DNA of 64,000 nt. It comes from Candidatus Omnitrophota bacterium (lineage in GTDB: Bacteria > Omnitrophota > Gorgyraeia > Duberdicusellales > 4484-171). The position numbers and the translations under genes are program-made. Under the pieces are notes generated by a model. The model had not been told where the DNA came from. It searched no databases and saw only the letters and a list, made by a program, of their open reading frames with translations. Of the stretch, positions 1 through 64,000 are shown in pieces. The number at the start of each line of letters is the position of its first letter. The stretch's first letter is position 1. The stretch is from positions 36,491 through 100,490 of the forward strand of contig JAIPGM010000006.1 in the NCBI GenBank assembly GCA_021735655.1. Direction: 5' to 3'.

Positions 1-1209
1 TTCTACATGCTTATGCCCTAACAGTTCCTGGACTTCTCGAATATTAACCCCATTCATTAAAAGATGTGTTGCGAAGCTATGCCTGAGAGTATGCACGCTG
101 GCGCGTTTTATAATTCCGGCTTTCTTTACCGCAATAGCTACAATCTTTTGAACTGTATTGGGACTTATATGATGTCTTCGGATTTTACCACTCCTAGGAT
201 CAATTGAAAGTCGAGAAGATGGAAAAGCATACTGCCACCCCCACTCCTTAGCAGCTTTAGAATATTTGTGCTCTAAAGCATTCGGTAGATATACCTCTCC
301 ATAACCGGCAGCTTTATCTTCTTCGAAAATATTCTTAACTTGCTCTAAATGTTTTCTGAGAGAACTACCTAACGCCTGTGGCAGCATAGTGCTACGGTCT
401 TTATCCCCTTTTGCTCCGCGTAAAAATAAAATATTGCTCTCAAAATCAATATCCTGCACTCGCAAGCGCACGAGCTCCATAAGCCGCAACCCTGAACCAT
501 AAAGCAATTGCACAATTAATAAATCTTTATTCCTTAGTTGTTCAAATAACCCTTGTATTTCCTTAACTGACAAAACTGTTGGTAATTTAGGGCCCCGCTT
601 TGCGCGAACGGTTTCAGCTAAATTATTTACTTCTATTTTTAGAACATCTCGAAATAAAAATAAAAGTGCATTAAAGGCTTGGTTCTGGGTCGAAGATGAA
701 ACTCGACCCTCTATAGCTAGATATGTCAAATAATCTTTAACATCTTCTGGGGTTAGCTTCTGAGGATATATCTGCTTTCGCTTTCCTTTATTTAAATAAT
801 CAAAAAATCTCTTTGCCCATGTAACGTATGTCCTTTCTGTGCTATAAGAAAAATGCTTCACTCGAATGGCATTCGTCATTTTCTTTAACAAATCATCAAA
901 ATTAACATCTTCATCTTTAAATCTAGATACTTCGACAGATTTAATCTTATAAATTTGAGGTGGAGCAAAATTGTCTACATATATACTTATCGCTTCTTTG
1001 GCCTGCTGAAATTGCCACTCTTCAATTTTTATAATCTTTAGCTTTTCAAAAAACTTTTCTTTCTGTTCCTCAAGTGATGATTTTGGACGAATACAACAGA
1101 ATTTAAGAAATCTATCTACCCAATAGGCATAAAAAGGGGCTGTTTTTTCTGTAGCTAATTTCTTTGAAATTAAAAATCTTTGAAATTGAGATAACACACC
1201 TATTTTCAT
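1..1209 (-). CDS. intI: Integron integrase (IntI-type tyrosine recombinase), partial: C-terminus including the catalytic Tyr lies beyond the window edge. An alternative shorter start is at 879.
   Basis: Reverse-strand translation reads ...[21 protein letters not shown]...[13 protein letters not shown]...[38 protein letters not shown]...[36 protein letters not shown]. This contains the [12 protein letters not shown] recombinase box. It also contains the IntI-specific extra patch (compare IntI1 [37 protein letters not shown]). The ORF runs off the window at position 1. It is divergent from the cassette array. Confidence 0.8.
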   Translation of the reverse strand, partial: [403 protein letters not shown]

Positions 1210-1415
1210 GACTTTTCTTTCTTTGCCATAAATCCAATGATATACATAATATACATTTCCTGATATTATAGATAAATTACATAATTAAAGCAACATTTTT
1301 CTTCCAAAATCATTAAAAACATGCTAAAATTTTACTATATATATCAATAAAATATAAAAACATATATTATGCATATTAATTGTTAGATGTAAAATAAAAT
1401 GATAAAAGGAGAAAA
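1210..1415. promoter_or_regulatory. attI / cassette-promoter region between intI and the first cassette. Candidate Pc is TTGCCA (1223-1228), 18 nt spacer, TAATAT (1247-1252), reading toward the cassettes. Candidate attI crossover is G|TTAGAT at 1382-1388.
   Basis: AT-rich 200 nt spacer. The 3' end GTTAGATGTAAAAT matches the R' ends of the downstream attC sites (for example GTGTTAGATGTAAAATGAG at 5900). An AAAGGAG ribosome-binding site then precedes ATG 1416. Confidence 0.4.
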
Positions 1416-2699
1416 ATGAAGCAAATTTTGCGCTATTTTTTGGTTTTCTTTTCCCTAATTATATTTTTAAATTTATCTCCTTTTGCTTTTGGACAACAGG
1501 ACCAATCCTCCGGTGATTTTATTGATGGGAATTTTGAAGAAATAGGTCGTCTCAAGAAAGATTCTCAGAAACTTGATACCAGTAAAACCGGCGATCTGTT
1601 TATGGATACATGGATGGGGATATTAACTAGCCCAAAAGAATTTTTTTCTTGGAATACAAAAGGCGATGTCAAACTGGTCTATGATGGGAGTAACACACTG
1701 GTTGAATTGACACAGAGTAAAGAAGGGCCTGCGTCTATAAGCCAATTCTTTGGTTTTAAAAATAAAGATGCGTCAATTGAGTTTGATGTTAAAATTATAA
1801 AGAAAACTACCTCAGATGAATTAGAAGTGACAGTAGCAGATGTGGGTGGGCCTGCCTGGGGTAAACCCCCTGCAATAGAGATTCCGCTGGAGACATTTCG
1901 GCTCTCAACCATTTATCCGACTAAACATATCTCCATTGACCTTTCAAATAGTAAATATTTTTTAGATAAACAAGCTAAAGATGAAGCTAATGATATGGAC
2001 TTAGTTGATGCATCTATTTTTGGTACGATAACTTTTCGCTTGAAGGGAAATGCTGAAGAACCAACAACAATACGATTGGATAACCTTAAGGTTACTTATT
2101 ATAAAAAAGAAGGCGAAGTGAAACGTTATTATAAAGATAATCAGCCGAAGATAGATAAATTCTATAAAGATGGTAAGCAGGAAGGTCTGGAGAAGCGTTA
2201 TTATCGCAATGGACAGTTACAGTCGGAGCACCCATATAGGAATGGTAAACTAGACGGGATACAAAAGTATTATGCTATAGATGGAAAAGTCTGGGAAGAA
2301 ACGCCTTACAGAGACGGCAAGCGAGAGGGAACACAAAGACGTTACAGAAATGGGGTGCTGACGGAAGAAAGATTATATAAAAATGATAAGATGGTAGAAA
2401 TTAAAATTTATTATAAAACTGGTGAAATAAAATCAGAAGCAACGATTAGGAATGATAAGACAGAAGGGTCATCTAAAGAGTATTATAAAAATGGACAAGT
2501 AATGGAAGAACGTATCTATAGCGATAGCCAGAGAGTAGGCGTAACAAAGCATTACTATGCTAACGGACAGCTAAAAGCAGAGATACCTTACAAGAAGGAT
2601 AGAAAAGATGGCATTGCGAGGATTTATAATGAAGAAGGCAACTTAGTAAAAGAAGAAGTTTGGGAAAAAGATAAACTCATAAGTACTAGAGAGAAATAA
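1416..2699 (+). CDS. Cassette 1: secreted protein with about 12 MORN-variant (YwqK-family-like) repeats.
   Basis: N-terminal signal peptide MKQILRYFLVFFSLIIFLNLSPFAFG. C-terminal half is tandem ~23-aa repeats of form YYxNGQlxxEhPYrNGKxdG. Strong AAAGGAG ribosome-binding site. Followed by attC1. Confidence 0.7.
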   Translation: MKQILRYFLVFFSLIIFLNLSPFAFGQQDQSSGDFIDGNFEEIGRLKKDSQKLDTSKTGDLFMDTWMGILTSPKEFFSWNTKGDVKLVYDGSNTLVELTQSKEGPASISQFFGFKNKDASIEFDVKIIKKTTSDELEVTVADVGGPAWGKPPAIEIPLETFRLSTIYPTKHISIDLSNSKYFLDKQAKDEANDMDLVDASIFGTITFRLKGNAEEPTTIRLDNLKVTYYKKEGEVKRYYKDNQPKIDKFYKDGKQEGLEKRYYRNGQLQSEHPYRNGKLDGIQKYYAIDGKVWEETPYRDGKREGTQRRYRNGVLTEERLYKNDKMVEIKIYYKTGEIKSEATIRNDKTEGSSKEYYKNGQVMEERIYSDSQRVGVTKHYYANGQLKAEIPYKKDRKDGIARIYNEEGNLVKEEVWEKDKLISTREK

Positions 2700-2713
2700 A
2701 TATTAAATTACCC

Positions 2714-2788
2714 ATCTAACAAATCAATCCAGCCGACCCTCCCCGCGCGCTGGCGCGCTTGGTCGGGCGGCTGATTTTTGTGTTATCT
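2714..2788 (+). repeat. attC1 (integron cassette recombination site).
   Basis: ATCTAACAAATCAATCCAGCCGACC, then a GC palindrome gcgcgctggcgcgc, then GGTCGGGCGGCTGATTTTTGTGTTATCT. The flanks are imperfect inverted repeats with an unpaired GCG bulge. R'' is ATCTAAC and R' is GTTATCT. Confidence 0.75.
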
Positions 2789-2794
2789 TAAAAA

Positions 2795-3619
2795 ATGAAT
2801 CAAATACAAATGATAATAAACATAGGAATAGGTGTAATATCTGGCTTAATAACCTTCATTGTATGTGAATACATTCTTAAACCATATCTAAACCAAAAAA
2901 TAAATCCTAAAAAAGTTACTAATTTTTTTAGAAGTGGACCATTTTTGTTTGTCTTGGCTGTCCTGATTGCTTTTATCTTAAGTGCCTCCAACCAACAACT
3001 GAGAATGACATTATTTGGCCATGGCTTAGGCTCTTCTACTGTCGTTAGGGAATTAGAAAATTTATATATGTCAATTCCCGAAATGAAGGATGAAATAATT
3101 AAATCATCTGAGGGAAAGTTAAAGGAAAAAGATTTAATTAACTTGTGTCTGCAAGAAAAATTATATTATTTGAAATTAAAGCAAACCGGGAAATATTCCT
3201 ACAAACAAAATAACGCAAAGGAAGCTATTAATTTTTCAGGCAATCATAAAGTATTGTATCCGAATAGTCAGATTTACTCTGAAACAACATATACAAATGG
3301 CGAACGTTTAGATGCAAATTTTAAAGCTTATTATTACAATGGGGTCATTAGAGCAGAAATTATAACCGACAAATCTCAAATGAACGACACCACGAAAATT
3401 GTAAAATATTATTACAACAACGGCAAAATATGGTGCGAATATAGATATCACGACAACAAACACATGACTGGTATTATTTATGACAAGGAAGGTAATATAC
3501 TAGGTAAAGGAAAAGGTCTTTTTCTAGCAATTCTTATACCTGGTTATTTTGAAAAAATCGAAAGACAAGTTTACGACGTGCGCTACAATCCAAATACATT
3601 TTATGATTATGGATTATGA
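2795..3619 (+). CDS. Cassette 2: membrane-anchored protein with MORN-variant (YwqK-like) repeats.
   Basis: N-terminal TM helix. C-terminal repeats YTNGERLDANFKAYYYNGVIRAEI...KYYYNNGKIWCEYRYHDNKHMTGIIYDKEGN. Followed by attC2. Confidence 0.55.
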   Translation: MNQIQMIINIGIGVISGLITFIVCEYILKPYLNQKINPKKVTNFFRSGPFLFVLAVLIAFILSASNQQLRMTLFGHGLGSSTVVRELENLYMSIPEMKDEIIKSSEGKLKEKDLINLCLQEKLYYLKLKQTGKYSYKQNNAKEAINFSGNHKVLYPNSQIYSETTYTNGERLDANFKAYYYNGVIRAEIITDKSQMNDTTKIVKYYYNNGKIWCEYRYHDNKHMTGIIYDKEGNILGKGKGLFLAILIPGYFEKIERQVYDVRYNPNTFYDYGL

Positions 3620-3632
3620 GAAAATTAATAAA

Positions 3633-3705
3633 AGATAACAAAGCAATCCAGCGGACCAATTCCGCCGCTTCGCGGCTCCATTGGCCGCTGATTTCTATGT
3701 TAGAC
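3633..3705 (+). repeat. attC2.
   Basis: AGATAACAAAGCAATCCAGCGGACCAAT ... ATTGGCCGCTGATTTCTATGTTAGAC. Same architecture as attC1, with an extrahelical T in the left arm. Confidence 0.75.
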
Positions 3706-3732
3706 ATAAAAAAATAGAAAATAAGGAGAAAA

Positions 3733-4587
3733 ATGAAAATAAAAGCAAAGGAGCCGTGGTTGGCAGTTTTCTTGAATCGCTTGTTGCCCGGATTAGGGTA
3801 TCTTTACACGAAGAATTTAGTTAGAGCAATTATTGTATTTTTAGTCACCATATCATTAACGTTTATTGCAGTTTCGACATTGATCGCTTTTGCCAAAAAC
3901 GATACGACTGTTACATCCAAAGTATTATGGGGAGTCATTATTTTTGTTGCAGTCAATTTTATATTTAATTTCGCTATCTTGATAGATGGGTATTTGTGTG
4001 CAAGGAAACATAATCTTTCTAATGACGTAAAGCCTTCGCGCATGGGGCTTCGTATTTTTGCTATCATTGGAACTATAGTTTTATTGTTAACTGGAGGTAT
4101 CTCTATTTTTCCGGTTATCTACATAAGAACTCATTTGATACAGTTTTTTAAAATGCCTACCACATCAATGGCTCCAGCGCTAAAACTTAATGATAAAATC
4201 ATGGTAGATAAAAAAGCATACAATAGCAATAAGCCACAAAGAATGGAGATAGTTGTATTTCTTCCTCCTCACGATAATAGAAAGTATTACCTGAAGAGAA
4301 TTATTGGTTTACCAGGAGAAGAAGTGGAAATCAAGGACGGCAAGGTTTATATAAACAACGAGGTCATAACTAATCTATTCGTGACAAATAACTATTATTA
4401 TAATCAGGGTGATTACGCCAAAAAAGGTAAAAAGATAATCGTGCCCCCAAATAATTATTATGTTTTAGGCGACAATAGCGTTTCAAGTTTGGACAGTAGA
4501 TTCTTTGGATTTGTTCCCGAAAAAAATATAACAGGAAAAGTAGTTAAAATATATTGGCCTCCTGAAAGATCAGGAAGAGTTAAATAA
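3733..4587 (+). CDS. Cassette 3: signal peptidase I (S26 family) with an N-terminal multi-TM, TM2-like domain.
   Basis: S26 boxes are present: PTTSMAPAL (catalytic Ser), YLKRIIGLPGEEVEI (catalytic Lys) and GDNSVSSLDSRFFGFV. N-terminus AVFLNRLLPGLGYLYTKN plus 3-4 TM helices resembles a TM2 domain. Confidence 0.7.
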   Translation: MKIKAKEPWLAVFLNRLLPGLGYLYTKNLVRAIIVFLVTISLTFIAVSTLIAFAKNDTTVTSKVLWGVIIFVAVNFIFNFAILIDGYLCARKHNLSNDVKPSRMGLRIFAIIGTIVLLLTGGISIFPVIYIRTHLIQFFKMPTTSMAPALKLNDKIMVDKKAYNSNKPQRMEIVVFLPPHDNRKYYLKRIIGLPGEEVEIKDGKVYINNEVITNLFVTNNYYYNQGDYAKKGKKIIVPPNNYYVLGDNSVSSLDSRFFGFVPEKNITGKVVKIYWPPERSGRVK

Positions 4588-4594
4588 TAAAAAT

Positions 4595-4678
4595 GTCTAA
4601 CAAGTCGATCCAGCGGACTTAAAAGCGCCGCCAATTAAAGCGCAAAGCGCTTTTAAGCCGCTGATCTTGATGTTATGA
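4595..4678 (+). repeat. attC3.
   Basis: GTCTAACAAGTCGATCCAGCGGAC ... GCCGCTGATCTTGATGTTATGA. Conserved flanks and variable palindromic core. Confidence 0.7.
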
Positions 4679-4688
4679 GAAAAATAAA

Positions 4689-5186
4689 ATGAAAAAAATA
4701 AATAAAATTTTCTTTGTTTTAATTTGCGTTCTTTGTTCTGCGCAATTAGCACTTTATGCAGAATATAATTCAACCCTCTTAAAACATCATATACAATTTT
4801 CTCCACCTACCGGTTGGAATCAAATTTCACTTGGCCCTTTTGCCGCAGATATAGAAGGAATTGCATTCCGCAGCCCTGATGAGAAAGCGGTAATTACCGT
4901 ATCCTTGCCCAAAAAAACTAATTTTATTTCGTTTCATGGTGCTCTTATATTATTTCGTTTAAGCAAAAGGCCAAAGGAAGAAAAAATAACATTTTGTGAT
5001 GAGTCATGCTATATTTTTGATTTTGAACAAATCAATAAAAATAATATAAAAGTACTGACAAAAACCTATAAATTTTTAAAGAAAAACAAACTATATACAA
5101 TCAGCTATTATTCATCTCCCAATGAATATCGACAGTATTTACCCGAATTTAAGAAGGCGTTAGCAACGTTTAAAATTATTGAATAA
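4689..5186 (+). CDS. Cassette 4: secreted hypothetical protein.
   Basis: Signal peptide MKKINKIFFVLICVLCSAQLALYA. No recognisable domain. Flanked by attC3 and attC4. Confidence 0.5.
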   Translation: MKKINKIFFVLICVLCSAQLALYAEYNSTLLKHHIQFSPPTGWNQISLGPFAADIEGIAFRSPDEKAVITVSLPKKTNFISFHGALILFRLSKRPKEEKITFCDESCYIFDFEQINKNNIKVLTKTYKFLKKNKLYTISYYSSPNEYRQYLPEFKKALATFKIIE

Positions 5187-5191
5187 ATGTC

Positions 5192-5276
5192 TCATAACAA
5201 AGCAATCGAGCGGACAATCCTCGCCGCTAAATAGAATTCGGGAAAGCTCGGCTTGCCACTCATTTTTATGTTAGAC
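5192..5276 (+). repeat. attC4.
   Basis: TCATAACAAAGCAATCGAGCGGAC ... GCTCGGCTTGCCACTCATTTTTATGTTAGAC. The 3' arm has diverged more than in the other sites. Confidence 0.65.
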
Positions 5277-5288
5277 GAAAATAAAAAA

Positions 5289-5828
5289 ATGATTAAAAAG
5301 ATAATAGTAATTATTTGTTTTAGTTGCATAATCTGTTTAAATTTAGCATATTCTAAATATGTTGACCCAGACGCGATTGTTAGGATAACACGCAAAATTA
5401 CTCAAAGAATTTACAAAGATATAATTTCAATTAAAGACGAGTATGAAGAATTGAAGGGTTTTGATGAAAACTTTTATGGTAAAGGGACGAGATTCCAATA
5501 TCGCATAGTTAGTCCCACAATCGAATATATTTATTGTCCTGGTACATACAATCAATCTTATGAACGAGTTATGGAATTGTATTGCAACCCTCAACCCCCT
5601 GCTATTCATCTAAGGTTAGTATTCCTTAGCGCTCCTTGTGGCACAAACAAGTGCGACATAGTTAGCATTTGTCCGGATGGAATCGAAGCCCAAATTTATA
5701 TCGAAGAAATTGATCGTTATCTAATATTCAGTCAGCGTAGTGGAAATGCTGAGCTTGATACAAAACTTATGGAAATTTTCCGCAAACACACAAAAAAATA
5801 CAAAACAAAAGAAATACCTTGGGAATAG
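5289..5828 (+). CDS. Cassette 5: secreted Cys-containing hypothetical protein. The start is reassigned to ATG 5289; the ORF-track start at 5253 lies inside attC4.
   Basis: MIKKIIVIICFSCIICLNLAYS signal peptide immediately downstream of the attC4 GTTAGAC. In frame with the track ORF. Confidence 0.5.
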   Translation: MIKKIIVIICFSCIICLNLAYSKYVDPDAIVRITRKITQRIYKDIISIKDEYEELKGFDENFYGKGTRFQYRIVSPTIEYIYCPGTYNQSYERVMELYCNPQPPAIHLRLVFLSAPCGTNKCDIVSICPDGIEAQIYIEEIDRYLIFSQRSGNAELDTKLMEIFRKHTKKYKTKEIPWE

Positions 5829-5832
5829 GCTC

Positions 5833-5908
5833 ATCTAACAAGGCAATCCAGCGGACCTTACCTCGGCCCTAACGGGCTTCGGCAAGGCCGCTGATTTTTG
5901 TGTTAGAT
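5833..5908 (+). repeat. attC5.
   Basis: ATCTAACAAGGCAATCCAGCGGACC ... GGCCGCTGATTTTTGTGTTAGAT. Confidence 0.75.
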
Positions 5909-5970
5909 GTAAAATGAGATCACTAGATGAAAAAAATATTTCTATTAACATGCTATTATAGGAGGGGTAT

Positions 5971-6315
5971 ATGAAAAAAATTTTATTGTGGATGGGTTTT
6001 ATAATAAACCTTTTAGCATTCTTAGGTATTGCCTGCTATGGGTCATGGTCTGTTTGGGCTGGAATACTAAGCATTTCTAAATCAGAATATGCAAATATGT
6101 ATATCGTTTTCGGAATAGTTCCTGTTTTAATAAGCATTCCTTTTAATATCTTTATGAATCTTTGCTTGAACTCAATTCTGGATAAGAAGAAAAGATTCCC
6201 AACAAAATGGGTTATTTTTTCCCAATCAATCATATTTATTTTGACACCAATCGCTCTACTTACTGGGATTGCAGATTTAATTTCAGATGCATGGAGTTTT
6301 TTTACACTGCGTTAG
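5971..6315 (+). CDS. Cassette 6: small multi-TM membrane protein.
   Basis: 114 aa with about 3 hydrophobic helices. GGAGG ribosome-binding site. Followed by attC6. Confidence 0.45.
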   Translation: MKKILLWMGFIINLLAFLGIACYGSWSVWAGILSISKSEYANMYIVFGIVPVLISIPFNIFMNLCLNSILDKKKRFPTKWVIFSQSIIFILTPIALLTGIADLISDAWSFFTLR

Positions 6316-6357
6316 ATACCGTGCAAGTAATTAAAATTATTTAGGAAATTAAAAAAC

Positions 6358-6435
6358 TTCTAACAACTCAATCCAGCTGACCCTTTGACTCGGCCTTTCA
6401 GGCCTCGCTCAGGGCAGCTGATTTTTATGTTATGT
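6358..6435 (+). repeat. attC6.
   Basis: TTCTAACAACTCAATCCAGCTGACCC, then GGCCtttcaGGCC, then AGGGCAGCTGATTTTTATGTTATGT. There is an extrahelical T in the left arm. Confidence 0.75.
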
Positions 6436-6477
6436 GAAAATAATAAAAACATTCTCGCACAAAAAAAGGAGGAGAAA

Positions 6478-6831
6478 ATGGACAAGAAAAAAACAGATTG
6501 GACAAAACCAAGCTTGATAATGCTCGGGATTGATGTTCTGGCGCTGTTCATTATGATGATCGTTTTGGGAAATCTTGTTAATAGATTTAATGAATTATAC
6601 AGTCAATTCAGCATTGAATTATCACCTATTGCACAATTTAGCTTAACCGGATATAAAATATTTTTTCTACTGCTTTTAATTGGGCTTTTGGGCAAAGAGT
6701 TTTTGAAAAATAAAAAGGCAACATTCATAATAAATATATCGGCACTAGCTGTTACCCTTTTTATATTTGTGCCTTTTATAATTTTAGGAATATTTTTTCC
6801 TTTGTTTAACTTAACAAGCATGGGGGGATAA
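6478..6831 (+). CDS. Cassette 7: small membrane protein. The start is reassigned to ATG 6478; the track start at 6385 lies inside attC6.
   Basis: AAGGAGGAG ribosome-binding site 6 nt upstream of ATG 6478. Product MDKKKTDW... is 117 aa with 3 TM helices. Confidence 0.5.
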   Translation: MDKKKTDWTKPSLIMLGIDVLALFIMMIVLGNLVNRFNELYSQFSIELSPIAQFSLTGYKIFFLLLLIGLLGKEFLKNKKATFIINISALAVTLFIFVPFIILGIFFPLFNLTSMGG

Positions 6832-6851
6832 ATTTAAAAGTTTTAATAATC

Positions 6852-7026
6852 ACATAACAAGACAATTCAGCCAACCTTCATCCGTTGCCTGTTGGGTTGG
6901 CTGGTATGCCGAACCCTTCATAATAACAAAATGCTTCGCATTTTAAGTATATGGATTCGGCATAGTTCGACTAAGTATTTTTGCTCGCAAAAATGCCAGT
7001 CTCATTAGCTGATTTTTGTGTTATAG
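6852..7026 (+). repeat. attC7, atypically long and composite (about 175 nt).
   Basis: Canonical left flank ACATAACAAGACAATTCAGCCAACC is followed by GGGTTGGCTGG. A roughly 105-nt insert follows, with two extra hairpins (TATGCCGAA...TTCGGCATA and ATTTTTGC..GCAAAAAT). The conserved right flank GCTGATTTTTGTGTTATAG then ends the site. Confidence 0.6.
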
Positions 7027-7049
7027 GAAAATAAAACGGAGGAGTTAAG

Positions 7050-7322
7050 ATGGAAAATGTAAAAAAAATATATAAAGAAGGAGTAGTAAAGGGTGTTCGT
7101 TATTTTGTTATTACATTATGGGTTAATTTTCTATGCATTCCGTTGTACATGATAAAAAATTTCTTTGAGCCAGAGCAGGGATGGAATTTTCAAGAACACA
7201 CGTTATTAATTATTGGTTTCTGTATTCTAGTTGTTGTATATTTACCATTTGCTGTTTATTTGGCATCGAAAAGATCAAACCAACTGAATACTCCTATATT
7301 GAAAACAAATATTTCGATATAA
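7050..7322 (+). CDS. Cassette 8: small membrane protein (90 aa).
   Basis: GGAGG ribosome-binding site. Two hydrophobic helices. Flanked by attC7 and attC8. Confidence 0.45.
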   Translation: MENVKKIYKEGVVKGVRYFVITLWVNFLCIPLYMIKNFFEPEQGWNFQEHTLLIIGFCILVVVYLPFAVYLASKRSNQLNTPILKTNISI

Positions 7323-7327
7323 TATTT

Positions 7328-7402
7328 GTATAACAAGGCAATCCACCTGACCATACTCGCCGCTTTTAGCGGCTCGTCTGGCCGGTGATTTTTGTGTTAT
7401 GT
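7328..7402 (+). repeat. attC8.
   Basis: GTATAACAAGGCAATCCACCTGACC ... GGCCGGTGATTTTTGTGTTATGT. Confidence 0.7.
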
Positions 7403-7413
7403 GAATATAAAAT

Positions 7414-7986
7414 ATGAATAAAATTGACCTTTTATTTATAGTCTGTCTTCTAGCCTTACGTTTTCTACCTAGAAAATCAGCAAAATATAGATACTATTGG
7501 GTGTTTCCTTTATTAGTCTTTTTTTTAGCTATCGGTATCCGAATTAATTCTAAAATCGAGAGTCGGAAACGTTCAGAAAGAATTCAAGAGCTAGAAAGCA
7601 ATCTTAACGCTTTGCGCGATTATAGCTCTATTGCAAAACTTAATATTTTAGGCTTACCTGCTCGTGCAGGTTCAGGCATAAAATTATCTACTCCAATTTC
7701 AACTTCGCTAGAGAATGCAATAATTGAAAAGGATGGCAAATATTTCCCCACGTGCAGCAAGGAAGCGGAAGAAAAATTTAAGCAGACTATAAAATCTTAT
7801 CCACGATTTCCATTTTCATACTATGGCTTAGCCGTCTGTCTCAGGAGTAAAGAAGATGAAGCTTGGAAGGATTACGCAAATCAAGCCATAGAAATATTTA
7901 AAAAAACTATCAGCATTAAAGATCATAATTCTGGGCACGACCAAGCAATGAAAGAATTAATCAGATATTTAGAAGAAATAAATTAA
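7414..7986 (+). CDS. Cassette 9: membrane-anchored hypothetical protein (190 aa).
   Basis: N-terminal TM segments followed by a charged or coiled region. Flanked by attC8 and attC9. Confidence 0.45.
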   Translation: MNKIDLLFIVCLLALRFLPRKSAKYRYYWVFPLLVFFLAIGIRINSKIESRKRSERIQELESNLNALRDYSSIAKLNILGLPARAGSGIKLSTPISTSLENAIIEKDGKYFPTCSKEAEEKFKQTIKSYPRFPFSYYGLAVCLRSKEDEAWKDYANQAIEIFKKTISIKDHNSGHDQAMKELIRYLEEIN

Positions 7987-8003
7987 AACTAGGTAATTAA
8001 AAC

Positions 8004-8085
8004 ACATAACAAAGCAATCCACCTGACCCTCCTCGCGGCTTCCTGAGACCGCGGGCTCGTCGGGCAGGTGATTTTTGTGTTAGGA
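8004..8085 (+). repeat. attC9, the last attC in the window.
   Basis: ACATAACAAAGCAATCCACCTGACCC ... GGGCAGGTGATTTTTGTGTTAGGA. There is an extrahelical T in the left arm. Confidence 0.75.
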
Positions 8086-8156
8086 GGTAAAAATTTACGC
8101 AAAATTTTCTTTCTTTGCCAAGATTAGAATGCTATAATTGTTTTTAGGAGATAACT

Positions 8157-8888
8157 ATGTTCTGGATTTGGATAATGATTATTATGATAGTAATGGCCGC
8201 TGGGGTTGTAACCTTAGCTCTCCTGCCGACCTCTAAAGAATTGGCTTATTTAGAAAAATTACGAAAAATAGCTGATGATTTGCTTTATAGACTAAAAAAC
8301 ACCTTAAGAGAAGCCTGGAAAGAAAAGAAAAAACTTCCACTACCACTTGTAATTTTGGGGGCTGTCTGGATATTGAATGGCTTATATATAAGCATAAGTA
8401 CTTTAATGACCCCTTCTCAAATCACAAAACTAGAGACTCTAGCTGGTATATTCAGGATCTTAAGCATCGGTTGGATTATTATTGGGGTAACTTTATTTAA
8501 CGGCTATATTTTAAGTAGAAAATTTGCCTTTATCGCCGCAGGAATAGTAATTAGCCTTGGTATTGCTGTTATTGCAGTACCACCGCTTACCCAAGAAGAA
8601 TATCTTCTGCAACAATATGAAATATATCTACAAAATCAACAGTATCAACAAAATACTCTAGGAATTAATGAATATGTAACCTCGCGGCTGGTAGATCCTG
8701 GCGAAGGTAGGCCTACGAAAGCTGAGATAACCAAAGAACAAGCTATAGCTATAATCAATATGCTTATTGCCCTGATTACGATACTTTATCTAATTACTCC
8801 GAAAGCTAAAAAATATTTTGGTATCGAAAAGGAGCAATCTTTTTCATTTAAAGAGGGAATTGGTAGTTCATTTCGTCGCTACCGCTAA
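8157..8888 (+). CDS. Multi-TM membrane protein with a Q-rich segment. It is the first gene after the last attC; it may be an attC-less terminal cassette or the chromosomal boundary.
   Basis: 243 aa with several hydrophobic helices and a QQYEIYLQNQQYQQN stretch. No attC follows it. Its 3' end overlaps era convergently by 4 nt. Confidence 0.45.
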   Translation: MFWIWIMIIMIVMAAGVVTLALLPTSKELAYLEKLRKIADDLLYRLKNTLREAWKEKKKLPLPLVILGAVWILNGLYISISTLMTPSQITKLETLAGIFRILSIGWIIIGVTLFNGYILSRKFAFIAAGIVISLGIAVIAVPPLTQEEYLLQQYEIYLQNQQYQQNTLGINEYVTSRLVDPGEGRPTKAEITKEQAIAIINMLIALITILYLITPKAKKYFGIEKEQSFSFKEGIGSSFRRYR

Positions 8889-9814
8889 TCCAACCAGTAG
8901 CCTAATTCTTTTAATATTCGAGGACGTTCTTGCCAATCTTTTAAAACTGTAACCCAAATATCTAAAAACACTTTCTTGCCATATATCTTTCCGATCTCAA
9001 GACGCGACTCAATTCCAACATTTTTAAGTATTTGGCCATTTTTACCGACAACTATTTTTTTCTGAGAATCCCTTTCTACATAAATATTCGCCTTTACGTA
9101 TACGACCTTTTTTTTATCCTTTATTTCAGAAATCTCAACTGCCAAGGAATGCGGTAACTCCTCATCCAACTGTAAAAATAACTTTTCGCGTATTATGTCA
9201 GCAACCCTAAATTTATCAGGAAAATCAGTTAAAGTCTTAACATCGTAATAAGCTTGAGCTACCGGCAAGATTTCCACCAAAACATCTCTCAACTTGTCGA
9301 TATTTTTCCCAGTCTTAGCTGAAAGCGGAATATAATATTCTAAAAAACTATCCTTCCCAGCCTTCTTAGACTTCTCTTCCCACAAAGCCATATAATCATT
9401 AAGGAACTTTACTCCTTTATCCACTTTGTTAAGCACAATTATGGTTTTTACTTTTTGAGTTGTGATAATTTTCATTAGGGTTTCCTCTTCCTGCCCGGGT
9501 TTGCGGGAAAGATCAACCACGTAAATTATTAAATCACACCCTTCAATAGATCTTTTAGCTATCGTATTAAGATGAGAGCTTAGTTTATCTTTAAACGAAT
9601 GGATTCCCGGAGTATCGACAAAAATTGCCTGGGCATCTTTTAAATTCATAATTCCCCTTATTTGATGCCGAGTTGTCTGAGGAATGCTAGACATAATACT
9701 TATCTTATCCCCAACCAAAGCATTAAGGAGCGTTGACTTTCCTACATTCGGACGACCCAAAATTGCTATAAAACCTGATTTAAAATTTTTACTAATCATA
9801 GTTAATCCTTCCAA
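8885..9814 (-). CDS. era: GTPase Era.
   Basis: ILGRPNVGKSTLLNALVG (G1), DTPGIH, NKVD and a C-terminal KH domain. Confidence 0.9.
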   Translation of the reverse strand: MEGLTMISKNFKSGFIAILGRPNVGKSTLLNALVGDKISIMSSIPQTTRHQIRGIMNLKDAQAIFVDTPGIHSFKDKLSSHLNTIAKRSIEGCDLIIYVVDLSRKPGQEEETLMKIITTQKVKTIIVLNKVDKGVKFLNDYMALWEEKSKKAGKDSFLEYYIPLSAKTGKNIDKLRDVLVEILPVAQAYYDVKTLTDFPDKFRVADIIREKLFLQLDEELPHSLAVEISEIKDKKKVVYVKANIYVERDSQKKIVVGKNGQILKNVGIESRLEIGKIYGKKVFLDIWVTVLKDWQERPRILKELGYWLD

Positions 9815-9837
9815 TTAATTGGTCTATACCTCAAGCC

Positions 9838-11598
9838 TCATTCCGGCTTACCCTGATAAATACTTTTCAAAGATAACTCTAAAAAATCAGCCGCCAGCGG
9901 ATTATAGCCTTCATAAGCAAGCAAAAAGTAAGCGGTTGAAGCTAAAGACCCGGTTCGACCACCCCTAGGAGTTCTCCAGCCATGGCCAGTATCTGCCCCC
10001 GGTGAAGAAGCATAGGGTAAACAAGGATCTTCGCGACCCACCAAAGAAGGAGATGTTATTAGCATTTTCTGTAATTCATTAAAATAAAAATAAGCTTTCT
10101 TTAAGTATTCTTTTGACTTCTCGGGATCCTTATCTTTGAAATAATCAGCCATTATCTCAAAAGCTAATATCATCTGACTGGTCCATTCCCCAGATACTAC
10201 TCCTCCCCGAGCAATATGTTTAGCCTTGGCAAAATCAAAACCAGTTAATTTTGACACTCTTTCCTTATATTGGAATTCGACTGAAACTTGACAATTCTCA
10301 ATAGCAAAATCTAGAATTGCCTCTGGATTCATACCCAAAGAATAAAGCGCTTCCGGGCCGAAAGAACTTACCGACCAAGTATAGGTATCAGTCGCTATAG
10401 TAGAGTCACCCTTACCTCGCTTAACCGGCTGGCCATAATCACTATAAGCATAGCGCGCTACCCAATTTTTTATTCCCTCAGCAATATCTCGATATCTTAC
10501 GTCACCGCTAAGCTCATAAAATAAACGGAAAAAAGCGAAAGCATCAAGATTGTGTTCGGTAGAATACCAAGAAACTTCCGGTCCACCCTTAATTCCTGCC
10601 TCTTTGTCCATCATCTTAATCAAAAATCTACTCACTGTCTCAATTATTGGTAAATATTTTCGATTGCCGGTATGCTTAGTATAGCAAAGTGCCGCCAACC
10701 CTATCCAAGCATTAGGCCCGGAATGTTGAACATATTCGAAAACTCCACCTCGAGTGAAATAAGCATTATAGATAAGTTTATCAGTATTTATTTTATCTAA
10801 ATAAAAATTAAGAATTTTTTCTGCTCTTTCAGTGTCACCACGAACCAAAAAAATAATTGCCGCTAAAGACTGATCATAAGTAAAACAAACCCTTTTAAGA
10901 CTATTGTCTCCTTCGAAACTAAGCACCAGGCCCCGGGAAAGATCCTGTCGGTTCTTAATCCAAGAATACATCCCTTTTATTATCTGAGAAGAAAAACCTA
11001 TTCTTTCTTTATCTAAGCTAGCTACTTCTTTTTTAATATCGCTCTTTGCTGAAGACTCAACCCCTTCAGAAAGAAGCTCTTCCAAGGCTGAGGTTCTTTC
11101 TAAAACTTCAACATAATCACTTACTAATTTTTGATTTGCCTTAGTCAAAGAAAAATTATGCCAAAACAAAGACAAAGCGACGGCAACTAAAACGAACCCC
11201 GCTAAACTTACCGAGAAAGGAATGCTCTTCTTCACAACTGCATATTTAAATATTCTATTACTTGCCGATTTATCAATATCTAAAAAATCTAGACCAGCCA
11301 GATATTGGATAAAATCATCCTCGCCTTTACTTCTTAGCCAAGAAACCTTTGCCTCCAGGCATACCGGTTTAGCTATAAAAGGAAAATTTACCCTTAATGA
11401 TATTCTTGCCCCAGGAGATCTTAGCTTATCGTAAAACCCACGCCAAAGCTCATTAACAATAAGGCAAATTCCACCTTTGCCGATGTCGCGTGTGAATCCT
11501 TGCAACCAAGGCGTGATTCTTCGACCCTGGCTATCAATAATAAAAAATTCGACCGGCAAAACAGTAGAAATTCTTAGATATCTTCGACGGTTACTCAT
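9838..11598 (-). CDS. PilZ domain fused through a TM helix to a large six-hairpin-glycosidase-like domain.
   Basis: N-terminus RRYLRIS...DIGKGGICL is a PilZ RxxxR / DxSxGG-like motif pair. It is followed by a TM helix and a ~400 aa domain rich in W/Y/G, reminiscent of (alpha/alpha)6 glycoside hydrolases or epimerases. Confidence 0.55.
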   Translation of the reverse strand: MSNRRRYLRISTVLPVEFFIIDSQGRRITPWLQGFTRDIGKGGICLIVNELWRGFYDKLRSPGARISLRVNFPFIAKPVCLEAKVSWLRSKGEDDFIQYLAGLDFLDIDKSASNRIFKYAVVKKSIPFSVSLAGFVLVAVALSLFWHNFSLTKANQKLVSDYVEVLERTSALEELLSEGVESSAKSDIKKEVASLDKERIGFSSQIIKGMYSWIKNRQDLSRGLVLSFEGDNSLKRVCFTYDQSLAAIIFLVRGDTERAEKILNFYLDKINTDKLIYNAYFTRGGVFEYVQHSGPNAWIGLAALCYTKHTGNRKYLPIIETVSRFLIKMMDKEAGIKGGPEVSWYSTEHNLDAFAFFRLFYELSGDVRYRDIAEGIKNWVARYAYSDYGQPVKRGKGDSTIATDTYTWSVSSFGPEALYSLGMNPEAILDFAIENCQVSVEFQYKERVSKLTGFDFAKAKHIARGGVVSGEWTSQMILAFEIMADYFKDKDPEKSKEYLKKAYFYFNELQKMLITSPSLVGREDPCLPYASSPGADTGHGWRTPRGGRTGSLASTAYFLLAYEGYNPLAADFLELSLKSIYQGKPE

Positions 11599-11695
11599 AA
11601 TTTAAAAAATTCTTTATTCCTTTACTATTAAAATTCTTGAAAGAAACCGGTGGAATTTTAGATAAATTAAAAAAATGAGAATTTCCTATCTAATA

Positions 11696-12082
11696 CTATT
11701 TCTCTATATTTTTTAATTTTTGATAGAAGACTATAAACTCTTTCAAACCACGCACATTTTCTAAATCCGCATCTTCTAAAATATAAGCGAAATCATCATA
11801 ACCAAGCAAAACTGCCTTCTTTAGTTCATTAATCGCTTGCTTAGGTTTTCCGGTAAGCGAAAGGCTACAAGCAAGATTATAATGAATAACCGGGTCGTCC
11901 GGTTTCAAACTCACTAATTTTTTATCTACAACCAAACCTTGGGTATAAAGACCTTTGCGAGTATAGGCATCCCCTAAAGAAATTAGCGCTCCGACAAAAT
12001 CAGGGCGTTCCTTTAAAATATTTTCATAAAAAGATATCTCTAAATTACTTATTTTTCTAGATTTATCCTTATCCTTCTTCAT
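11696..12082 (-). CDS. TPR-repeat protein.
   Basis: Tetratricopeptide-like helical repeats (ALISLGDAYTRKGLYTQG...). Confidence 0.55.
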   Translation of the reverse strand: MKKDKDKSRKISNLEISFYENILKERPDFVGALISLGDAYTRKGLYTQGLVVDKKLVSLKPDDPVIHYNLACSLSLTGKPKQAINELKKAVLLGYDDFAYILEDADLENVRGLKEFIVFYQKLKNIEK

Positions 12083-14478
12083 TTAACCTTTTCCAAAATA
12101 ATCTCTTCGCGTAATCTATAAATGGCATCTTCAAGGAATTTCTCAAATCTTGAGTATTCCTCAGCCTCAACAAAACGTTTTTTCATCTTAAAATTTTGAT
12201 GGAAATCAATACCCTGGTCAAGTTTCTTGTAAGAAACTTGAAGATCAAACCAAGGATTTTCCAAAATAAATGTTTCCGGTAAATATTTAACTTTCAAATT
12301 TTCCGGCAAAATTATCCTTATCTTAGAATCCCGGCCGTGTAATCCTTCAAAATCTATCGGGTACTTCCTCTGATCTTTACTAATAAGTTTATGATCTAGC
12401 TGAAGTTGATCTAAAACCGGAAGGATTCGTAAATCCCCAGCCGGGTTTAAAACTTTTTTAGCTTCAAAATTATAAGTAAGCATTGGATTTTTGGAAAAAT
12501 CGTCAACATTTTTAATACTATAGTCAACAAAAGTAGAAAGCGACGATATCTCCCGCATTTTTTTACGGAGATCTTCTTCGATTAAGGCCGGGTGTGTATA
12601 CTTTAGATACCAACGATAAGAAGCAGCAAAAAATCCACTACTTATCACTCTGCGAATAACCTTCGCATTCTCGTCAGCATCAACTGTAATTTTCATATCA
12701 TATTTAACTCTATTTTTTTTCAATGTATCGGTAGTAACAATCTTCCAGCCTTGATCAAAAAATACCATCACCGAACGATTCTGATCAGAAAGCGGTATAT
12801 CCATAAAAGGAGTTGTTTCAGAGGTAGGATCCATAAAGATTAATTTATCGTCAATTTCAACAGCAGCAATAGCATGGTTAAAATTAATTGAAGGGAAGCT
12901 TTCCTCGATAGGATAAACGCTATCAGTAGGGATAAGCACCGGATAAGCCTTAAGGCCAGCTTCTCGGAGCAAAGAAACTAATAATACCGCCTGGTCCTTA
13001 CAATCGCCATAGCGATTCACAAACACTTCTTGGGCTGAGTGTGGTTCGTGTCCACCTTCTCCATACTCAATAGCTACATACCGAATATTTTTAGCCACAA
13101 ATTCATGAATTTCTCGAGCCTTGCCAAAGTCATCGGTGGCAGTTTCAATGATTTTACTCAAAAACTCTCTCATGCTTTCAGTTACCTGAATTTTATCTTG
13201 ATAGAGAGATTCCCACCACTCATAAATCTCATCCCATGAAGAAAAGCTCGATATTAGAATTGCTGGGTTAACATAAGCGTAAGACGGCATTGAATACTCG
13301 GGAATTATTGGTTTTATTCGATTGAATTCCCACCTATAGACCTTTGAATCATCACTTTCAGATAAAGATGGCTTAAGATCTATGCCTTCGGCATAATTTT
13401 GATTAAAAAACTTAAAATTTACCGGGCTCTCTCTAGGCGTAACAAGATTAAAGTACGCTTTAAACACTGGGTATTGCTCCCTTAAGCGATAAATAAAGGT
13501 AAATTTGTCCTCGTTAACTAATTTTGATGAATAAATTTTGAATTTATATTCAATGAATGAACCAACATCTACTGAAGGCATAGAAATAATTCGAGCTCGC
13601 GAATTACTATAAAGAGGAAAATTAAGATAGCGGCTAACGTCGCGGATATTCTCTTCTCCGACATATCTAACCTGCCCTTCCTTAGTTATCGTACGAGCAA
13701 ACTCTAGCTCTATACGCTGGTAAGTTGAATCATACCCAATGTCGACTTCAGCTAATTTTTTGCCTCGCTCTTTTAAAACTTGCTCGATAACATGAACCGT
13801 AGATACCGAAGTATTTTTAGGAGTAATCTCCGTCGCCTCATCTACAAGAAGATAAACTGCAGCATCGTCGTTTATTTCAGTTAAAAAACTTTCTGCACTT
13901 TTAGTGATTTCTTTTATCTCTAAAGGTATTCCTTCCTCTACTTTGGCCCCAATCGCTTTAATTCTTTCTTTGGCCCGAGACTCAAAAGGCGGTGTAACTT
14001 TAGCATATATTTTTAAAGCCTTAGGGAAAAGATTTTTCTCCTCTAATACTGTTCCATAAAGATAAAGGTATTCTGGGTCTTTAGGCAGCGGTTTTAATTG
14101 TTCAAAAATTTCAATAGCTAAGGCGTACTCTTTAAGCCTGGTATAAGCCTTAGCTAAAATAACTCTTGCCTGAATCAGATCAAAACCTTTAAACAGATCA
14201 ATTGTGCGCTGATAATCCTTGAAACCATAATAGAATTGGCCAAGCTCAAGGCGTAAGGAATTATTTTGGGGGTCACTCTTGAGAAGTTCTTGATGTTTAC
14301 TAATCAGATCTTCATATCGCTCCGAGAAATCACCAAAATCATCAGAATTAATGGGTTTATCCATTGGCTGGGGAGCACAACCTAAAAGGGCAGCAATAGC
14401 TACAAACAAAATAAACCTGGAAGCGTAAACTTCCCAAATAATATTTTTTCTAAGCTTCGGAGTTCTAAAAATAGGCAT
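12079..14478 (-). CDS. TPR plus transglutaminase-like cysteine protease domain protein.
   Basis: N-terminal lipoprotein-like signal and TPRs. C-terminal RYGDCKDQAVLLVSLLREAGL is a transglutaminase core Cys motif. Confidence 0.65.
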   Translation of the reverse strand: MPIFRTPKLRKNIIWEVYASRFILFVAIAALLGCAPQPMDKPINSDDFGDFSERYEDLISKHQELLKSDPQNNSLRLELGQFYYGFKDYQRTIDLFKGFDLIQARVILAKAYTRLKEYALAIEIFEQLKPLPKDPEYLYLYGTVLEEKNLFPKALKIYAKVTPPFESRAKERIKAIGAKVEEGIPLEIKEITKSAESFLTEINDDAAVYLLVDEATEITPKNTSVSTVHVIEQVLKERGKKLAEVDIGYDSTYQRIELEFARTITKEGQVRYVGEENIRDVSRYLNFPLYSNSRARIISMPSVDVGSFIEYKFKIYSSKLVNEDKFTFIYRLREQYPVFKAYFNLVTPRESPVNFKFFNQNYAEGIDLKPSLSESDDSKVYRWEFNRIKPIIPEYSMPSYAYVNPAILISSFSSWDEIYEWWESLYQDKIQVTESMREFLSKIIETATDDFGKAREIHEFVAKNIRYVAIEYGEGGHEPHSAQEVFVNRYGDCKDQAVLLVSLLREAGLKAYPVLIPTDSVYPIEESFPSINFNHAIAAVEIDDKLIFMDPTSETTPFMDIPLSDQNRSVMVFFDQGWKIVTTDTLKKNRVKYDMKITVDADENAKVIRRVISSGFFAASYRWYLKYTHPALIEEDLRKKMREISSLSTFVDYSIKNVDDFSKNPMLTYNFEAKKVLNPAGDLRILPVLDQLQLDHKLISKDQRKYPIDFEGLHGRDSKIRIILPENLKVKYLPETFILENPWFDLQVSYKKLDQGIDFHQNFKMKKRFVEAEEYSRFEKFLEDAIYRLREEIILEKVK

Positions 14479-14481
14479 AAA

Positions 14482-15633
14482 TTATTTTAACTTTCCTAAA
14501 AACTTCTCAATTCGAATTATTGCTTCTTTTAAATTGTCTAAAGAATTAGCATAGGAAATTCTAATATAGGAACTAAGCTCTTTACCAAAAGCTACTCCCG
14601 GCACTACAGCTACCTTTTGTTCAAATAAAAGTTTTTTAGCAAAGCTCAATGAATCTATCTTAAATTTTTCTAAAGAAGGAAAGCAGTAAAATGCTCCTTG
14701 CGGTAAATTCGTAGTTAACCCTAACCGATTTAGCTCTTTTACGACAAGCTCTCTTCTGCGTCGATAGGCCGAACGCATAGCTATAACTTCCTTCTGACTA
14801 AGCAAAGCTTCCGAGGCAGCGACTTGAGAGATAGTCGGCACACACATTATTGAAAAAGAATGGATTTTAGACATTGCTGCGATGATCTCCTGACTAGCGC
14901 AAGCATAACCTACCCGAAAGCCAGTCATCGCATAACCCTTGGAAAATCCATTAAGCAAAATCGTTCGCTTTTTTGCCTCTTTAGACAAACTAGCAAAAGG
15001 GCTATGTTTTTGATCGTAAATCAATTCATCATAAACTTCATCGCTAATAACCAATGTCTTTTTATTAGCGATAACCTTCCATATTTTTTTAAGCTCTAGA
15101 GAGGTATAATGTGTCCCGGTAGGGTTGGAAGGATTATTTAAAATAATCGCTTTTGGGTTAGCTTTAAGAAGCTCTTTTAATCTCTTAATATCTATTTTAA
15201 AATTATCTTCGGCCTTTGTAGTTAAATAGAGAACCTGGCCTCCAGAAATCTCAACCAGAGCCGGATAAGCGACATAATGCGGAGTCACTACGATAACCTT
15301 ATCTTTTGGCTCTAAGATAGCCCTCAAAGCCAAATCTAAAGCCTCACTCACCCCAACAGTTATCAGGATTTCGGTTTTAGGATCATAGCTTAAAGAAAAT
15401 CTTCTCTTATAGTGGTTGGCTATGTCCCGACGCAAAACAAAAAGCCCCTGGTTTGAGGTGTAAGAAGTCATTCCTTCCTCAAGGGCGGTAATTGCCTTTT
15501 CGCGAACCCTCCAAGGAGAGATAAAATCTGGCTCACCGACCCCCAGAGAAATAACCTCTGGCATTCCCATAACTAAATCGAAAAATGCCCGTATCCCCGA
15601 AGGGGCTAATTTTTTAACTCTTTTAGAAATCAT
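14482..15633 (-). CDS. Class I/II (aspartate/alanine-type) PLP aminotransferase.
   Basis: SFSKGYAMTGFRVGY PLP-lysine motif and overall AAT fold signatures. Confidence 0.85.
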   Translation of the reverse strand: MISKRVKKLAPSGIRAFFDLVMGMPEVISLGVGEPDFISPWRVREKAITALEEGMTSYTSNQGLFVLRRDIANHYKRRFSLSYDPKTEILITVGVSEALDLALRAILEPKDKVIVVTPHYVAYPALVEISGGQVLYLTTKAEDNFKIDIKRLKELLKANPKAIILNNPSNPTGTHYTSLELKKIWKVIANKKTLVISDEVYDELIYDQKHSPFASLSKEAKKRTILLNGFSKGYAMTGFRVGYACASQEIIAAMSKIHSFSIMCVPTISQVAASEALLSQKEVIAMRSAYRRRRELVVKELNRLGLTTNLPQGAFYCFPSLEKFKIDSLSFAKKLLFEQKVAVVPGVAFGKELSSYIRISYANSLDNLKEAIIRIEKFLGKLK

Positions 15634-15643
15634 TCATATCCCT

Positions 15644-16126
15644 TTAATAGGTTATTGCTAATCTTTGATTCTTATCTTTCTTTACTAAAATAACTCCATC
15701 TTCTTTATATTTCTTAAGCATAAAATGAGTCGCGGTTCCTCTTACCTGATTTAAAGGAGCGAGCTTCTCGGAAACAAAACTGGCCACCGTATTGATATCG
15801 TCACCTTCAACCACCAATAATAAATCATAAGTTCCTGAAAGAAGATAACAACTTTTTACTTCCGGGAAACGATAAATTCGCTCAGCCACTAAATCAAACC
15901 CCACATCTTTCTGAGGAGCTATTTTAACTTCGATTAGAGCCCGAACACTCCGCTCACCTTTAATTTTCTGCCGATTAATCACAGTCTTGTAGTTTACAAT
16001 AACTCCTTTTTTCTCATAGCTTTTTATAGCCTTACTGAGCTCTTGCTTACTTTTACCAGTTAACTTCTGAAGCTCCTCCAAGGTAATCCGAGCATTACTT
16101 TCTAAAATCTCTAATATATCATCCAT
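15644..16126 (-). CDS. Lrp/AsnC family transcriptional regulator.
   Basis: N-terminal HTH (ARITLEELQKLTGKSKQELSKAIKSYEKKGVI) and a C-terminal RAM domain. Confidence 0.8.
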   Translation of the reverse strand: MDDILEILESNARITLEELQKLTGKSKQELSKAIKSYEKKGVIVNYKTVINRQKIKGERSVRALIEVKIAPQKDVGFDLVAERIYRFPEVKSCYLLSGTYDLLLVVEGDDINTVASFVSEKLAPLNQVRGTATHFMLKKYKEDGVILVKKDKNQRLAITY

Positions 16127-16180
16127 GTTAAGCCCTCCTTTTAGCTTCTCTATTGTATCAAAATAGCTTTTGCTTGTAAA

Positions 16181-17017
16181 TTAAGCTCTCGCCGAGGGAA
16201 TTTGCACTTCTAAAACTCTTCTTAAGAGTATCCGGCGCGGCTCTTTAGCTTGCCCCTGGAATAAAAAATAAAAAAATCTCCCCTCTCTAACGAGACGCAA
16301 AGGTAATACCTGATCATGCTCTAAGATATTTGAACTGGAAAAATATTTTATATCTATTTTGTGGTCGTTTTCGATGGCTTCCTTTAAAATAGCAATTTTT
16401 TTATCTTCTTTGATTTTAAAAATATCATTACTGCAACTATAAAGCGACACGTAATCATCTAGGCTTTCAATCTTTTTATTTTTAAACCCATCTATAAGCT
16501 TTAAGAAAGTTTGGTAGGTCACCAAAGCATCGTCTAAAGCTCTATGCAGCCCACCTTTACAATCAATGCCTAATGACTTAGCTACCGTTCCTAAATTGTA
16601 ACGAGGCAAATCAAGCCCATCTCTAGCCATCGCCAAGATATCCACTGTCGGTAAGTTTAAAGGTTCCCGTCCAATTCTCTTTAAACTATAATCAATAAAC
16701 TTTGCATCAAATTCAACATTATAGGCACAAAGTACTGTCCCTTTTAAAAAATCAAGAAGCTTATCGGCTAGCTTTTCAAACGGCGGAGCATACTTTAAAT
16801 CTTGATCTGATATTTTATGAATTTGATAGGCTGCCTGAGGTACGGCCATTTTAGGGTTTACCAAACTATGAAATTTATCAACGATCTTTCTGTTCTTAAC
16901 TTTAAAAGCCCCAATTTCACAGATGGCGTCACCCATGACCACATCTAAACCGGTAGTTTCTAAGTCTAAAAAGGTTAGCTGATAATCTTCAAGCGGTTTG
17001 CTTAAATCTATATCCAT
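16181..17017 (-). CDS. DEDDh 3'-5' exonuclease (DnaQ/epsilon-like) with a C-terminal extension.
   Basis: FLDLETTGLD, CAYNVEFDAKF and HRALDDALV exo motifs I-III. Confidence 0.7.
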   Translation of the reverse strand: MDIDLSKPLEDYQLTFLDLETTGLDVVMGDAICEIGAFKVKNRKIVDKFHSLVNPKMAVPQAAYQIHKISDQDLKYAPPFEKLADKLLDFLKGTVLCAYNVEFDAKFIDYSLKRIGREPLNLPTVDILAMARDGLDLPRYNLGTVAKSLGIDCKGGLHRALDDALVTYQTFLKLIDGFKNKKIESLDDYVSLYSCSNDIFKIKEDKKIAILKEAIENDHKIDIKYFSSSNILEHDQVLPLRLVREGRFFYFLFQGQAKEPRRILLRRVLEVQIPSARA

Positions 17018-17033
17018 TTGGTCTTTGCTACAT

Positions 17034-17444
17034 TTAATTAATTACTTTGGCTACTATCTCTCTATGCCTAGCTCGAGTATCAAAATCAATCAAAACTACC
17101 TGTTGCCAAGTTCCTAAATCAAGATGGCCTTGACTAACCGACACAAAAAGGCTAGTTTTAATCAAGGAGCTACGTAAATGTGCGTGTCCGTTATCATCCG
17201 ACCAAGTAAAGTTATGAGCATAGTCCTTACGATAGGGCAAAAGCTGTTCAAAAGCTTGCTTTAAATCTTTTTCTAACCCCGGTTCATACTCCATAGTAGT
17301 GAGAGCTGCGGTTGAGCCGATAACCGACAAAAAAATAACCCCTTCTTTAAGGTTTTCTTTTTCAACTATTCGCTTCAACTCAGAAGTAATGTTGATTATA
17401 TCGCAATTGCCTTTAGTCTTTACTTTGATTCGATCTGTTTTCAT
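17034..17444 (-). CDS. YjbQ/UPF0047 family protein (secondary thiamine-phosphate synthase-like).
   Basis: YEPGLEKDLKQAFEQL...HAHLRSSLIKTSL is the family signature. Confidence 0.7.
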   Translation of the reverse strand: MKTDRIKVKTKGNCDIINITSELKRIVEKENLKEGVIFLSVIGSTAALTTMEYEPGLEKDLKQAFEQLLPYRKDYAHNFTWSDDNGHAHLRSSLIKTSLFVSVSQGHLDLGTWQQVVLIDFDTRARHREIVAKVIN

Positions 17445-17483
17445 CTCCCCAGACTCGCTTACACTATGCTTTCGATCTGTTTG

Positions 17484-17804
17484 TTATTTAATTCTACTGC
17501 CCGGCTCTACCTTTTTATCGCAAACAATAAGACTAGCATCATCTTTGCTTTGAGCAACGAGCACCATACCCTCAGAAGCGGCCCCACGGATAGTTTTTGG
17601 CTCTAGATTAACTAAAACCACTACTGATTTGCCGGCCAAATCTTCAACTGCGTAAAAAGGTTTTATACCAGCAACCAATGAAATGGTTTTTTCACCAATG
17701 TCCACGGTCAGCAAATAAAGTTTTTCGGCGTTCGGATGTAATTCAACCGTTAAAACTTTACCCACCCTTAAATCAAGCTTAGAAAAATCGTCAAAAGTTA
17801 CCAT
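17484..17804 (-). CDS. tRNA-binding protein (CsaA / Trbp111-like OB fold).
   Basis: DLRVGKVLTVELHPNAEKLYLLTVDIGE is a typical EMAP / tRNA-binding domain. Confidence 0.75.
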   Translation of the reverse strand: MVTFDDFSKLDLRVGKVLTVELHPNAEKLYLLTVDIGEKTISLVAGIKPFYAVEDLAGKSVVVLVNLEPKTIRGAASEGMVLVAQSKDDASLIVCDKKVEPGSRIK

Positions 17805-17897
17805 TATCTACCTCCATAAATTACAATAATTAAAAAACAGGTCTACCAATAAACAATGGGGCGATCTTAAAGGTAGGAAATATACAAATACACACTA

Positions 17898-18212
17898 TCA
17901 ACTCGCCAAAATAATATCTTTAAGTATTACCCAAAGAAGCGTGATGATAATCGCTGCGGTAACAATATAGAAATCGTTAAAATAAAAAAATTCTCTTACG
18001 GCTTCGGTGCGCCGATGCTTTTTCTCAGGAATGTTATACCTTTTCTTAATCGCTGGCGCCACCTTTAATACATCTTCCCTTTTAAACCTTAGAAATTCTC
18101 CCGCCACCTTAAAATGAGGTATAAGCCGAGAACTTGCTAATTCAATTACATCCTTCTCGGAAATCCCCAATACATGGGACACTTCCCTAGTACTAAGAAG
18201 CTTTTCTCTCAT
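17898..18212 (-). CDS. Excisionase/MerR-type HTH protein with a C-terminal TM anchor.
   Basis: LSTREVSHVLGISEKDVIELASSRLIPHFKVAGEFLRFKREDV is an HTH_17-like motif. The C-terminus is hydrophobic. Confidence 0.5.
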   Translation of the reverse strand: MREKLLSTREVSHVLGISEKDVIELASSRLIPHFKVAGEFLRFKREDVLKVAPAIKKRYNIPEKKHRRTEAVREFFYFNDFYIVTAAIIITLLWVILKDIILAS

Positions 18213-18246
18213 AGTTTAAACACCAATCAATCTTTTCTTTCTCAGG

Positions 18247-18744
18247 TTAAATTTTATGAGCTATCCAATCTTCCACTTGGTCCCGATCAAACAAAAATTT
18301 ATTCCCTTCTTTTTCTACTGGAATTTTACCGCCTTCAACCCATTCCATAATTTTTTTTTCGCCGACTGATAGATAATCAGAAAGTTCCTCTAAGGAAATC
18401 TTCCCTTCGTTCATCCTGCATTTACCATTAAACACAGCCCCTTTTTCAATAGTAATTTGAGAAACGTTAACGTCTCCAAAAACCTTAGCAGTTGAAGTTA
18501 ATCTTATGCCTTCGGTTGCTTTAATATTACCCTTAACTGTTCCGGCAACAATTACTTCTTCTCCAGAAATATCTGCTTTTACATCTGCGCTTGAACCAAT
18601 AGTTAAGCTCCCCTTGGTGGTCAAGCTACCTTCAAACCTGCCATTTATTCTCAAATTCACGGGGTCAGAAAAAACTAAGCTTCCTTGCATGGCAGCATTC
18701 ACATCAAGGATTTTGTCTTCGCCTCTTCGTTTACTCATCTTCAC
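18247..18744 (-). CDS. Bactofilin with a C-terminal excisionase-type HTH.
   Basis: The beta-helical bactofilin core has repeated G-x-V/I-x-G strands. The C-terminus LSDYLSVGEKKIMEWVEGGKIPVEKEGNKFLFDRDQVEDWI is an HTH_17-like motif. Confidence 0.65.
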   Translation of the reverse strand: MKMSKRRGEDKILDVNAAMQGSLVFSDPVNLRINGRFEGSLTTKGSLTIGSSADVKADISGEEVIVAGTVKGNIKATEGIRLTSTAKVFGDVNVSQITIEKGAVFNGKCRMNEGKISLEELSDYLSVGEKKIMEWVEGGKIPVEKEGNKFLFDRDQVEDWIAHKI

Positions 18745-18783
18745 ACCCCCTGTTAAAATATTCCTATTATATATATTAAATAT

Positions 18784-19200
18784 TTAATTTTCAAGTTTCT
18801 TCAAAAAAGAAAGCGACAAGTAAGATATAAGCGTCGCCATAAGGGCCGCGCTTATATAACCACAACCAACAGCCAAGCCGATAGCTGAACTTATCCAGAT
18901 ACTAGCAGCAGTAGTTAAACCCTTAACCCCTTCGCGGCTACGGATAATCGTTCCAGCGCCTAAAAACCCGATACCAGTAACTACTCCGGCAGCAATTCGG
19001 CCAGGATCTATCGCCGTCTGGCCCTGATATATCTCAAAAATGTGAAGCGAAACCAACATTATCAATGTTGACCCGGTACAAACTAAAATATGAGTACGAA
19101 GACCGGCAGAACTAGCTTTTTTTTCACGCTCAAAACCAATGATACTCCCCAAACAAAAGGCAATCAGCAGTCGAAAAATAGTATCAAATAGATTTAACAT
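18784..19200 (-). CDS. MgtC/SapB family membrane protein.
   Basis: LIAFCLGSIIGFEREKKASSAGLRTHILVC signature. Confidence 0.75.
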   Translation of the reverse strand: MLNLFDTIFRLLIAFCLGSIIGFEREKKASSAGLRTHILVCTGSTLIMLVSLHIFEIYQGQTAIDPGRIAAGVVTGIGFLGAGTIIRSREGVKGLTTAASIWISSAIGLAVGCGYISAALMATLISYLSLSFLKKLEN

Positions 19201-19201
19201 T

Positions 19202-20191
19202 TCAATTAGGTTTAGCCTCTAAAGCAATATTACTCTCTTTACCTATTTTATTATACAAGTAAAACCCTAATCCTGCAACCATTGCCGCATTGTCTCCCGT
19301 ATACTCTTTAGAAGCAATAAAAACCTTAAGCCCTCGGTCCTGGTAGTCTTTTAGGCGCCTACGTAAATAACTATTCGCTGTAACCCCACCCCCACAAACT
19401 ATAGTTTTAACTTTTAGTTTATCCACCGCCTCTTCGGTTGCTGCGATAATAGCTTCTAAAGCTGCATATTGGAATGAAGAAAGAAGTCTTTTTTTCATCT
19501 TCGCATCAAAAACACCTTTTTTCTCCATCTCGATTTTCTTGTAAATTAAAGCCGTTTTTATGCCACTAAAGCTTAAATCTAAACCACTGCGACCGCAGTT
19601 AAACTTAAAATCGGACCTTTGGTCGTAGTTAAACAACCTATCAATCAGTGGGCCTCCAGGATATCCCAATCCATAAGCTTTAGCTACCTTGTCAAACACC
19701 TCACCACAAGCATCGTCGCGGGTTGAACCGACCAAATTAACTCGATCGAAATCATCGACTCGGTAAAATTCAGTATGCCCCCCGGAAACTACCAACCCTA
19801 AAAAAGGAAAAGGAATTCTTTTATGATAATCTAAAAAAGGAGAAAAAATGTGAGCTTGTAGATGATTAACGCCAATAAAAGGTTTTTTCAGCGCCAGAGA
19901 AAGGGCCTTAGCAAAATTAAGCCCAACGACCAAACTTCCGATTAACCCGGGGCACTGGGTTACTGCAATTAAATTTATTTTCTTTAAAGGAACCTTGGCT
20001 TTTATTGTAGCTAGCTCAACAACCCGGTCAATACTAACTAGGTGTGCCCGGGTAGCAATTTCTGGAACTACCCCACCATACTTTTTATGCTCGCTTAGAG
20101 AAGAAAGAGTAACGTTAGAAAGAACCTTGTTATTTTTTAAAATTGCACAAGAAGTCTCATCACAAGATGTTTCTATACCAAGAGTGTACAT
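19202..20191 (-). CDS. tsaD: tRNA N6-adenosine threonylcarbamoyltransferase TsaD.
   Basis: MYTLGIETSCDETSCAIL N-terminus, VSGGHTE and Kae1/Gcp family motifs. Confidence 0.9.
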   Translation of the reverse strand: MYTLGIETSCDETSCAILKNNKVLSNVTLSSLSEHKKYGGVVPEIATRAHLVSIDRVVELATIKAKVPLKKINLIAVTQCPGLIGSLVVGLNFAKALSLALKKPFIGVNHLQAHIFSPFLDYHKRIPFPFLGLVVSGGHTEFYRVDDFDRVNLVGSTRDDACGEVFDKVAKAYGLGYPGGPLIDRLFNYDQRSDFKFNCGRSGLDLSFSGIKTALIYKKIEMEKKGVFDAKMKKRLLSSFQYAALEAIIAATEEAVDKLKVKTIVCGGGVTANSYLRRRLKDYQDRGLKVFIASKEYTGDNAAMVAGLGFYLYNKIGKESNIALEAKPN

Positions 20192-20209
20192 AAATAAAAT
20201 TAACTATAT

Positions 20210-21424
20210 TTATTCACTGCCTTTCAAAACTAAAATGCCTTTAAGCAAATCAACTGCTCTTACTATCTGATAATCTTTCTTATAATCAAAGTCATCTTCT
20301 TTGAGCTTCTTAAAAACATCTTCCTTGTTTTCTTTACTCTCATCAGGGACTACCACGATGTCTGGATTGACTCCCTTTTCATGAATACTTATTCCATCAG
20401 GAGTATAATATTTAGATGTGGTTAGCCTCAGAGCCGATCCATCAGAAAGAGGAATTATCGTCTGGACTGAACCCTTACCAAAGGTAGTTTCACCAAGAAG
20501 TATTGCTCGATTGTTTTCCCTAAGGGCTGCAGCAACAATTTCGCTTCCCGAAGCGCTTCCCTTGTTAATCAACACCACTATCGGAATATCTAAATATTTC
20601 TTCTGAAAAGGAAGAGACTTGTAAATACTTTCGTCTTGATCGCGAGTTTTAGTTGAAACCACCACCTTGCCGTCTTCAAGAAATCTACTTGATACATCGA
20701 TCGCTGAAGTCAACAACCCCCCAGGATTATTACGTACATCAAGGATAAAGGCTTTCAGATTATTTTCTTGCAGTTTTTCTAAAGCTTTTCCTAAATCTTT
20801 AGCTGTAGTCTCACGAAACTCAGAAATTCTGGCATAACCAATACCATCATCCAAAATTACCGCTCGCTTAATATCTTTTATCTTAATAATGCCACGAGTA
20901 ATCGTAACTTCTTCAAGTTTTCTAGTAACTTCTCGTAAAATTGTTATAGTAACATCAGTACCGGGTTTACCACGAAGCTTCTTAACCGCTTCATTGAGAG
21001 TAATTCCTTTAGTTAACTCACCTTCTATTTTAATAATTATATCACCAGGCTTAACTCCTGCTTCCCAGGCCGGGGTATCTTCAATCGGGGAAACTATTGT
21101 CAATAGTCCATCACGAATGGTGATTTCAATCCCCAACCCGCCGAATTTGCCTTCAGTCTCAATAAGAAGATTTTTATAATCTTCAGGAGTTAAAAATTGG
21201 CTATAGGAATCCAAGGAAAAAAGCATGCCACGCATCGCCCCATAAATTAAATCCTCGGCTGACTTATCTTCTACATATTTTTCTTCAATAACCGCTAAAC
21301 CTTCGGAGAATATCTCTAACTCCTTATAAACATCCTCTCTATCTTTTCCAAAAGAAAACCCCATCGTATAGGAAATCAATACCACTGCTACAGCCATTGC
21401 AAAGATAATAACTCTTTTTCTCAT
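20210..21424 (-). CDS. S41 carboxyl-terminal processing protease.
   Basis: PDZ domain plus GSASGSEIVAAAL with catalytic Ser and a downstream Lys. Confidence 0.85.
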   Translation of the reverse strand: MRKRVIIFAMAVAVVLISYTMGFSFGKDREDVYKELEIFSEGLAVIEEKYVEDKSAEDLIYGAMRGMLFSLDSYSQFLTPEDYKNLLIETEGKFGGLGIEITIRDGLLTIVSPIEDTPAWEAGVKPGDIIIKIEGELTKGITLNEAVKKLRGKPGTDVTITILREVTRKLEEVTITRGIIKIKDIKRAVILDDGIGYARISEFRETTAKDLGKALEKLQENNLKAFILDVRNNPGGLLTSAIDVSSRFLEDGKVVVSTKTRDQDESIYKSLPFQKKYLDIPIVVLINKGSASGSEIVAAALRENNRAILLGETTFGKGSVQTIIPLSDGSALRLTTSKYYTPDGISIHEKGVNPDIVVVPDESKENKEDVFKKLKEDDFDYKKDYQIVRAVDLLKGILVLKGSE

Positions 21425-22839
21425 CTAGATAACCTCCTTTCTAACATTTCCCGGGCTACTTTAGGATTAGCCTTACCTTTAGTTTTTTTCATAACCTGCC
21501 CGACTAAAAACTGTATTGCCTGCTGTTTGCCGGCTAAATACTCATCGACAACTTTTTGGTTTTCAACAACAGTCTCTTCGATATACTTATCTAGCTCAGC
21601 ACTATCAGAAACCTGAACCAGCTGCTCACTATTTATAATTTCATCAACATCCCTGTCAGTGGCAATGCTCAAAGAAAGTGCTTTTTTAGCAGCTAAGTTA
21701 TTCATCTTGCCCTCTGAAAAGTATCTTATAATTTTAGCAAAATTAGCTGCCGATATCAAAACTTCATTAAAACCGTCCTTTAAACTATTCACCTGCTCTA
21801 GAAACGGGCCAAGCAGCCAATTAAAAACCTCCCGGCTCTCAGGGTATATCTTCACGGTGTCCTCAAAAAGATCAGCAAGCTTAGCTTGATTAATTATTAT
21901 ATCAACTTCTTTCTCTTCTAAAGAATAATCTTTTAAGAATCTTTTTCGCTTAGCTAAAGGTAACTCCCCCAAAGCTAACTGCTGATTTTTAATTAGGTCT
22001 TTAGCTACCGAAAAATCTAGCAAGTCTGGTTCGGGAAAATAACGATAGTCGTGAGCTTGCTCTTTGCTGCGCATAACTATAGTTTTCAACTTTAATTCAT
22101 CCCAAAGCCTAGTTTCCTGAATCACCTTCTCTCCCTTAACCAAGGCCGCTGCCTGCCGCTTAACTTCATATTCTAGGCCCGCCTTAACCCCCTTAAAACT
22201 ATTCATATTCTTAAGCTCAACTTTTACCCCTAATTTTTTATCGCCTTTCTTTCTAAGTGAAATATTAGCATCACAGCGCAAAGACCCTTTTTCCATATCA
22301 CAGTCAGAAACGCCGATATACTGAAGCATTAGCTTTAAATGGCTCAGGTATTCAAAAGCCTCATCTGGGCCACTGATGTCCGGCTCAGAAACTATCTCTA
22401 ACAAAGGTGTTCCAGTACGATTGAAATCCACCAAAGAGTGATCTTGCTTATGAATCAGCTTCCCTGCATCCTCTTCAAGATGCACTCGGTTAACTCTTAT
22501 TTTTCTACCCGAAATTAATTCCAAAGAACCCGCCTCACCAAGTGGCATCTTATACTGAGAAATTTGATAGTCTTTCGGCAAATCAGGATAAAAATAATTC
22601 TTGCGCTCAAAGTATATACTTGAGTTAACCTTACAATCTAAGGCACAGCATACCCTTACTGCCAACTCTAAGGCCTTCTGGTTAAATACCGGAAGCACTC
22701 CTGGATAACCGCAACAAACCGGGCAAATATTACTATTAGCCGGACTTTCAAAATTAGTAGAACAGCTACAAAAAATCTTTGACTCTGTTTTAAGCTGGGT
22801 ATGAACTTCTAAGCCAATTACTGTTTCTAAATCACCCAT
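21421..22839 (-). CDS. gatB: Asp/Glu-tRNA amidotransferase subunit B.
   Basis: GLEVHTQL... N-terminus and C-terminal GatB/YqeY domain. Lies in a gatC-gatA-gatB run. Confidence 0.9.
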   Translation of the reverse strand: MGDLETVIGLEVHTQLKTESKIFCSCSTNFESPANSNICPVCCGYPGVLPVFNQKALELAVRVCCALDCKVNSSIYFERKNYFYPDLPKDYQISQYKMPLGEAGSLELISGRKIRVNRVHLEEDAGKLIHKQDHSLVDFNRTGTPLLEIVSEPDISGPDEAFEYLSHLKLMLQYIGVSDCDMEKGSLRCDANISLRKKGDKKLGVKVELKNMNSFKGVKAGLEYEVKRQAAALVKGEKVIQETRLWDELKLKTIVMRSKEQAHDYRYFPEPDLLDFSVAKDLIKNQQLALGELPLAKRKRFLKDYSLEEKEVDIIINQAKLADLFEDTVKIYPESREVFNWLLGPFLEQVNSLKDGFNEVLISAANFAKIIRYFSEGKMNNLAAKKALSLSIATDRDVDEIINSEQLVQVSDSAELDKYIEETVVENQKVVDEYLAGKQQAIQFLVGQVMKKTKGKANPKVAREMLERRLSR

Positions 22840-22869
22840 GTTAGTTTTAGCCCTCTATACTATCTAAAA

Positions 22870-24240
22870 TTAGCAAACCGGAATCTTTTTATGAAAATCG
22901 GTTAAACTCTCAAAAGCAGAACCGAGTTTAAGTAAAGTTACCTCATCAAAAGCCTTGCCAACCAGCTGAGCTCCGATCGGTAAATCTTTTTTATCAAAGC
23001 CACAAGGAAAAGATACCGCAGGTATGCCAGCAAGGTTCGCTGGTATAGTGTATATGTCAGATAAATACATACTCAAAGGATCACTTGCTCTTTCGCCAAG
23101 TTTAAAGGCGGTAGTCGGAGAAGTCGGAGTCAAAATAGCATCGACCTCGGAAAAAACCTTATCAAAATCATCCTTAATCAATCTTCTCACCTTCAAGGCT
23201 TTCAGATAGTAAGCATCATAATATCCGCTAGAAAGACTATGGGTTCCTAAAAGTATTCTTCTTTTTGCCTCAGGCCCAAACCCAGCCTCTCTGGTTTTCA
23301 AATAAAGATCAATTAGGCTCTTAGACTGCTTGCGTAAGCCATATCTTATGCCGTCAAACCGCTGCAGATTAGAGCTCGCTTCAGAAGAAGAAATAATATA
23401 GTAAGTTGCGACTGCATAATCAGTATGAGGAAGACTAATTTCCTTAAAAATAACACCTTGCTTCTTGAAGTTAGAAATTACATCATCAATCGCTGCTTTT
23501 ACTTCTTGGTTTAAACCTTTGCCAAAGTATTCTTTTGGTAAACCAACCTTTATTGCTTTAATTCCACCTTTAAGGCCTTCGCTAAAATCACAAAAATCTA
23601 ATTTTGCTGAGGTAGAATCTTTCCGGTCATGACCGCAAATTATATTAAGCAGCTGGGCACAATCTGAAAAGTTAGTGGTTATCGGACCGATTTGATCAAG
23701 GCTTGAACCAAAAGCAATTAACCCATAGCGGGAAACTCTCCCATAAGTCGGCTTAAAACCAATAACTCCGCAAAACGATGCCGGTTGCCTGATTGAACCC
23801 CCGGTATCAGAACCTAATGCAAAAGGGACTAACCTTGCAGCTACTGCTGCGCAGGATCCGCCGCTAGAACCGCCAGGAACTCTTTGAGTGTCCCAAGGAT
23901 TTCTAGTTGGGCCATAGCAGGAATTTTCAGTAGACGAACCAAAAGCAAACTCATCAAGATTGGTTGTACCGACGATGGATAAGCCTGCGTTTTTAAGCTT
24001 TTCAATCACGGTTGCATCATAGACAGCCCGATGTGAAGATAAAATCTTCGAAGCGCAAGTAATTATCTTATCCTGAATACAAATATTATCTTTAATCGCA
24101 ATCGACATTCCGGCCAATTGCGAACTTCCGCTTCCGGCTACAGGCTTATCATAAATCTCAACAAAACTATTTAGAAACTTATCCTTCTTCTTGGCTCTTT
24201 GAGCAATTTCAGAAGCAATAAGTTTACTTAAATCTTCCAT
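22870..24240 (-). CDS. gatA: Glutamyl-tRNA(Gln) amidotransferase subunit A (amidase signature).
   Basis: [13 protein letters not shown] amidase signature. Confidence 0.9.
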
Positions 24241-24531
24241 TTATTCAATTACCTTTGGAATTTTGAAATAATCTCCCTCCCTAGAGGGTGAGTTGTTTAA
24301 GATTCTATCCCGATGATCTGAGGGCCTGGCTTCATCTTTACGCAAAACACCTTGAGCCTGGTGTAAATTGCGCATCGGCTTAATTGACTCAGTGTCTAGC
24401 TCTTTTAACTTATCAATGTAATCAAAAATTTTAGAAAGTTGAGCGATAAGCGACTTTTTCTCTTCTTCAGCTAAATTAATTCTGGCTAAATTAGCCACAT
24501 ACTCAACAGTTTTTTTATCTACTTTACTCAT
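24241..24531 (-). CDS. gatC: Asp/Glu-tRNA amidotransferase subunit C.
   Basis: 96 aa. VEYVANLARINL is a GatC-like N-terminus. Immediately upstream of gatA. Confidence 0.8.
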   Translation of the reverse strand: MSKVDKKTVEYVANLARINLAEEEKKSLIAQLSKIFDYIDKLKELDTESIKPMRNLHQAQGVLRKDEARPSDHRDRILNNSPSREGDYFKIPKVIE

Positions 24532-24533
24532 TT

Positions 24534-26078
24534 TTAAGAAGATTTAAATTTACCGCGAAAAAGAGTAAGCTCTAAAAATGTCTGAAGCCGTCGCGAACGG
24601 CTAGGGTGACGTAGTTTCTTTAAAGCTTTGGCTTCAATTTGACGAATTCGCTCTCGAGTAACCTTAAAAATAGTTCCCACTTCTTCTAACGTCTTTGGGC
24701 TTCCATCCTCTAAACCAAACCTTAAAGTAAGAATGTTCTTCTCCCGATCAGTCAGGCTTTCCATGGCTTGTTCTAATTCCTCCTTAAGCATAGAGAAAAC
24801 CGTAGCATTAGCCGGGGATACGGCTTTTTTATCTTCAATAAAATCACCGAAAGAAGTATCGCCATCATCGCCAATCGGAGTATGGATTGATATCGGCTGT
24901 TGTGAAACTTTGATAATATCTTTTATCTTAGAAACCGGAAGTTTTAGTTCCTTTGACAGTTCATCGGGAGTAGGCTCGCGTCCTTTTTCTTGAATGAAAA
25001 GACGCGATATACGGATAATTTTGTTGATCGTCTCAGTCATGTGTACCGGTATTCTAATCGTTCTAGCTTGGTCAGCGATTGCTCGAGTTATTGCTTGTCG
25101 TATCCACCAGGTAGCATAAGTAGAAAATTTATATCCCCGTTTATATTCAAACTTCTCTACCGCTTTGATTAAACCAATATTACCCTCTTGAATCAAATCT
25201 AAAAAGGATAAGCCTCGATTTACATATTTTTTAGCAATACTCACTACCAACCTTAAGTTAGCCTCAACTAAAGTTCGCTTAGCCTGATTGTATAGCTTAG
25301 TCCTATCATTGATCATTCTCATCCGATCCCTAAGCTGACTTTCGGGAAAACCTAACTGTCTCATTGTCTTACCTTTCTGCCGGATGAGACTACGGCGCAA
25401 GGTTTGGTTAGCCTGGCTCCTACCTTTGACTTTTTCAAGCTTTCTTTTTAGCTTATCGACCTCTTTGGCTAAAAACTTGGTTCTAGTGATTATTCGCTCA
25501 ATAATACTAATAGTAAAATTAAAAGCCTGTAAAATTTTCCTCTGACTTTCAATTTTCTTTATTCTCGCCAGCTTCCCATATAAAGACTTCAACCGATTAA
25601 TTTCTTTTTCTTTATTCTTAATTTCTCCTTTAACAAAATCATCAGCGTTTAGCTCTTCTTTAATAATTCTTCTAGTAATACTTAAAAACATATCTCGGGA
25701 TATGCCGGTTGAAAAAACCTCTTTTCTCAAGAGCTCTTCGGCGTCTTCAATTTTTTTAGCTAAACTGATTTCCTCTTCCCGAGTAAGCAAAGGAATCTGC
25801 CCCATCTGTTTTAAATACATCTTAACCGGGTCATCAATCGGTTGAGTCGTGGCCGTACTCTGCTTTTTCTTTATCTTCTCCCATTCAGAAACTTCCTTTG
25901 TTTCCAATACGCTTATGTCTTTTGAATTGAGACGCTCAAAAATGGCATCCAAATCTTTAGCGCTGGATATTTCTTCGGAAAGAAAGTGATTTATCTCATC
26001 ATAAGTAAGATAGCCTTTCTTTTTTCCTAAATCGACCAACTGACCGATGCTTCTCTCTAAAAGTTTCTTTTTAACCAT
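24534..26078 (-). CDS. rpoD: RNA polymerase primary sigma factor (sigma-70).
   Basis: Regions 1.2 to 4 are present, including [20 protein letters not shown] and TLEEVG...[19 protein letters not shown]. Confidence 0.9.
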
Positions 26079-27840
26079 TTTTTACCTCTCTACTATTTAC
26101 TTTTTCAAATTCTGTAATTAATATTTTTACTTTCTTTGTATCGCCCTTTGCTTCGGCATCACGTATTTTTTCACGAAGCTCACTCTTAAACTGAATTATT
26201 CCTTTTTTCTTTAACTTAAGCAAACTCTCCTTAAAGGTATTTTTATCCATCGGTATATCGTCATCAATAAGAATTTTAGAAATAAAGCTACTAATTTCCT
26301 TGTCGTTAATCGTACCCAAAAACTTTGGCCCGGATACCCCAGCTTCAATCGAATTGTTTAAAAATAAAGAAATTGCTTTACGGGAAATCGGTGAACTGAA
26401 ATATTCCTGTTTTAAGTTCTTTTTAACCAAAGGAAAAGTTTTTGGATTAGTAAGAAGAAACTTAAAAATTACCTTCTCGGTAACTGGCAAGAGTTCGTTT
26501 TTATTTAGTCCGGCTGACTGGTTTCCCCCAGGGGCAGAAAATTTGTTTCGCCGAGTATTATTGACTGGGCTCTTCTTTTGAAACTCAGCAATCATGATCT
26601 CTTCTTTAACTGAAAGTGCGCCGGCTAACTTTCTTATGTATTCATACTTTTTTATTTGCGAAGGCAGTTTATCTATCGTCTCAAGCATCTCTTTAGCAAT
26701 CTTAGTTTTACCGTCTATGCTATCCTTGTCATAAATATTGCTAAGGACATCTACCTTGTAATCAAAAAAATCACGAGCCTGCTTTAAAAAGGTCAAAAAA
26801 TCAGCCCGATCTTTATTTCTAAAAAAAGAGTCCGGATCGCTGCCTGACGGCAATTGCATAATCTCAACCTCTAGTCCTTGCTCAAGAAGCAAGTCCAAAG
26901 AACGCAGAGTAGCATTCTGCCCGGCCTTGTCAGAATCATAAACCATGACCACTCGCTGGGCATAACGCTTAATCAAACGGATCTGCTCTTCGGTAAGAGC
27001 GGTGCCTAATGAGGCAACCACATTGCTTATTCCACGCATAAAGGGCGTAATCATATCTAAATACCCTTCAACCACAATAGCGGTCTGTTGATTTGAAATC
27101 TCATCTTTTGCCAAATATAAACCATAAAGATGGTTTCTTTTGCTATAAAGAACATTTTCTAAAGAATTGATATATTTCGGAGCCTGCGTATCTTTTGTAT
27201 GTATCCGAGCACCAAAGCCAACCACCCGCGAACGAATATCCAAAATAGGAAAGGTGATTCGATTACGAAATACATCACAAAAACCGCCACCCCTTGATGT
27301 AATTAACGAACATTTCTCTAAAATTTCAAGGGTAAAACTTTTCGTCCGCATATAGCTCATCAACCCATTATTGCCCGGAGCATAACCCAGCTGAAACTTC
27401 TTAATCGTCTCTGGGCCAACACCTCGCTCAGCTAAGTAATCCCGCACTCCTTGTAATTTTTTATCATTTTTCAAATTATTATGAAAAAATAAAGTAGCTA
27501 CGCTCATTGCTTCATAAAGCGCAGTCTTTGTCTTAGCATTTTTATCTTGCTGATAAGGAATATCCAAGCCTAGACGCTTAGCTAACAACTCTACCGCTTC
27601 AGGAAAGCTTATTTTCTCGATCAAAGTAATAAATTGGAACACACCTCCGCCTTCGCCGCAGCCAAAACAATGGAAAATCTGCTTCTGAGGACTAACAATG
27701 AAAGATGGTGTTTTCTCCCCATGAAAAGGACAAAGCCCTTTAAAGTTTCGGCCAGCTTTCTTGAGCGGTAGGTAACTGGCGATAACCTCTGCTATGTCTG
27801 TCCGAGATTGGACCTCATCTATAAATTGTTGTGGGATCAT
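26071..27840 (-). CDS. dnaG: DNA primase.
   Basis: [11 protein letters not shown] zinc ribbon, TOPRIM EGYLD, and it overlaps rpoD in the conserved dnaG-rpoD order. Confidence 0.9.
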
Positions 27841-27864
27841 CCTTTGGAATTAAATTCGTAGTTG

Positions 27865-28824
27865 CTACTTTTTTCGCTTGATCCGCCTGAAGCCAGAGAA
27901 TTCGTAAATATTAAACTTCTCTTTTTGTTCTAAATAATCAAGCATGATATTAACCCCTAAGTTGTCTGAAGCGATATGCGAAGCAAAAATTACATTTATA
28001 TTAGACTCTTTACACTTTTTAAAATGCTCCTCAGACTGATGCATGGCAATAATAGTATCTACGCCTTTAGCTGCTAGCTCCTTATAAATTTCCTGGGGGC
28101 CTTCGGTTCCACCGGTAAACTCAAGATGAATATTGTTACAACGAGAGCTCCGACTGCCAACCACTATTTTAGGAGGATTATTATTTTTTGCAGCATCAAT
28201 ATATTCACCAATGGTAAAAAGCGAATCGACAACTTGCCCTAAGGTTGATGGCTTGGTCTTCTTAAACATCCTTTCAAGATACTGGTAGGCACAATTATCG
28301 CAAGGAGTATGCATGCATAAAAAATTAATCTCAAGCAAACGAGCTGCGTCAACGGCTCTTGAATGGTTAGCTGCGCTTACCCGCCTGGCAACCTGCTGTT
28401 TCCGACTATTTAAAAGGTTTTCAGAAACACTCAAAGACACACCCTCTTTAACAAAAACATCAACCTGTAAATCCATAACGTCATAAAACTGAGCATAGGC
28501 AAATCCCTGAGGATGATGTGATATTACCAAATCTATTTTTTTACCCTTCTGCTTTAACCGATCAACCAGCAATAACTCGGCGCCATCGACATCAATGCCA
28601 ACAATCATTGATTTTACATTCTTGTCTATGTCTCCGCAAAGAATGCGACTATCGGCAAAAGGATTAAATAAAGAATCCTTATCGAAATAATCCTTTTTTG
28701 CTTTGTCCAATGCCTCAAGTTTTTTTCGATTATTCTTAAGCAAAGCCTCTATTTCCTGAGGTTTACGGACATCTTCTTGTATTCCCTTTTTTACGATTTC
28801 CCGATAGAGAGTTTTTAACTTCAT
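27865..28824 (-). CDS. NIF3-like (DUF34) dinuclear-metal protein. This call is tentative.
   Basis: LVISHHPQGF is a HHP-type motif. Genomic linkage to dnaG-rpoD resembles the Bacillus yqfO context. Confidence 0.35.
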   Translation of the reverse strand: MKLKTLYREIVKKGIQEDVRKPQEIEALLKNNRKKLEALDKAKKDYFDKDSLFNPFADSRILCGDIDKNVKSMIVGIDVDGAELLLVDRLKQKGKKIDLVISHHPQGFAYAQFYDVMDLQVDVFVKEGVSLSVSENLLNSRKQQVARRVSAANHSRAVDAARLLEINFLCMHTPCDNCAYQYLERMFKKTKPSTLGQVVDSLFTIGEYIDAAKNNNPPKIVVGSRSSRCNNIHLEFTGGTEGPQEIYKELAAKGVDTIIAMHQSEEHFKKCKESNINVIFASHIASDNLGVNIMLDYLEQKEKFNIYEFSGFRRIKRKK

Positions 28825-29411
28825 CTGGTGGACCTCCTTATCTTATAATTCTTAAGCTGCCTCGGAAAATTAAAATATTCTTCTACTTTTTTATTTTTTT
28901 CAAACCTAGAATTAACTGAGGTAAAATTTTTCTGAATCAACATATAGCTACCCGGGGCAAAATTCCTAAAAAGACTATAGGATAAGCTATGAGAAAAAAC
29001 CTCCGAACTAAGCGGAGAGAGATAAAGGGTAAAGAGGATTATGCTCGAAAGCAACGCTGCCCGAAAAGATCCTGCAAAAAATGATACCCAACGTTCAAGA
29101 ATAGTTATATCCTGCCTCTTAAAAAGAAGTCTTACTATTAAACCTAAAAAACTAAAAATTGCCCTTATTCCTAAAAGAATTACCAGGAAAGCAACGAGAT
29201 AAAAATATCTTTCATTCAAAAAGAGTATTGATTTTCCTACCGTATCCCCGATAAAAGAATAATACTGAAAAGCAAAAAAAACTCCGAACAGCAATCCGAC
29301 TATCTTTATAATTTCACAAACGATTCCGCGAGATACTGAGATATAAAGAATTCGAACACAAAGAAGTAGAAATAATAAATCTATAAATACCGTCCAGGAA
29401 GACTGTCCCAT
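28821..29411 (-). CDS. CvpA-like membrane protein.
   Basis: 196 aa with 4 TM helices. Size and topology resemble CvpA. The call is weak. Confidence 0.4.
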   Translation of the reverse strand: MGQSSWTVFIDLLFLLLCVRILYISVSRGIVCEIIKIVGLLFGVFFAFQYYSFIGDTVGKSILFLNERYFYLVAFLVILLGIRAIFSFLGLIVRLLFKRQDITILERWVSFFAGSFRAALLSSIILFTLYLSPLSSEVFSHSLSYSLFRNFAPGSYMLIQKNFTSVNSRFEKNKKVEEYFNFPRQLKNYKIRRSTR

Positions 29412-29538
29412 ATTTTATAATTTAATAGTATATAACATATAGCTAAAGGAATGTCAAGCTTCCTCTAAGCTTCCCTATCCCAAACGCAGCCAAAGGGTTG
29501 ATTTTTCATAGGCTTTATGGTAAGTTAAACACAATACC

Positions 29539-30666
29539 ATGAAAAATGAAGATTTTGCCATAGCTTTTAGCGAAAAGGAAGGGGAAGAAGCAGTCAAAGA
29601 GGTATCTTTGAAAATAAAACGAATCTTCCCCAAAAAAATAAACTATATTATACTTATGTTTACTCCTGATTACACCCCGGCTCAAATCATAAAAACAATA
29701 AACTTTACCTTAAAGCCTAAAAAACTCTTTTGTTTACAAGCCCCCTGGTTAATCTTTGAAGATAAATCCATCCCCAAAGGGATTGTAGCTTGCTGCATCA
29801 ATAAAGAAAATCTATATTCCCATGAATCATTTCTCGAAGAAAAAAAATCAGACGAAACCGAAGCATTTTTTCGCTCAGCCTTTAAAAATATGCGGAAAAC
29901 CGACTATTTCTTTTTATCGTTTATTTCCCCCTCAATTAACCCAAATAGTTATTTAAATAGTATGAAATTATCTTTAGGGGAAGCTGTTAACTCACTCGGC
30001 ATCGGTTACATGAAACATTTTGGCCAGCACAGCTATCAAATAATTAATGACCAGATCAACCAAGGTTTAACTAACATCGCCTTAAGAGGTCTCGAGGTAG
30101 ATACTCTGCAATTAAGCGGATATGTGCCTTTAGGGCGGCCGTTCAAAATCACCAAAGTAGTTCCTAGCCGAAATCTAATCGTGGAGATCAACGAACAACC
30201 AGCAGTTAAAATCTACCGTCATTACGCTGATGATAAATATGAAACCTTTATGAAAAAGAAACTTTTCAATCTTTACCCCCTGGGAATCAGGAAAAATGGT
30301 TCTATCCAACTAGTAAACATAATCGAATGCTTGCAGGACGGATCTCTAGTGTATACCGGCGAGGTAAAGGAAGGCTCTGAAGCTCATATTATGTTCCTTG
30401 ATACCACCTCTTTGTTCAGTGAAATTAAAAATAAACTATTTTTATTCCAGCAAAAAGGACAAGGGTTGGTTTTCATGGTGAATTCTTTAGTTCGGAAAAA
30501 AATCTTGCAGGATTTAGCTAATGATGAGATAAAGTTCATAAAGCAAACTCTGGGCAAAGAATCAAAAATTATCGGAGTATACTCTGACTACTGTTTATCG
30601 GCCGACCAGGAAAAAGGCCAAATTGATGTAGAAACTGGAAAACTTTTATTAACCTTGTGGAATTAA
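29539..30666 (+). CDS. Putative FIST-type sensory domain protein.
   Basis: Soluble 375-aa protein encoded immediately upstream of, and overlapping, the histidine kinase. No catalytic motifs. The FIST assignment is from memory only. Confidence 0.4.
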   Translation: MKNEDFAIAFSEKEGEEAVKEVSLKIKRIFPKKINYIILMFTPDYTPAQIIKTINFTLKPKKLFCLQAPWLIFEDKSIPKGIVACCINKENLYSHESFLEEKKSDETEAFFRSAFKNMRKTDYFFLSFISPSINPNSYLNSMKLSLGEAVNSLGIGYMKHFGQHSYQIINDQINQGLTNIALRGLEVDTLQLSGYVPLGRPFKITKVVPSRNLIVEINEQPAVKIYRHYADDKYETFMKKKLFNLYPLGIRKNGSIQLVNIIECLQDGSLVYTGEVKEGSEAHIMFLDTTSLFSEIKNKLFLFQQKGQGLVFMVNSLVRKKILQDLANDEIKFIKQTLGKESKIIGVYSDYCLSADQEKGQIDVETGKLLLTLWN

Positions 30667-32138
30667 ATATGTTTGAATCACTAGCTACTATCGACCCCTT
30701 GGGCATCATAGCATTTCTACTCTTTATTGCAATAATGCTTCTGTTAATCTATTTATTAAAAAAAGGGAAACGCCTTTCGATACTAGAAAAAGAACTTATT
30801 CACCAAGATAGGATAATTAAAAATTTAGACCAGCAAGCAAAGCTAATTATAAAAAGCGACATGGAAGTAAAGCTTTACCAACAAGAGATAGAAAGTGAAT
30901 TACGTAAATTGACAATGATCAGAAATTTAATCAGCTCTTCGGTACATATTCTCGATAAAGAAACCTTAGTGAGCCAAGTAGATTCAAAAGTTGTCGAAGC
31001 CTTAGGATTCAAGCGAGGTTTAGTTTTAGACTTTAACACTTTGGCGGTTAGAGCGAATATCGGCCTTAGCGCCAAAGAAATTGAGTCGGTAAAAAACGTC
31101 CTCCAATACAAAAAAGAAGCTTTTAAAGAAACTCAGCTTTTACGTCAAGATTCGGAAATTCAAAAACAGCTTCAAGTCGCGACACAATCTGATCAGTTAA
31201 TGGTAGCTACAATAAGATCTAGGGAACAAACCCATTCAATATTCCTAGTTTCCGAACTCTTAACCGCCCCCAACGTTTCGAAGTCAGAAGGCGAAGCTTT
31301 TGTAACTATTTGTAGTTATTTAAGCCAATGCCTAAACAATATCCAGTTATTCGAAGAACTTTATCACACTAAAGATGACTTGGAGAAAAAAATTAAAGAG
31401 AGAACCAGCGAATTAGTTAAATCATTAAGAGCGGTTGAAACTATTAGTAAATCTAAAACTGACTTTGTGTCCAGCGTTTCCCATGAGCTGAGAACCCCGC
31501 TCACCTCAGTAAAAGGATTTTCATCTCTCTTGATCGATGAAAAGTTTGGCAAATTACCCAAAGAGGCCAGAGATCGGCTTATTAAAATTGACACCAATGT
31601 AGACAAACTTATGGACATTGTAAATATCCTTCTAGATATCTCTCGAATCGAATCAGGGAAAACCGAAACTCATATCATCTCCCATGAAATCGTGAAAATT
31701 ATCACTGAAGTTACTGACTTTCTCACTCCGCAAACTCAAAGCAAAGGAATAAAGTTTGCTTTTGATTTACCGAAACAGCTAAAAGTTTATATGGATAAAA
31801 CCCTTATTGAACGCGTTTTTATCAACTTAATTAACAACGCTATAAAATTTACCGGTTCCGACGGTGAGATAAAAATTAGTTGCAAAGAAGACGCAGATCA
31901 AGTTATAATCTCTGTGGCCGATACTGGTTGCGGAATCAAAAAAGATCACCTAGAAAAAGTGTTTCAAGAATTTTTTACAGTAGCCAATCCGGTCAACCAA
32001 GGTGCAAAAGGAAGCGGCCTAGGCCTTTCTTTAGTAAAAAAAATTATCGACATCCATAAAGGAAAAATATGGATAGAATCAGAAGTAGACAAGGGAACTA
32101 CTTTCTACTTTACCTTAAAGGTAGCAAAAAATGTCTAA
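30657..32138 (+). CDS. Sensor histidine kinase (TM, GAF-like, HisKA and HATPase_c).
   Basis: H-box FVSSVSHELRTPLTSVKGF. N, G1 and G2 boxes INNAIKFT, VADTGCGI and GSGLGLSLVKKI. Confidence 0.85.
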   Translation: MELNMFESLATIDPLGIIAFLLFIAIMLLLIYLLKKGKRLSILEKELIHQDRIIKNLDQQAKLIIKSDMEVKLYQQEIESELRKLTMIRNLISSSVHILDKETLVSQVDSKVVEALGFKRGLVLDFNTLAVRANIGLSAKEIESVKNVLQYKKEAFKETQLLRQDSEIQKQLQVATQSDQLMVATIRSREQTHSIFLVSELLTAPNVSKSEGEAFVTICSYLSQCLNNIQLFEELYHTKDDLEKKIKERTSELVKSLRAVETISKSKTDFVSSVSHELRTPLTSVKGFSSLLIDEKFGKLPKEARDRLIKIDTNVDKLMDIVNILLDISRIESGKTETHIISHEIVKIITEVTDFLTPQTQSKGIKFAFDLPKQLKVYMDKTLIERVFINLINNAIKFTGSDGEIKISCKEDADQVIISVADTGCGIKKDHLEKVFQEFFTVANPVNQGAKGSGLGLSLVKKIIDIHKGKIWIESEVDKGTTFYFTLKVAKNV

Positions 32139-33060
32139 ATTAAAAATTTTAATTGTTGATGATGACCCAGATATTTTAGATTTACTTGAAGCAACTTTGC
32201 TCGGAGAATACAATATAGTAAAAGCGGCGACCGGTGAGGAAGCCCTGGCAATGGTTAAAAAAGAATCCCCTAACCTTTTAGTCTTAGACTACGTCCTTCC
32301 AGACACTGAAGGTCCGGAAATTTGTAAAGCAATAAGAAAAGATACTCTGGCTTCAAACACACCAATTCTTATGCTTACCGGAAAAGGTGAAATCGAGGAC
32401 AAGGTCGGCGGCCTAGAAGCTGGCGCCGACGACTATATGCTTAAACCTTTCCTGCCGCAAGAATTAATCGCCAGGGTTCGCATGCTCATTCGTCGTTCCT
32501 GCGCTAATCTAGACGCTAACCCCTTAACTCGTTTACCAGGTAATGCCTCAATAACCAAAGAACTACAAGAAAAAATAACAAGCAAAGAAAAAATAGCAGT
32601 TCTCAATGTTGATATCGATAACTTCAAAGCCCTAAACGACTACTACGGCTTCGAACGAGGAGACAGTGCAATCAAAACAACTGCTCGTATCCTTATCGAC
32701 AGCATTCAAAGTAAAGGAAATATTAATGATTTTGTCGGTCATATCGGAGGCGATGATTTTGTAATCGTCTCAACTCCGGAATGTGCTGAGGAAATTGCAA
32801 AAAAAATAGTTACTGACTTTGACGCCCAGGCCCCTTTATTCTTTAGCGAAGAAGACCGAGCTAAAGGCTATATCGAATCTAAGGGTCGCGACAATGAACT
32901 ACACCGGTTCGGTTTTGTCACTATTTCAATTGGAATTATCGCTAATACAGACCGTGAATTTACTCACACCGCCCAAGTAAGTTCACTCGGAGCCGACATA
33001 AAAAATATCGCTAAGAAATTTAACGGCAGTAAATACATTTTTGACCGACGCAAAGATTAG
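32131..33060 (+). CDS. Response regulator receiver plus a GGDEF-like domain with variant motif GGDDF.
   Basis: Receiver with the phospho-Asp in LLVLDYVLPD. The GGDEF domain reads HIGGDDFVIV. Confidence 0.8.
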   Translation: MSKLKILIVDDDPDILDLLEATLLGEYNIVKAATGEEALAMVKKESPNLLVLDYVLPDTEGPEICKAIRKDTLASNTPILMLTGKGEIEDKVGGLEAGADDYMLKPFLPQELIARVRMLIRRSCANLDANPLTRLPGNASITKELQEKITSKEKIAVLNVDIDNFKALNDYYGFERGDSAIKTTARILIDSIQSKGNINDFVGHIGGDDFVIVSTPECAEEIAKKIVTDFDAQAPLFFSEEDRAKGYIESKGRDNELHRFGFVTISIGIIANTDREFTHTAQVSSLGADIKNIAKKFNGSKYIFDRRKD

Positions 33061-33110
33061 TTCATACCAAATCATCGTCTTAATCCTTCCCAAAAATGTA
33101 TTTTATCATT

Positions 33111-33194
33111 GCGAGGGTGGCGGAATTGGCAGACGCGCTAGCTTGAGGGGCTAGTGGTAGTAATACTGTGGGGGTTCAAATCCCCCCCTTCGCA
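33111..33194 (+). tRNA. tRNA-Leu (anticodon GAG).
   Basis: GCGAGGG acceptor stem, anticodon loop TTGAGGG, long variable arm, and T-arm GGGGGTTCAAATCCCCC. Confidence 0.85.
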
Positions 33195-33207
33195 TTGCTT
33201 ACTAGAT

Positions 33208-33846
33208 TCATCGTTGGTGGTTCAATAAAACAAATTTCTTAAACAAACCTACACTTTGAGAATTAACTTCTAAAACATCTTTTTTCTCATACTCTTTGCC
33301 TTTCAAAAATTCATCCACTCGATCAATATCAAACTCAAGTTTAGACGTTTTAAAATGCATCGGGATGGTAACTTTGGGATTAATCTTATCAATAACCCTT
33401 GATGCGGCTTCAGAATCTAAAGTGAAAGTTCCACCTACCGGGATTAAAACAATATCAATATTCTGAAATTTAAAATACTCTATATCCTCAGTCCCTAAAT
33501 CACCAAAATGTACGACCTTCAAGCCCTCGACAGCAATAGTAAAAATTATGTTTTCCCCCCGCAACTTGCCTCCCTTAGCATCGTGGTACGAATTCAGACC
33601 TTCTATTTTTACATCTTTGAAGTTAAACGTCTCTGCTTTATCAACAATCTTGGCCATTTTAAAAGGCTGAATATGGTTATGATCGGCATGCTGATGAGAT
33701 ACAGTTACAATATCAGCCTCAAGGTCAATCGGGCCATAGGCAACTGCACCGTCATAACCTCCGGACTCATAGGGATCTGTAATAATTTTAGTGCCCTGGT
33801 TGGTTTCTAGCAAAAATGAAGCATGACCCAGCCAGCTTAATTTCAT
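33208..33846 (-). CDS. MBL-fold metallo-hydrolase.
   Basis: HQHADHNH metal-binding motif. Confidence 0.8.
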   Translation of the reverse strand: MKLSWLGHASFLLETNQGTKIITDPYESGGYDGAVAYGPIDLEADIVTVSHQHADHNHIQPFKMAKIVDKAETFNFKDVKIEGLNSYHDAKGGKLRGENIIFTIAVEGLKVVHFGDLGTEDIEYFKFQNIDIVLIPVGGTFTLDSEAASRVIDKINPKVTIPMHFKTSKLEFDIDRVDEFLKGKEYEKKDVLEVNSQSVGLFKKFVLLNHQR

Positions 33847-34499
33847 TTCACTGCCTCAAGTATTTCTTTAGATATTCCGATATCAACCACAAAAACCTGC
33901 CCACAATATTCAGGACCTTGATTTAAAAAAAATCCTTTTTTAGGAGCAATGAAAGTAACCGTGTAGTCGGCCTTTATCGCCGTCCCCAGGACAAATCCCT
34001 GATCGGGAGAAAGCCCCGAAGGGATATCACAAGAAACTATTCTTTTGCTATTCTGATTAACTATTGTAATTACCTCTTTCAAGAAGGGGCTCACCTCCCC
34101 TTTCACGCCTACGCCTAAGATACCCTCAAGAACAAAATCGCAAAGACCAGCCTCTTGCTTAAGTTTATCAAAACTATCAGCAGTAATCGAAAACAGCGGT
34201 AAGTCTATTTTCTCTAAAATCAACTTCTGACGAAGCGCTTCTTTACCTAGGGGTTTATCTTCTAGCAACGCTATTTTTACCTTAAAGCCTCGACTGGCTA
34301 ATTTCCGAGCACAACTTAAAACATCGGCTCCATTATTACCTCGCCCGGCAACTACAAAAACTTTTTGTCCTAAGTTTAGACTCTTGATTAGCTCAAAAAG
34401 ATTGCTCGATGCATTCTCAATAAGCAAAGACTCCTCCAGGCCCAAACCTTTTGCTTGCTTATCAAGCTTGCGTATTTGATCAACCGATAAACCTTTCAT
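33843..34499 (-). CDS. NAD(P)H-hydrate epimerase (YjeF N-terminal domain).
   Basis: VFVVAGRGNNGADVLSCARKL signature. Confidence 0.8.
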   Translation of the reverse strand: MKGLSVDQIRKLDKQAKGLGLEESLLIENASSNLFELIKSLNLGQKVFVVAGRGNNGADVLSCARKLASRGFKVKIALLEDKPLGKEALRQKLILEKIDLPLFSITADSFDKLKQEAGLCDFVLEGILGVGVKGEVSPFLKEVITIVNQNSKRIVSCDIPSGLSPDQGFVLGTAIKADYTVTFIAPKKGFFLNQGPEYCGQVFVVDIGISKEILEAVK

Positions 34500-34561
34500 A
34501 CTATCTTTAAAAATTAACTCTGGAGATTACACGCGGGGTTGACAATAAGAACTGCTATTTT

Positions 34562-35533
34562 CTAATGGGTATCCTTACCCCTATCCTTTTTCTGGAATAA
34601 ACCCAAAAACTTATCCTCGTACTCACTATAGACATTCCAGTGGTCAAGCTCTTCCTTTAACTTATTGGCTAGACTTATATCTTTTTCAGCATCCTTAAAC
34701 AGCTTTTCTATTTTTCCTCTTACTGACTGCGGTAATTTTGTATATGCCGCTAAGTCCTTCTTGATTTTTTCAATATCTTCCTCACTTAAAGGAGAAGGTG
34801 CGCCCTCTTGAGGCTCACCTTTTAAATAGCTCATTAACTTATCTATCTCCTCTTCGATGAACTTCGACCGCTCAATTAAAGAATCAAGATTCAAACTCAT
34901 CTTTAGAAAACTTTTTAAAATATCCAAAACCTTTGCTATCGCCCTAGGGTTTTCAATTTGAACGGTATAAAAAGGAATCTCACCTAAAAGACAAACACCC
35001 TTGATGCCCTTTCGCTTACCAACTCCTAAAATAATTCCATTTAACCCGCTAACTTGCCCTTCGGTTAAAATTTTAGCGCCAATTTTTTCAAATGCCTTTA
35101 AGCTTTCATTGTGAGTCGCCGCCACCCAAACTCTAGATTCACTTTTATGATCAATTGACTCCGGCTTAGCCGCAAAAGTAAACATTGTCGCAGCTTTGTA
35201 TTTTTTAACATAATTAACTATTGCCAAAGAAAGGGTCTCGGCATATTCTAGAGGCGGTTGGACTTCACCCAAAAAAAGAATTATATCTGGAGCACTTTTT
35301 CCTTTATAGTAATAAAAAAATCCTGCCGGCTGCGATGGCATAGAAATGATTCCTTTCTGGATAATTACCGCTGCTGGCTTAAAAAACCGATAAGGCTCCA
35401 ACTTGGCAAAAACTTTGAACCCTAAAACTTCCTTTAAGAATAAAGCACTTTTGTAGGCAACTTCACCCATACCTGGCCAAGCAGCAATAAAAATTGGATT
35501 CTTTAACTTCGGGGTCGATATTTCTTTAATCAT
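34562..35533 (-). CDS. Hypothetical protein, possibly PAC2-family-like.
   Basis: IFIAAWPGMGEVA is a glycine-rich N-terminal motif. There is no further recognisable signature. Confidence 0.3.
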   Translation of the reverse strand: MIKEISTPKLKNPIFIAAWPGMGEVAYKSALFLKEVLGFKVFAKLEPYRFFKPAAVIIQKGIISMPSQPAGFFYYYKGKSAPDIILFLGEVQPPLEYAETLSLAIVNYVKKYKAATMFTFAAKPESIDHKSESRVWVAATHNESLKAFEKIGAKILTEGQVSGLNGIILGVGKRKGIKGVCLLGEIPFYTVQIENPRAIAKVLDILKSFLKMSLNLDSLIERSKFIEEEIDKLMSYLKGEPQEGAPSPLSEEDIEKIKKDLAAYTKLPQSVRGKIEKLFKDAEKDISLANKLKEELDHWNVYSEYEDKFLGLFQKKDRGKDTH

Positions 35534-35592
35534 TTATTCAATAATTTATCACAAGTATACTGAAAAACAAGAAAAATAAAAATTAACCCTAA

Positions 35593-36252
35593 CTACTCTA
35601 AAGTTGCATGCTCTTGAACGTGCAAAATTATGTCCAAAATGATTTTTGCTAATACCATCGCTGGTAATAAGCCGACCTTGCAATCTATGCTTGTCATTTC
35701 ATCTTTCATAATATTAATTGCGGTGATGGCTGATCCAATGATAGCTAAAACTCCAATAACAGTTACCCTTATAACACACTCACCCATTAATTTCATTGCC
35801 TTAGCTTTTTCATACTCTTTCTTCCCCAAAAAATTAGCGATGTAGGATATGGTATGAATAATTAGGAATAAAAAAACTATATAGAGAATTCTATCTAAAT
35901 GTATTTTTTCCGTAGCTGCCCCGCCAAAAAGCGAGAACGTAAATCCGGCCATCAAAAGCGTAAAAAAGTAAAAGAAATAAAATATTTCTGCCCACCCTCC
36001 CTGTTTAGATGAATCTCGCCTTTCCGGTTTGCTCTTAGCTACGACCCTCTCTGATCTTTTTATTTTTTTCTGAAAAATAAATAAAAGTATTAAAGTCTCT
36101 GCCACATAACTGATAAAAATATCTATAAATTGCCACCCGTAGAATAAAACATTCCATAATGGGAAAAGATTGGCCGCAACAAGCAATATGATAGTAAGAT
36201 AGGGTATCTGTTTTAAGTTAACCTTCATAATATTTATGGAATTTGTATTCAA
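35593..36252 (-). CDS. Multi-TM membrane protein of unknown function.
   Basis: 219 aa with 5-6 hydrophobic helices. Confidence 0.4.
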   Translation of the reverse strand: MNTNSINIMKVNLKQIPYLTIILLVAANLFPLWNVLFYGWQFIDIFISYVAETLILLFIFQKKIKRSERVVAKSKPERRDSSKQGGWAEIFYFFYFFTLLMAGFTFSLFGGAATEKIHLDRILYIVFLFLIIHTISYIANFLGKKEYEKAKAMKLMGECVIRVTVIGVLAIIGSAITAINIMKDEMTSIDCKVGLLPAMVLAKIILDIILHVQEHATLE

Positions 36253-36256
36253 ACTT

Positions 36257-37507
36257 CTAACGTAGATTTTCTAAAAAATCTTTTATCTTTTTTTCGTCGC
36301 CGATATCCTTAGGAAAATAAAACTGCTGTTTAGCTCCGTAATCTTGTTCGATATATCCACCAAAGGCATGAGGATATTTATAGTCCTTAGAGTGAGTCTT
36401 AAGGTGTTCTGGCACTTCCCGAATTTCTTCGGCTTCAACCGCCTCCTGGGCCTGCTTGATTGCCATATAGGCAGAATTAGACTTAGGAGATGCTGCTAAA
36501 TAAATGGTACTTTGAGCTAAAATTAAATTGGCTTCGGGCATTCCGACGAACTCAACCGACTGAAAACAACTAGTCGCCATCACTAAAGCAAAAGGATTTG
36601 CATTACCAATATCTTCGGAAGCTAAAATAACTAATCTCCTGGCAATAAACCTCGGGTCTTCTCCGGCTTTAAGCATCTTTGCTAGCCAGTAAAGAGCGCT
36701 ATCAACATCACTACCACGCACCGATTTTATAAAAGCTGAAATAGTATCATAGTGATAATTATCTTTCCGATCATAAAGGATTTTCTTCTGAATACTTTCT
36801 TTGGCTACTTCGAAATTAAAAATTACCTTACCATTACTGTCCGGCTTTGTACTTAAGACCCCTAACTCTATTGCTCCCAGAGCGCTTCGGGCATCGCCAC
36901 CGGCCACCTCAGTAATATAATCTAAGGCTTTATTAGTAATTTCTACTTCTAAATTACCCAACCCTCTTTCTTTATCTATTAAGGCCCTCTTTAGCAAAAC
37001 CGCTATATCTTCTTTTTTTAAAGGTTTAAACTTGGCTACGATTGAACGAGAAATTAATGAAGGAATCAGATAATAGAAAGGATTGTAAACAGTAGCCCCA
37101 ATTAAAATTATACTCCCCGATTCTGTATCCGGAACAAGGGTTTCTTGTTGCAACTTACTAAATCGGTGTATTTCATCAATAAAGATAGCCGTTTTCCTAT
37201 TCTGTTTAGCTAATTTTATCTTTGCCTTCTCAATTGCTTTCTTAACTAGCGCGACCGAAGAAAAAGCAGCATTAAGATATTCAAACTCCGCACCTAGACT
37301 TTCAGCCACTATAAACCCTAAACTTGTCTTTCCACATCCAGCTGGGCCACAAATGATTATGGAAGTTACTCGCTTTGAAACGATTGCTCTTTTTAAAATG
37401 CAACCATCAGCTAAAACATGAGCCTGACCAACAAATTCATCTAAATTCCTAGGCCGCATCCTAACTGCTAAAGGTGAATCGTCAATTTTTAACTTTTGAT
37501 TTTCCAT
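36257..37507 (-). CDS. rarA: Replication-associated recombination protein A (AAA+ ATPase).
   Basis: GPAGCGKTSLG Walker A, DEIHRF Walker B, and a MgsA C-terminal domain. Confidence 0.9.
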   Translation of the reverse strand: MENQKLKIDDSPLAVRMRPRNLDEFVGQAHVLADGCILKRAIVSKRVTSIIICGPAGCGKTSLGFIVAESLGAEFEYLNAAFSSVALVKKAIEKAKIKLAKQNRKTAIFIDEIHRFSKLQQETLVPDTESGSIILIGATVYNPFYYLIPSLISRSIVAKFKPLKKEDIAVLLKRALIDKERGLGNLEVEITNKALDYITEVAGGDARSALGAIELGVLSTKPDSNGKVIFNFEVAKESIQKKILYDRKDNYHYDTISAFIKSVRGSDVDSALYWLAKMLKAGEDPRFIARRLVILASEDIGNANPFALVMATSCFQSVEFVGMPEANLILAQSTIYLAASPKSNSAYMAIKQAQEAVEAEEIREVPEHLKTHSKDYKYPHAFGGYIEQDYGAKQQFYFPKDIGDEKKIKDFLENLR

Positions 37508-37751
37508 CTTCGACTCAAAAAAAACAACCCTGCCATAAGTTCGTCCAGGCGATCGCTATTAGTTCGTTTCTCCTACAAGTGGGTGCCGCTTCTTATTACC
37601 ACAAAGGCAATAGGAAAACTAGCTCCCTGAAAATTAGTGTTAGCTATAGCGACCGTTACCCTAAAAACGCAACAAGCAGGGTGTTTAAATAATTATAACA
37701 CCCAGCACCGACATCTTCAAGGATATCTTAATCAAACTAAAACTAATCTTT

Positions 37752-39752
37752 CTATCTAAGTTGTAGGCCTCGTTGCGAGCTTAAAGCTTGCCTTATCTGA
37801 TTATGAAATTCATCCACCTCTTGAGAGGTTAGGGTTTTGTTCGGGGATTGATAAAAAATTCTTAAAGTAAATGCAGTGGTTTCTGGTGGGACATCTTTAC
37901 CTTTATAAATATCAACAATGCATAAATCAGCCAAATAATTACTCTTGGCTTTTATTGTATCTTCTACTTCTTTAAAGTCTACGTCCTTGGCCAAAGCAAT
38001 GCTTATATCTCTAGATACTGCCGGATAAGAACTAAACTGTCTGTATTTTTTCTGGTTAGCACTGGCAATAAGTTGTTCGATGTTAAGTTGAGCAAAAAAC
38101 AGGTCTTCTTTTAAATCGCAGTTTTTCTTTATATTCTCATTAACTTTACCGATAAAGCCTATTACTTTCCCCTTAATCACAATTGTTAAGGCATCGCTAA
38201 AATAAGATGACTTTGTTTTCTTAAATTCAAACTCCTGAATGTTAGTGAATTTAAAAATATTTTCAACGGCTCCTTTAAGATAAAAAAACCCCCGGGGCTT
38301 ACCGCTTGCAGCCAAGGCTAAAACCGGAAACTCAGAAAATCCCTTTTTATCCTTTAGATAAATATGAGCAATTTCAAAAAAATACAGATTACTTTGACTG
38401 CGATTAAGGTTATGCCCAACAGCTTTAATCATCCCCGGTAAAAGACTGGAACGAAGGCTACTCTCTTGCTTACGCAGGGGATTTATCACTTCAATTTTAT
38501 TCTCGGGCTCGTTTGCCCCCAAAGCGTCTTTGTCTTCGATGCTATAAGTAATAACCTCTTTAAACCCCAATAAAGCAATTTGAATTGCTAGCTCTTTATT
38601 AAAATGATAGGCGCTTTTGCTCCTATCGACAACTCTTGAATCGAAATTCTTTCTTAAAAAAGGAAGTTTAGCCGATATTTTATCGTAACCATAAATACGA
38701 CTTACCTCCTCATAAATATCTACGTCTTTATCAATATCAAAGCGCTGGACCGGGACTGAAAGTAAATATTTGTTTTTACTGCTTTGCTTTAGGCCAAATC
38801 CGAGAGAAGTTATAATACTCTTAAACTTTGCAGCTGGAACAGAACATCCTAAATAATTCTCTAAACCAGAAAGGCTTAGGCTTACTTTCTTCTGAGAAAA
38901 GTGAGGTTTTCGTCCGGCCCGACAAACTCCTTGAAATCTTCCTTTAGCTAGATTTTCTATTAATTGGGCTGCTTCGCTTGATGCTAACTCTAAATAGTCG
39001 GCGCTTACCCGACGCTCAAAACGATAGGAAGATTCAGTGTCAACTCCAGCAGCCCGGCGAGAACGACGCACGGCAATTGGTGAAAAAATAGCCCCTTCTA
39101 AAAAAATATTTTTGGTTGATTCGTCTACTTCGCTATTCTTAGCTCCAATTACTCCGGCTAAAGCAACCACCTTTTTTTGATCGGCAACTACCAAATTAAT
39201 TTTGTCCAAAACCCTCTCTTTGCCATCGATTCCGACAAACGGCTCTCCCTTTTTGGCCCGACGGATATAAATATTACCCTCTAGCTTATCTTCATCGAAA
39301 GCATGCAAAGGATTACCCCACTTAAGCATGCAATAGTTAGTAATATCTACTATGTTGTTCACCGAAGTTAATCCACAGTTAAGAACTAACTCTCTGATTT
39401 GCTGATTAGCTCGAGAAACCTTTATCCCTTTTATTGACCGGCCGATATAATAAGGGCAATCTTGAATATTTTCGATAATAACCGATCTTTCTTTAAGTAA
39501 AGCTTCTTTTAGCTTAGCCGGGTGTTTAACCTTAAGGTTCTTGCCTAAAACTGCGCCTATTTCCTGAGCGATACCAACTATCGAAAGCCAATCATAACGA
39601 TTAGTGGTAACTTCAATATCAAAAACCCAGTCGTTACCCAGCCTTTGCAAACTCTCGACTTCCATCCCAGCCATAGTTAGCTTATTAGCTAACTCCGCTG
39701 GTTTTAAATTAACCTCTAGAAACTCTTGGATAAAATTTAAACTAAATCTCAT
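37752..39752 (-). CDS. pheT: Phenylalanine--tRNA ligase beta subunit.
   Basis: B3/B4 and B5 domains. Lies immediately downstream of pheS. Confidence 0.9.
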   Translation of the reverse strand: MRFSLNFIQEFLEVNLKPAELANKLTMAGMEVESLQRLGNDWVFDIEVTTNRYDWLSIVGIAQEIGAVLGKNLKVKHPAKLKEALLKERSVIIENIQDCPYYIGRSIKGIKVSRANQQIRELVLNCGLTSVNNIVDITNYCMLKWGNPLHAFDEDKLEGNIYIRRAKKGEPFVGIDGKERVLDKINLVVADQKKVVALAGVIGAKNSEVDESTKNIFLEGAIFSPIAVRRSRRAAGVDTESSYRFERRVSADYLELASSEAAQLIENLAKGRFQGVCRAGRKPHFSQKKVSLSLSGLENYLGCSVPAAKFKSIITSLGFGLKQSSKNKYLLSVPVQRFDIDKDVDIYEEVSRIYGYDKISAKLPFLRKNFDSRVVDRSKSAYHFNKELAIQIALLGFKEVITYSIEDKDALGANEPENKIEVINPLRKQESSLRSSLLPGMIKAVGHNLNRSQSNLYFFEIAHIYLKDKKGFSEFPVLALAASGKPRGFFYLKGAVENIFKFTNIQEFEFKKTKSSYFSDALTIVIKGKVIGFIGKVNENIKKNCDLKEDLFFAQLNIEQLIASANQKKYRQFSSYPAVSRDISIALAKDVDFKEVEDTIKAKSNYLADLCIVDIYKGKDVPPETTAFTLRIFYQSPNKTLTSQEVDEFHNQIRQALSSQRGLQLR

Positions 39753-39754
39753 AA

Positions 39755-40801
39755 CTACATTGAAAATTGTTCTAAAAACCTTAAATCATTTTCATAGAAA
39801 AGACGGATATCATCTATTCCGTATTTAAGCATCGTGATTCGTTCAACCCCCATACCAAAGGCAAACCCTTGATATTTTTTAGAATCTATCCCGCAAAGCT
39901 CAAGTACTTTCGGATGAATCATGCCGCAACCTAAAATCTCAAGCCAACCCTTATCTTTACAAACACTACATTTTTTATCCTTATCGGATTTTTTCTTATC
40001 TTTACAAATAATACAAGATAAATCAACCTCGGCTGAAGGCTCAGTAAAAGGAAAAAAATGAGGTCGGAAGCGAAGCTCAACATCATTTGAAAAAAGTTCT
40101 CTGGCAAAAGATAAAAGCACACCCTTTAAATGTGCAAAGTTTATATCCCTGCCTACGGCAAATCCCTCTATCTGACTAAACATAAATGAATGAGATGCGT
40201 CTACTTCATCCGGCCGATAAACCCGGCCCGGTGAAATCACTGCCAAAGGGGGCTTGATCTTTTGCATAACTCTAATTTGCGAAGGTGAAGTATGGCATCT
40301 TAACAAATGTTTCCCTCCCTTAGAGGAAGGCAAATCTAAATAAAAAGTGTCAAAGTCATCACGGGAAGGATGGTCTTTGGGAAAATTAAGTGCATCAAAA
40401 TTATGCCACTCATCTTCAATCTCAGCGCCTTCGACGATATCGAAACCCAACCTTTCAAACACCGAGCATATCTTCTGACTAACAACGTTTATGATATGTC
40501 TTGAACCAGCACCTACTGAAGTTGCCGGGAAAGTGACGTCAATTGACTCACTAGATGCCCCAACAGATCCTTCGGTTGCCTTATATAAAAACTCGGTCAT
40601 CTCTTGCTTAACTTCGTTGAGCCGCTTGCCCCAATAGCCTCTCTCTTCCTTAGCCAAAACCGGAATTTGAGAAAAAAGCTCGGCTAGTTCTGATTTTCTT
40701 CCCAGGTACTTTACCTTTAACTCTTCCAACAATTTAACCCTTTTGGTTTGAGCTAGATCTTGCTGAAATTCTTCCTGTAATTTTTTAAGTCTTTGTTCCA
40801 T
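39755..40801 (-). CDS. pheS: Phenylalanine--tRNA ligase alpha subunit, with a Cys4 insertion.
   Basis: Class II motifs FPFTEPSAEVD and GFAFGMGVERITMLKYGI. It carries an extra CIICKDKKKSDKDKKCSVCKDK segment. Confidence 0.9.
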   Translation of the reverse strand: MEQRLKKLQEEFQQDLAQTKRVKLLEELKVKYLGRKSELAELFSQIPVLAKEERGYWGKRLNEVKQEMTEFLYKATEGSVGASSESIDVTFPATSVGAGSRHIINVVSQKICSVFERLGFDIVEGAEIEDEWHNFDALNFPKDHPSRDDFDTFYLDLPSSKGGKHLLRCHTSPSQIRVMQKIKPPLAVISPGRVYRPDEVDASHSFMFSQIEGFAVGRDINFAHLKGVLLSFARELFSNDVELRFRPHFFPFTEPSAEVDLSCIICKDKKKSDKDKKCSVCKDKGWLEILGCGMIHPKVLELCGIDSKKYQGFAFGMGVERITMLKYGIDDIRLFYENDLRFLEQFSM

Positions 40802-41273
40802 ACTTCTCTTTTATAAAATACATCAATGCTACAATTAAACACATTATGAGACCTAATTTGGCAAACCCAATTTTCTGTTCAGAAATTTCCGGTTGACTCC
40901 TGTGACCCTTCCTCAAAATTTCTAGACTGTTAAGGTGTATGTCACCAGTATGATGTTGGGCACAATTTTTATTAAATTTTCCCGATACTTTTAAATAATC
41001 ACCGATCTCGGCATAGCCTCCCCAATGACTGATAAGATCAAAGCTACTCAAGTCTTGCGAAAAGATACCTAAACTATGCCCATTAAAAGAAATATTAACC
41101 CAATACCCGTCTCCGGACTTTAAAGGCTCACCAATGGCCTCACCAACCACAACAACCATCTCCTGGTCAAAAGAATCAGCTTTAGCCAAGATCTCTTTTA
41201 ATGAGCCAGCCCTAGCGGTAGTCGCCAAACAAAGAAAAAATAATATTAAAATAATAAGCTTTTTCATTATCAT
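40785..41273 (-). CDS. Secreted or anchored hypothetical protein.
   Basis: Signal peptide MIMKKLIILILFFLCLATTARA and a C-terminal TM helix. Confidence 0.4.
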   Translation of the reverse strand: MIMKKLIILILFFLCLATTARAGSLKEILAKADSFDQEMVVVVGEAIGEPLKSGDGYWVNISFNGHSLGIFSQDLSSFDLISHWGGYAEIGDYLKVSGKFNKNCAQHHTGDIHLNSLEILRKGHRSQPEISEQKIGFAKLGLIMCLIVALMYFIKEKYGTKT

Positions 41274-42757
41274 TTCCTAAACAATGACACAATAAAACCT
41301 AGTGAAACGAAAATTGAGATAAACTCTAACCTTCCAGCCCACATCTGAAAAATATAAACAAGCTTTAAACCAATTGGCATGGCAATTTGAGTTATCCCAA
41401 CCGACAAGCCCACATTTGCCGTCGCCGAAACTGACTCAAACAAAGCTAAATGAGCTGGATAGCCATAAGCCATCCCGACCAGCGCACCGAAAACATAAGT
41501 AAAAAGAAAAAAAGTAAAAAAGATATAAGCATCTTTTATCCTTTTGTCAGTTAAAACTAAATCCTGAAGATGATGGAACCTTTCTTTATAAACCGCCTTA
41601 GCTGGCATCATCCAACGCTTAACTTCCATAAAAAAGGTTCTAAAAATAATTCCTAACCTCATCAGCTTAATGCCCCCGGTGGTTGAGCAAACTCCTCCCC
41701 CGATCATCATCGCAAAAATAACCGAAAATAATCCCAGGGTCGGAAAAGAAAGTAGTTGATTTTCTGAAAGATTAGTAAACCCGCAACCGGAATGTGCTGA
41801 AATCAGCTGATAAAACCCAATACGAAAATTCCCGAAATGAGATGAAAGGCCTCGAAAGGAAAAATAAATGATTATTGATAAAGAAAAAAGAGTAAATAAA
41901 AAAGTTCTAATTTCAAAATTTTTAAACAGTTCTTTTTTGTTTTTATTCCAAACCCAAAAATGAAGGTTAAAGTTAATCGCCCCTAGAATCATAAAAACAA
42001 TTGTTGCTAGTTCTAAAGCAAAAGAATGATAATAACCTATATTTTGAGACTGGGGAGCAAACCCACCAGTGTCAAAAGAAGCAAAAAAAAGCCACAAAGC
42101 ATGGAAAAAAGACTTATCCAGACTGATTCCCTGAGAGTAAAGAATACCTAAATAAGTAATAACTCCTAAAACCAGATAAACAAAACTTACCTTCCAAATA
42201 AACCGTGCAGTAGCCACAACATTGGGAAGGATTTTTTCCTGGCGAGCCTCACCAACATAAAAACCTAGGGCCACTGAGCGAGCTTGGGTAAGAATCGAAA
42301 GGCTGGCCAGAATAATACCTTGGCCACCAATAAACATAGTGAGGTGACGCCAGGTATTGTGAGCAAATGATAGATGGTCCAAATCTTGGATTAAAATTAA
42401 ACCGGTAGTAGCAAATCCACTCATTGCCTCAAACCAAGCATCAAGAAATGAGGCAAAATGTGAAGAGAGCCAAAGAGGTATTGCCCCCAGTAGTGAAAAA
42501 ACAATCCAAGCTGCGCTTACAGTAAAAAAAGCATGAATCCAACCTACCTCCTTTTTTATCGGAAAAATTATTAGCAATAAAAAACCTACTGTCGCGCTGA
42601 TTGAAAAGCCAATAAGAAAGTCAAAGAAAGGAGATATTTCACCTCTGAAGAAAGCAACTAAGGCCGGTACCAACATAAATAAACTCAACCCGACCGTAAG
42701 CCTTCCCAAAATATTGAGGATCGTAGAAAAATCCTTTCTGTCTGGTGAAATAACCAT
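41270..42757 (-). CDS. trkH: TrkH/KtrB-family K+ transporter membrane subunit.
   Basis: 495 aa with about 10 TM helices and repeated pore-loop GxG-like segments. Adjacent to the TrkA genes. Confidence 0.75.
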   Translation of the reverse strand: MVISPDRKDFSTILNILGRLTVGLSLFMLVPALVAFFRGEISPFFDFLIGFSISATVGFLLLIIFPIKKEVGWIHAFFTVSAAWIVFSLLGAIPLWLSSHFASFLDAWFEAMSGFATTGLILIQDLDHLSFAHNTWRHLTMFIGGQGIILASLSILTQARSVALGFYVGEARQEKILPNVVATARFIWKVSFVYLVLGVITYLGILYSQGISLDKSFFHALWLFFASFDTGGFAPQSQNIGYYHSFALELATIVFMILGAINFNLHFWVWNKNKKELFKNFEIRTFLFTLFSLSIIIYFSFRGLSSHFGNFRIGFYQLISAHSGCGFTNLSENQLLSFPTLGLFSVIFAMMIGGGVCSTTGGIKLMRLGIIFRTFFMEVKRWMMPAKAVYKERFHHLQDLVLTDKRIKDAYIFFTFFLFTYVFGALVGMAYGYPAHLALFESVSATANVGLSVGITQIAMPIGLKLVYIFQMWAGRLEFISIFVSLGFIVSLFRK

Positions 42758-42870
42758 ATGCTATATTAGAAAATAAAGGAAAGCAAATAACCTGCCCCGG
42801 CAATAAAAAGGCAAAAAATAATTTCAGCTATTATACCTGTTATTACTTTCATCGCTTCAAACCAAAACCT

Positions 42871-43536
42871 TTAAATTTTGCCAATTAACGATTTAATTAA
42901 ATCCTTCTCTACATCGATAAGGGCAGCAGCAATGACTTCATCGCCGGGTAAAATTACCGTTGATCCGTAAGGAATAATAATATCCGGACCTCGCAAAACA
43001 GAAACTAAAACTGAATTGGAAGGAAGGGTTATATCTTTTAAGGCTTTATTGGCAACCGGAGAATTCTCCGGTATATCTACCCTCACAATAGAAAGCCTGC
43101 CTTTTTTAATGCTTAGAAGACTCATCACATCGTTAAAGGAAGCTTCTTCTTCTACGATCCGGGCGATAATTGAAGTTGAATCTACTGGGTTGTCTACCTC
43201 CATATATTTATATAAAGGTATGTGCTTGGGGTCGTTGACTCTGGCTACTGTCCGTTTGACTCCAAAAAGCTCTTTGGCTAGATAGCAAATAATTGTACTA
43301 TCTTCGTCGTTGGAAGCAGCGCTAACACAAACATCGGCTTTCTCAATTTTTGCAGCGCTTAAAATATCCGGATAAGTAGCATCGCCGCAAACGATCATAA
43401 TTCCCTCTAGTTCTGTGGCTAACTGATCACAAAGACTCTTACTCTTATCTATTAAGCAAACCTGATGCTTATCTTCTTTTAACTTTTTGGCTACAGCCAA
43501 TCCTAATCTTCCGGCACCGGCTATTACAATATACAT
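42871..43536 (-). CDS. trkA: TrkA/KtrA NAD-binding regulatory subunit (TrkA-N and TrkA-C).
   Basis: MYIVIAGAGRLGLAVAKKL Rossmann motif. Confidence 0.8.
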   Translation of the reverse strand: MYIVIAGAGRLGLAVAKKLKEDKHQVCLIDKSKSLCDQLATELEGIMIVCGDATYPDILSAAKIEKADVCVSAASNDEDSTIICYLAKELFGVKRTVARVNDPKHIPLYKYMEVDNPVDSTSIIARIVEEEASFNDVMSLLSIKKGRLSIVRVDIPENSPVANKALKDITLPSNSVLVSVLRGPDIIIPYGSTVILPGDEVIAAALIDVEKDLIKSLIGKI

Positions 43537-43919
43537 TTCTTTAGTACCTCGACAATCAAGTAAGTTTTGTTAACGATAGATAAACCTTCCTCGCTAAATA
43601 TTTTCTTTTTCATCGCATCGTTTACCTGCACGATCACCTTTTTAACATCATACTTTCTGCGAGCAACCCTACCAACTACCAAATTAAGATTATCATTACC
43701 GGTTAAAAGATAAACCACATTAGCTTCAGATATACCGGCATTCTCTAGAGTATTTATATCTAAAGCATCGGCCCATATTTTTTTGCCGTTAAAATCATCA
43801 CCTAGAGAATCTAGCTTTTTTAAACTTTTATCGACTGCAACAACATTCTCGGTCTTTGATAGCTCAAGAGCTAGCTCCGTACCGATCTTGCCACAACCAA
43901 CTACTACTACATACTTCAT
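43524..43919 (-). CDS. TrkA-N domain protein.
   Basis: MKYVVVVGCGKIGTELALEL Rossmann motif. Confidence 0.7.
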   Translation of the reverse strand: MKYVVVVGCGKIGTELALELSKTENVVAVDKSLKKLDSLGDDFNGKKIWADALDINTLENAGISEANVVYLLTGNDNLNLVVGRVARRKYDVKKVIVQVNDAMKKKIFSEEGLSIVNKTYLIVEVLKKCIL

Positions 43920-43970
43920 TGAACACCTTAATTTAATTGTCCGGCGAAACTTCGCCTAATATCAGAGCTG

Positions 43971-44315
43971 TTATTTCTTCGCAGTTTCAACAATCTTAGT
44001 GAATACTTCCGGATGCTCGGCTGCGATTTGAGACAAGATATCTCGCGAAAGCAAGATATTGTTAACTTTAAGCCGATTGATAAACTCACGATAAGATGTG
44101 CCGGCTTCAACTGCAGCTGCGTTAATTCGAACAATCCAAAGCGAACGAAAGGTTCTTTTCTTCAGACGCCGATGGCTATAAGCATAAGAATAAGCCCGGC
44201 GTAAAGTTTCGGCAGCCCGGCGATGCGTACGAGAACGCTCACCCCAATACCCCTTAGCTGCATTTAGGGTCTTTTTCTTTCTTTTTCGTGCTGCTACTGA
44301 ATGATTTGTTTTCAT
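43971..44315 (-). CDS. rplT: 50S ribosomal protein L20.
   Basis: RKRKKKTLNAAKGYWGERSRTHRRAAE signature. Confidence 0.9.
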   Translation of the reverse strand: MKTNHSVAARKRKKKTLNAAKGYWGERSRTHRRAAETLRRAYSYAYSHRRLKKRTFRSLWIVRINAAAVEAGTSYREFINRLKVNNILLSRDILSQIAAEHPEVFTKIVETAKK

Positions 44316-44381
44316 TACTATCTCCTTAAAATGAGATAGTATTTCTTGAGTTAGTCAAAGCTCACTGGAAATACTATCGAA

Positions 44382-44579
44382 TTACGAATATGGCAATGCT
44401 TGTTTAAGCATTTTCTTTGTTCCACTGGAAAGAAGGGTTTTTTTGCGCAAAGACCGTTTTCTCTTCCTGGTCTTAGAGCTCAAAAGGTGCCTCCGTCCGG
44501 CCTTAGAACGAAGAGCCTTCTTTTTCTTGGTAATTTTTACTCTTTTCGCTACCGATTTTCTTGTTTTCAGTTTAGGCAT
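44382..44579 (-). CDS. rpmI: 50S ribosomal protein L35.
   Basis: MPKLKTRKSVAKRVKITKKKK signature. Confidence 0.9.
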   Translation of the reverse strand: MPKLKTRKSVAKRVKITKKKKALRSKAGRRHLLSSKTRKRKRSLRKKTLLSSGTKKMLKQALPYS

Positions 44580-44664
44580 TGTTATCTCCTTGACAGAAAA
44601 TGTCGTTAATTAAGAACAGATTAACACAGATTCTTTAAAATTCAATGATTTTTAAAGCCAGCGA

Positions 44665-45168
44665 CTAGCGGGGGCTTAAAATCAACACCATGGTCTTACC
44701 CAGCATATGGGGCTCTCGATCAACCCTGCTAATAGGCTCAACATCCTTGAGCAACTTGCCAATAAGCCGGGTTCCGATATCTTTATGGGCTATCTCACGC
44801 CCCCGAAACCACATCTTTATTCTCACTTTATGTTTTTTTTCTAAAAACTCTTTTACATGTTTGAGCTTAATCTCATAATCATGGGTACCAATCCGCGGAC
44901 TAATTCTTATCTCTTTTAGCTGAGTCTGTTTTTGGTGTTTTTTTACTTCGCGTTCTCGTTTTTCTTGCTCATATTTATATTTTGAAAAATCAATTATTCG
45001 ACAAACTGGAGGATCAGCCTGAGGGGCCACTTCAACTAAATCTAATTCAAACTCCTCAGCCTTCTTTAGGGCCATATCACGCGGGAATACTCCCAACTGC
45101 TCTCCTTCCGGGCCAACAACTCTAACAGTTTTAGCAAGCACCCTGTGATTAACTCTTACATATTTCAC
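44665..45168 (-). CDS. infC: Translation initiation factor IF-3.
   Basis: VRVVGPEGEQLGV, and the infC-rpmI-rplT order. Confidence 0.9.
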   Translation of the reverse strand: MKYVRVNHRVLAKTVRVVGPEGEQLGVFPRDMALKKAEEFELDLVEVAPQADPPVCRIIDFSKYKYEQEKREREVKKHQKQTQLKEIRISPRIGTHDYEIKLKHVKEFLEKKHKVRIKMWFRGREIAHKDIGTRLIGKLLKDVEPISRVDREPHMLGKTMVLILSPR

Positions 45169-46870
45169 TTAAAGCTTCCTCCTTTTTTAAAATATTTAAA
45201 AAATCTACTATCTCCATGCTACCTAAATTCTTCATTCCGCGGCCTCTAAGGGAAATGTTCTTTGACTCCTTTTCCTTATTGCCAACTATAACCATATAAG
45301 GAACTTTCAGTAACTCTTTTTCACGTATCTTCTTCTGCAAAGTCTCATCTTTAATATCGGCTTCGACTCGAAACCCCTCGGCCTTCAGTCTAGCCTCAAG
45401 CTCTAAAGCATAATCCCTTGCTTCTTGAGTAACATTTAAAACGCTTACCTGAACTGGCGCAAGCCACAAAGGAAATTTTCCGGCACAATTTTCAATCACT
45501 GCCCCAAGGAATCTTTCAATGCTTCCCAAAATAGCTCGGTGAATCATTACCGGCCTTTCCTTTGAACTATCCTCACCGATATAAGATAAGTCGAACCGTT
45601 CCGGAAGATTAAAATCAACCTGAACCGTTGGCCCCTGCCAAAGCCTACCCAAAGCATCCTTAAGTTTCACATCTATTTTGGGGCCATAAAACACTCCGGC
45701 CCCCGGATCAATTTCAAAGGGAACTTTCTTCTCGGTCAATGCTTCCTGCAAGATACTCTCGGCCTTATCCCAAGTTGTAGCATTGCCAACAAACTTCTCT
45801 GGACGAGTAGAAAGATTAACTTCATAGTTAAATCCAAACTTCTTCATCGTGTAATCGATAAATTCTAAAACTGAAATGATTTCGCTCTTGAGTTGACCCA
45901 GACGGCAAAAAATATGGGCATCGTCTTGGGTAAAACCTCTAACCCTAAGAAGCCCGTGTAATACCCCCGACTTCTCGTAGCGATAAACCGTCCCCAGCTC
46001 AAAAAAACGAATTGGTAGATCTCGATAACTAACCAACTTACGCTTATAGATAAGAATATGCCCCGGACAATTCATTGGCTTAATAACATAATCCTGCTGG
46101 TCAATCTTCATAAAATACATATTGTCGCGATAGTAGCTGGTATGACCGGAAGTATCAAAAAGATCAATTTTAGCAATATGCGGAATCGAAACTAACTCAT
46201 AGCCTCGCTTAATATTTTCTTTTTTTAGAAACTCTTCAATTAGATTACGTATAATAGCTCCCTTGGGATGGTAGTAAACAAAACCAGCGCCAGCCGATTC
46301 GTGAATAGAAAAAAGATCTAATTCCTTTCCTAATTTGCGGTGGTCGCGTTTTTTAACTTCCTCCAAATTTCTTAAATGAACCTTTAACTCTTTTGGTGTA
46401 TTAAAAGCTACCGCGTAAATTCTCTGGAGAACCGGATTGGTTTCAATTCCACGCCAATAAGCTCCGGCAACCGATAAAAGTTTAAAAGCTGAAATCTTAT
46501 TTGTTGATTCAATGTGCGGTCCACGACAAAGATCCACAAAGTCACCAGTCTTATACAAACTAACCTTGGTATCAGAAATCGCCTCGATAAGCTCAGCCTT
46601 GTAGGTCTCGCCTTTTTCTTTCATCAATCTTAAAGCTTCCTCTTTGCTGAGTTCAAGACGCTCAAAATTATGGTTAGCCTTAATAATCTCCTTCATCTTA
46701 GATTCTATCTTCGGTAGGTCTTCGGGAGTTAACTGTTGCGGTAAATCAAAATCATAATAAAAACCATTTTCGATAGCCGGGCCGATACCAAGTTTAGCTT
46801 CTGGATAAAGCTCCTTTACCGCAGAAGCCATAATATGCGAACAAGAATGTCTAAGTATATTCAAATCCAT
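45149..46870 (-). CDS. thrS: Threonine--tRNA ligase.
   Basis: Zinc and class II motifs HRKLGKELDLF and MIHRAILGSIERF. Upstream of infC. Confidence 0.9.
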   Translation of the reverse strand: MDLNILRHSCSHIMASAVKELYPEAKLGIGPAIENGFYYDFDLPQQLTPEDLPKIESKMKEIIKANHNFERLELSKEEALRLMKEKGETYKAELIEAISDTKVSLYKTGDFVDLCRGPHIESTNKISAFKLLSVAGAYWRGIETNPVLQRIYAVAFNTPKELKVHLRNLEEVKKRDHRKLGKELDLFSIHESAGAGFVYYHPKGAIIRNLIEEFLKKENIKRGYELVSIPHIAKIDLFDTSGHTSYYRDNMYFMKIDQQDYVIKPMNCPGHILIYKRKLVSYRDLPIRFFELGTVYRYEKSGVLHGLLRVRGFTQDDAHIFCRLGQLKSEIISVLEFIDYTMKKFGFNYEVNLSTRPEKFVGNATTWDKAESILQEALTEKKVPFEIDPGAGVFYGPKIDVKLKDALGRLWQGPTVQVDFNLPERFDLSYIGEDSSKERPVMIHRAILGSIERFLGAVIENCAGKFPLWLAPVQVSVLNVTQEARDYALELEARLKAEGFRVEADIKDETLQKKIREKELLKVPYMVIVGNKEKESKNISLRGRGMKNLGSMEIVDFLNILKKEEALSEICKS

Positions 46871-46926
46871 AATGAGACTTATATGCTGAGAACAGCTGTA
46901 GTCGAATTACCTCCTTTATAAAAACA

Positions 46927-46999
46927 TGGGCGGTGTAGGGTTCGAACCCACGACCCTCTCGGTGTAAACGAGATGCGCTTCCAGCTGCGCCAACCGCCC
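46927..46999 (-). tRNA. tRNA-Val (anticodon TAC).
   Basis: The reverse complement reads GGGCGGTTGGCGCAGCTGG...TCTCGTTTACACCGAGA...GGGTTCGAACCC...CACCGCCCA, a cloverleaf with anticodon TAC. Confidence 0.8.
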
Positions 47000-47050
47000 A
47001 TCAATGCCTGTTTATATTACTAAATAATGCAAAAAAATCAAGTATTAAAT

Positions 47051-47491
47051 CTAAGCTCCTGGTATGGCAGTCATACAGAACACCATAACAAAAAGAGCAA
47101 CTGTTTCAATAACCCCTAAAACCATTATATACTGACCAAAGCCTTTCCCGGTTTCAGCTAAAGCATCGCAGGCTTTAGCTCCGGCTTTGCCCTGATAAAA
47201 GGCCGACGCCCCCATAGCCAAGCCTCCTAAAAGCCCGAGGATTAATTGATAAATATAAGTTTCCGGAGGAAGATTGGCTCCGCGAATAGCATTGCGCAAA
47301 ATCATCCCATAGATAGTCTGAGATAAAGGCGCTCCGACAAAAGCAACCAAAATAAAAGGAGCAGCTTTATTCTGGATAAAAGCTCTTTTCCAGGCACCAA
47401 TAGCTGCCATCCCAGCTACTCCGGTTCCTAAAGCCGAACCTACAGCAGCTAAAGTTAAAGAAGCATTCATATCACCAAAACCTTGAATCAT
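47051..47491 (-). CDS. V-type ATP synthase subunit K (proteolipid).
   Basis: Four-TM duplicated c-subunit with the conserved Glu in VIETVALF. Confidence 0.8.
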   Translation of the reverse strand: MIQGFGDMNASLTLAAVGSALGTGVAGMAAIGAWKRAFIQNKAAPFILVAFVGAPLSQTIYGMILRNAIRGANLPPETYIYQLILGLLGGLAMGASAFYQGKAGAKACDALAETGKGFGQYIMVLGVIETVALFVMVFCMTAIPGA

Positions 47492-47507
47492 CGCTTACCT
47501 CCTTGGC

Positions 47508-49280
47508 TTATTCTCTAAATGGTTTATATTCTTTGCCGGACCACTGCATACCTAGGTGCCCGGAAAACTCAAGCATATTAAGTCTAACCCCGTGAACAAT
47601 TACTGCCATAAATCCTAGTAGGATATTTAAAGAATGACCCAAAACAAGAATTATGGCTGCGGCTAAAGCTGCTAATGGATTGTTAATTCCTCCCGATAAA
47701 GCCATATTGTTAAAACTAGAGGCAACAACTACTGTAGCATAGCCAACTGCAAACAACCTAAGATAGGATACTATATCGGAAAAAGAGCTAATAATACTTA
47801 AAGGTAGATCAGCTAAAGAAACCAAAACTCCTTTAAAAAAATTCTTCTGGGGATTAGAAAACAAAATTACTAAACCTAAACCAACAGTTAATAACAACGG
47901 CCCCGAAGCCGGAAAAGGTTTATTTAAAATATAAGTTCCAGCCAGAAAAAATATGGCCCACAAAATAAAAATCCAGCCCACCTGAGCAAGGGCTTTCAAA
48001 GAATTAATAAAGGCAAAAGCCCGCTTTAGATGAGCTATGCTCAAATGACCCACGCCAATAAAAAGACACAAATACATCATAAAATTATGGTTAGAACCGA
48101 CAAAACTGTTAATCCGGTTTATAACCAAATAATTAAACCCGGGCAACTGTCCTATCTTTTCAACCCCAAACCAAGTGCCAGTAACTGCTCCCCAAACAAT
48201 CGTTGCCGCACTTAAAACATAAGCCAGAACGAAAGGTTCTCGAGGCAGCGATCTGAATTTTCTGCTTAAGAAAAAACTCACAGTTAAAAATAAAAATCCG
48301 TAACCGGCATCACCGATAAGCATAGCAAAAAAAAGGCTGAATGATAATAAAAACCAAAAACTTATATCAAACTCATCATAACCAGGAACGGTTCCCATAA
48401 ATTTAAATATCGGTTTCACGATTCCAATCCACCTAGGATTTTTAATTAAGGTCGGCACCTCTTGAGGATCCTCCGGTTCCTGGACCATCACTGCCCAGCC
48501 GTTTTTAGCTGCCGCTAGCTCAACTGCCTCTACTGATTGTTTAGGGCAAAATCCTTGCAAATAATAAATACCTTCCTTGAAACCTGCCCCAAACCGCACA
48601 TGACCAAGCTCCAGACGCTTTAAAAGTTCTTTTCTGTAAATCTTTAAGCAGCTTCGATAGGTTGAGAACTCCCTTAATTGCTTCTCAACACTCCCGAGAT
48701 CTCTTTTAAGGCCATGGATTTTTCTCTCTAAAGACTGTTGGCTTTCCTGAGGAATCCCTACCTCTAAAAAATCCAAACAATCATCATCCTTCGTGCCAAT
48801 AAAAGCAATATAGACCTCTCTTCCTTTTCTAAAAATAATCTGAATCATTTTATCTTTGGGAATACGCTTTAATGCTCTGCTATTGCACCTATATAGTTTA
48901 ACAAAGGCACCGACTCCTTTGAGTTTGTCTAAATCGTTGACTGAAGCATGTCCTAATTTTTTAACGAGCTCCAGGCGTTCTTCCAATTCTTTTAGTCTCC
49001 CAAGACACTGCTGGGTTTGTTGATTAAACCCAATAACCTCTTTAACAACTGAGGTAAGTACAATTACTGGAACATCCTTTCTTTGGTCAACCAAAGCGTC
49101 CATCAATGATGCTGCCTGATCAAGGAGGTTGATCTTATTCTCAAGAGAATCTATTCCACCGGCATGAGGCTTTTGAATATGCTTAATATGGACTAAGCCG
49201 GTTTTCCGCAACTCACAGAGAGCCTGGCTAAGATTCTTTTGATAAACCAAGACTGTGAGCTTTTTCATTTTAACAATCAT
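47508..49280 (-). CDS. V-type ATP synthase subunit I.
   Basis: Hydrophilic N-terminal half, multi-TM C-terminal half, and its position in the operon. Confidence 0.75.
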   Translation of the reverse strand: MIVKMKKLTVLVYQKNLSQALCELRKTGLVHIKHIQKPHAGGIDSLENKINLLDQAASLMDALVDQRKDVPVIVLTSVVKEVIGFNQQTQQCLGRLKELEERLELVKKLGHASVNDLDKLKGVGAFVKLYRCNSRALKRIPKDKMIQIIFRKGREVYIAFIGTKDDDCLDFLEVGIPQESQQSLERKIHGLKRDLGSVEKQLREFSTYRSCLKIYRKELLKRLELGHVRFGAGFKEGIYYLQGFCPKQSVEAVELAAAKNGWAVMVQEPEDPQEVPTLIKNPRWIGIVKPIFKFMGTVPGYDEFDISFWFLLSFSLFFAMLIGDAGYGFLFLTVSFFLSRKFRSLPREPFVLAYVLSAATIVWGAVTGTWFGVEKIGQLPGFNYLVINRINSFVGSNHNFMMYLCLFIGVGHLSIAHLKRAFAFINSLKALAQVGWIFILWAIFFLAGTYILNKPFPASGPLLLTVGLGLVILFSNPQKNFFKGVLVSLADLPLSIISSFSDIVSYLRLFAVGYATVVVASSFNNMALSGGINNPLAALAAAIILVLGHSLNILLGFMAVIVHGVRLNMLEFSGHLGMQWSGKEYKPFRE

Positions 49281-49888
49281 GAATTAACTAATTCCTTTTT
49301 ACGCTCCAATTTAGCTTTAGCAATCTTACCTCTAACTACTCCCGCGGTTTGTAATTCACCTAGATATATTTGAATAACTCGAATATTTTCTTTACTCTCA
49401 GGAATTTTTACTTTCTCAAACAAATTTACCCTTTGAGTGGCAATCCTTAGCTCCTCTTTTAAAATCTCCATCTGCTGATGATAAATTAACATCTTTGCTT
49501 TTAGGATTATCGTTTCTTTTAAGGCCTCAATAGCAGAATCAACCCATAATGGGGTAAGTAATAAGTCGTATTCTTTCTCGCTAAAATCAACTCCTGAAAA
49601 AACCGGTATATCTATTCCGGCAACGTTATCAGTAACAGTTTTTATCTTAGCTACCTTTAAAAATTCCTCAACAGGAACTTCTTGAGCAAAAACATCAACC
49701 CAGCGCAAGACCTGATTTCTTAAACTCTCTGTCTGACCGGCTAAATCTTTAATCGCCTGATACAATTTAATAATTTCAAGCTGAAACTGCTTTTTCTTTA
49801 GAATTAGCATCGGCAGATAGCGCCTGAACCTGACTAAAGATTCCTTTTGACCTTTCAATTCATTCTTAGTTAGTCTAATCTTACTCAT
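49277..49888 (-). CDS. V-type ATP synthase subunit D.
   Basis: [24 protein letters not shown] coiled-coil signature. Confidence 0.8.
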
Positions 49889-51228
49889 CGTTTATTGGAA
49901 AGCTGTTTAGGCCAGAATTCATCTAATAACTCGCTGCGGAAAGATGTTTCCTTAGGTTCAAAACAATCAGCCAGAATCTTCCAGCCTTGATCGAGTGCAT
50001 CTTCTAAAGATATTTTTACTGATAGGTCCATCATCTGAGATTCAAACAACTTACCATATTTAAGAAGTTTTTTATCCCACTCGCTCATCCGAAAGCCCAT
50101 GGCTCGTTTCTCTTCACTTTCTCGATATTGAGCATATAGCTGGATCATCCCATCCATAATCGCCCGATGGTCTTTTCGACTCTTATCGTTAACTTGCTGT
50201 TTTAAGCGGCTTAGAGAACCAAAAGGTTCGATCCGCCCGCCGCGTAAATAAAACTGACCCTCGGTAATGTATCCGGTATTATCGGGAACCGGATGAGTTA
50301 CATCATCTCCAGGCATCGTAGTCACCGCTAAAACCGTGATTGAGCCGGCGTTTTCAAAGTCAACTGCCTTCTCATACCTTCTGGCTAGCTGAGTATAAAG
50401 ATCTCCGGGATAACCCCGATTTGAAGGAACTTGCTCCATGGTAATGGCAATCTCCTTTAAAGCATCGGCAAAGTTAGTCATGTCAGTAAGAAGAACTAGG
50501 ACATCTTTTCCGGCCAAAGCAAATTTTTCAGCCACGGCTAAGCTTAAATCCGGCACCATTAATCCTTCGACTACCGGATCAGAAGCAGTATGCACAAAGA
50601 ATATCGAACGGGAAAGAGACCCGGCTTCTTCTAAAGTATTTTTAAAAAACATATATTGATCAAACTTAAGACCAATCCCCCCTAAAATAATCATGTCTAC
50701 TTCAGCCTGCATGGCAATTCTAGCTAACAATTCATTGTAAGGCTCACCGGACACTGAAAAAATCGGCAGCTTCTGAGAAACCACCAAAGAATTAAATACA
50801 TCAATCATCGGGATATTCGTCCGAATCATCCGTTCGGGAATTATTCTTTTAGCCGGATTAACTGCTGGCCCGGAAATTTCAATTAGGTTCTCAATCAAGG
50901 CAGGTCCTTTGTCGCGAGGTTGACCTGAACCGTCAAATATTCTTCCCAGCATATTTTCCGAAAAGGCAACTTGCATCGGATGCCCTAAGAACCGCACCTC
51001 ATCTTTAGTAGAAACCCCTCGACTTCCTGAAAAAACCTGTAAAGATACAATGTCTCCTTCCAATTTTATTACCTGAGCCAAAGATGACCTGCTAGCGCTT
51101 CGTACTTCAGCTAACTCCTCATAGGCAATTCCCTTAGCCTTTACAGTGATAACATTTCCGGAAACACTCAGTATTTTATTATGAACTTTTTCCATCTTTA
51201 CCCATTTTGGTTTCAACAAACTTTTCAA
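49885..51228 (-). CDS. V-type ATP synthase subunit B.
   Basis: Non-catalytic nucleotide-binding subunit motifs. Confidence 0.85.
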
Positions 51229-52951
51229 TCACCTGTTCTTGCTGCTTAAATTCGGCTGACTCTTGCTGTTTATAATTCAAATCAATAAATAACTGCCTTA
51301 ACTCATAAAAAAAGTTACGGGCTTTTTCTTTATGCTCAAATTCAAACTCTTGATCTAATAGATTACAAAGTTTAGCAAAAACATATTTTTGCCGACCTAG
51401 GCTAGTTGCAGCATCCACCTCATCAAAACCATTCTGTTGCAAATAAACATTATCAATAAACTCTGCCTTTAAATGGAGAATAAAGTCTTCCATCGAAGTT
51501 CCTTCTTCGCCAACTACTTTCATCATCTGAGCAACCTCATTGCCGCTGGCTAATATAGCTTTAGCTTTTTTAACTAACTCCGAATCGATAAAACCCTGAT
51601 AGCGCGACCAACTAGTCAGAGGGTCGATTGAAGGAAACCGACGAGCATTAGCTCGATCGCGAGAAAGACCATGAAAAGCACCAACCACCTTAAGCGTTGC
51701 TTGAGTAACCGGCTCTTCAAAATTACCTCCAGCCGGAGAAACGGTTCCGCCAATAGTCAAACTCCCTTTTTGACCATTTCTCAATTTAACTACCCCTGAG
51801 CGTTCATAAAACTCAGCGATTCGAGACTCTAAATAAGCCGGGTAAGCTTCCTCACCGGGGATTTCCTCCAATCGTCCGGAAACCTCCCGCATAGCCTGAG
51901 CCCAGCGTGAAGTTGAATCAGCTAACAGCAAAACATCTAGGCCCATCTGACGGTAATACTCACCTAGAGTTGTAGCAGTATAAACTGAAGCATCACGGGC
52001 TGAAACTGGCATTGAAGAAGTATTACAAATTATAATCGTACGCTCAATTAATGGTTTATTAGTCCGCGGGTCAACAAGCTCAGGAAACTTTCTTAAAGTC
52101 TCAACTACTTCTCCAGCTCTTTCACCGCAAGCAGCCACGATAACCACATCTATCTCAGCATAGCGACTAGTAAGCTGCTGAAGAACAGTCTTTCCCGAAC
52201 CAAAGGGACCGGGAATACAAAAAGTTCCGCCTTTGGCCACTGGAAATAAACTATCTATTATCCGAGCCTTGGTAATCAATGGTTCCTGAGGAGTAAGTTT
52301 TTCAAGATAAGCAAAAATAGGAATCTTTATCGGCCATTTAAACACCATAGTCAAATCTATAATTTCACCATTAGGGCTTTTTAATTTAGCAATCGTATCT
52401 TTGGTTTTATAGCTGCCTTCGGCGGCTATTTCCTCAACCGTATACTCATCATTAAGATAAAAAGGCACCATAATATAATGTTTAAATATCCCTTCCGGAA
52501 CAACACCTAAAATGCTGCCTTTGGTTACTTTAATTTTTTTAGCCTTAACCAAAGGTTTGAACTCCCATTTCTTATTTGAATCCAAAGCCTCGATTTGCAA
52601 ACCCCGGGGAAGGAAAAAACCGCACTTTTTGGCTAACTCCGGCAAAGGATTTTGCAGCCCGTCGAAAATCTGGCCCAAAAGCCCAGGACCTAGTTGAACC
52701 GAAAGCATCTGACCGGAAAATTCTACTCTATCTCCAATTCGTATCCCTTTAGTGTCTTCAAACACCTGCATATAGGCACTGTCTCCGTTTATTTTTATAA
52801 CTTCAGCCATCAAACGCTCAGTAGATGAAGCCTTTCCTTTAGGCTCACCTAGCAAACAATAGCCGACTTCGTTTTGAACAATATCGCTATCGCATTCAAC
52901 AGTAATCATATTGCCCTGAACAAGAGTAATTTTTCCCAAACGCTGGCTCAT
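51179..52951 (-). CDS. V-type ATP synthase catalytic subunit A.
   Basis: GPFGSGKTV Walker A, and the A-subunit non-homologous insertion. Confidence 0.9.
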
Positions 52952-53442
52952 AGTTTCACCCCAGTCAATTGATCAAAGCGAACAGTGCCTTTTCCTTTAT
53001 CAAAACTAAAAATTCGCTCTACAATTTGTAATTTTAAAAAATATAAAATAAGACTGGCTAAATCAAAGTTATGTTCTAAGGCCCTTTCTTCAATAAACTT
53101 CCACCTAAGTTCAAGCAAATTAATTTCAACCTCTAGTGGCTGCCCGGAGATAGCCTTAGCTATTTCCGCTTTGGGTTGATAGCTTTTATTTTCCTTTTTA
53201 GCTTTTCGCACTAAAGCAATCTCGTTACGCAGGGCTTTCTCAAAACTCCCATAATCACTTAAAACTTGTGGCCCGCCGCTAGTTTCAAAAAAATCATCAA
53301 TATCTATCCGACTGATAACTTTAAACTCCGGATCGGTTAACCACTTCTTAGCCTCTTCCAAAAAAGAGGCTCGGTCAGTCTGGGCTTTTTGATTGAATTG
53401 AAGGCTGGGCAGCTGAGATACAAAATAATAATATTTATCCAT
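52948..53442 (-). CDS. Conserved hypothetical protein embedded in the V-ATPase operon.
   Basis: Encoded between subunits E and A. No motif is recognisable. Confidence 0.45.
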   Translation of the reverse strand: MDKYYYFVSQLPSLQFNQKAQTDRASFLEEAKKWLTDPEFKVISRIDIDDFFETSGGPQVLSDYGSFEKALRNEIALVRKAKKENKSYQPKAEIAKAISGQPLEVEINLLELRWKFIEERALEHNFDLASLILYFLKLQIVERIFSFDKGKGTVRFDQLTGVKL

Positions 53443-54044
53443 TATTTAGTATCAAGCATTGCGCCGATAGCCGGGTTTAGAAAACTTCTCAAAGCTTCCC
53501 CAATAGTTTCATCAGTAAAATCATAATACAAATCCTGACCCTTTATACCGATGCGAAATCCCCTATTGATATTTTTATTAATTTTTATTTCTATTTTTCC
53601 CTTAGCCTTAGCTCTTAACTCTTCATCGAGCAAACTTTCCAATTTCCGTTTGTCTTGCTCGCTTACTAAAACTTCCAAGGCCACTTCTTTATCCTTGGTC
53701 CAATTCTCGACTATTTTTACAATCAGTTTAGCCATAAACTCCGGTTTGAGCTCTCCGGCTACTTTCTGCTTAAGCAACCCCGCCAGCAAACCATTAACTT
53801 CGTTTTTAAGGCTTAGTAAGAAATCTCTGGCCGCCTGCTTTAAGGCATCCTCAGTATTAGCTTTAAGCTTACTGGCTTGAGCTTTACCTTGTGAAACTAT
53901 ATTTTCAGCCTCTCGCTCAGCCTTCTCGATAATTGTATCTGCTTCAGCCTGAGCCTTAGCCACCATATCTTTAGAGATTTTTTGAGCCTCATCCAGCCCA
54001 TCTTTTTTAATTCTAGCAATTAGACTATCCAGTTTTATATCCAT
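53442..54044 (-). CDS. V-type ATP synthase subunit E.
   Basis: Long N-terminal coiled coil AKAQAEADTIIEKAEREAE. First gene of the operon. Confidence 0.7.
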   Translation of the reverse strand: MDIKLDSLIARIKKDGLDEAQKISKDMVAKAQAEADTIIEKAEREAENIVSQGKAQASKLKANTEDALKQAARDFLLSLKNEVNGLLAGLLKQKVAGELKPEFMAKLIVKIVENWTKDKEVALEVLVSEQDKRKLESLLDEELRAKAKGKIEIKINKNINRGFRIGIKGQDLYYDFTDETIGEALRSFLNPAIGAMLDTK

Positions 54045-54091
54045 AGGATCGTATTATATCGGCTCCCTGAAAAAAGAGCAAATTGTTTATT

Positions 54092-54757
54092 TTAACCCCT
54101 TAAGACTTCCTCAGCTGCAGCCAAGTAATTTTTCTTAGCTACTATTGGCCTACCAACCACAAAATAATCGACCTTATTTTTAAGGGCATCGGTTACTGTA
54201 GCCACCCTTTTTTGATCATCACTAGTTTTCTTTGGTCTTATCCCCGGAGTTATCGTAATCAACCCAAACTTTTGCTTTATTTTTTTTGCCTCCCAAACAC
54301 TACAAACCACGCCGTCAACTCCAGCTTGTTTAGCCACCTTAGCTAACTTTAAAACTTTATCAATTGAGCTCTGTTTGGAAGTTAATTCGGTAACTCCAAT
54401 AACTAAAGGCGCTCTCTTTTTTTTGCGCCGAGCCTCTTTCTTAATCTCTCGCTTTAAAAAACTTATTGCTTCTTCTCCGGCCTTTAAGTGTACTGTAAAA
54501 GCCCAAACTCCCAAATCAACAAAAGCCTTGGCCGTCTCAACCATGGTGTTCGGGATATCATATAGCTTAAAATCTAAAAAAACCTTAGCGCCTCTTTTAG
54601 CAACCGCCTTAACAATTTTTGGCCCAAATCTAGTATAAGCAATTAAGCCAATTTTAAATATTTTAACTTTCGGAGAAAGCACTCTAATTGCTTTCCTTAT
54701 CTGACTTTGCGAAGTTAAATCTAAAGCAACAATTAGTTTACTCCAAGGTCTAGACAA
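54092..54757 (-). CDS. pyrF: Orotidine 5'-phosphate decarboxylase.
   Basis: ALDLT...KIG...DFKLYDIPNT signature. Confidence 0.85.
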   Translation of the reverse strand: MSRPWSKLIVALDLTSQSQIRKAIRVLSPKVKIFKIGLIAYTRFGPKIVKAVAKRGAKVFLDFKLYDIPNTMVETAKAFVDLGVWAFTVHLKAGEEAISFLKREIKKEARRKKKRAPLVIGVTELTSKQSSIDKVLKLAKVAKQAGVDGVVCSVWEAKKIKQKFGLITITPGIRPKKTSDDQKRVATVTDALKNKVDYFVVGRPIVAKKNYLAAAEEVLRG

Positions 54758-55655
54758 TTAATCCTCCTTTTAAACTTTTTAAATCTTTTAACTTCTTTCT
54801 CTCCAGATATTTTTTTAACCCAGCAAGAATATTTTTAGCGGCGTTAGGCTCAACTAAATTTACTGTCCCTAAACTTACTGCGTCGGCGCCAGCTAAAATA
54901 AACTCTACTACATCACTAGCTGTTTCAATGCCTCCACCACCGATGATCGGTATCTTTACATTTTTGGCTACCTTCCAAACTCGGTACAAAGCCATTGGTT
55001 TGATTGCTCTTCCCGAGTAGCCTCCGTAGATATTCCCTAAATACGGCTTTTTGGTTTCAATATTGATAGCCATCGAGAAAAAAGTATTAATTAGAGCTAC
55101 TGCATCAGCGCCACCGCTCTTAACCGCCTTAGCAACCTCAACAATATCGGTTACCTCCGGGGTAATTTTGACAATCAAAGGTTTTTTAGTTAATTTTCGC
55201 AAAGCCTTAGTTAGCCTATAAGTACTTTGGGGGCTTTGGGAAACTAATTTTTTCAACTGTAAATTAGGACAAGATAAATTTAATTCAAAAGCACAAATGC
55301 CCTTTTGTTTATCAAGCTTCTTTAAGCACTGCGAATACTCTTGATCCGAAAATCCTCCAATGCTAACAATACACTTAGTGGCTAACTTGTTGATTAAAGG
55401 GAGTTTTTCTTTAATAAATACATCAAGGCCGGGATTTTCAAGGCCGATCGAATTCATTACCCCAAATTCGGTTTCATAAATCCTTGGCGGTGGGTTACCT
55501 TCTCGAGCAGAAAGAGTTATGGTCTTGGTCGTAATTGCACCAATGGCCTTAAAATCGGCTAATCGTTTTAATTCTTCACCATAGCCAAAGGTTCCTGAAG
55601 CACATACGAAGGGGGTATCCAAAACCAATTTGCCTAATTTTACCTTTAAATTCAT
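54750..55655 (-). CDS. pyrD: Dihydroorotate dehydrogenase catalytic subunit (class 1B).
   Basis: CASGTFGYGEE and NSIGLENPG signatures. Confidence 0.85.
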   Translation of the reverse strand: MNLKVKLGKLVLDTPFVCASGTFGYGEELKRLADFKAIGAITTKTITLSAREGNPPPRIYETEFGVMNSIGLENPGLDVFIKEKLPLINKLATKCIVSIGGFSDQEYSQCLKKLDKQKGICAFELNLSCPNLQLKKLVSQSPQSTYRLTKALRKLTKKPLIVKITPEVTDIVEVAKAVKSGGADAVALINTFFSMAINIETKKPYLGNIYGGYSGRAIKPMALYRVWKVAKNVKIPIIGGGGIETASDVVEFILAGADAVSLGTVNLVEPNAAKNILAGLKKYLERKKLKDLKSLKGGLIV

Positions 55656-55945
55656 CTGATATATTGTATTCTATATTCCGGTATTTTTCAAATAATACTT
55701 TTCCTAGGCTTGAATTTATATATATTTAAGCGTATACTAATATCCGAAGTAAACAAATTTCTCCTACTCTAAATCTATCATTAAAATAAAATGAAAGATT
55801 TAAACCAATACTTACAAAATATCACTATCGCCAAAAATGAGCTTATGGAAAAATCATCCGACGAGACGTTTCGACGGAGGCCAACTCCGATATGCCCTAT
55901 TACCGTAGAGATACCTCGCGTTAGGCAACAAGGGAAGGAAAGTCT

Positions 55946-56569
55946 ATGTTAATATCGAAAAATCGACGATTCATTTTTATACATATTTATAAAAACGCAG
56001 GCACAAGTATAACGAAAGCTCTTATGCCATTTACTATGAATAAATTGCAACGTAGTAGATTGGGTCAACAATTAAAAAGGCTCCACATACCATATTTCGA
56101 ACCGCGGTCTTATCCAACCCACATCAATGCTTCAGAACTTATCACAGAAATAGGAAAAAATGTTTTTAATTCCTTTTTCTCTTTTGCTATTGTTCGGAAC
56201 CCTTGGGATTGGCAAGTCTCGCTTTACCATTATACGCTAAAAGACACCAGCCATTTTCAGCACCAACTATTCAAAAACTTCAGAAACTTTGACGAATACA
56301 TCAGATGGCGGTGTGCGGAGGAAGTTAGATTTCAAAAAGATTTTATCTATTCAAAAGATGGCACGCTGCTTGTAAACTTTGTAGGCAGATTCGAAAAGAT
56401 AGATACTGACTTTAAAACCATATGCTCCCACATTGGAGTTTCGGCATCACTCCCAAAACTCAATGTTTCTAATACAAAGCCCTATCAACAATTCTACAAC
56501 GAAGAAACAAAAAATCTTGTAAGGCAAACCTTCGCTGCCGATATCGCTCTTTTTGGATACGACTTTTGA
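55946..56569 (+). CDS. Sulfotransferase family protein.
   Basis: RFIFIHIYKNAGTSITKAL resembles the sulfotransferase PAPS 5'-PSB motif. Confidence 0.7.
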   Translation: MLISKNRRFIFIHIYKNAGTSITKALMPFTMNKLQRSRLGQQLKRLHIPYFEPRSYPTHINASELITEIGKNVFNSFFSFAIVRNPWDWQVSLYHYTLKDTSHFQHQLFKNFRNFDEYIRWRCAEEVRFQKDFIYSKDGTLLVNFVGRFEKIDTDFKTICSHIGVSASLPKLNVSNTKPYQQFYNEETKNLVRQTFAADIALFGYDF

Positions 56570-56602
56570 AAAAGATAGGTCATCAAGTAACGATGGGGTT
56601 GC

Positions 56603-57388
56603 TCAAACAATATCTTTTATATTGAAAACCGGACCGTCTTTGCAAACCTTTCTGTAGCCTTGTTTTGTTTTGATAACGCAAGCGCAACAAATACCTAAAC
56701 CACAACCCATAAACTGTTCAAAAGAAACTTGGCAATTAACTTTAGGGTACTTTTTTAAAACCTTAGCTATCTCAAAAAGCATCTCTTTAGGACCGCAAGC
56801 AAAAACAGTAGTTTCTTTAGCTAGTTTGGTACCTTTCAAAACAGTTTCTAATAAATCGACCACAGTTCCTTTTTTGCCGCTGGAACCATCATCAGTAGAA
56901 ACATAACTCTTAAACCCTAGTTTTTTAAATTCAGCCTCTGCCACAATGTCCTTCTTGGTTTTTGACCCAAGAAGAACTTTATTGTCTCCCTTGGGAAGCT
57001 TTTGAGCCAAATAAACTAAAGGGGCAACGCCAATTCCTCCGGCCAGAAGAATGCTTTGTTTCTTCTCTCTGGCCACCCTCTTTCTGCTTAACTTAAAGCC
57101 TTCCCCTAGGGGGCCAATCATATCTAAAGCTATGCCTTTTTTGCTTTGGGAAAGTTTTTTTGTTCCGCGGCCGCGCACTCTAAAAAGCACTTTCGTTTTA
57201 CCTTTTTCAATCTTATGAATACTAAAAGGACGTCTTAGAATTACTGATTCAACCTTTATGTGTAAAAACTGGCCGGGCTGGGCCACTTTAGCCAGATAGG
57301 CAGAGGAAAAGCTCATCAAAAAAATATCACTTTTTATCTTTTTAATCTCCTTAACCTTTACTTTAAATTGTTTAGCTTTGTGATTCAT
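56603..57388 (-). CDS. pyrK: Dihydroorotate dehydrogenase electron-transfer subunit.
   Basis: FAD/NAD-binding fold plus C-terminal 2Fe-2S CGLGICCACV. Confidence 0.8.
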   Translation of the reverse strand: MNHKAKQFKVKVKEIKKIKSDIFLMSFSSAYLAKVAQPGQFLHIKVESVILRRPFSIHKIEKGKTKVLFRVRGRGTKKLSQSKKGIALDMIGPLGEGFKLSRKRVAREKKQSILLAGGIGVAPLVYLAQKLPKGDNKVLLGSKTKKDIVAEAEFKKLGFKSYVSTDDGSSGKKGTVVDLLETVLKGTKLAKETTVFACGPKEMLFEIAKVLKKYPKVNCQVSFEQFMGCGLGICCACVIKTKQGYRKVCKDGPVFNIKDIV

Positions 57389-57402
57389 GCCGTTTCATTC
57401 TA

Positions 57403-59271
57403 TCAAGAAACTTGTGTTTTCTCAATCGCTTTTACTAATTTATCCGGAATAACAACTTCAGCCTCAAGCAACCCACGCAGAGAGTTTCCAATATACACCT
57501 TGTCAGCTTCGACAAAATCTTTAAGATACAAAACCTTCTCTTTGGCCCTTTCTTTTTTTAAAAGATGTTCACGAAGAACTCCCGGAAGCAAACCAGATTT
57601 TAAAGCTGGGGTATAGAGCTGCCCTTTTTTTAAAATAAATATGTTACTTATCGCGCCTTCCGTTAATTCTCCCCTGGTATTTAAAAAAATTACTTCAAAA
57701 AATCCTTTCCGGCTAGCCTCAAGCCTCTCTTGATCGTAAAGTTTACGCTTAGTTGTTTTGTGATACAAATAGACATCGCTAGAATCTGTTCTTGACCGGG
57801 ATATCTTAACCTTAACCGGGCAAACTATTTTTTTCAAAAGTTCCTTTCTAACCCTAACCTCTCCTTGCAAGGAAACCGATAATCTAACCTTAAACTCACC
57901 GTTGGCCGTAGAAGTCACCTTTTCTAGCTGGTCTTTAGCCTTTCTTATGTCTAAGGGCACTAAAAAATACTCACTTGATTTTTTTAATCGGGCTAGATGC
58001 AGCTTTAGAAAATGATAGTTGCCGTTAACCAACAAAAGAGTTTCTATCAACTCGAATTTAGCAAGCCCCTCAATAAAAAATTTAGTCTTCAGTAAAGCTT
58101 CTTCATATTCAGAACTGCCGACTGAATCGTAAACCACTCCACCGCCAATACCAATTTCCCCTCGCTGTCCTTCCAAGCTAAGTGTTCTTATTGCTACATT
58201 AAAACAACTATCTCTTTGAGGTGAAATATAACCAATAGCCCCAGTATATACGCCGCGGGGTTCTTTTTCCAACTCATGAATCAACTGCATAGTTTTTATC
58301 TTCGGAGCTCCGGTAACTGAACCACAGGGAAAAAGAGCCGAAAACAATTCTTTCTGCTTAAGGTTATTCTTGAGTCGCGCTTGAATAGTTGAGGTCATTT
58401 GATAAAGAGTACGGTGCTTTTCTATTTCAAAAAGTCTCGTTGCTGACACCGAGTCGGCAACTCTTCCTAAATCATTACGTAATAGATCAACAATCATTAT
58501 ATTTTCAGATTTTATTTTATCGCTTTTTGTTAAACTCGTCCTTAGTCTTTCATCCTCCAACAAAGTTAACCCTCTCTTGATAGTCCCCTTCATTGGCCTA
58601 ACAATTATTTTTCGATCCTTAACCCTAAAAAAAAGTTCTGGTGACAAAGAAATAACCTTATTACTTCCAGCGTTAATTACCCCGGCATAAGCGGTAGGCT
58701 GAGACCGGCGCAAATCAAAATAGCAATTTAAAAAGTCAACTTGCAAATCAAATTTAATCTTAAAAGTAAAATTAACTTGATAGGTTAGACCTTCAGCTAG
58801 ATATCGCTTTATCTTATTTATCTGTTTTAAGTATTGCTTGCGACTGATATTCGCCCGTAGATTTTTTGCTTGGCCTTGACGTAATGGTTCAGAAAAAATT
58901 TCTGTCCGTTTACCCCGAGTCATCCTATCTTGGCCAAAGATGGTTTTTGGTTTTTTGCAAACCCCCAACCAAGCCAAAGGCTCGTTGCTCTTTTTAGTCA
59001 AAGAAGCAAGAGCTGGTTCTAAAAAATATCCAAACTCATAAGAAAAATAACCCGAAAGCCAATAACCTTTATCTAAATAATTCTCTATTTTATTAAAAAA
59101 TTCATCTAGATCATCGTCACGATTAAAACTGACTATATCCACAAAATCAGAGAACAAAAATGAACCTTGGTTTTCCTTATCTAAACGTAGGCTCTCTAAA
59201 AACACATAGGGCGCATTTTGATTTTCTAATAATTTTCTTAGATAATCTTCGGAAAGTTGATCAAAGCTCAT
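57403..59271 (-). CDS. Aminodeoxychorismate synthase component I fused to aminodeoxychorismate lyase (PabB-PabC).
   Basis: Chorismate-binding motifs FPCGSVTGAPKIKTM and GGGVVYDS. A C-terminal class IV aminotransferase-like domain. Confidence 0.75.
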   Translation of the reverse strand: MSFDQLSEDYLRKLLENQNAPYVFLESLRLDKENQGSFLFSDFVDIVSFNRDDDLDEFFNKIENYLDKGYWLSGYFSYEFGYFLEPALASLTKKSNEPLAWLGVCKKPKTIFGQDRMTRGKRTEIFSEPLRQGQAKNLRANISRKQYLKQINKIKRYLAEGLTYQVNFTFKIKFDLQVDFLNCYFDLRRSQPTAYAGVINAGSNKVISLSPELFFRVKDRKIIVRPMKGTIKRGLTLLEDERLRTSLTKSDKIKSENIMIVDLLRNDLGRVADSVSATRLFEIEKHRTLYQMTSTIQARLKNNLKQKELFSALFPCGSVTGAPKIKTMQLIHELEKEPRGVYTGAIGYISPQRDSCFNVAIRTLSLEGQRGEIGIGGGVVYDSVGSSEYEEALLKTKFFIEGLAKFELIETLLLVNGNYHFLKLHLARLKKSSEYFLVPLDIRKAKDQLEKVTSTANGEFKVRLSVSLQGEVRVRKELLKKIVCPVKVKISRSRTDSSDVYLYHKTTKRKLYDQERLEASRKGFFEVIFLNTRGELTEGAISNIFILKKGQLYTPALKSGLLPGVLREHLLKKERAKEKVLYLKDFVEADKVYIGNSLRGLLEAEVVIPDKLVKAIEKTQVS

Positions 59272-59293
59272 TCAAAGAAACCTTGCTTATTTC

Positions 59294-60203
59294 TTATTGC
59301 AGTTTAGAAGTTTTTAAAATGCTTTCAACGTCTTTCAACCAGTCTAAGGTATAACCGCCAAACAATTCGCTTAATTTTTTAATTTGATAGTGATATTTTT
59401 TAGCCAAATACACAGCTATTTCTTCTGGGATAGGCGCCTCTGGAGTAGGGCCAACTTTTTCCTGAAAACCCTCCGGTAAAAATTTCCTATCTGCGTTTAC
59501 CCCCAAAAAATTTATACAGCCGCAACAAAATACCTTCCGGATCTCTTACTATCTCGTCAAAAAATCCTATAAAAATCTGCTCTTTAGAAAAATTAGCTTG
59601 CCAATTATCAATCACTTGCAAATACTCTGACACAATCTTGACGCTACCTTTTTCGATCATTCCAACCAGCTCACCTTGGGAATAGGTATTAACTCGGCGC
59701 CTGGCTTCCCTAGCTAAATGTTTAAGGTTTGACCATGTTCTATTGATAGGATTACGCAGAATATAGATAATCTTGACTTTCGGCATGATCTTGCTAATAC
59801 GTTTAATCTCTTCAGGCTTGAGATTTGCATAGGTTGGACTGGCTTCACCGGTCACCTTTCCCTTGCCAAACTCAAATAAACTAGCGCACCATTCGTCGTC
59901 ATATTTTCCAAAAAAATATCGGAAATCCCAAAGCATACTTTCCCAAGAAAACCAACCTATATTTCCCTTAATTCTCTGTATGAGGAGTTTTCTTAAGGCT
60001 TTACTTAATCTATCTGTACCAATAAACCTAGCAAGAAACCTACCGCGGACTGATCGACAAATAGGTTGATAAAATTCCGCCCGATTAAAATAATGAAGTT
60101 CTTTTAGCGGCGGCATCCAAATATCGGGGTGTTGCTTTAAATTTCTCCTTAACCAAGAGGTCCCCGACTTCATTGCTCCAATTACTAAAAAATCTGGAAA
60201 CAT
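59294..60203 (-). pseudogene. Sulfotransferase split by a frameshift at a C5A6 homopolymer (59500-59510). It may be a sequencing error.
   Basis: The 238-aa ORF (MFPDFLVIGAMKSGTSWLRRNL, 5'-PSB-like) ends at 59487. A 70-aa ORF in another frame (59294..59506) overlaps it by 20 nt across CCCCCAAAAAA. Joined, they give about 300 aa. Confidence 0.55.
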
Positions 60204-60512
60204 CTAGCACCCCTTTATCTTATCTTCTTGGTTGCTATATTTCTTTCGACAATAAATAAGATACAAATTCCTTATATAAATTAAAACTCCACAGGATTGT
60301 CCAGCAATAAAAACTGGATCCCGTCGATAAATAGCATAAAGAAGTAAAATAAACCCTCCGGCGATGCTACAATACCAAAAAGCAACCGGGATAACACTTT
60401 GTTTTTTACGCTCTGAAGCCAACCATTGGATAAAGAATCTCATAAAAAAAAGAAACTGGCCTAAAAGACCCACGGCAATCCAAACGGTTTCAGCGCTGGT
60501 ATTTAACTTCAT
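60204..60512 (-). CDS. Lipid-A-disaccharide-synthase N-terminal-like (LAB_N) small membrane protein.
   Basis: 102 aa, 3 TM helices. Typically paired with polyprenol-phosphate GT2 enzymes. Confidence 0.55.
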   Translation of the reverse strand: MKLNTSAETVWIAVGLLGQFLFFMRFFIQWLASERKKQSVIPVAFWYCSIAGGFILLLYAIYRRDPVFIAGQSCGVLIYIRNLYLIYCRKKYSNQEDKIKGC

Positions 60513-61197
60513 ATTTAATCAACCTTTTTTTAAACCAAACAACACCCCAAAGATCAAAAATCCCCGAAAGCATTCTCTTAGTTGTGCTATACTTTGAAAC
60601 TCCAAACAACCGGCCTCGATGGTTAACCGCAACTTCTTTTATTGAAAATCCTTTACTCCGAACTAAAAGATTAAAAAATCTATGAAAATGATCAAATAAA
60701 GGTAAGCTGTTTAATATTTCTTTTTTAAATAGGCGCAGGGAGCAACCAGTGTCTTGACTAATATCGCCAAGGGTTAACCAGCGAAAAAATTTAGCTACCG
60801 AAGAAGCTATTTTTCGATTAAAACTATCCTGTCGATTTTTGCGTACCCCGGTAACAAAATCAAATTTGTCTTTAAACTCTATCAGCTTAACAATCTCACT
60901 AGGCGGGTTCTGCCCATCAGAGTCCAAAGTTATAATCCATTCACCGCGCGAAACATTAAAACCGGCAGCTAAGGCCGCAGACTGACCCCGATTTTTATTA
61001 AACGAAACTACTCTTATTCGTTCATATTGTTCAGCTAAACCTTTTAAGACTTCTAACGATGAGTCAGAACTGGCATCGTCCACGTAGACAATTTCATACT
61101 CACAACGCATCTGCTGCATAACTTCTTGAAGCTCTTTTTGCAATGGCGATAAACTTTCAGCTTCGTTTAGCACTGGAATAACTACTGAAAACTCCAT
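60490..61197 (-). CDS. Family 2 glycosyltransferase (polyprenol-phosphate sugar synthase-like).
   Basis: FSVVIPVLNEAESL...VYVDDASSDSS is a GT-A signature. Confidence 0.8.
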   Translation of the reverse strand: MEFSVVIPVLNEAESLSPLQKELQEVMQQMRCEYEIVYVDDASSDSSLEVLKGLAEQYERIRVVSFNKNRGQSAALAAGFNVSRGEWIITLDSDGQNPPSEIVKLIEFKDKFDFVTGVRKNRQDSFNRKIASSVAKFFRWLTLGDISQDTGCSLRLFKKEILNSLPLFDHFHRFFNLLVRSKGFSIKEVAVNHRGRLFGVSKYSTTKRMLSGIFDLWGVVWFKKRLIKYEVKYQR

Positions 61198-62685
61198 CTA
61201 TTCGCTCGACTCCCTTTTATCAACAACCATTAAGTAAATTTCATAATACTCATCTTTGGAGTATTTATATAAAGCCTTCTTGGCTATATTGGTGCGCTTG
61301 GCCTCTACGTTGTGGCGAGGCAGAATTTTCCCTAATTCATCCGGCACATCATACCACCAAACATCGCCCCAGATAAGCAGTATTTTATCAAAGTTCTCAG
61401 AAACCTCAAAAGGAATCCGATGAGTTAAAACCAGAGAATCCTTAAATTGTAACTTAATATCAGCAGCAACTGAGGTGTCCGGTGAAAGAACCAAACCTCT
61501 ATCAAAACCTTCTGCCCTTATTTCTTTAGATAGTTCAGCGATTGGATAATGCAAACGTTTATAACCAAAGGTATCCGGAAACAACACGCAAATAGTAAGC
61601 ATAAAGATCAACATGAAAGCAGAAAAAATAATCAACCAGCTGTAAACTTTAACCCGTAATTTAGAGACCACCTTGCCTTTAAGGCGCGAAAAAAGATAGG
61701 TCGGGAAAAGAAAAAATATTAACTGAAGCCACCTCTCTTCAAAATCAACTATTTTAAAAATCAAAACCCAAAGAACAGTAATCACAATCGCTGAAATGAA
61801 AAAACGCTCAAGCAGTTGTTTAAATTGGTTCTCAGCTAAATTAAGCAACCGGTTTTTTGTAAAGGCCTTCGGAAAAAATATTACAAAGATTACACAAAAT
61901 GGACCAAGAATAGCTAATAGACAGATCAATAAATCCAAAAGCCCTTTTGTTTTCTCGACATCAATTTGCATCTCAGTTAAGCGTAAAGTCGCTTGCTGAA
62001 AATTTAAAGCAACCCAAGCAAAGTGCCCAGCCGAAATGCAAACAGGTATAATCAAAACTAAAAGCATTCTTTTATCTAAAATAGTTTTTCTAAACCCTTT
62101 TAAACTAAAAGCACTAAATAAAAGAGCTAAAATAAAAATTAAGTAATTATATTTAGACAAAATACCTAATCCTACGCAAACCGCAAGTACCAAATAGTGT
62201 TTTGTTGCTCTGGTTTCAACCAGTCTCAAAAAAATGAAAAAAGTTATTGAGCACAAGCTTAAAGCAAGAATAGCATGGGTAAGTTGATGCATTGATTGCC
62301 AACCATAAGTATAGGTAACTAGAAGAGCTGAGGAAGCTAAGATTGCTCGTAAATTATCTTTTAAGATAATCTGCGCGCTTTTGTATAAGAAAAAATAGAT
62401 TAGAACAAACAGGCTATTCTTAAATATAGCTAAAGAAAATATATTCAGCCCAAAAATAGAAAAGAATACCTTTTGAACCCATTCATAAAGTGGTGGCTGC
62501 GACCCATAGCCAAAACTTAACTGCTGTGAAAAAAGAATCTGTTCGGCCTCATCAAACTCTAGAGAGTTAGAAATAAAAACTCTAACTAAGGTATGCAGCA
62601 AAAAGTACCCAATCAGCACAAAAAGGAACTTTCTTTCAGTCTTTAAACCTGTCCACCAACTCTTAATTCTAATCATGGCTTCCAT
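61198..62685 (-). CDS. ArnT/PMT-like (GT39/GT83) membrane glycosyltransferase.
   Basis: 495 aa with 10 or more TM helices. N-terminal loop FDEAEQILFSQQLSFGY is a DE-type motif. Confidence 0.6.
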   Translation of the reverse strand: MEAMIRIKSWWTGLKTERKFLFVLIGYFLLHTLVRVFISNSLEFDEAEQILFSQQLSFGYGSQPPLYEWVQKVFFSIFGLNIFSLAIFKNSLFVLIYFFLYKSAQIILKDNLRAILASSALLVTYTYGWQSMHQLTHAILALSLCSITFFIFLRLVETRATKHYLVLAVCVGLGILSKYNYLIFILALLFSAFSLKGFRKTILDKRMLLVLIIPVCISAGHFAWVALNFQQATLRLTEMQIDVEKTKGLLDLLICLLAILGPFCVIFVIFFPKAFTKNRLLNLAENQFKQLLERFFISAIVITVLWVLIFKIVDFEERWLQLIFFLFPTYLFSRLKGKVVSKLRVKVYSWLIIFSAFMLIFMLTICVLFPDTFGYKRLHYPIAELSKEIRAEGFDRGLVLSPDTSVAADIKLQFKDSLVLTHRIPFEVSENFDKILLIWGDVWWYDVPDELGKILPRHNVEAKRTNIAKKALYKYSKDEYYEIYLMVVDKRESSE

Positions 62686-62694
62686 AAAGTTTAA

Positions 62695-63495
62695 TCATTT
62701 CTGACATTTAGAACAAAAACAGGTCCCTCTCCCGGCAAGGCATATTTTCTTAATCGGAGTCTTGCAAACCAAGCAAGGCTGGCCCTTGCGCCCATAGACC
62801 TTAAGCCGCTTCTCCATACCGCCTTTATCTCCACTTAGATCTCGATAGGAGTCTACCGAAGACCCCTTGTACTTTATCCCTTCCTTTAACACTGAAATTA
62901 TTTTTTCACCGAGAACTTTCACCTCCTTAGCTTTTAAACTACTGGCTGACCGCTGAGGGTCTATTTTTGCTAAAAATAAAGCCTCCTGAGCATAAATATT
63001 GCCAATGCCGGCAATCACTGTTTGATCTAGAAGTAATGATTTAATTTTTGTTTTCTTTTTCCTAAAAATCTCCTGAAACTGCTCCGAGCTCAAGACAAAC
63101 GGCTCTGGCCCCAAACTTTTTATAAATGGCAACTCGCGCCAATCCTTAAGCAGCTTCAGCTGTCCCAAGACTCTTTGATCCATATAGTTTAAAAACTTCC
63201 CATCCGAAAGCTTAAAACTAACCCGCGCCTTTTCCTGCTCCGGGCCATAAATAAGCCAGCCAGCAATACGCAGATGAATAACTAAAAACTTATCTTTCCG
63301 AAATTCTATTATTAATAATTTGCCACGGCGAATTATTTTCTTAACTGATTCACCAACGATACCTTTTTTGAACTTTGCAGGGGTTGGCTCTTTGATGACT
63401 GACTTTTTTCTTACCTTTACCGCAACAATTGTTTTATTAAGAATAGTTTTAGTTAGGTCTTTTTTGATGGTTTCAACTTCTGGTAATTCAGGCAT
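62695..63495 (-). CDS. mutM: Formamidopyrimidine-DNA glycosylase.
   Basis: MPELPEVE N-terminus, H2TH domain, and a C-terminal zinc finger CLVCKTPIKKICLAGRGTCFCSKCQ. Confidence 0.9.
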   Translation of the reverse strand: MPELPEVETIKKDLTKTILNKTIVAVKVRKKSVIKEPTPAKFKKGIVGESVKKIIRRGKLLIIEFRKDKFLVIHLRIAGWLIYGPEQEKARVSFKLSDGKFLNYMDQRVLGQLKLLKDWRELPFIKSLGPEPFVLSSEQFQEIFRKKKTKIKSLLLDQTVIAGIGNIYAQEALFLAKIDPQRSASSLKAKEVKVLGEKIISVLKEGIKYKGSSVDSYRDLSGDKGGMEKRLKVYGRKGQPCLVCKTPIKKICLAGRGTCFCSKCQK

Positions 63496-64000
63496 GGCAA
63501 TCCTCCATAAATAACCCTACTTACTTCAGGCAATACTTTTATGCCCCGGCACTTCCTATATTTGTCTTATATTAACACTATCCATCAATAAATGGTATAA
63601 AAATCTGATTTTCGATTCCATCACTGCCCTACCAAAATGTTTTTAATACAATAAAACCAACTTTGAACTCGCTTGAAAGTGCAACATTAACGATTCGCAA
63701 GTACGCTAGACACAAACAGGAGCAATTTCGACAGATAATGCAATAGATTTTCGTAGGTAAAAAACTATTTTACGTTTGTTATCTAGCGAAAACTGATCTT
63801 TTAATCAACATGCCCTAAGGCTTGAATATGCCTGGAATAATTCACTAAAATGAGTTAAAATAAATAAGGAGATGATACGATAATTGTTCAATGATAGTTG
63901 GTGAAAACTCTGGATTATCAGTAGAATAAATAGATAGTCACAGAGTAGATAGGTTATAGGTTGTATTGTTTTTCTGGGGCTTAATTGACCCCGTAAAGGA

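Follow-up and report, generated by a model that had tools for sequence, protein, structure and literature searches.

The first two cassettes of an integron in Candidatus Omnitrophota encode repeat proteins of the MORN_2 type, ORF1 (427 aa) and ORF2 (274 aa). We think it rather likely that they are two separately captured cassettes, the first and second of the nine in a chromosomal integron, and that their products are envelope proteins and not immunity proteins. Both products are probably binding proteins, exported or anchored in the membrane, and their architecture and location suggest a role in binding or adhesion. That both ORFs are MORN-variant repeat proteins in consecutive integron cassettes had been stated in a preliminary description of this DNA, and is confirmed by the match of ORF1 to the Pfam MORN_2 model and by the sites attC1 and attC2.

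The integron and its array

The window (the whole 64-kb stretch of DNA analysed here) begins within intI, an integron integrase gene on the minus strand (1-1209). The left edge cuts the gene, of whose 450 amino acids 403 are present; the complete 450-aa version was seen on an identical contig of 36.7 kb (L005). By its ThrRS, the closest species-representative genome is a MAG labelled 'uncultured Planctomycetia' (78% identity), followed by matches of about 58% spread over many phyla. The product scores 366.1 bits against the NCBIfam integron integrase model TIGR02249 (cut-off 265), and about 106 amino acids lie upstream of the part that matches. The intI-attI intergenic region (1210-1382, plus strand) contains a candidate cassette promoter, TTGCCA-16-CATAAT at 1223-1250, recognized by consensus match only (10 of 12 positions). 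It also contains the attI recombination point G|TT at 1382|1383, which lies in TGTTAGAT at 1381-1388 (core GTTAGAT, 1382-1388). No convincing promoters of their own were found for the cassettes. In integron arrays, expression is highest for the first two cassettes.

Nine attC sites are located within 2714-8085. They possess the conserved R''/L''/L'/R' elements and are all similar to one another, with compensatory changes in 6 of 17 stem pairs. As is characteristic of integron cassettes, the array adjoins an integrase gene and attI, and cassettes 1 and 2 each end in an attC site with these four elements and an imperfect hairpin. Cassette 1 (1383-2782, plus strand; 1400 nt) consists of ORF1 and attC1 and runs from the G|TT of attI to that in the R' site of attC1 (2714-2788, plus strand; 79.8 bits with covariance model R1), the bottom strand of which folds into its hairpin at -19.9 kcal/mol (z -4.8). 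Cassette 2 (2783-3699, plus strand; 917 nt), lying between the R' G|TT of attC1 and that of attC2, consists of ORF2 and attC2 (3633-3705, plus strand; 77.9 bits with the same model; -20.7 kcal/mol, z -5.5).

Hydropathy analysis revealed N-terminal hydrophobic segments in all nine cassette ORFs, and the product of cassette 3 is signal peptidase I. The array is akin to sedentary chromosomal integrons with exported cassette products: intI and the cassettes are divergently oriented, the attC sites are uniform, every cassette has a single ORF in one common orientation and lacks a convincing promoter, and signal peptides or membrane helices are frequent. Exported and membrane proteins have been reported to be enriched among cassette proteins in general (PMC10963911). 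The present array differs from the reported pools in degree, since nine of nine products have a hydrophobic N-terminus, whereas in the pools approximately 11-14% possess a signal peptide and about a third either a signal peptide or a membrane helix (PMC10963911). It differs also in that one of its cassettes specifies signal peptidase I.

Cassette 1 occurs as a discrete unit in two array contexts. The sequence from 1381 to 2785 (1405 nt) is 99.9-100% identical in L092, L093 and L094, which derive from other metagenomes. The neighbours there differ on both sides: another attC (29.9-33.4 bits) precedes cassette 1, a pilin-like cassette follows it, and cassette 2 is absent. The identity of these copies ends exactly at the G|TT recombination points; with L092 it starts at 1381. 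Different contexts together with G|TT junctions, the marks of a discrete mobile unit, were found for cassette 1 only, and no second copy of cassette 2 was present in the collections searched.

ORF1 and its MORN_2 repeats

ORF1 (1416-2699, plus strand) is preceded by AGGAG 7 nt upstream of its ATG, and an identical protein is present in the databases (P0001). Residues 1-26 (1416-1493, plus strand) form a predicted Sec signal peptide, MKQILRYFLVFFSLIIFLNLSPFAFG|QQ. A single hydrophobic stretch (aa 8-26, hydropathy peak 2.1) has K2 and R6 before it and A-F-G|QQ, a cleavage-type motif of the A-x-G kind, after it. The signal peptide and topology calls for both proteins are predictions only, made from a hydropathy calculation and the positive-inside rule.

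Eight tandem MORN_2 repeats occupy aa 233-422 (2112-2681, plus strand), as found by Pfam, by alignment and with a repeat HMM. The units, recognized by eye and as eight domains by the HMM, are 23-24 aa in length with the consensus G..K.YY.NG....E..Y...K... The general MORN_2 unit pattern (22-24 aa, Y-x-x-N-G-x-x-x-x-E-x-x-Y-x-x-G/D-K) occurs eight times in ORF1 and three to five times in ORF2. ORF1 scores 95.7 bits against MORN_2 (PF07661; E 1.7e-28), above the gathering score of 29.6, and four stretches are individually significant. The units have diverged at the DNA level, where the period is 72 nt and the identity 71-76%. A database search at E <= 1e-3 returns 855 relatives, almost all of which carry PF07661, and the repeats align with other database proteins at up to 192 bits. 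Because of the PF07661 score, the tandem units and the 855 relatives, the repeats are not mere low-complexity sequence rich in K and Y. None of the remaining ORFs in the window has such repeats.

A single-sequence AlphaFold2 model of full-length ORF1 places regular strand pairs over aa 245-426, at low confidence (mean pLDDT 39.8). A sequence search of the PDB with ORF1 returned no match, and neither ORF1 nor the repeat profile led by sequence to any solved MORN_2 structure. WD40 and designed-repeat PDB entries that matched a profile of the 24-aa repeat were rejected as spurious, having no significant stretch.

The N-terminal domain of ORF1

Between the signal peptide and the repeats lies a domain (aa 28-232; 1497-2111, plus strand) that is predicted to comprise two helices followed by a beta-sandwich of the carbohydrate-binding-module (CBM) type, having the jelly-roll fold of such modules. 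Its identity to the CBM4, CBM9, CBM16 and CBM22 beta-sandwiches, which have a galactose-binding-domain-like fold, is just 8-20%, and unlike these the ORF1 family has two extra N-terminal helices after F-x-D-G-x-F-E. The family numbers 68 relatives and is uncatalogued: no Pfam or NCBIfam model, including the Pfam CBM models, matches the domain or its relatives, so that it belongs to no CBM family listed in either collection, and no PDB chain was found with a sequence profile. Its members share a conserved F-x-D-G-x-F-E start and R-L-D-N end, which we take to recall modules of the CBM4/9 type.

In none of the 68 relatives is the domain joined to MORN_2 repeats. The larger relatives combine it with domains of kinds that are usually extracellular (FG-GAP, RTX, dockerin, Ig-like and beta-helix), and the genes for the stand-alone relatives adjoin HxsD-like and radical-SAM genes, not carbohydrate-active enzymes. 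An attC-like sequence after P0002 in L001 (3207-3313), with the ends TCTAACAA...GTGTTAT, forms no hairpin (z -0.45) and was missed by the attC model; P0002 is therefore not claimed to be cassette-borne.

ORF2

ORF2 (2795-3619, plus strand) has no obvious Shine-Dalgarno sequence. Its start at 2795 is supported by an alignment from residue 1 with P0122, its sole relative (48% identity, collinear); a scan of JGI metagenomes found no member of the ORF2 family. Two transmembrane helices are predicted at about aa 6-28 and 44-65 (2810-2989, plus strand; hydropathy peaks 2.35 and 2.26), both of which are conserved in P0122; the hydrophobic stretches themselves span about aa 6-24 and 44-62. The loop between them, KPYLNQKINPKKVTNFFR, is rich in K and R (four K, one R), and by the positive-inside rule it would be cytoplasmic and the C-terminal domain outside.

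Residues 148-240 (3236-3514, plus strand) contain three to five degenerate MORN_2-like units, according to Pfam, BLASTP and the ORF1-repeat HMM. The score against PF07661 is 27.3 bits (E 2.9e-6), 2.3 bits under the gathering score of 29.6, and a BLASTP alignment with ORF1 spans the repeats at E 2e-9. An HMM made from the eight repeats of ORF1 only scores ORF2 at 19.8 bits, a value reached by none of 1000 composition-preserving shuffles of its soluble part (mean -2.4, sd 4.5, maximum 10.7). Three repeats are recognized by this HMM, within aa 155-222, and inspection by eye shows part of a fourth. These results lend independent support to a MORN_2 relationship that appears real but degenerate. 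The repeat block (about aa 148-240, as delimited by eye) is followed by a tail of 34 aa, the first 29 of which align with P0122; ORF2 is therefore not strictly repeat-ended.

The preliminary description had both cassettes ending in tandem repeats of ~23 aa, one with a signal peptide and the other with a transmembrane anchor. The two N-terminal features are both predicted by hydropathy, for ORF1 and ORF2 respectively. The description of the repeats is accurate for the eight units of ORF1, and needs correction for the few degenerate units and the tail of ORF2. The MORN_2 profile likewise recognizes ORF1 clearly and leaves ORF2 just under the threshold. The alternative mentioned there, that the repeats are K/Y-rich low-complexity sequence, fails for ORF1 on its profile match and relatives and for ORF2 on the shuffling result.

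Proposed role and alternatives

Since ORF1 is predicted to be exported and ORF2 to be anchored in the membrane, we propose both as proteins of envelope or surface interaction. The cassettes would be transcribed from the promoter in the intI-attI region. ORF1 would be exported by the Sec pathway and cleaved after AFG26, and the mature protein would be a two-module binder. Its CBM-like beta-sandwich may recognize a glycan or other surface ligand, and its eight-repeat MORN_2 sheet, presumably elongated and formed of stacked beta-hairpins, may serve as a further surface for binding or spacing in the periplasm, at the cell surface or outside the cell. The helical hairpin of ORF2 would hold that protein in the inner membrane with its short MORN_2 module facing the periplasm. 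Both would act as proteins of the adhesin or adaptor type, shuffled in and out by the integrase. Surface-binding modules were the second of two options in the preliminary description, and it is this one that we favour.

Exported MORN_2 proteins are known elsewhere. In Fusobacterium, signal peptides are present in 87% of 697 MORN2 genes and the proteins have been proposed to be surface-associated, with function not known (PMC4222103); MORN2 proteins have also been reported from outer-membrane vesicles (bioRxiv 10.1101/534297). The exported MORN2 proteins of Fusobacterium and Helicobacter bilis resemble those described here in the tandem repeat of 22-24 aa, the signal peptide in most members, the variable added domains and the clustering of genes (three MORN_2 genes in L088). 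The differences are that here the genes are single-gene integron cassettes of an uncultured, non-fusobacterial organism, that ORF1 carries an N-terminal domain unpaired with MORN_2 in its 68 relatives, and that ORF2 has a two-helix anchor and very few, degenerate repeats. The only NCBIfam model to match the repeats is that of the LIC20035 family adhesin of Leptospira (NF033566; ORF1 60.3 bits, ORF2 25.7 bits). Both scores are far below its cut-off of 250 bits and the match covers the repeats only, and neither protein is a member of that family.

A narrower version of the favoured reading makes ORF1 a secreted accessory for polysaccharide capture, in which the CBM-like domain binds the substrate and MORN_2 attaches it to the cell or an enzyme partner. 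Dockerin modules in some relatives of the N-terminal domain and the apparent CBM4/9 resemblance of the F-x-D-G-x-F-E and R-L-D-N motifs are consistent with such a function. Against these stand the lack of any glycoside hydrolase or lyase found in the array, the lack of a matching Pfam CBM model and the HxsD-like and radical-SAM neighbours of the stand-alone relatives, and we regard this specialization as conceivable and rather doubtful.

The other option in the preliminary description, that these are orphan immunity-like proteins, would have the MORN_2 (YwqK-like) repeats bind and neutralize an incoming toxin and the integron stockpile such genes. The name invites it: MORN_2 matches are called "YwqK family antitoxin" or [quoted passage not shown], and in Bacillus subtilis YwqK is given as the antitoxin that pairs with, and neutralizes, the LXG toxin YwqJ (PMC8321402). 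Furthermore, toxin-antitoxin cassettes are frequent in integron arrays, one relative (L087) adjoins a SocA/PemK pair, and L001 has a ParE cassette. Going by source names, YwqK and the present proteins share a repeat family. In the ywqH-L operon the gene for YwqK comes immediately after that for its toxin (PMC8321402), whereas here there is no toxin gene: Pfam, NCBIfam and PADLOC, the last without any match to the cassette proteins, revealed no toxin domain among the products of the nine cassettes and of the genes bordering the integron, nor around cassette 1 in its alternative context. Expression of YwqJ inside the cell stops growth (PMC8321402), whereas ORF1 and ORF2 are predicted to be extracytoplasmic, exported or membrane-anchored, and have extra domains; the 200-aa CBM-like domain of ORF1 has no obvious immunity role. 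Thus neither an adjoining toxin gene nor, by prediction, a location in the compartment of the toxin links them to immunity of the YwqK type.

The name itself carries little weight. Among the closest relatives of ORF1 that start with Met, 94 of 117 (~80%) have an N-terminal hydrophobic segment, and some of the relatives with such export-type segments are labelled "YwqK family antitoxin". One of them, the Fusobacterium protein P0008 (547 aa; start MKKIFIILFLMLSIFTVINA), has an obvious signal peptide, and the Fusobacterium studies treat such proteins as surface proteins with no assigned function. The label on proteins of this kind is thus a transferred name and not functional evidence. Effectors and toxins that act in the periplasm do have exported immunity proteins, so that export alone is compatible with an immunity role; taken together, the evidence makes immunity improbable for ORF1 and ORF2.

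Finally, the earlier suggestion that the two are divergent paralogues, taken here to mean duplication and divergence within the array to give one functional unit, is largely refuted and very improbable: the cassettes are adjacent, have a repeat type in common and possess very similar attC sites, but all nine attC sites are similar, nothing beyond the repeat motif is shared by the two proteins (BLASTP 43.5 bits, with 35% identity across 86 aa), the N-terminal architectures are unrelated, ORF1 repeats reach far higher scores with other proteins and the one relative of ORF2 is P0122, each ORF is absent from the reported database matches of the other, and cassette 1 occurs elsewhere with different neighbours on both sides and without cassette 2.

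Significance

Cassettes that encode MORN_2 proteins are a fairly ordinary find, and nothing here overturns current understanding. Cassette 1 is nevertheless a clean case of an integron cassette moving in nature, in an uncultured lineage, and is seen across independent metagenomes. For MORN_2 proteins in general, the automatically assigned name "YwqK family antitoxin" should not be taken to indicate a function. The uncatalogued CBM-like family, with its 68 representatives, adds modestly to the range of extracellular binding modules on record.

More speculatively, and we consider this unlikely as a whole, the N-terminal domain of ORF1 may represent an undescribed extracellular binding family whose fusion to MORN_2 is so far unique, ORF1 may be a cassette-borne surface adhesin open to horizontal exchange, and the entire array may be a toolkit for remodelling of the cell surface. 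If true, the toolkit would comprise all of the exported and membrane products of the array plus the array's own signal peptidase, and the bacterium would swap the ORF1 adhesin at the top-expressed position of the integron, thereby changing what it sticks to.

Integron and cassette organization

The two genes at 1416-3619 lie in two consecutive gene cassettes, as the preliminary description had it: an integron integrase gene adjoins them, attC recombination sites follow, and each of the two is bounded by G|TT. The integrase gene (1-1209, minus strand; TIGR02249, 366 bits, cut-off 265) flanks them on the left and is truncated by the window edge. Its complete form, encoding 450 aa, is found on the identical 36.7-kb contig L005 (L005 7048-8400), where it is followed by ordinary chromosomal genes. 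About 106 residues of the 450-aa protein lie ahead of the TIGR02249 match; a typical integron integrase has some 320-340 aa.

Nine attC sites are located between 2714 and 8085, with common ends TAACAA...GTTA and inner repeats CAATCCAGC and GCTGATTTTTG. Imperfect hairpins are predicted for attC1 (z -4.8) and attC2 (z -5.5), and an alignment of eight sites shows compensatory changes at 6 of the 17 pairs in the stem. A covariance model trained on eight sites recovered attC7, which had been left out of the training (29.1 bits, E 1.5e-4), and found no further site in the rest of the 64 kb. attC7 (6852-7026) spans about 175 nt, of which an insertion at its centre makes up about 100 nt, the other eight being 73-85 nt. 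From these sites and the G|TT bounds, cassette 1 is delimited at 1383-2782 and cassette 2 at 2783-3699, both on the plus strand. They carry ORF1 (1416-2699, plus strand, 427 aa) and ORF2 (2795-3619, plus strand, 274 aa), respectively. The opposite strand of 1416-3619 holds short overlapping ORFs only, and no Rfam family matches in this interval. A 32-nt direct repeat (TTTTCTTTCTTTGCCA..., 81% identical) lies just outside either end of the array, one copy (1213-1244) beside the start of intI and the other (8105-8136) 20 nt past attC9; in DNA so rich in A and T, the match may be due to chance.

The MORN_2 repeats

ORF1 scores 95.7 bits (E 1.7e-28) against Pfam MORN_2 (PF07661; gathering score 29.6), with eight units of 23-24 aa each at residues 233-422. 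Of its 855 significant relatives in the database, nearly all bear the PF07661 annotation. ORF2 reaches 27.3 bits (E 2.9e-6), 2.3 bits short of the gathering score, and BLASTP aligns it with ORF1 across the repeats (E 2e-9). As an independent check an HMM built from the ORF1 repeats alone was run on ORF2, giving 19.8 bits, which exceeds all 1000 shuffles of its soluble part (mean -2.4, sd 4.5, maximum 10.7). Because of the Pfam scores, the BLASTP match and the shuffle control, the repeats are not to be dismissed as low-complexity sequence, and their assignment to the MORN variant type is confirmed. In formal terms ORF2 is a degenerate MORN_2 member below threshold, with 3-5 units. No other ORF of the window has repeats of this type.

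Architecture of ORF1 and ORF2

By hydropathy prediction one protein has a signal peptide and the other a transmembrane anchor, as first described. Residues 1-26 of ORF1 resemble a Sec signal peptide, with K2, R6, a hydrophobic core at aa 8-26 and A-F-G|QQ. In ORF2 a loop with four lysines and one arginine links two hydrophobic helices (about aa 6-28 and 44-65); following the positive-inside rule, we infer a cytoplasmic loop and an outward-facing C-terminal part that contains the repeats. Among 5.8 billion proteins the only relative of ORF2 is P0122 (48% identical), collinear from residue 1 through the two helices, the linker and the repeats into the C-terminal tail, most of which is covered. 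P0122 comes from a 1.2-kb contig on which no attC is visible. JGI metagenomes, when scanned, gave no more family members.

Residues 28-232 of ORF1 match no Pfam or NCBIfam model. By word-indexed search the sole relative of this part is P0002 (236 aa, 50% identical), which ends precisely at the start of ORF1's repeats. When 1.84 billion representatives were searched exhaustively with a profile, 68 relatives emerged, 25 of them stand-alone proteins of ≤320 aa and 29 exceeding 700 aa. In the larger ones the domain is accompanied by FG-GAP, RTX, dockerin, Ig-like and beta-helix domains, a typically extracellular set of partners. No Pfam or NCBIfam model covers the domain in the relatives tested, nor does any PDB chain match by sequence profile. 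AlphaFold2, given a 28-sequence alignment, returned a model in which two helices precede a beta-sandwich with some ten strands (pLDDT 86.1, pTM 0.84). The domain family is uncatalogued, and its predicted fold resembles that of carbohydrate-binding modules (CBMs). Among the 68 relatives ORF1 alone has MORN_2 repeats, a fusion unique so far.

The surroundings of stand-alone relatives were compared (L089 891-2586; L090 431-2612; L091 4404-6801; L001 633-3154). Some have a small ORF directly downstream, along with a radical-SAM gene and an HxsD-like gene (TIGR03976 at 36-43 bits; cut-off 50), and others adjoin a B12-binding radical-SAM gene. The family could be linked to a peptide-modification system.

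Immunity or binding

It had been suggested that ORF1 and ORF2 could be orphan immunity-like proteins of the YwqK type, an idea that rests on the family name. The ywqH-L operon of Bacillus subtilis pairs ywqK with ywqJ, the gene of an LXG toxin, and YwqJ induced inside the cell arrests growth (PMC8321402). Here no toxin domain turned up in the cassettes, among the genes flanking the integron or at the other location of cassette 1, and both proteins look extracytoplasmic by hydropathy. Moreover, the nearest relatives of the ORF1 repeats include Fusobacterium proteins named "YwqK family antitoxin" by NCBI which start with textbook signal peptides, and overall 94 of 117 relatives have an N-terminal hydrophobic segment. 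According to published analyses, the 697 Fusobacterium MORN2 genes studied have no known function and 87% of them specify signal peptides; a surface or adhesion role has been proposed (PMC4222103; bioRxiv 10.1101/534297). On these grounds we consider immunity improbable and favour exported or membrane-anchored binding proteins, a function inferred from architecture. Three MORN_2 genes (281, 674 and 614 aa) lie within 7.5 kb on the contig of P0004, a relative of the ORF1 repeats (L088 2452-9943); such genes therefore cluster outside Fusobacterium too.

Array content and host

All nine cassette ORFs, and a 243-aa ORF past the last attC (8157-8888), carry a hydrophobic segment at the N-terminus, be it a signal peptide or a membrane helix. 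In surveys of cassette ORFs roughly 11-14% had signal peptides and about a third had either a signal peptide or a membrane helix (PMC10963911), by which measure this array is unusually uniform, even though nine is a small number. Within cassettes 2-9 (2783-8085) and 8157-8888 the only known family is in cassette 3 (3733-4587, plus strand), a signal peptidase I (Peptidase_S26, 147 bits; TIGR02227, 158 bits) extended at its N-terminus by about 120 aa that include several hydrophobic helices. It is unusual for a secretion enzyme of the housekeeping type to be a cassette beside those for exported proteins.

The host is uncultured. For its threonyl-tRNA synthetase the best match, at 78% identity, comes from a MAG labelled "uncultured Planctomycetia", the next-best (about 58%) coming from genomes of many phyla. 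The genome has a G+C content of about 37%; the window shows a strongly negative GC skew throughout and includes V/A-type ATPase subunit genes (47508-54044, minus strand; A subunit 51179-52951, I-subunit-like 47508-49280).

Movement of cassette 1

Window positions 1381-2785 recur at 99.9-100% identity on JGI contig L092 and on L093 and L094 (two assemblies of run ERR2191545). On all three, cassette 1 lies away from attI, is preceded by another attC (29.9-33.4 bits, covariance model) and is followed after attC1 by a pilin-like cassette in place of cassette 2. The 186-aa product of the latter (L092 1622-2182) has a prepilin-type N-terminal methylation motif (N_methyl, PF07963, 28.3 bits; cut-off 21.2) and is an exported or surface protein. 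On either side the identity ends inside the core site common to both contexts, and the junctions are therefore at the canonical G|TT, as expected of integrase-mediated excision and reinsertion. This is direct evidence of cassette relocation, and the adjacency of the two MORN_2 cassettes in the window is one arrangement among several.

Diversification of side-by-side paralogues is unsupported: ORF1 and ORF2 share 43.5 bits confined to the repeats, ORF1's repeats score up to 192 bits against unrelated database proteins, and the cassettes travel separately, since cassette 1 occurs elsewhere without cassette 2. The two-cassette observation is confirmed. Its interpretation holds as regards the type of repeat, the signals for export and the status as cassettes, but not as regards immunity or the diversification of paralogues. 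ORF1 and ORF2 are of known kinds, MORN_2 repeat proteins in integron cassettes, to which the uncatalogued CBM-like domain family and the direct evidence of cassette relocation add two modest extras.

What the first reader, a model, noticed from the sequence alone, without database searches (positions are those of the whole stretch)
2714..8085. Highly uniform attC family with conserved extrahelical bases, suggesting a sedentary chromosomal integron.
All nine attCs share nearly identical R and L boxes, while their central stems differ completely. In at least five (attC2, 5, 6, 8 and 9), the left arm carries one unpaired T that the right arm lacks, for example CAGCTGACCCT against AGGGCAGCTG. attC1 has a GCG bulge instead. 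These match the strand-selecting extrahelical bases of folded attC bottom strands. Such homogeneity is what is seen in sedentary chromosomal integrons, which have species-specific attCs like the Vibrio VCRs. Mobile integrons have heterogeneous attCs. The array sits beside core genes such as era, consistent with chromosomal residence.
Basis: partly seen in the sequence, partly recalled or inferred. Interest (0 to 1): 0.55.

Follow-up and report, generated by a model that had tools for sequence, protein, structure and literature searches.

The report
Omnitrophota chromosomal integron, canonical attC sites
This is a genuine nine-cassette integron (a gene-capture system) in the chromosome of an uncultured Omnitrophota bacterium, with textbook recombination hairpins. 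It is an ordinary new member of a well-known system, and its site type is shared by many lineages, not specific to one species.

Summary
Nine attC sites lie at 2714-8085, all on the + strand, directly downstream of an integron integrase gene (1-1209, minus strand) and an attI junction (G1382|T1383).

All nine share one geometry in register:
- a 7-nt R box
- a 5/5-nt unpaired spacer
- a 3-bp stem
- a bulged bottom-strand G (position 16; A in attC7)
- a 6-bp covarying stem
- a bulged bottom-strand T (position 23)

This matches attCaadA7.

Each cassette's R'' is complementary to its own 5' junction, which is the signature of cassettes inserted as circles.

Two other divergent Omnitrophota lineages carry integron remains at the same era|nitroreductase junction. 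One has attI, three cassettes and a 25-codon intI remnant. The other has a single cassette.

"Species-specific, VCR-like" is not supported. Full-length identity between sites is only 71%. Equally good matches to this attC type occur in 47 assemblies labelled as many phyla.

Verdict: a new member of a known kind, of low to moderate interest.

The parts
1..1209 (-). intI, integron integrase. The start codon is at 1209-1207. The last 47 codons, including the catalytic Tyr, lie beyond the left edge of the window. The full gene is 450 aa in L001:6128-7477(-).
   Evidence: - TIGR02249 integron integrase scores 366 bits against a cutoff of 265, over aa 107-402.
- It aligns to VchIntIA (2A3V) with E 2e-71 over aa 113-423, including the IntI-specific insertion [37 protein letters not shown].
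- L001 is identical to the window over 14,587 nt.
880..1209 (-). Extra N-terminal domain of IntI (aa 1-~85, followed by a variable linker). It appears to be a second SAM-like four-helix domain.
   Evidence: - Weak Pfam SAM_4 hit at 24.7 bits.
- Conserved in all listed 415-490-aa homologues.
- The AlphaFold model is a four-helix bundle with pLDDT about 90.
- The best Foldseek hits are the N-domains of IntI, XerA and Cre, but all have E >= 0.06.
1210..1382 (.). Spacer between intI and attI, holding candidate promoters. The attI crossover lies between G1382 and T1383.
   Evidence: - The junction GTTAGATG is complementary to R'' of attC1 over 8 nt.
- The spacer is conserved at the nucleotide level in at least 13 integrons of this IntI clade.
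- Consensus promoter matches: + TTGCCA-16-CATAAT (1223-1250), + TATACA-17-TATTAT (1241-1269), and - TTTACA-16-CATAAT (1393-1366).
1383..2782 (+). Cassette 1: ORF 1416-2699 (a secreted MORN_2-repeat protein) plus attC1 (2714-2788).
2783..3699 (+). Cassette 2: ORF 2795-3619 (weak MORN_2 hit) plus attC2 (3633-3705).
3700..4672 (+). Cassette 3: ORF 3733-4587 (S26 signal peptidase with an N-terminal membrane extension) plus attC3 (4595-4678).
4673..5270 (+). Cassette 4: ORF 4689-5186 plus attC4 (5192-5276). This attC is degenerate, with one mismatch in the 6-bp stem.
   Evidence: (z -0.86)
5271..5902 (+). Cassette 5: ORF 5289-5828 plus attC5 (5833-5908).
   Evidence: A 37%-identical homologue sits in another Omnitrophota array, L028.
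5903..6429 (+). Cassette 6: ORF 5971-6315 plus attC6 (6358-6435).
6430..7020 (+). Cassette 7: ORF 6478-6831 plus attC7 (6852-7026). This attC is an aberrant 175-nt site. Its first bulge is A rather than G, and it holds a unique 105-nt internal segment at 6904-7008.
7021..7396 (+). Cassette 8: ORF 7050-7322 plus attC8 (7328-7402).
   Evidence: A roughly 93%-identical attC follows an unrelated ORF in L020.
7397..8079 (+). Cassette 9: ORF 7414-7986 plus attC9 (8004-8085).
8157..8888 (+). Terminal membrane-protein gene (243 aa) with no attC, between the last attC and era. Its origin is unresolved: it may be a cassette that lost its attC, or an unrelated insertion.
   Evidence: - No attC follows it. 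Its stop overlaps the era stop.
- It is absent from the relatives.
- In L043 the last attC abuts the era stop directly.
8885..9799 (-). era (GTPase Era), the core gene that forms the right boundary.
   Evidence: - NF000908 scores 337 bits against a cutoff of 237.
- The closest homologues are all Omnitrophota, at 72% identity or less.

Best explanation
This is a complete chromosomal integron of an uncultured Omnitrophota bacterium.

**How it most likely works.** IntI, transcribed leftwards, recombines the folded bottom strand of an attC hairpin with attI at G1382|T1383. Circular cassettes insert there in one orientation, downstream of an outward-facing promoter in the intI-attI spacer. IntI can also excise cassettes by attC x attC recombination.

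**The attC sites.** They are of the short two-bulge type. They have an R box, a 5/5-nt unpaired spacer, a 3-bp stem, extrahelical G16, a 6-bp stem, extrahelical T23 and a variable stem-loop. Both bulges sit on the arm opposite the AAC triplet of the bottom strand. In characterised integrons this arrangement makes the integrase choose the bottom strand, and so fixes cassette orientation.

**History.** The platform has sat between era and a nitroreductase gene since before several Omnitrophota lineages diverged. It has decayed in some of them. The uniform arms of the sites reflect a widespread attC type used by this integrase clade, not a species-private repeat.

**Shown versus inferred.** Shown: anatomy, folding, covariation, junction complementarity and locus conservation. 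Inferred: current recombination activity, promoter use and strand choice.
For: - **Integrase.** TIGR02249 scores 366 bits against a cutoff of 265. The protein aligns to VchIntIA 2A3V with E 2e-71, including the IntI-specific insertion and the R, K, HxxR, H and Y motifs.
- **attC geometry.** All nine sites are in register. Bottom-strand T23 is present in 9 of 9, G16 in 8 of 9, and the 6-bp stem is perfect in 6 of 9. These are the positions given for attCaadA7 by Nivina et al. 2016.
- **Folding.** z <= -3.8 for six of the eight short sites. The bottom strand is more stable than the top strand in 7 of 9.
- **Covariation.** 89% of cells pair, eight pairs show compensatory change, and no shuffle out of 500 reaches the score.
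- **Junction test.** The reverse complement of each R'' matches the bases after G|TT at the start of its own cassette for 6-9 nt in 9 of 9 cassettes. It matches the in-array R' for only 4-5 nt in 8 of 9.
- **Cassette form.** Each cassette holds one + strand ORF, with a 12-68-nt leader and 4-42 nt between the stop codon and the attC.
- **Strand asymmetry.** The model scores 71-83 bits on the + strand and 10-26 bits on the reverse strand.
- **Chromosomal context.** Core genes flank both sides, and the window is collinear with a relative over about 50 kb.
- **Same locus elsewhere.**
  - L043 reads nitroreductase, a 25-codon intI remnant (64% identity, E 6e-8), an attI region 80% identical in nucleotides, three cassettes, then the era stop.
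  - L073/L074 hold one cassette with a family-type attC (47.8 bits, E 5e-9) between era and nitroreductase.
Against: - No direct evidence of recombination exists. There are no strain variants and no circle-junction reads. The nearest other IntI is only about 60% identical.
- attC4 folds poorly and attC7 is aberrant.
- The terminal gene at 8157-8888 has no attC.
- One relative (L072) has an empty era|nitroreductase junction and keeps its own integron elsewhere. A later gain in a sub-clade, or repeated insertion at a hotspot, is therefore not excluded.
- The promoters are consensus matches only.
- With nine sites, the array fails the operational size criterion for sedentary integrons.
Confidence: 0.9

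Rival explanations
1. The attC family is species-specific and VCR-like, generated within this species' own sedentary integron. Its uniformity alone would mark the integron as sedentary.
For: - Seven of nine sites match one strict arm pattern.
- Arm identity within the array (0.82) exceeds that of nearly all other arrays holding this type (0.62-0.74; only the short L044 contig is higher, at 0.84).
- This would fit a lineage that makes, or preferentially keeps, cassettes of this type.
Against: - Sites in 47 other assemblies are detected by the family model, many at 72-83 bits, the same range as the window's own sites. Forty-three foreign sites are as close to the window's sites as those are to each other.
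- attC8 is about 93% identical, central stem included, to a site in a Planctomycetia-labelled MAG that follows an unrelated ORF.
- Full-length identity is 71% and central regions are near random. VCRs, by contrast, are conserved along their whole length (established knowledge).
- Ghaly et al. 2021 report that attCs cluster by environment rather than by host phylogeny.
Confidence: 0.12
2. The integron is recently acquired or mobile, and merely happens to lie in the chromosome.
For: - Only nine cassettes are present.
- Cury et al. 2016 classed about 67% of chromosomal integrons as mobile in species with pan-genomes.
- The array GC content (0.34) is lower than that of the flanks (0.38).
- L072 has an empty site at this junction and an integron elsewhere.
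Against: - There is no transposase, plasmid or phage gene in the 6 kb to the left or in the syntenic roughly 50 kb to the right.
- The junctions with both flanking genes are tight: the intI stop overlaps the nitroreductase start.
- Integron remains sit at the identical junction in L043 and L073/L074, whose flanking proteins are only 60-75% identical to the window's.
- It is not a class 1 integrase (NF011946 scores 249 bits against a cutoff of 435).
Confidence: 0.08
3. The array is a fossil. The platform is intact in sequence but no longer recombines, and the cassettes are now fixed ordinary genes.
For: - intI decay is common in this clade. L043 keeps only a remnant. The complete chromosome CP070807 has arrays with an attI region or an intI fragment but no full intI in the stretches held.
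- attC4 and attC7 are degenerate.
Against: - The 450-aa intI ORF is uninterrupted and has all the catalytic motifs.
- Seven of nine attCs keep near-perfect geometry.
- Compensatory changes argue for continued selection on the structure.
Confidence: 0.2
4. The repeats are not attC sites. They are generic intergenic palindromes (REP-like elements or terminators) that happen to lie next to a tyrosine recombinase.
For: They are GC-rich hairpins that sit after stop codons in an AT-rich genome.
Against: - The terminator scan, run only on 1100-1500, found none.
- The inverse core sites RYYYAAC and GTTRRRY are fixed, and the two bulges are in canonical register.
- Each R'' is complementary to its own cassette's 5' junction.
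- All sites lie on one strand, only in the array, and none elsewhere in 64 kb.
- The adjacent gene passes the integron-integrase model.
Confidence: 0.01

Closest known systems
Short two-bulge attC sites of mobile integrons, type example attCaadA7
   Same: - R'' RYYYAAC, a 5-nt unpaired central spacer on each arm and a 3-bp stem.
- Extrahelical G at position 16, a 6-bp stem, extrahelical T at position 23 and a short variable terminal structure.
- Total length is 73-85 nt (compared with the description in Nivina et al. 2016).
   Different: - These sites are in a chromosome of an uncultured Omnitrophota bacterium, not on a transposon or plasmid.
- The cassettes carry no resistance genes.
- The arm sequence is a distinct type (TAACAA-NN-CAATCCAGC ... 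GCTGATTTTTGTGTTA).
Vibrio cholerae chromosomal integron and its VCR attC sites
   Same: - It is a chromosomal integron whose integrase is homologous to VchIntIA (E 2e-71).
- The attC sites in one array resemble each other more than those in typical arrays do.
   Different: - VCRs are about 120+ nt, have three bulges, and are conserved along their whole length. Their arrays reach well over 100 cassettes (Loot et al. 2017, and established knowledge).
- Here there are nine cassettes, 71% full-length identity and unrelated central stems.
- The attC type is shared across many phylum labels.
[quoted passage not shown]
Xanthomonas chromosomal integrons (a small array at a fixed chromosomal locus, with frequent intI decay)
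   Same: - The array is small. Loot et al. report up to 22 cassettes, with bottom strands on the lagging-strand template, for Xanthomonas.
- The platform is held at one conserved chromosomal junction across diverged lineages. Cassette content is lineage-specific and intI has been lost in some lineages. Established knowledge of Xanthomonas integrons supports the parallel, and the abstract of 10.1101/2025.06.18.660453 (listed) reports integrons in 93% of Xanthomonas genomes.
   Different: - The phylum, the insertion locus (era|nitroreductase) and the integrase clade all differ. This clade has an extra N-terminal domain.
- The attC type is not confined to the host taxon. Xanthomonadales-like attCs were 99.4% confined to Xanthomonadales (Ghaly et al. 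2021).
attC types shared across phyla and domains in environmental metagenomes (Ghaly et al. 2021, 2022)
   Same: - Near-identical or same-type attCs occur in MAGs labelled as different bacterial phyla and as Nanoarchaeota or Thermoplasmata.
- This matches the reports that attCs cluster by environment, and that archaeal attCs can be 95-100% identical to bacterial ones.
   Different: - Those studies did not list Omnitrophota (no occurrence of the name in either paper).
- Part of the taxonomic spread seen here may be a binning artefact. One contig appears under two phylum labels (L004=L009 and L005=L053).

Membership tests
Integron (IntI + attI + attC cassette array) | A tyrosine recombinase of the IntI family that carries the integron-specific additional segment | tested here: met
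   - TIGR02249 scores 366 bits against a cutoff of 265.
- The alignment to 2A3V covers the insertion.
- The catalytic Tyr lies just outside the window but is present in the identical contig L001.
Integron (IntI + attI + attC cassette array) | attC sites with inverse core sites R'' RYYYAAC and R' GTTRRRY and imperfect internal symmetry | tested here: met
   Nine of nine sites have them. Pairing and covariation are well above the controls.
Integron (IntI + attI + attC cassette array) | Extrahelical bases on the R''-L'' arm of the folded bottom strand, with G in the L box and a conserved T 6 bp further in | tested here: met
   G16 is present in 8 of 9 sites (A in attC7) and T23 in 9 of 9. The 6-bp stem between them is perfect in 6 of 9. 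The definition is from Nivina et al. 2016.
Integron (IntI + attI + attC cassette array) | Cassettes are circularly permuted units joined at G|TT, so each R'' pairs with the bases at its own cassette's 5' end | tested here: met
   The matched run is 6-9 nt with the cassette's own start junction in 9 of 9. It is 4-5 nt with the in-array R' in 8 of 9.
Integron (IntI + attI + attC cassette array) | attI next to intI, divergent from the array, with a promoter reading into the cassettes | tested here: inconclusive
   - The position and the GTTAGATG junction fit.
- The spacer is conserved in at least 13 related integrons.
- The promoters are consensus matches only.
Integron (IntI + attI + attC cassette array) | IntI-catalysed attI x attC and attC x attC recombination of the bottom strand | not testable with these tools
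   This needs a conjugation or excision assay, or reads spanning circle junctions.
Sedentary chromosomal integron | Located in the chromosome and not inside a mobile element | tested here: met
   Core genes flank both sides. The region is collinear with relatives, and no mobility genes appear in the flanks examined.
Sedentary chromosomal integron | Vertically inherited: the same locus is occupied across related genomes (100% of the species in Cury et al. 2016) | tested here: inconclusive
   - The same junction holds integron remains in L043 and L073/L074.
- It is empty in L072 and unclear in L075.
- No genomes of the same species were available.
Sedentary chromosomal integron | A large array (more than 19 attC sites in Cury et al. 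2016) | tested here: not met
   There are nine attC sites. The criterion is quoted.
Sedentary chromosomal integron | attC sites highly similar along their whole length and characteristic of the host taxon | tested here: not met
   Arm identity is 82% but full-length identity is 71%, and the centres are near random. The same type occurs in 47 other assemblies under many phylum labels.
Mobile integron classes 1-5 | A class-defining integrase, or carriage on a transposon or plasmid | tested here: not met
   The IntI1 equivalog model NF011946 scores 249 bits against a cutoff of 435. There is no transposon or plasmid context. Classes 2-5 were not individually modelled.

The most novel reading that the evidence does not exclude
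The window may hold one representative of an undescribed, ancient integron lineage of Omnitrophota and PVC-type anaerobes. Three features define it:
- An integrase with a duplicated N-terminal core-binding (SAM-like) domain.
- A nucleotide-conserved intI-attI spacer holding three copies of an 11-nt motif (two direct, one inverted). These copies co-vary from integron to integron, as cognate protein-binding sites would.
- A characteristic attC arm type.

On this reading the extra domain reads the attI motifs, much as arm-binding domains do in other tyrosine recombinases. This lineage would also be the main source of the cassettes of this attC type that turn up in arrays of many other phyla, including DPANN archaea.
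Probability: 0.25. Interest if true: 0.5.

Novelty: new member of a known kind. Interest (0 to 1): 0.3.

Why it matters
For integron biology this is mostly confirmation. The canonical attC geometry worked out in Vibrio and class 1 integrons (G16, a 6-bp stem, T23, a 5-nt spacer) is kept base for base in a deeply branching, uncultured phylum. This supports the view that structure, not sequence, is what the integrase reads.

It also gives a clean example of how to judge whether an integron is sedentary in a MAG. attC uniformity was misleading here, because the type is shared across many taxa. Synteny with diverged relatives gave the real evidence: the same junction occupied, intI decayed, and cassette content entirely different.

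The side observations could define a distinct integron class worth an experiment. They are the extra N-terminal domain and the co-varying attI motifs.

Tried and rejected
- **Rfam.** At gathering thresholds it found only two tRNAs. This says nothing for or against the sites.
- **Shared cassettes.** A tblastn of all ten array proteins against 75 related loci found one distant homologue only (cassette 5 against L028, 37% identity). Cassette content is therefore not shared, even where attCs are nearly identical.
- **attC7 insert.** I searched for further copies of the 105-nt segment, on the idea that it is a MITE with a TTRGCTG duplication. No copy was found in the window or in any held locus, so the idea is unsupported.
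- **L075.** I looked for an attC or attI remnant around the NYN gene at the era|nitroreductase junction. There was no covariance-model or nhmmer hit, so it is left undecided.
- **L073.** A possible attI remnant (TTAATTG) next to nitroreductase was seen by eye in the sequence, but nhmmer does not detect it. I do not claim it.
- **Repeated 16-mer.** TTTTCTTTCTTTGCCA occurs at 1213 and 8105. I considered a duplicated promoter or attI flank and found no model that fits. Chance is not excluded.
- **GCG bulge in attC1.** Rejected; it has the ordinary T bulge.
- **Searches not run.** I did not run the metagenome scan or a third protein-database search, because no close relative of this IntI exists in 5.8 billion proteins.

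Full report
**What is at 2714-8085**

The region holds nine imperfect palindromes, all on the + strand. Each follows a single + strand ORF. Counted from R'' position 1 to R' position 7 they are 2714-2788, 3633-3705, 4595-4678, 5192-5276, 5833-5908, 6358-6435, 6852-7026, 7328-7402 and 8004-8085.
- The left-arm motif TAACAANNCAATCCAGC and the right-arm motif CTGATTTTTGTGTTA each occur nine times here. Elsewhere in the 64 kb they appear only as 2-3-mismatch chance hits. No dinucleotide shuffle out of 100 reached the observed counts.
- A covariance model built from eight of the sites, run with filters off over the whole window, returns those eight at 71-83 bits. Their reverse strands score 10-26 bits. 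There is one weak hit inside attC7 and nothing else credible.
- The repeats are therefore real, strand-specific and confined to the array.

**Surroundings**

Upstream, on the minus strand, lies an integron integrase gene at 1-1209, cut by the left edge of the window.
- It scores 366 bits on TIGR02249 against a cutoff of 265.
- It aligns to the Vibrio cholerae integrase structure 2A3V with E 2e-71. The alignment includes the integron-specific segment [37 protein letters not shown].
- An independently assembled contig, L001, is identical to the window over 14,587 nt. It supplies the missing C-terminus with the catalytic tyrosine.
- The protein is 100% identical to an NCBI entry named integron integrase from a Candidatus Omnitrophica MAG.

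To the right of the array lies era, which scores 337 bits against a cutoff of 237. Its nearest homologues are all Omnitrophota.

**Structure of the sites**

I anchored every site on the AAC of R'' and the G of R' and read the arms in register. All nine show the following:
- R'' at positions 1-7.
- A 5-nt unpaired spacer on each arm.
- A 3-bp stem at positions 13-15.
- An unpaired base at 16. It is C on the top strand, so G on the bottom strand, in eight sites. In attC7 it is T/A.
- A 6-bp stem at 17-22, perfect in six sites and with one mismatch in attC4, attC7 and attC8.
- An unpaired base at 23. It is A on the top strand, so T on the bottom strand, in all nine.
- A continuing stem, in eight of nine.

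Nivina et al. 2016 describe the same layout for attC sites. G lies within L'' at position 16, a conserved T lies at 23 or 24, a 6-bp stem between the two is needed for efficient recombination by IntI1, and the spacer is five to six bases.

Free folding of the bottom strands as DNA recovers this structure in seven of nine sites. Z-scores are -3.8 to -6.1 for six sites, -2.2 for attC9 and -0.9 for attC4. The bottom strand is the more stable one in seven of nine.

The 6-bp stem is not identical between sites. It covaries: CAGCGG/CCGCTG, CAGCCG/CGGCTG, CAGCTG/CAGCTG and CACCTG/CAGGTG. On the drawn structure 89% of cells pair, against 29-47% when the partners are slid. Eight pairs change on both sides, and no shuffle out of 500 reaches the covariation score.

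- It occurs in all nine sites.
- attC1 has it too, and has no GCG bulge.
- The G16 bulge was missed.

**Are these real cassettes?**

In an integron the crossover is G|TT. The bases after GTT at a junction therefore belong to the next cassette, and should pair with that cassette's own R''. I tested this.
- The reverse complement of R'' matches the junction at the start of its own cassette for 6-9 nt in nine of nine cassettes.
- It matches the R' that follows it in the array for only 4-5 nt in eight of nine.
- The first cassette pairs with the attI junction GTTAGATG over 8 nt. This places the attI crossover at G1382|T1383.

Each cassette has one ORF, a leader of 12-68 nt and 4-42 nt between the stop codon and the attC. 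Together with the integrase, this leaves no room for the REP-element or terminator rival.

**Is the family species-specific?**

No. An exact-pattern scan of one genome per species (GTDB representatives) found 70 stretches. Sixty of them, from 47 assemblies, contain sites that the window-derived model detects at E < 0.001, and many score 72-83 bits, the range of the window's own sites.
- Twenty-two of those assemblies are labelled Omnitrophota.
- The rest are labelled Planctomycetia or Pirellulales, Verrucomicrobiota, Aminicenantales, Stahlbacteria, Cloacimonadota, Zixibacteria, Desulfobacterota, Paceibacterota, Nanoarchaeota and Thermoplasmata.
- Ten stretches had no model hit and are chance pattern matches.
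- Forty-three foreign sites are at least as similar to the window's arms as those arms are to each other (0.82).
- One site in a Planctomycetia-labelled MAG is about 93% identical to attC8 including the central stem, yet follows an unrelated ORF.

Two caveats apply.
- The labels are MAG bins. One contig appears under both Omnitrophota and Desantisbacteria (identical hits in L004/L009 and L005/L053).
- The other arrays were ascertained with a model built from this window.

Even so, the picture fits published work. attCs cluster by environment rather than host phylogeny, and identical attCs cross phyla and domains.

Within the window, full-length pairwise identity is 71%. The central parts are 61% identical, against 52 +/- 6% for shuffled partners. 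This is far from the whole-length conservation of VCRs.

This array is more uniform in its arms (0.82) than nearly all the other arrays carrying the type (0.62-0.74). The one exception is a 2-kb contig at 0.84.

**Is it sedentary?**

By the operational criteria of Cury et al. 2016 it cannot be classed. Those criteria are presence in all genomes of the species, or more than 19 attC sites. This array has nine sites, and no genome of the same species is available.

Synteny gives better evidence. In the closest available relatives (Era 70-72% identical) the gene order is aminotransferase, transglutaminase, PilZ, era, nitroreductase, tRNA-U5 methyltransferase, AMP-ligase and onwards. In the window genome the same genes flank the integron. 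The whole 9-kb element therefore sits exactly between era and nitroreductase. The occupancy of that junction in the relatives is:

| Locus | State of the era\|nitroreductase junction |
|---|---|
| L072 | Empty: era stop, 4 nt, nitroreductase ATG |
| L073/L074 | One ORF followed by a family-type attC (47.8 bits, E 5e-9) abutting era, in the window's orientation; no intI |
| L043 | Nitroreductase start, 25-codon intI remnant, attI region, three cassettes, era stop |
| L075 | One NYN gene; no attC or attI detected |

L043 is a fourth lineage, whose flanking proteins are 60-75% identical to the window's. Its details are:
- The intI remnant reads AIKRAGIVKETTVHTVRHSFVTYLL. It is 64% identical to IntI 360-384, with E 6e-8.
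- The attI region is 80% identical in nucleotides to window 1241-1387.
- Each of its three cassettes has an R'' that fits its own start junction, read from the sequence.
- The R' TTA of the last attC is the complement of the era stop codon.

Integron material at the same junction in three of five lineages of this depth is most simply explained by long residence with decay. I put this at about 0.75. Repeated insertion at a hotspot is the alternative.

Integrons in this group are not immobile on longer timescales. L072's contig carries its own integron between the V-ATPase c subunit gene and thrS. Its IntI is 56% identical, and at least five attCs are detected. In the window those two genes are adjacent, with only a tRNA gene between them.

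**Orientation**

The + strand has negative GC skew across the whole window except in the array, and most neighbouring genes are on the minus strand. If the usual rules hold, the attC bottom strands lie on the lagging-strand template. Loot et al. 2017 found this orientation only in small sedentary arrays of up to 22 cassettes. This is an inference from a 64-kb window.

**Anomalies inside the array**
- **attC4** has a mismatch in the 6-bp stem and does not fold canonically.
- **attC7** is 175 nt long and has A rather than G at the first bulge.
  - It has an alternative proximal partner, GGTTGGCTG (6895-6903), that pairs with L'' without a bulge.
  - It has a unique 105-nt segment (6904-7008) with its own hairpins. 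No other copy was found.
- **The gene at 8157-8888** lies between the last attC and era and has no attC. It has no counterpart in the relatives.

**Side observations on the platform**
- All close homologues of this IntI are 415-490 aa long and cover the N-terminus.
- The first ~85 residues are conserved. They give a weak second SAM_4 hit.
- They model as a four-helix bundle with pLDDT about 90. Its best structural matches are the N-terminal domains of IntI, XerA and Cre, but none is significant (E >= 0.06).
- NCBI's gene call starts at an internal Met, giving 340 aa.
- The intI-attI spacer is conserved in nucleotides across at least 13 integrons.
- The spacer contains three copies of an 11-nt motif that differ between integrons but agree within each one. 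In L031, for example, sites A and C are both AGATTCCGTAT and site B is its inverse.
- A full-text search for 'integron integrase' together with 'N-terminal extension' returned only two papers, neither on this IntI clade (judged from titles and abstract openings). Searches for integrons in Omnitrophica or Omnitrophota returned only incidental mentions.

**Verdict**

This is an integron with canonical strand-selecting bulges, it is chromosomal, and it is probably an old resident. Its attC type is a widely shared environmental type, not a species-private, VCR-like family. It is a new member of a known kind. IntegronFinder would be expected to find it, and NCBI already names the integrase. Interest is low to moderate, and is raised slightly by the locus-conservation result and by the uncharacterised N-terminal domain and attI motifs.

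Noticed in passing
window 880-1209 (-), IntI aa 1-110: The integrase has an extra N-terminal domain of about 85 aa, followed by a variable linker, ahead of the canonical IntI. All listed 415-490-aa homologues share it. It gives a weak second SAM_4 hit and models confidently as a four-helix bundle that resembles recombinase core-binding domains. NCBI's gene call (340 aa) starts at an internal Met and omits it.
   Followed up: partly
window 1210-1390 (motif sites 1246-1256, 1277-1285 inverted, 1364-1374): The intI-attI spacer is conserved at the nucleotide level in at least 13 integrons of this clade. It holds three copies of an 11-nt motif that co-vary between integrons. In L031, sites A and C are identical at 11 of 11 positions. 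These may be cognate integrase-binding sites.
   Followed up: partly
L043:1-1700 (-), Omnitrophota MAG JAMXCX010000037.1: A second lineage has an integron at the same junction. It reads nitroreductase, a 25-codon intI remnant, a conserved attI region, three cassettes, and a last attC whose R' overlaps the era stop codon.
   Followed up: yes
L073:10931-11700 (-), and the same in L074: A single cassette sits between era and nitroreductase with no integrase gene. It is a PilW-like ORF followed by a short family-type attC (47.8 bits).
   Followed up: yes
L076:5034-10952; empty counterpart at window 46870-47060: A relative carries its own integron between the V-ATPase c subunit gene and thrS. Its IntI is 56% identical, and its cassettes include TIR and NYN genes. 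In the window these two genes are adjacent, with only a tRNA between them.
   Followed up: yes
window 6852-7026 (insert 6904-7008): attC7 is 175 nt long. It has an alternative proximal L' (GGTTGGCTG at 6895-6903) and a unique 105-nt internal segment flanked by TTGGCTG and TTAGCTG. No other copy was found in any held sequence.
   Followed up: partly
window 8157-8888 (+): A 243-aa membrane-protein gene lies between the last attC and era, with no attC of its own. Its stop codon overlaps the era stop codon. It is absent from all the relatives examined.
   Followed up: partly
window 1213-1244 and 8105-8136: A 32-nt direct similarity (81%), with an exact 16-mer TTTTCTTTCTTTGCCA, occurs next to the intI start and just after attC9 (family D20). 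It is unexplained and may be chance.
   Followed up: no
L020:47-122 (-), against window 7328-7402: An attC about 93% identical to attC8, central stem included, sits in a Planctomycetia-labelled MAG behind an unrelated ORF. The L020 copy has the perfectly paired CACCGG where attC8 has the mismatched CACCTG.
   Followed up: partly
L004/L009 and L005/L053: Contigs JACQZH010000043.1 (labelled Omnitrophota) and JACQWU010000206.1 (labelled Desantisbacteria) give identical model hits. They appear to be the same sequence binned into two phyla, which warns against trusting taxon labels on cassette contigs.
   Followed up: no
window 1383-8079 against the rest of the window: The cassette array is the only stretch with positive GC skew, and it reads opposite to nearly all neighbouring genes. 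This suggests that the attC bottom strands are on the lagging-strand template. Array GC is 0.34 against 0.38 for the flanks.
   Followed up: partly
L013, L049, L069 (CP070807.1, a closed 1.82-Mb Omnitrophota chromosome): This genome has at least two attC clusters about 140 kb apart. One has a conserved attI region but no full intI in the stretch held. The other has only a 56-aa intI fragment.
   Followed up: no
L075:11800-12030: A GC-rich, apparently structured non-coding stretch of about 230 nt lies upstream of nitroreductase in a relative. It was not identified.
   Followed up: no

Follow-up and report, generated by a model that had tools for sequence, protein, structure and literature searches.

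A type I signal peptidase with an N-terminal membrane module carried as a cassette of a chromosomal integron in Candidatus Omnitrophota

Introduction

The type I signal peptidases LepB of Escherichia coli, SipS and SpsB (MEROPS S26A) are the closest described systems to a protein that we have found encoded in an integron cassette of a Candidatus Omnitrophota bacterium. With them it shares the Ser-Lys dyad, the box E, the fold and a membrane anchor located before the catalytic domain, which is predicted to face the periplasm. Unlike them, it has some 100 extra residues at the N-terminus, a module of the DUF6677/DUF5683 type, and it is cassette-borne and apparently accessory instead of housekeeping. 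SipA of Streptococcus pyogenes (PDB 4n31) and SpsA of Staphylococcus aureus are catalytically inactive S26 homologues. They have the same fold, and many module-bearing relatives of the cassette protein have also lost the Ser and/or the Lys, although in the cassette copy itself the dyad is intact. SipA has an association with pilus operons; for the cassette peptidase we saw none. Conjugative TraF and SodX are S26 enzymes that each serve a single substrate and travel together with it.

Outside clinical isolates, most integron cassettes have no known function. As for signal peptidases on other mobile elements, SipP of Bacillus is present on the plasmids pTA1015 and pTA1040. It has been described on others as well, e.g., on pS499, as a full SPase I paralogue accompanying the chromosomal copies (PMC5243856), but there the vehicle is a plasmid, while here we deal with an integron cassette, an Omnitrophota host and an added N-terminal module. 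The initial annotation of this locus considered a housekeeping-type enzyme on a mobile cassette unusual, a fair description that has to be taken in a mild sense, plasmid-borne SipP being already known (PMC5243856). Our literature search found no report of an SPase I or S26 integron cassette. Both the enzyme and its vehicle are known; what they are combined with here is an N-terminal module that has not been studied. In our judgement it is rather likely that the cassette, the third of its array, codes for a type I signal peptidase that is accessory and probably active in catalysis, carried as a single-gene cassette in a chromosomal integron of Candidatus Omnitrophota.

The cassette and its integron

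The window, that is, the whole 64-kb stretch of DNA analyzed, starts inside an integron integrase gene and contains an array of nine attC sites adjoining intI and attI. The relevant features are the following.

1-1209, minus strand: intI, the integron integrase gene, of which the N-terminal 403 codons lie in the window and the rest beyond its start (translation)
1223-1250, plus strand: candidate Pc promoter TTGCCA-16-CATAAT, between intI and attI (consensus match of 10/12 only)
1382-1388, plus strand: attI-like core GTTAGAT, where the array begins, aligning with the attC R' ends
1382-8082, plus strand: whole cassette array with nine attC (repeats, covariance model, pattern scan)
2717-2785, 3636-3702, 4598-4675, 5195-5273 and 5836-5905, plus strand: attC sites 1-5 of the array
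6361-6432, 6855-7023, 7331-7399 and 8007-8082, plus strand: attC sites 6-9 of the array
3636-3702, plus strand: attC of cassette 2, which delimits the peptidase cassette on its upstream side (-20.7 kcal/mol, z -5.33; covariance score 79 bits, by construction, because the model was built from the array itself)
4598-4675, plus strand: attC of cassette 3 (-23.4 kcal/mol, z -5.76; covariance score 72 bits, by the same construction)
3700-4672, plus strand: cassette 3, 973 bp, one ORF and its own attC, bounded by the GTT cores of both attC

The complete IntI, which could be read on the same contig in another assembly (450 aa, L001:6125-7477(-)), matches TIGR02249 with 395.7 bits over a cutoff of 265. 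All nine attC lie in one orientation (plus) and have the same layout: R'' ends in TAAC, the L boxes pair with each other but leave bases bulged, the centre varies, and R' starts with GTTA. Their consensus structure has 17 pairs, 6 of which show compensatory double changes. The covariance model, built from eight repeats of the array, found the ninth, which is of unusual length (6850-7029, 33 bits), and no further attC in the 64 kb beyond weak reverse-strand shadows. A strict RYYYAAC/GTTRRRY pattern detects one of the nine sites, and a relaxed pattern was used for the scan.

The peptidase gene is the third cassette. Upstream, the R' core of the cassette 2 attC is GTTAGAC (3699-3705), with the crossover placed after G3699; downstream, its own attC has R'' GTCTAAC (4595-4601) and R' GTTATGA (4672-4678). 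The spacing of 973 nt was also recovered in the repeat family of the array. Both flanking attC fold as single-stranded DNA hairpins, and none of 200 shuffled sequences folded as well. The segment 3700-4672 is thus a genuine single-gene integron cassette, and the proposal that a signal peptidase is carried here in this form is borne out by the two flanking hairpins, the nine co-oriented attC and the integrase alongside.

The cassette-encoded peptidase

The gene and its catalytic motifs are located as follows.

3723-3728, plus strand: Shine-Dalgarno AAGGAG, 4 nt 5' of the ATG (read from the sequence)
3733-4587, plus strand: S26 signal peptidase I gene, 284 aa with N-terminal module, ATG start, deposited as MCF7908348.1 (P0001 in our comparisons)
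4165-4167, plus strand: codon TCA of the nucleophile Ser145, in TTSMAPAL (sequence and alignment)
4294-4296, plus strand: codon AAG of the general base Lys188, in YLKRIIGLPGE (sequence and alignment)
4468-4500, plus strand: box E GDNSVSSLDSR, residues 246-256, with Ser252, Asp254 and Arg256 (alignment)

The product is a full S26 protein whose dyad and box E are both intact, as first annotated from the motifs SMAP, KRIIGLPGE and box E, all three of which are present. The Pfam profile Peptidase_S26 (PF10502) matches residues 123-275 with an E-value of 5.8e-43 and 147.2 bits (cutoff 22.9), and with the NCBIfam model TIGR02227 (sigpep_I_bact), whose cutoff is 47 bits, the protein reaches 157.9. 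Ser145, within the pattern S-M-x-P, and Lys188, within K-R-x-x-G-x-P-G, occupy the alignment columns that are S and K in 70 of 71 plain S26 relatives, and the box E fits the pattern G-D-N-x-x-x-S-x-D-S-R and aligns with that of other S26 proteins. A sequence search of the PDB matched the signal peptidases of B. anthracis, E. faecalis, E. coli and S. aureus. The AlphaFold2 model (49 homologues in the alignment, mean pLDDT 87.1) found E. coli LepB (1t7d, E 1.5e-10) and S. aureus SpsB as best Foldseek matches in the PDB, with S. pyogenes SipA (4n31) also among the structural matches. More specialized assignments were discarded. The TraF equivalog scored 42.9 bits (cutoff 100.25) and that of SodX, the Ni-SOD maturation protease, 43.8 bits (cutoff 63.25); neither conjugation genes nor Ni-SOD genes were found nearby. 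For the E. coli-type LepB equivalog model the protein falls far under the cutoff.

The host MAG almost certainly carries a separate canonical LepB. The cassette peptidase, MCF7908348.1, comes from a Candidatus Omnitrophota MAG with the locus-tag prefix K9L86 and is located on a contig of 100,490 bp. A plain LepB of 188 aa with the dyad intact (MCF7907976.1, P0029 in our comparisons) is found on a contig of 278,835 bp, and its number is 372 protein accessions before that of the cassette peptidase. On the contig of the array, accessions follow the gene order (KS410 ..336, cassette 1 ..346, peptidase ..348, cassette 4 ..349, pheT ..385), and the locus tag of cassette 4, K9L86_05720, corresponds to about gene 1144. 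Since accessions run in gene order, with the K9L86_05720 tag alongside, we infer that both proteins belong to one assembly, an assignment made from accession and locus-tag numbering and subject to MAG binning error. The separate lepB for which the initial annotation advised looking would thus exist, and with a canonical copy in the same MAG the cassette peptidase appears as accessory. The host-type LepB has a segment of 12 residues after box B that the cassette peptidase does not have.

The N-terminal module

Two stretches precede the catalytic domain.

3733-4032, plus strand: N-terminal module, residues 1-100 (KEPWLAV...LLPGLGYLY, TM helices, D..Y.CA.K.N tail), delimited by AF2, hydropathy, K/R distribution, conserved columns and the DUF6677 match
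4042-4137, plus strand: the membrane anchor proper to the peptidase, residues 104-135 (AF2 helices 104-120 and 122-135); the S26 match begins at 123

The anchor aligns with the single TM of the canonical LepB of the host. In the AF2 model, two short helices (8-17 and 21-25) lie around the PGLGY segment and are followed by two long TM helices (29-55 and 62-96). Counting the anchor, hydropathy and the model predict that the chain crosses the membrane three times and not four, the short PGLGY segment being interfacial. Lys and Arg are concentrated in the N-terminus and in the loop 85-107, and because of this distribution the protein is predicted to be N-in with the catalytic domain outside. The columns conserved across 49 homologues bearing the module (K6, E7, P8, W9, G20, G22, Y25, D85 and N94) are all kept in the cassette protein.

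The region had been described as a multi-TM segment with a TM2-like first helix. The multi-TM part holds, with three predicted helices, but the TM2 assignment of this protein was rejected, because the TM2 profile (PF05154) gave no match even at E <= 1. The sole N-terminal profile match was DUF6677 (PF20382), at an E-value of 0.0057 and with 17.7 bits, under the cutoff of 24.3. In the 49 homologues, profile matches at E <= 0.01 were found to DUF6677 in 38 and to DUF5683 (PF18935) also in 38, versus 6 for TM2; of the best 149 relatives among cluster representatives (see below), 20 match TM2. Hence "TM2-like" is loosely right for the family, but it is not the closest label. With the two-helix membrane modules TM2, DUF5683 and DUF6677 the cassette protein has in common the N-terminal motif KEPWLAV..PGxGxxY followed by two TM helices. 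Its homologues do match these profiles, whereas the cassette protein itself reaches only DUF6677, below threshold.

Genomic contexts of the relatives

We have compared the surroundings of the closest homologues. P0003, 63% identical, is preceded by an attC (L009:1344-1443, 29.6 bits, E 1.9e-5). Its contig also carries a second attC and a HicB-like gene and is unrelated to the array described here. By its sequence context this homologue is cassette-borne too. The ORFs around P0004 (58%) are small and share its orientation, and all that precedes it in the way of an attC is a weak possible remnant (13.3 bits, E 0.41). The attC covariance model detected none at P0006, and on the contigs L005, L008 and L002 it gave no convincing sites. 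P0005 (48%), from the MAG GCA_030692055.1, is clearly not a cassette, but a lone insert between the ketoacyl synthase (KS410) and ACP genes of a fatty-acid/polyketide-type operon. The counterpart operon of our host genome, KS416-KS410-ACP, has the slot between KS410 and ACP empty. In GCA_030692055.1 the peptidase and the ACP genes share the same start, ATGGCCTTAAA(A/G)GAA (MALKE), a duplication that we take as the mark of an insertion. When the array and the contexts in L002, L005, L008 and L009 were put together (five independent contexts), no conserved partner gene was common to them. Judging from these neighbourhoods, the peptidase gene moves alone.

Loss of the catalytic dyad in the module-bearing family

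Residues 1-105 were searched against 1.84 billion cluster representatives, and the best 149 of the 259 matches were analyzed. Among these best matches 114 also bear Peptidase_S26, the rest being mostly short stand-alone modules, which makes the module-plus-S26 architecture a widespread one, with at least 114 clusters at 50% identity, mostly from Omnitrophota and cyanobacteria-like lineages. Members of the cyanobacterial type have two copies of the module. We found no literature on this architecture, on DUF6677 or on DUF5683.

The Ser-Lys dyad is often missing in this family. Among the word-index matches, it was kept in 14 of the 49 module-bearing proteins and lost in 35, versus 70 kept in 71 plain relatives (Fisher p 9e-18, uncorrected for shared ancestry). 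In an independent set, the 50%-identity representatives, 60 of 115 kept the dyad and 55 had lost it. Members without dyad show more than 25 different residue combinations, which points to a loss that happened separately many times. Actually, even within the nearest clade the nucleophile position varies, being S, S, A, T, S, G and T in P0001 to P0007; the 63%-identical cassette copy is the one with Ala among the first three. The Ser/Asp of box E were in turn retained in 48 of the 49 module-bearing word-index matches, and for this reason the dyad-less members look like folded pseudo-enzymes and not like decaying genes. With losses of such frequency in both sets, catalysis is possibly not what selection maintains in the module-bearing family. 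We consider this family, as a candidate pseudo-protease family open to experiment, a more interesting lead than the cassette itself.

Proposed function and alternatives

Our preferred reading of the cassette is that of an active accessory peptidase. The gene would be transcribed with the array from the Pc-type promoter, and the product would insert in the membrane N-in through its three TM helices, leaving the catalytic domain facing the periplasm like that of LepB. There it would cleave signal peptides of the Ala-X-Ala type, given that the positions of the S1 pocket are conservatively kept; by comparison with the published structures of E. coli LepB, these are Met141, Pro142, Thr143, Met146, Leu150, Tyr186 and Leu187 here. 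Its activity would add to that of the 188-aa LepB of the host, not replace it. The catalytic domain would have come from the Omnitrophota LepB lineage and been joined to a two-helix membrane module of the DUF6677/DUF5683 type, whose most likely role would be to modulate how the protein is placed in the membrane or how substrates gain access. For the host the benefit would most plausibly be an extra or altered capacity to process signal peptides. The practical consequence of the cassette is modest, extra capacity being the most likely one. The locus offers a clear case, from a phylum of which little is known, of a core-type secretion enzyme that was duplicated, fused to an additional membrane module and made into a mobile cassette.

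The dyad losses raise the question of whether proteolysis is the function at all. The family could act as a membrane-bound binder of signal peptides or N-termini, i.e., a chaperone, an assembly or a regulatory factor comparable to SipA, with the activity of the cassette copy being incidental. The frequent and varied losses among module-bearing proteins (35/49 and 55/115, over 25 combinations) with box E preserved in 48/49, their near absence in plain relatives (dyad in 70/71, the p of 9e-18 being uncorrected for phylogeny), the Ala at the nucleophile position of the other cassette copy, P0003, and the presence of SipA (4n31) among the Foldseek matches all speak for it. Against it, the pocket positions are retained in the cassette copy together with Ser145, Lys188, Ser252, Asp254 and Arg256. 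The dyad is also kept by about half of the family, an argument for the preservation of activity in a large subset; we regard such a role as unlikely for this protein. A broader variant, which we find distinctly doubtful, is that the combination of KEPWLAV-PGxGxxY with S26 defines a distinct class of membrane proteins in which the module gates or redirects the groove, about half of the members being non-cleaving binders and the other half specialized peptidases, and that the cassette copies represent this function being traded horizontally. If so, envelope remodelling would be exchanged as an adaptive trait, for example as control of the maturation of exported proteins, or else as a decoy for agents directed at SPase.

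Returning to an active peptidase, its substrates could be the secreted or membrane proteins of the neighbouring cassettes, for which the initial annotation had proposed a dedicated processing enzyme in the manner of pilin- or sortase-type accessory peptidases. In its favour, each of the ten array ORFs encodes a hydrophobic segment at the N-terminus, and cassettes 1, 4 and 5 appear to have cleavable signal peptides. The S1-pocket positions, by the same comparison with published E. coli LepB structures, look canonical and not specialized, which argues the other way, as does the fact that every cassette has its own attC and can move independently. Signal peptides are enriched in cassette proteins in general (16.1% versus 6.8%; PMC10661359). 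The comparison with homologous cassettes that had been suggested does not help this idea either: P0003 does follow an attC, yet the peptidase is the only gene that the array shares with the contexts in L002, L005, L008 and L009, and P0005 stands alone in its fatty-acid/polyketide-type operon. The host having a LepB of its own as well, we consider a dedicated peptidase quite improbable. Resistance to or bypass of natural SPase I inhibitors such as the arylomycin-type lipopeptides, with the cassette providing an extra or insensitive copy of the target as an adaptive trait, is very improbable. It is true that resistance functions are frequent among integron cassettes (PMC10661359) and that an additional copy of the target is a generic route to tolerance. 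However, our analysis gave no direct evidence for this role, and neither inhibitor biosynthesis genes nor other resistance genes were found nearby. Moreover, inspection by eye revealed no arylomycin-resistance signature, as the position seven residues before the nucleophile, equivalent to the resistance-conferring Pro84 of E. coli LepB, is occupied by Phe138; it is this replacement that makes us rate the resistance reading low. That a housekeeping lepB merely adjoins the array, without being a cassette, is hardly credible. Its one point of support is that phmmer found no second S26 gene in the 64-kb window, but the gene has attC on both sides and lies within the array, the canonical 188-aa LepB has an accession 372 numbers lower in one and the same series, and a plain form of about 188 aa is general in Omnitrophota genomes.

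Origin of the catalytic domain

The cassette is most likely of local, Omnitrophota origin. Several sequence comparisons lead to this view. The catalytic domain has a mean identity of 54% to plain Omnitrophota LepBs versus 42% to the two-module fusions, and in a neighbour-joining tree the clade of the cassette protein groups with the plain Omnitrophota LepBs. The GC content of the cassettes (0.33-0.35) is close to that of the flanks (0.35-0.40). In addition, a scan with one genome per species (GTDB representatives, a set that does not include the host MAG) retrieved 55 relatives, nearly all of them Omnitrophota LepBs, that align over about residues 128-284 with 40-52% identity. Some of these 55 relatives are deposited in the databases under the name 'uncultured Planctomycetia'.

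An apparent pseudo-peptidase-rich family with an N-terminal membrane module

The S26 signal peptidase of cassette 3 begins with a membrane region of about 100 residues, the KEPWLAV-PGxGxxY module, and we have found that proteins with this architecture have often lost the catalytic dyad. Among the word-index matches (P0001-P0120), the Ser and/or Lys were missing in 35 of the 49 module-bearing S26 proteins, and the dyad was kept in 70 of 71 S26 relatives that lack the module. In a second set, made up of the 50 %-identity representatives (P0252-P0400), 55 of 115 module-bearing S26 proteins were without one or both residues. The losses involved numerous distinct replacements, and box E was kept. 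Judging from these sequences, the proteins that combine the module with S26 look like an undescribed family rich in pseudo-peptidases.

A close homologue of the cassette-3 peptidase, P0003, is itself cassette-borne.

L009:1464-2318, P0003 gene, product 63 % identical to the cassette-3 peptidase

Here Ala replaces Ser at the nucleophile position (KVRTRAMVPTL). A full attC was absent 3' of the gene in this contig, where only a lone GTTAGAA core was detected. In the MAG GCA_030692055.1, another homologue, P0005, is an insertion with KS410 on one side and the ACP gene on the other (L002:5990-6910), whereas in the present genome the same slot has no peptidase insert (L065:11200-11270). The first five ACP codons (MALKE) are present twice at the insertion in L002, so that the peptidase starts on a copy of the ACP start.

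Cassette products and attC sites

At least one N-terminal hydrophobic segment is encoded by each of the ten ORFs in the array region (window 1416-8888), and on this basis all the products are predicted to be secreted or membrane proteins. Both cassette 1 and cassette 2 encode MORN_2-repeat (YwqK-like) proteins. The one of cassette 1 (window 1416-2699) is identical in three NCBI accessions (MBU2473129.1, MCF7908346.1 and MFH1362795.1), indicating that several MAGs contain one and the same cassette or stem from one organism.

Window 6855-7023, seventh attC, 169 nt
Window 8157-8888, multi-TM ORF of 243 aa, after the last attC (8007-8082)

The seventh attC is more than twice as long as the other eight (67–79 nt), scored only 33 bits with the model built from the array itself, and may contain an insertion or be two fused sites. 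The 243-aa ORF has no attC of its own and its end is convergent with the era GTPase gene (8885-9814, minus strand). Either this ORF is a terminal cassette whose attC has been lost, or the chromosomal genes start with it.

The integron integrase

L001:6125-7477 (window 1-1209), minus strand, integron integrase, 450 aa, TIGR02249 match

About 106 extra residues precede the TIGR02249 match at the N-terminus. Pfam detected the SAM-like N-terminal domain in two stretches of the protein, which suggests that this domain has been duplicated.

What the first reader, a model, noticed from the sequence alone, without database searches (positions are those of the whole stretch)
6852..7026. Composite 175-nt attC with an internal ~105-nt insert carrying two extra hairpins.
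attC7 has the canonical left flank and an L'-like GGGTTGGCTGG. A hairpin TATGCCGAA...TTCGGCATA (9 bp) and a second hairpin ATTTTTGC-TC-GCAAAAAT then separate this from the conserved GCTGATTTTTGTGTTATAG terminus. This could be a fusion of two attCs after deletion of a cassette. It could be a miniature insertion into the attC stem. It could also be the footprint of an attC-targeting element, since group IIC introns and some insertion sequences target attC stems.
Basis: seen in the sequence. Interest (0 to 1): 0.5.

Follow-up and report, generated by a model that had tools for sequence, protein, structure and literature searches.

The report
Integron attC interrupted by orphan hairpin insert
One recombination site (attC) in a nine-cassette chromosomal integron of an uncultured Omnitrophica bacterium carries a unique 104-base, self-folding insert flanked by a 4-base repeat; I found no second copy and no link to any known attC-targeting element, so it is a real but minor curiosity of unresolved origin.

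Summary
Window 1-8083 holds a chromosomal integron: intI on the minus strand, attI near 1381, and nine cassettes. Eight attCs are 74-86 nt and belong to one family. The seventh (6854-7026) is about 173 nt.

Removing 108 nt (6904-7011) restores a 68-nt attC that meets 16 of the family's 17 consensus pairs. The extra DNA is therefore a clean interruption at the boundary between the L' arm and the spacer, flanked by GCTG on both sides. Normal attC length variation lies at the hairpin tip, not here.

The 104-nt insert folds into two hairpins (z about -5.4). It has no terminal or subterminal inverted repeats, no Rfam match and no guide-like match to the target. It also sits at the opposite end of the attC from group IIC-attC introns and IS1111-attC elements.

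I found no second copy in the 64-kb window, related arrays, plasmids, phages, or exact-pattern scans of genome and metagenome collections. The host cassette ORF is an orphan and the nearest IntI is only about 60% identical, so there is no empty-site allele to compare.

Best reading: a single insertion into a once-canonical attC that probably weakens it. A MITE family is unsupported and a fusion of two attCs is disfavoured. Interest is low to moderate.

The parts
1..1209 (-). Integron integrase gene intI. Its 3' part runs off the window; the full 450-aa ORF is in L001:2808-4160.
   Evidence: Translation. Pfam Phage_int_SAM_4 and Phage_integrase. NCBI names the 340-aa version 'integron integrase [Candidatus Omnitrophica bacterium]'.
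2713..8085 (+). Array of nine attC sites: 2713-2788, 3632-3705, 4594-4678, 5191-5276, 5832-5908, 6358-6435, 6851-7026, 7327-7402 and 8003-8085. They follow an attI-like TGTTAGATG at about 1381.
   Evidence: Repeat families. Pattern GATTTTTRTGTTAT gives 9 array hits among 12 matches, against 4.1 expected. Alignment and consensus fold with 7 covarying pairs. Covariance-model hits of 69-87 bits.
6430..7020 (+). Cassette 7. It runs from the G|TT crossover of attC6 to that of attC7 and holds an orphan 117-aa membrane-like ORF at 6478-6831.
   Evidence: Sequence and translation. Only a self-hit among 5.8 billion proteins.
6854..6903 (+). Left part of attC7: R'' ATAACAA (6854-6860), spacer, L'' CAGCCAACC (6868-6876), an 18-nt apical loop, and L' GGTTGGCTG (6895-6903). 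The L stem is a perfect 9 bp, so the family's extrahelical A is paired here.
   Evidence: pair 25:68 is unpaired in the consensus register because A24 pairs instead.
6900..6903 (+). Left copy of the 4-nt direct repeat GCTG. It is part of L'.
6904..7007 (+). The 104-nt insert, GC 36.5%. It is unique within all sequence I could search.
6905..6964 (+). Hairpin 1, a 60-nt compound hairpin. Outer arms are TATGCCGAACCC and GGATTCGGCATA. The inner stem-loop is AAAATGC-TTC-GCATTTT (6928-6944). It contains an R''-like ATAACAAAA at 6923-6931.
   Evidence: Significance of the R''-like box.
6969..7001 (+). Hairpin 2, 33 nt. Outer pairs are GACT/AGTC. The perfect core is ATTTTTGC-TC-GCAAAAAT (6977-6994).
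7008..7026 (+). Right part of attC7: the second GCTG copy (7008-7011), spacer ATTTTTGT (7012-7019), and R' core GTTATAG (7020-7026) with the crossover at G7020|T7021.

Best explanation
attC7 was an ordinary attC of this integron's family, about 68 nt long. It suffered one insertion event in its 3' (L'-R') arm, exactly where the L' box meets the spacer before R'. The inserted DNA is 104 nt (108 nt with one copy of GCTG). It is non-coding and folds on its own into two hairpins.

**Shown:**
- The interruption is clean.
- A 4-nt direct repeat flanks it.
- The insert is strongly structured.
- Its position is unlike normal attC length variation.
- It lacks the hallmarks of known attC-targeting elements.

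**Inferred, mechanism:** The event most likely happened on folded or single-stranded attC DNA. There are two candidate routes. One is a small hairpin-bearing non-autonomous element that integrates next to GCTG, in the style of IS200/IS605 or REP elements, so that the repeat is target plus element end. The other is a template switch or end-joining event primed by the 4-nt microhomology, which copied a structured non-coding segment from elsewhere. I cannot separate these two routes with the data available.

**Inferred, consequence:** The bottom-strand attC hairpin becomes a four-way junction consisting of the R stem, hairpin 2, hairpin 1 and the L stem. Predicted R-box pairing falls about three-fold. 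The L stem also lacks the extrahelical base. attC7 is therefore probably a poor IntI substrate, and cassettes 7 and 8 would tend to move, if at all, as one two-ORF unit through attC6 x attC8.
For: - Deleting 6904-7011 gives a 68-nt site that aligns without gaps in the boxes. It keeps 24 of the 28 columns that are invariant among the other eight attCs and forms 16 of 17 consensus pairs, including a compensatory A-U at pair 23:69.
- GCTG is present at both junctions.
- The covariance model built from the other eight attCs matches 6851-7026 over all 76 model positions.
- In 8 window attCs plus about 23 distinct family attCs from relatives, lengths run from 56 to 133 nt. The two sites over 100 nt carry their surplus in the apical region. 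This agrees with the published architecture, in which length variation lies in the variable terminal structure on top of the L stem (PMC2727003).
- The insert folds with z = -5.3 to -5.6.
- Minimum R-box pair probability on the bottom strand is 0.14 with the insert and 0.42 without it. The other attCs give 0.24-0.67.
- The L stem is a perfect 9 bp, so there is no extrahelical base. All eight other attCs bulge the A at column 24.
Against: - There is no empty-site allele. The cassette ORF is an orphan and the nearest IntI is about 60% identical. The insertion is therefore inferred from family consensus, not observed.
- No second copy of the insert was found, so mobility is unproven.
- GCTG is itself a conserved attC position. 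Its repetition could reflect two attC remnants rather than a target duplication.
- The insert contains an R''-like box (p about 0.013-0.02), which hints at attC ancestry.
- Because of the repeat, an alternative pairing exists: CAGC with the second GCTG. This lets the site be read as a 4-bp L stem topped by a branched 136-nt apical structure.
- Both assemblies that carry the insert (the NCBI MAG and Logan SRR12088349) may derive from the same reads (not checked).
Confidence: 0.55

Rival explanations
1. Fusion or graveyard of two or more attCs. A deletion removed R' of one attC, the following cassette, and the left part of the next attC. What remains is R''a-L''a-L'a, joined to leftover apical or 3' sequence, followed by L'b-R'b.
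For: - GCTG is a conserved L' position in this family, so two copies are expected if two attC remnants abut.
- The insert has an R''-like ATAACAAAA that is 8/9 complementary to R'. Only 1.3-2% of control sequences reach this.
- Region 6953-6983 aligns weakly to the 3' half of attC5, with nominal p = 0.018.
Against: - No L'' (CAGC...) partner for a second L' exists in the insert, and there is no GTTRRRY box.
- The attC5 similarity does not survive correction for 10 comparisons. Similarity to the other attCs gives p = 0.13-0.47.
- A retained 104-nt apical remnant implies a parent attC longer than any of the roughly 31 family sites seen, whose maximum is 133 nt.
- The left break would have to fall exactly at the end of L'a, so that removing 108 nt restores a perfect site.
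Confidence: 0.2
2. A native, possibly functional attC with an unusually large branched apical structure. CAGC (6868-6871) pairs with the second GCTG (7008-7011). Everything between forms a three-hairpin variable terminal structure that grew in place.
For: - Large attCs such as VCR have complex branched terminal structures (PMC2727003).
- The R box still pairs in the MFE of the bottom strand when short flanks are included.
- All three internal hairpins are stable.
Against: - The L stem would be only 4 bp and would lack the second extrahelical base.
- MFE and centroid structures prefer the full 9-bp L''/L' stem with the insert outside it.
- No other family attC shows this layout.
- R-box pairing probability is the lowest in the array at 0.14.
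Confidence: 0.13
3. Footprint or miniature derivative of a known attC-targeting element, either a group IIC-attC intron or an IS1111-attC insertion sequence.
For: - Both element types are known to land in attC sites (PMC3001079; PMC11187229).
- IS1111-family junctions can look like a 4-bp duplication, as described for ISEc11.
- From my own recall, not retrievable here: Tetu & Holmes 2008 reported degenerate IS1111-attC footprints in Pseudomonas cassette arrays.
Against: - The insert is at the wrong end of the attC. Known elements insert near the 5' end, in antisense orientation.
- No Rfam group II intron match at E <= 10.
- No terminal or subterminal inverted repeat. The best is 6/8, with p = 0.76.
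- No guide-like complementarity to the target beyond chance (p = 0.32-0.43).
- No blastn match to 72,556 plasmids at E <= 1.
- No transposase or reverse transcriptase was seen in the parts of the window whose genes were annotated.
Confidence: 0.04

Closest known systems
IS1111-attC group insertion sequences (ISPa21, ISPst6, ISKpn4)
   Same: They are site-specific occupants of integron attC sites. They have no true target duplication but show an apparent 4-bp repeat at the junctions. From my recall of Tetu & Holmes 2008, not retrievable here, degenerate footprints have been reported in chromosomal arrays.
   Different: - They are autonomous elements that carry a DEDD transposase gene and a seekRNA (PMC11187229); the roughly 1.3-1.5 kb size is from my own knowledge.
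- They have 11-13 bp subterminal inverted repeats with 7/3-nt extensions (PMC11187229).
- They insert near the 5' end of the attC, in antisense orientation (PMC3001079).
- The insert here is 104 nt, has no such repeats, has no target-matching guide segments, and sits at the L'/R' side.
Group IIC-attC introns (e.g. S.ma.I2)
   Same: They target folded attC DNA just after a stem-loop. On the top strand, the insert here also begins immediately after the L''/L' stem-loop and starts GUAUG, which loosely recalls GUGYG.
   Different: - The introns are about 2-kb ribozymes with a reverse transcriptase (size from my own knowledge).
- They lie in the bottom strand at the gene/attC boundary.
- The insert has no domain V and no Intron_gpII match.
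- No placement of the boundaries gives both a GUGYG start and an AY end.
Hairpin-based single-strand elements: IS200/IS605 miniature derivatives (PATEs) and REP/RAYT elements
   Same: - They have no terminal inverted repeats.
- They carry subterminal hairpins.
- They integrate next to a specific tetranucleotide without duplication, so a repeat like GCTG...GCTG can arise.
- They act on single-stranded DNA, which is the state in which attCs fold.
   Different: - The two hairpins here are not alike, whereas these elements are expected to have similar left and right hairpins.
- No Y1 transposase was seen in the annotated parts of the window.
- Only one copy is known.
- The resemblance is architectural only and rests on my own knowledge of that family.
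Long natural attCs with branched variable terminal structures (e.g. Vibrio cholerae repeats, VCR)
   Same: The total length exceeds 120 nt and there are several internal hairpins. The R and L boxes are retained.
   Different: In those sites the extra DNA is apical, between L'' and L' (PMC2727003), as in L038:212-344 and L052:133-235. Here it lies outside the L stem, on the R'-L' arm.

Membership tests
Integron attC site (this array's family) | R''/R' boxes (RYYYAAC ... GTTRRRY) that pair. | tested here: met
   TAACA 6855-6859 pairs with TGTTA 7019-7023. All 5 R-box pairs are standard. The model match covers all 76 positions.
Integron attC site (this array's family) | L''/L' boxes that pair, contiguous with the spacer. 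| tested here: inconclusive
   L''/L' form a perfect 9-bp stem. However, 104 nt separate L' from the spacer and R'.
Integron attC site (this array's family) | Extrahelical bases on the R''-L'' arm. | tested here: not met
   The spacer bulge position is kept (column 17, T instead of C). The L-stem extrahelical A (column 24), present in all 8 other attCs, is paired with an extra T in attC7.
Integron attC site (this array's family) | Recombination by IntI. | not testable with these tools
   Only a folding proxy is available. R-box pair probability is 0.14, against 0.42 without the insert.
MITE (miniature inverted-repeat transposable element) | Terminal inverted repeats. | tested here: not met
   The best end-to-end inverted match is 6/8, with p = 0.76 against shuffles.
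MITE (miniature inverted-repeat transposable element) | Target-site duplication. | tested here: inconclusive
   A 4-nt GCTG repeat is present. It coincides with a conserved attC position, so it is not diagnostic.
MITE (miniature inverted-repeat transposable element) | Multiple copies in the genome. | tested here: inconclusive
   No copy was found in 64 kb plus the roughly 3 kb of additional flanking sequence in L001. None was found by exact 20-mer or hairpin-arm patterns in genome, metagenome or viral collections. The rest of the source MAG could not be searched.
IS1111-attC element or footprint | 11-13 bp subterminal inverted repeats with 7-nt left and 3-nt right extensions. | tested here: not met
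   Definition from PMC11187229. No such repeats in either orientation.
IS1111-attC element or footprint | Insertion near the 5' end of the attC, antisense to the cassettes. | tested here: not met
   Position rule from PMC3001079. The insert lies between L' and R', which is the 3' side.
IS1111-attC element or footprint | seekRNA segments matching both target strands. | tested here: not met
   The longest match to the reconstructed target is 7 nt (ATTTTTG), with p = 0.32-0.43.
Group IIC-attC intron or remnant | Group II ribozyme elements (5' GUGYG, domain V, 3' AY). | tested here: not met
   No Intron_gpII or other group II family match at E <= 10 in 6700-7200. The boundaries do not fit by inspection.
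Group IIC-attC intron or remnant | Insertion in the bottom strand at the R'' side (gene/attC boundary). | tested here: not met
   PMC3001079 compared with the observed position 6903/6904 to 7007/7008.
IS200/IS605-type miniature element (PATE) or REP | Similar subterminal hairpins at both ends, a cognate Y1 transposase in the genome, and several copies. | tested here: inconclusive
   Two hairpins are present, but they differ apart from the TGC-loop-GCA tips. No Y1_Tnp was seen in the annotated parts of the window. The genome-wide search was not possible.

The most novel reading that the evidence does not exclude
The insert is the first sighting of a miniature hairpin element without inverted repeats. 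It would integrate site-specifically into the L'/spacer junction of folded attC DNA, next to GCTG. That would make it a third class of attC-targeting mobile element, acting at the opposite end of the site from group IIC-attC introns and IS1111-attC elements. Such elements might weld neighbouring cassettes into multi-gene units.
Probability: 0.08. Interest if true: 0.65.

Novelty: new variant of a known kind. Interest (0 to 1): 0.27.

Why it matters
attC sites are structure-specific recombination substrates, and their geometry decides whether a cassette can move. [quoted passage not shown]

An insertion that turns the hairpin into a four-way junction is a natural experiment on how much disruption the site tolerates. 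It also shows one plausible route by which cassettes in sedentary integrons become fixed or fused into two-gene units.

If further copies were found at the same attC position, it would reveal a new kind of attC-targeting element in a poorly studied candidate phylum. As a single orphan copy, it is mainly an annotation note. attC finders that cap site length or only allow apical length variation could miss this site and merge cassettes 7 and 8; I did not test any such tool.

Tried and rejected
**Searches for a second copy**
- blastn-short of the insert against the window gave only matches of 12 nt or less.
- The 20-mer ATGGATTCGGCATAGTTCGA against 185,579 species genomes gave 4 hits. All lie in a conserved high-GC Paracoccus gene and show no similarity beyond the 20-mer. 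This also shows the source genome is not in that collection.
- The hairpin-arm pattern GTATGCCGAAN{30,50}TTCGGCATAG against the metagenome collection gave 28 hits. I expected roughly 20 by chance, and none shares the loop or flanks.
- Two viral-contig scans found nothing.
- blastn in 'distant' mode against plasmids found nothing. Against phages it found one 26-nt chance match at E = 0.3.
- A concatenated six-frame peptide query, meant to catch spurious ORFs called over other copies, found nothing.
- blastn against related arrays found nothing.

**Searches for an allele**
- Cassette-7 protein homologues returned only a self-hit.
- IntI homologues are at most 60-61% identical, so no allelic arrays exist in the data.
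- Two look-ups to extend the source contig failed because the proteins are not on record.

**Tests of identity**
- Rfam found nothing near significance.
- Similarity of the insert to each attC half was not significant after correction.
- Promoter and terminator scans found only a weak TTGGCT-16-CATAAT across the left junction, within the shuffle expectation.
- The small ORFs in the insert (38 aa and 20 aa) have no support.
- No REP-like hairpin family exists in the window.
- Tetu & Holmes 2008 (PMC2447020) could not be read.

Full report
**Context**

The window comes from an uncultured Candidatus Omnitrophica bacterium. NCBI names the cassette-7 protein K9L86_05735, and the window GC is 37.5%. 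An independent Logan assembly of SRR12088349 (L001) is identical over 17,322 nt, including the feature.

Positions 1-1209 on the minus strand encode an integron integrase. The full 450-aa ORF is in L001 and carries the Phage_int_SAM_4 and Phage_integrase domains. NCBI calls it an integron integrase. An attI-like TGTTAGATG lies near 1381.

Nine attC sites follow on the plus strand up to 8085. The annotated parts of the rest of the window are housekeeping genes, including DnaG, V-type ATPase and pyrimidine synthesis. No transposase or reverse transcriptase was seen in those parts. This is a sedentary chromosomal integron.

Eight attCs are 74-86 nt and share one architecture:
- a 5-bp R box (TAACA/TGTTA);
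- a spacer;
- a 3-bp AAT/ATT helix;
- a bulged C;
- a 6-bp stem, a bulged A, and 3 more pairs.

Seven of the 17 pairs covary, and all 17 form standard pairs in 98% of cells. Slid controls give 26-48%.

A covariance model built from those eight sites matches 6851-7026 over its full length at 29.5 bits, E about 2e-4. attC7 is therefore a real member of the array, roughly 100 nt too long.

**Anatomy of attC7**

| Part | Coordinates | Sequence |
|---|---|---|
| R'' | 6854-6860 | ATAACAA |
| L'' | 6868-6876 | CAGCCAACC |
| L' | 6895-6903 | GGTTGGCTG |
| Insert | 6904-7007 | 104 nt |
| Second repeat copy | 7008-7011 | GCTG |
| Spacer | 7012-7019 | ATTTTTGT |
| R' | 7020-7026 | GTTATAG |

The last four bases of L' (GCTG, 6900-6903) recur at 7008-7011, so a 4-nt direct repeat flanks the insert.

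Deleting 6904-7011 yields a 68-nt site that aligns to the family without gaps in any box. It forms 16 of the 17 consensus pairs, with a compensatory A-U at pair 23:69.

The insert folds into two hairpins:
- a 60-nt compound hairpin (6905-6964) with an inner stem-loop at 6928-6944;
- a 33-nt hairpin (6969-7001).

The fold scores z = -5.3 to -5.6, and none of 200 shuffles matches it.

**Position of the extra DNA**

Published work places natural attC length variation in the variable terminal structure on top of the L stem, and places the extrahelical bases on the R''-L'' arm (PMC2727003).

I surveyed about 23 distinct family attCs in integrons whose IntI is 56-61% identical to this one. Lengths ran from 56 to 133 nt. 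The two sites over 100 nt (L038:212-344 and L052:133-235) carry their surplus apically.

attC7 is the only site where the surplus lies outside the L stem, on the R'-L' arm. In bottom-strand terms this is between the box that is cleaved and the L box.

**What the insert is not**

- **Group II intron.** No Rfam family comes near significance. No boundary placement fits GUGYG...AY. Group IIC-attC introns sit at the gene/attC boundary in the bottom strand (PMC3001079).
- **IS1111-attC element.** These insert near the 5' end of the attC in antisense orientation. They have 11-13 bp subterminal repeats with 7/3-nt extensions (PMC11187229). The insert's best end-to-end inverted match is 6/8, p = 0.76. 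Its longest match to the reconstructed target is 7 nt, p = 0.32-0.43. It has no blastn match in 72,556 plasmids.
- **Classical MITE.** There are no terminal inverted repeats.

**Is it repeated?**

No second copy was found:
- in the window;
- in the extra L001 flank or related arrays;
- in phages or plasmids;
- in exact-pattern scans of the genome, metagenome and viral collections, where all hits were chance;
- among predicted proteins that might overlap copies.

A low-copy or diverged family is therefore not excluded.

No allele exists for comparison. The cassette ORF is an orphan, and the nearest IntI is about 60% identical.

**Fusion versus insertion**

For fusion:
- GCTG is a conserved attC position, so two copies could mark two attC remnants.
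- The insert carries an R''-like ATAACAAAA (6923-6931) that is 8/9 complementary to R'. Only 1.3-2% of controls reach this.
- Region 6953-6983 aligns weakly to the 3' half of attC5, at nominal p = 0.018. This is not significant after ten comparisons.

Against fusion:
- The insert contains no L'' partner and no GTTRRRY box.
- The parent attC would be longer than any site surveyed.
- The left break would have to fall exactly where removing 108 nt restores a perfect site.

I rate insertion at about 0.55, fusion at about 0.2, a native branched attC at about 0.13, and a known-element footprint at about 0.04.

**Likely consequence (inferred)**

On the bottom strand, the MFE structure keeps the L stem and both insert hairpins. 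With short flanks included it also keeps the R stem, which makes a four-way junction.

The minimum R-box pair probability is 0.14. It is 0.42 for the deletion derivative and 0.24-0.67 for the other eight sites. This is partly because ATTTTTG in hairpin 2 competes with the spacer.

attC7 also lacks the L-stem extrahelical base, since its 9-bp stem is perfect. Loss of extrahelical bases is reported to reduce strand selectivity (PMC2727003).

attC7 is therefore probably a weakened site. That would tend to lock cassettes 7 and 8 together as one unit, excisable through attC6 x attC8. This is untested.

**Verdict**

The feature is real and cleanly delimited, but it is an orphan. It is an atypical interruption of an attC and not a member of any known attC-targeting family. 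There is no evidence that it is mobile.

Interest is low to moderate. It would rise sharply only if more copies were found at the same attC position.

Noticed in passing
L052:233-769 (minus strand), with attC at L052:133-235: A 178-aa Y1_Tnp (IS200-like or RAYT-type, PF01797) gene sits as an ordinary cassette, with its own 103-nt attC. It lies in the array of a PVC-group integron whose IntI is 58% identical to this one. Hairpin-acting single-strand transposases therefore do travel as integron cassettes in this clade.
   Followed up: partly
window 1213-1244 and 8105-8136 (also 1051-1069): A 32-nt direct repeat, 81% identical (TTTTCTTTCTTTGCCA...), lies just upstream of the intI start codon and again just after the last attC (attC9). 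It brackets the whole cassette array. It could be a shared regulatory motif or a boundary duplication.
   Followed up: no
window 1-1209 / L001:2808-4160: The longest intI ORF is 450 aa, and relatives are 415-452 aa. This is about 100 aa longer at the N-terminus than the 340-aa NCBI call, and also longer than the roughly 320 aa I recall for typical IntI. This environmental IntI clade (Omnitrophota, Thermodesulfobacteriota, PVC) seems to carry an N-terminal extension.
   Followed up: no
window 6868-6903: The L stem of attC7 is a perfect 9-bp helix. The A that is extrahelical in all eight other attCs is paired with an extra T. This is a second sign, independent of the insert, that the site may be decaying.
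   Followed up: yes
window 6897-6924: A weak sigma-70-like match (TTGGCT-16 nt-CATAAT, 9/12) spans the left junction of the insert and points towards cassette 8. It is within the number expected from shuffles.
   Followed up: partly
window 8157-8888: A 243-aa ORF follows attC9 with no recognisable attC after it, before the convergent housekeeping genes start at 8885. It may be a terminal cassette that has lost its attC, or the first chromosomal gene.
   Followed up: no
L047 vs L048 vs L050 (arrays next to the same 430-aa IntI, P0020): Metagenome contigs from sister samples carry the same integrase but differ in cassette content. One example is the DUF4424 cassette, present in L047 and L050 and absent in L048. 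This is visible cassette turnover in this IntI clade.
   Followed up: no
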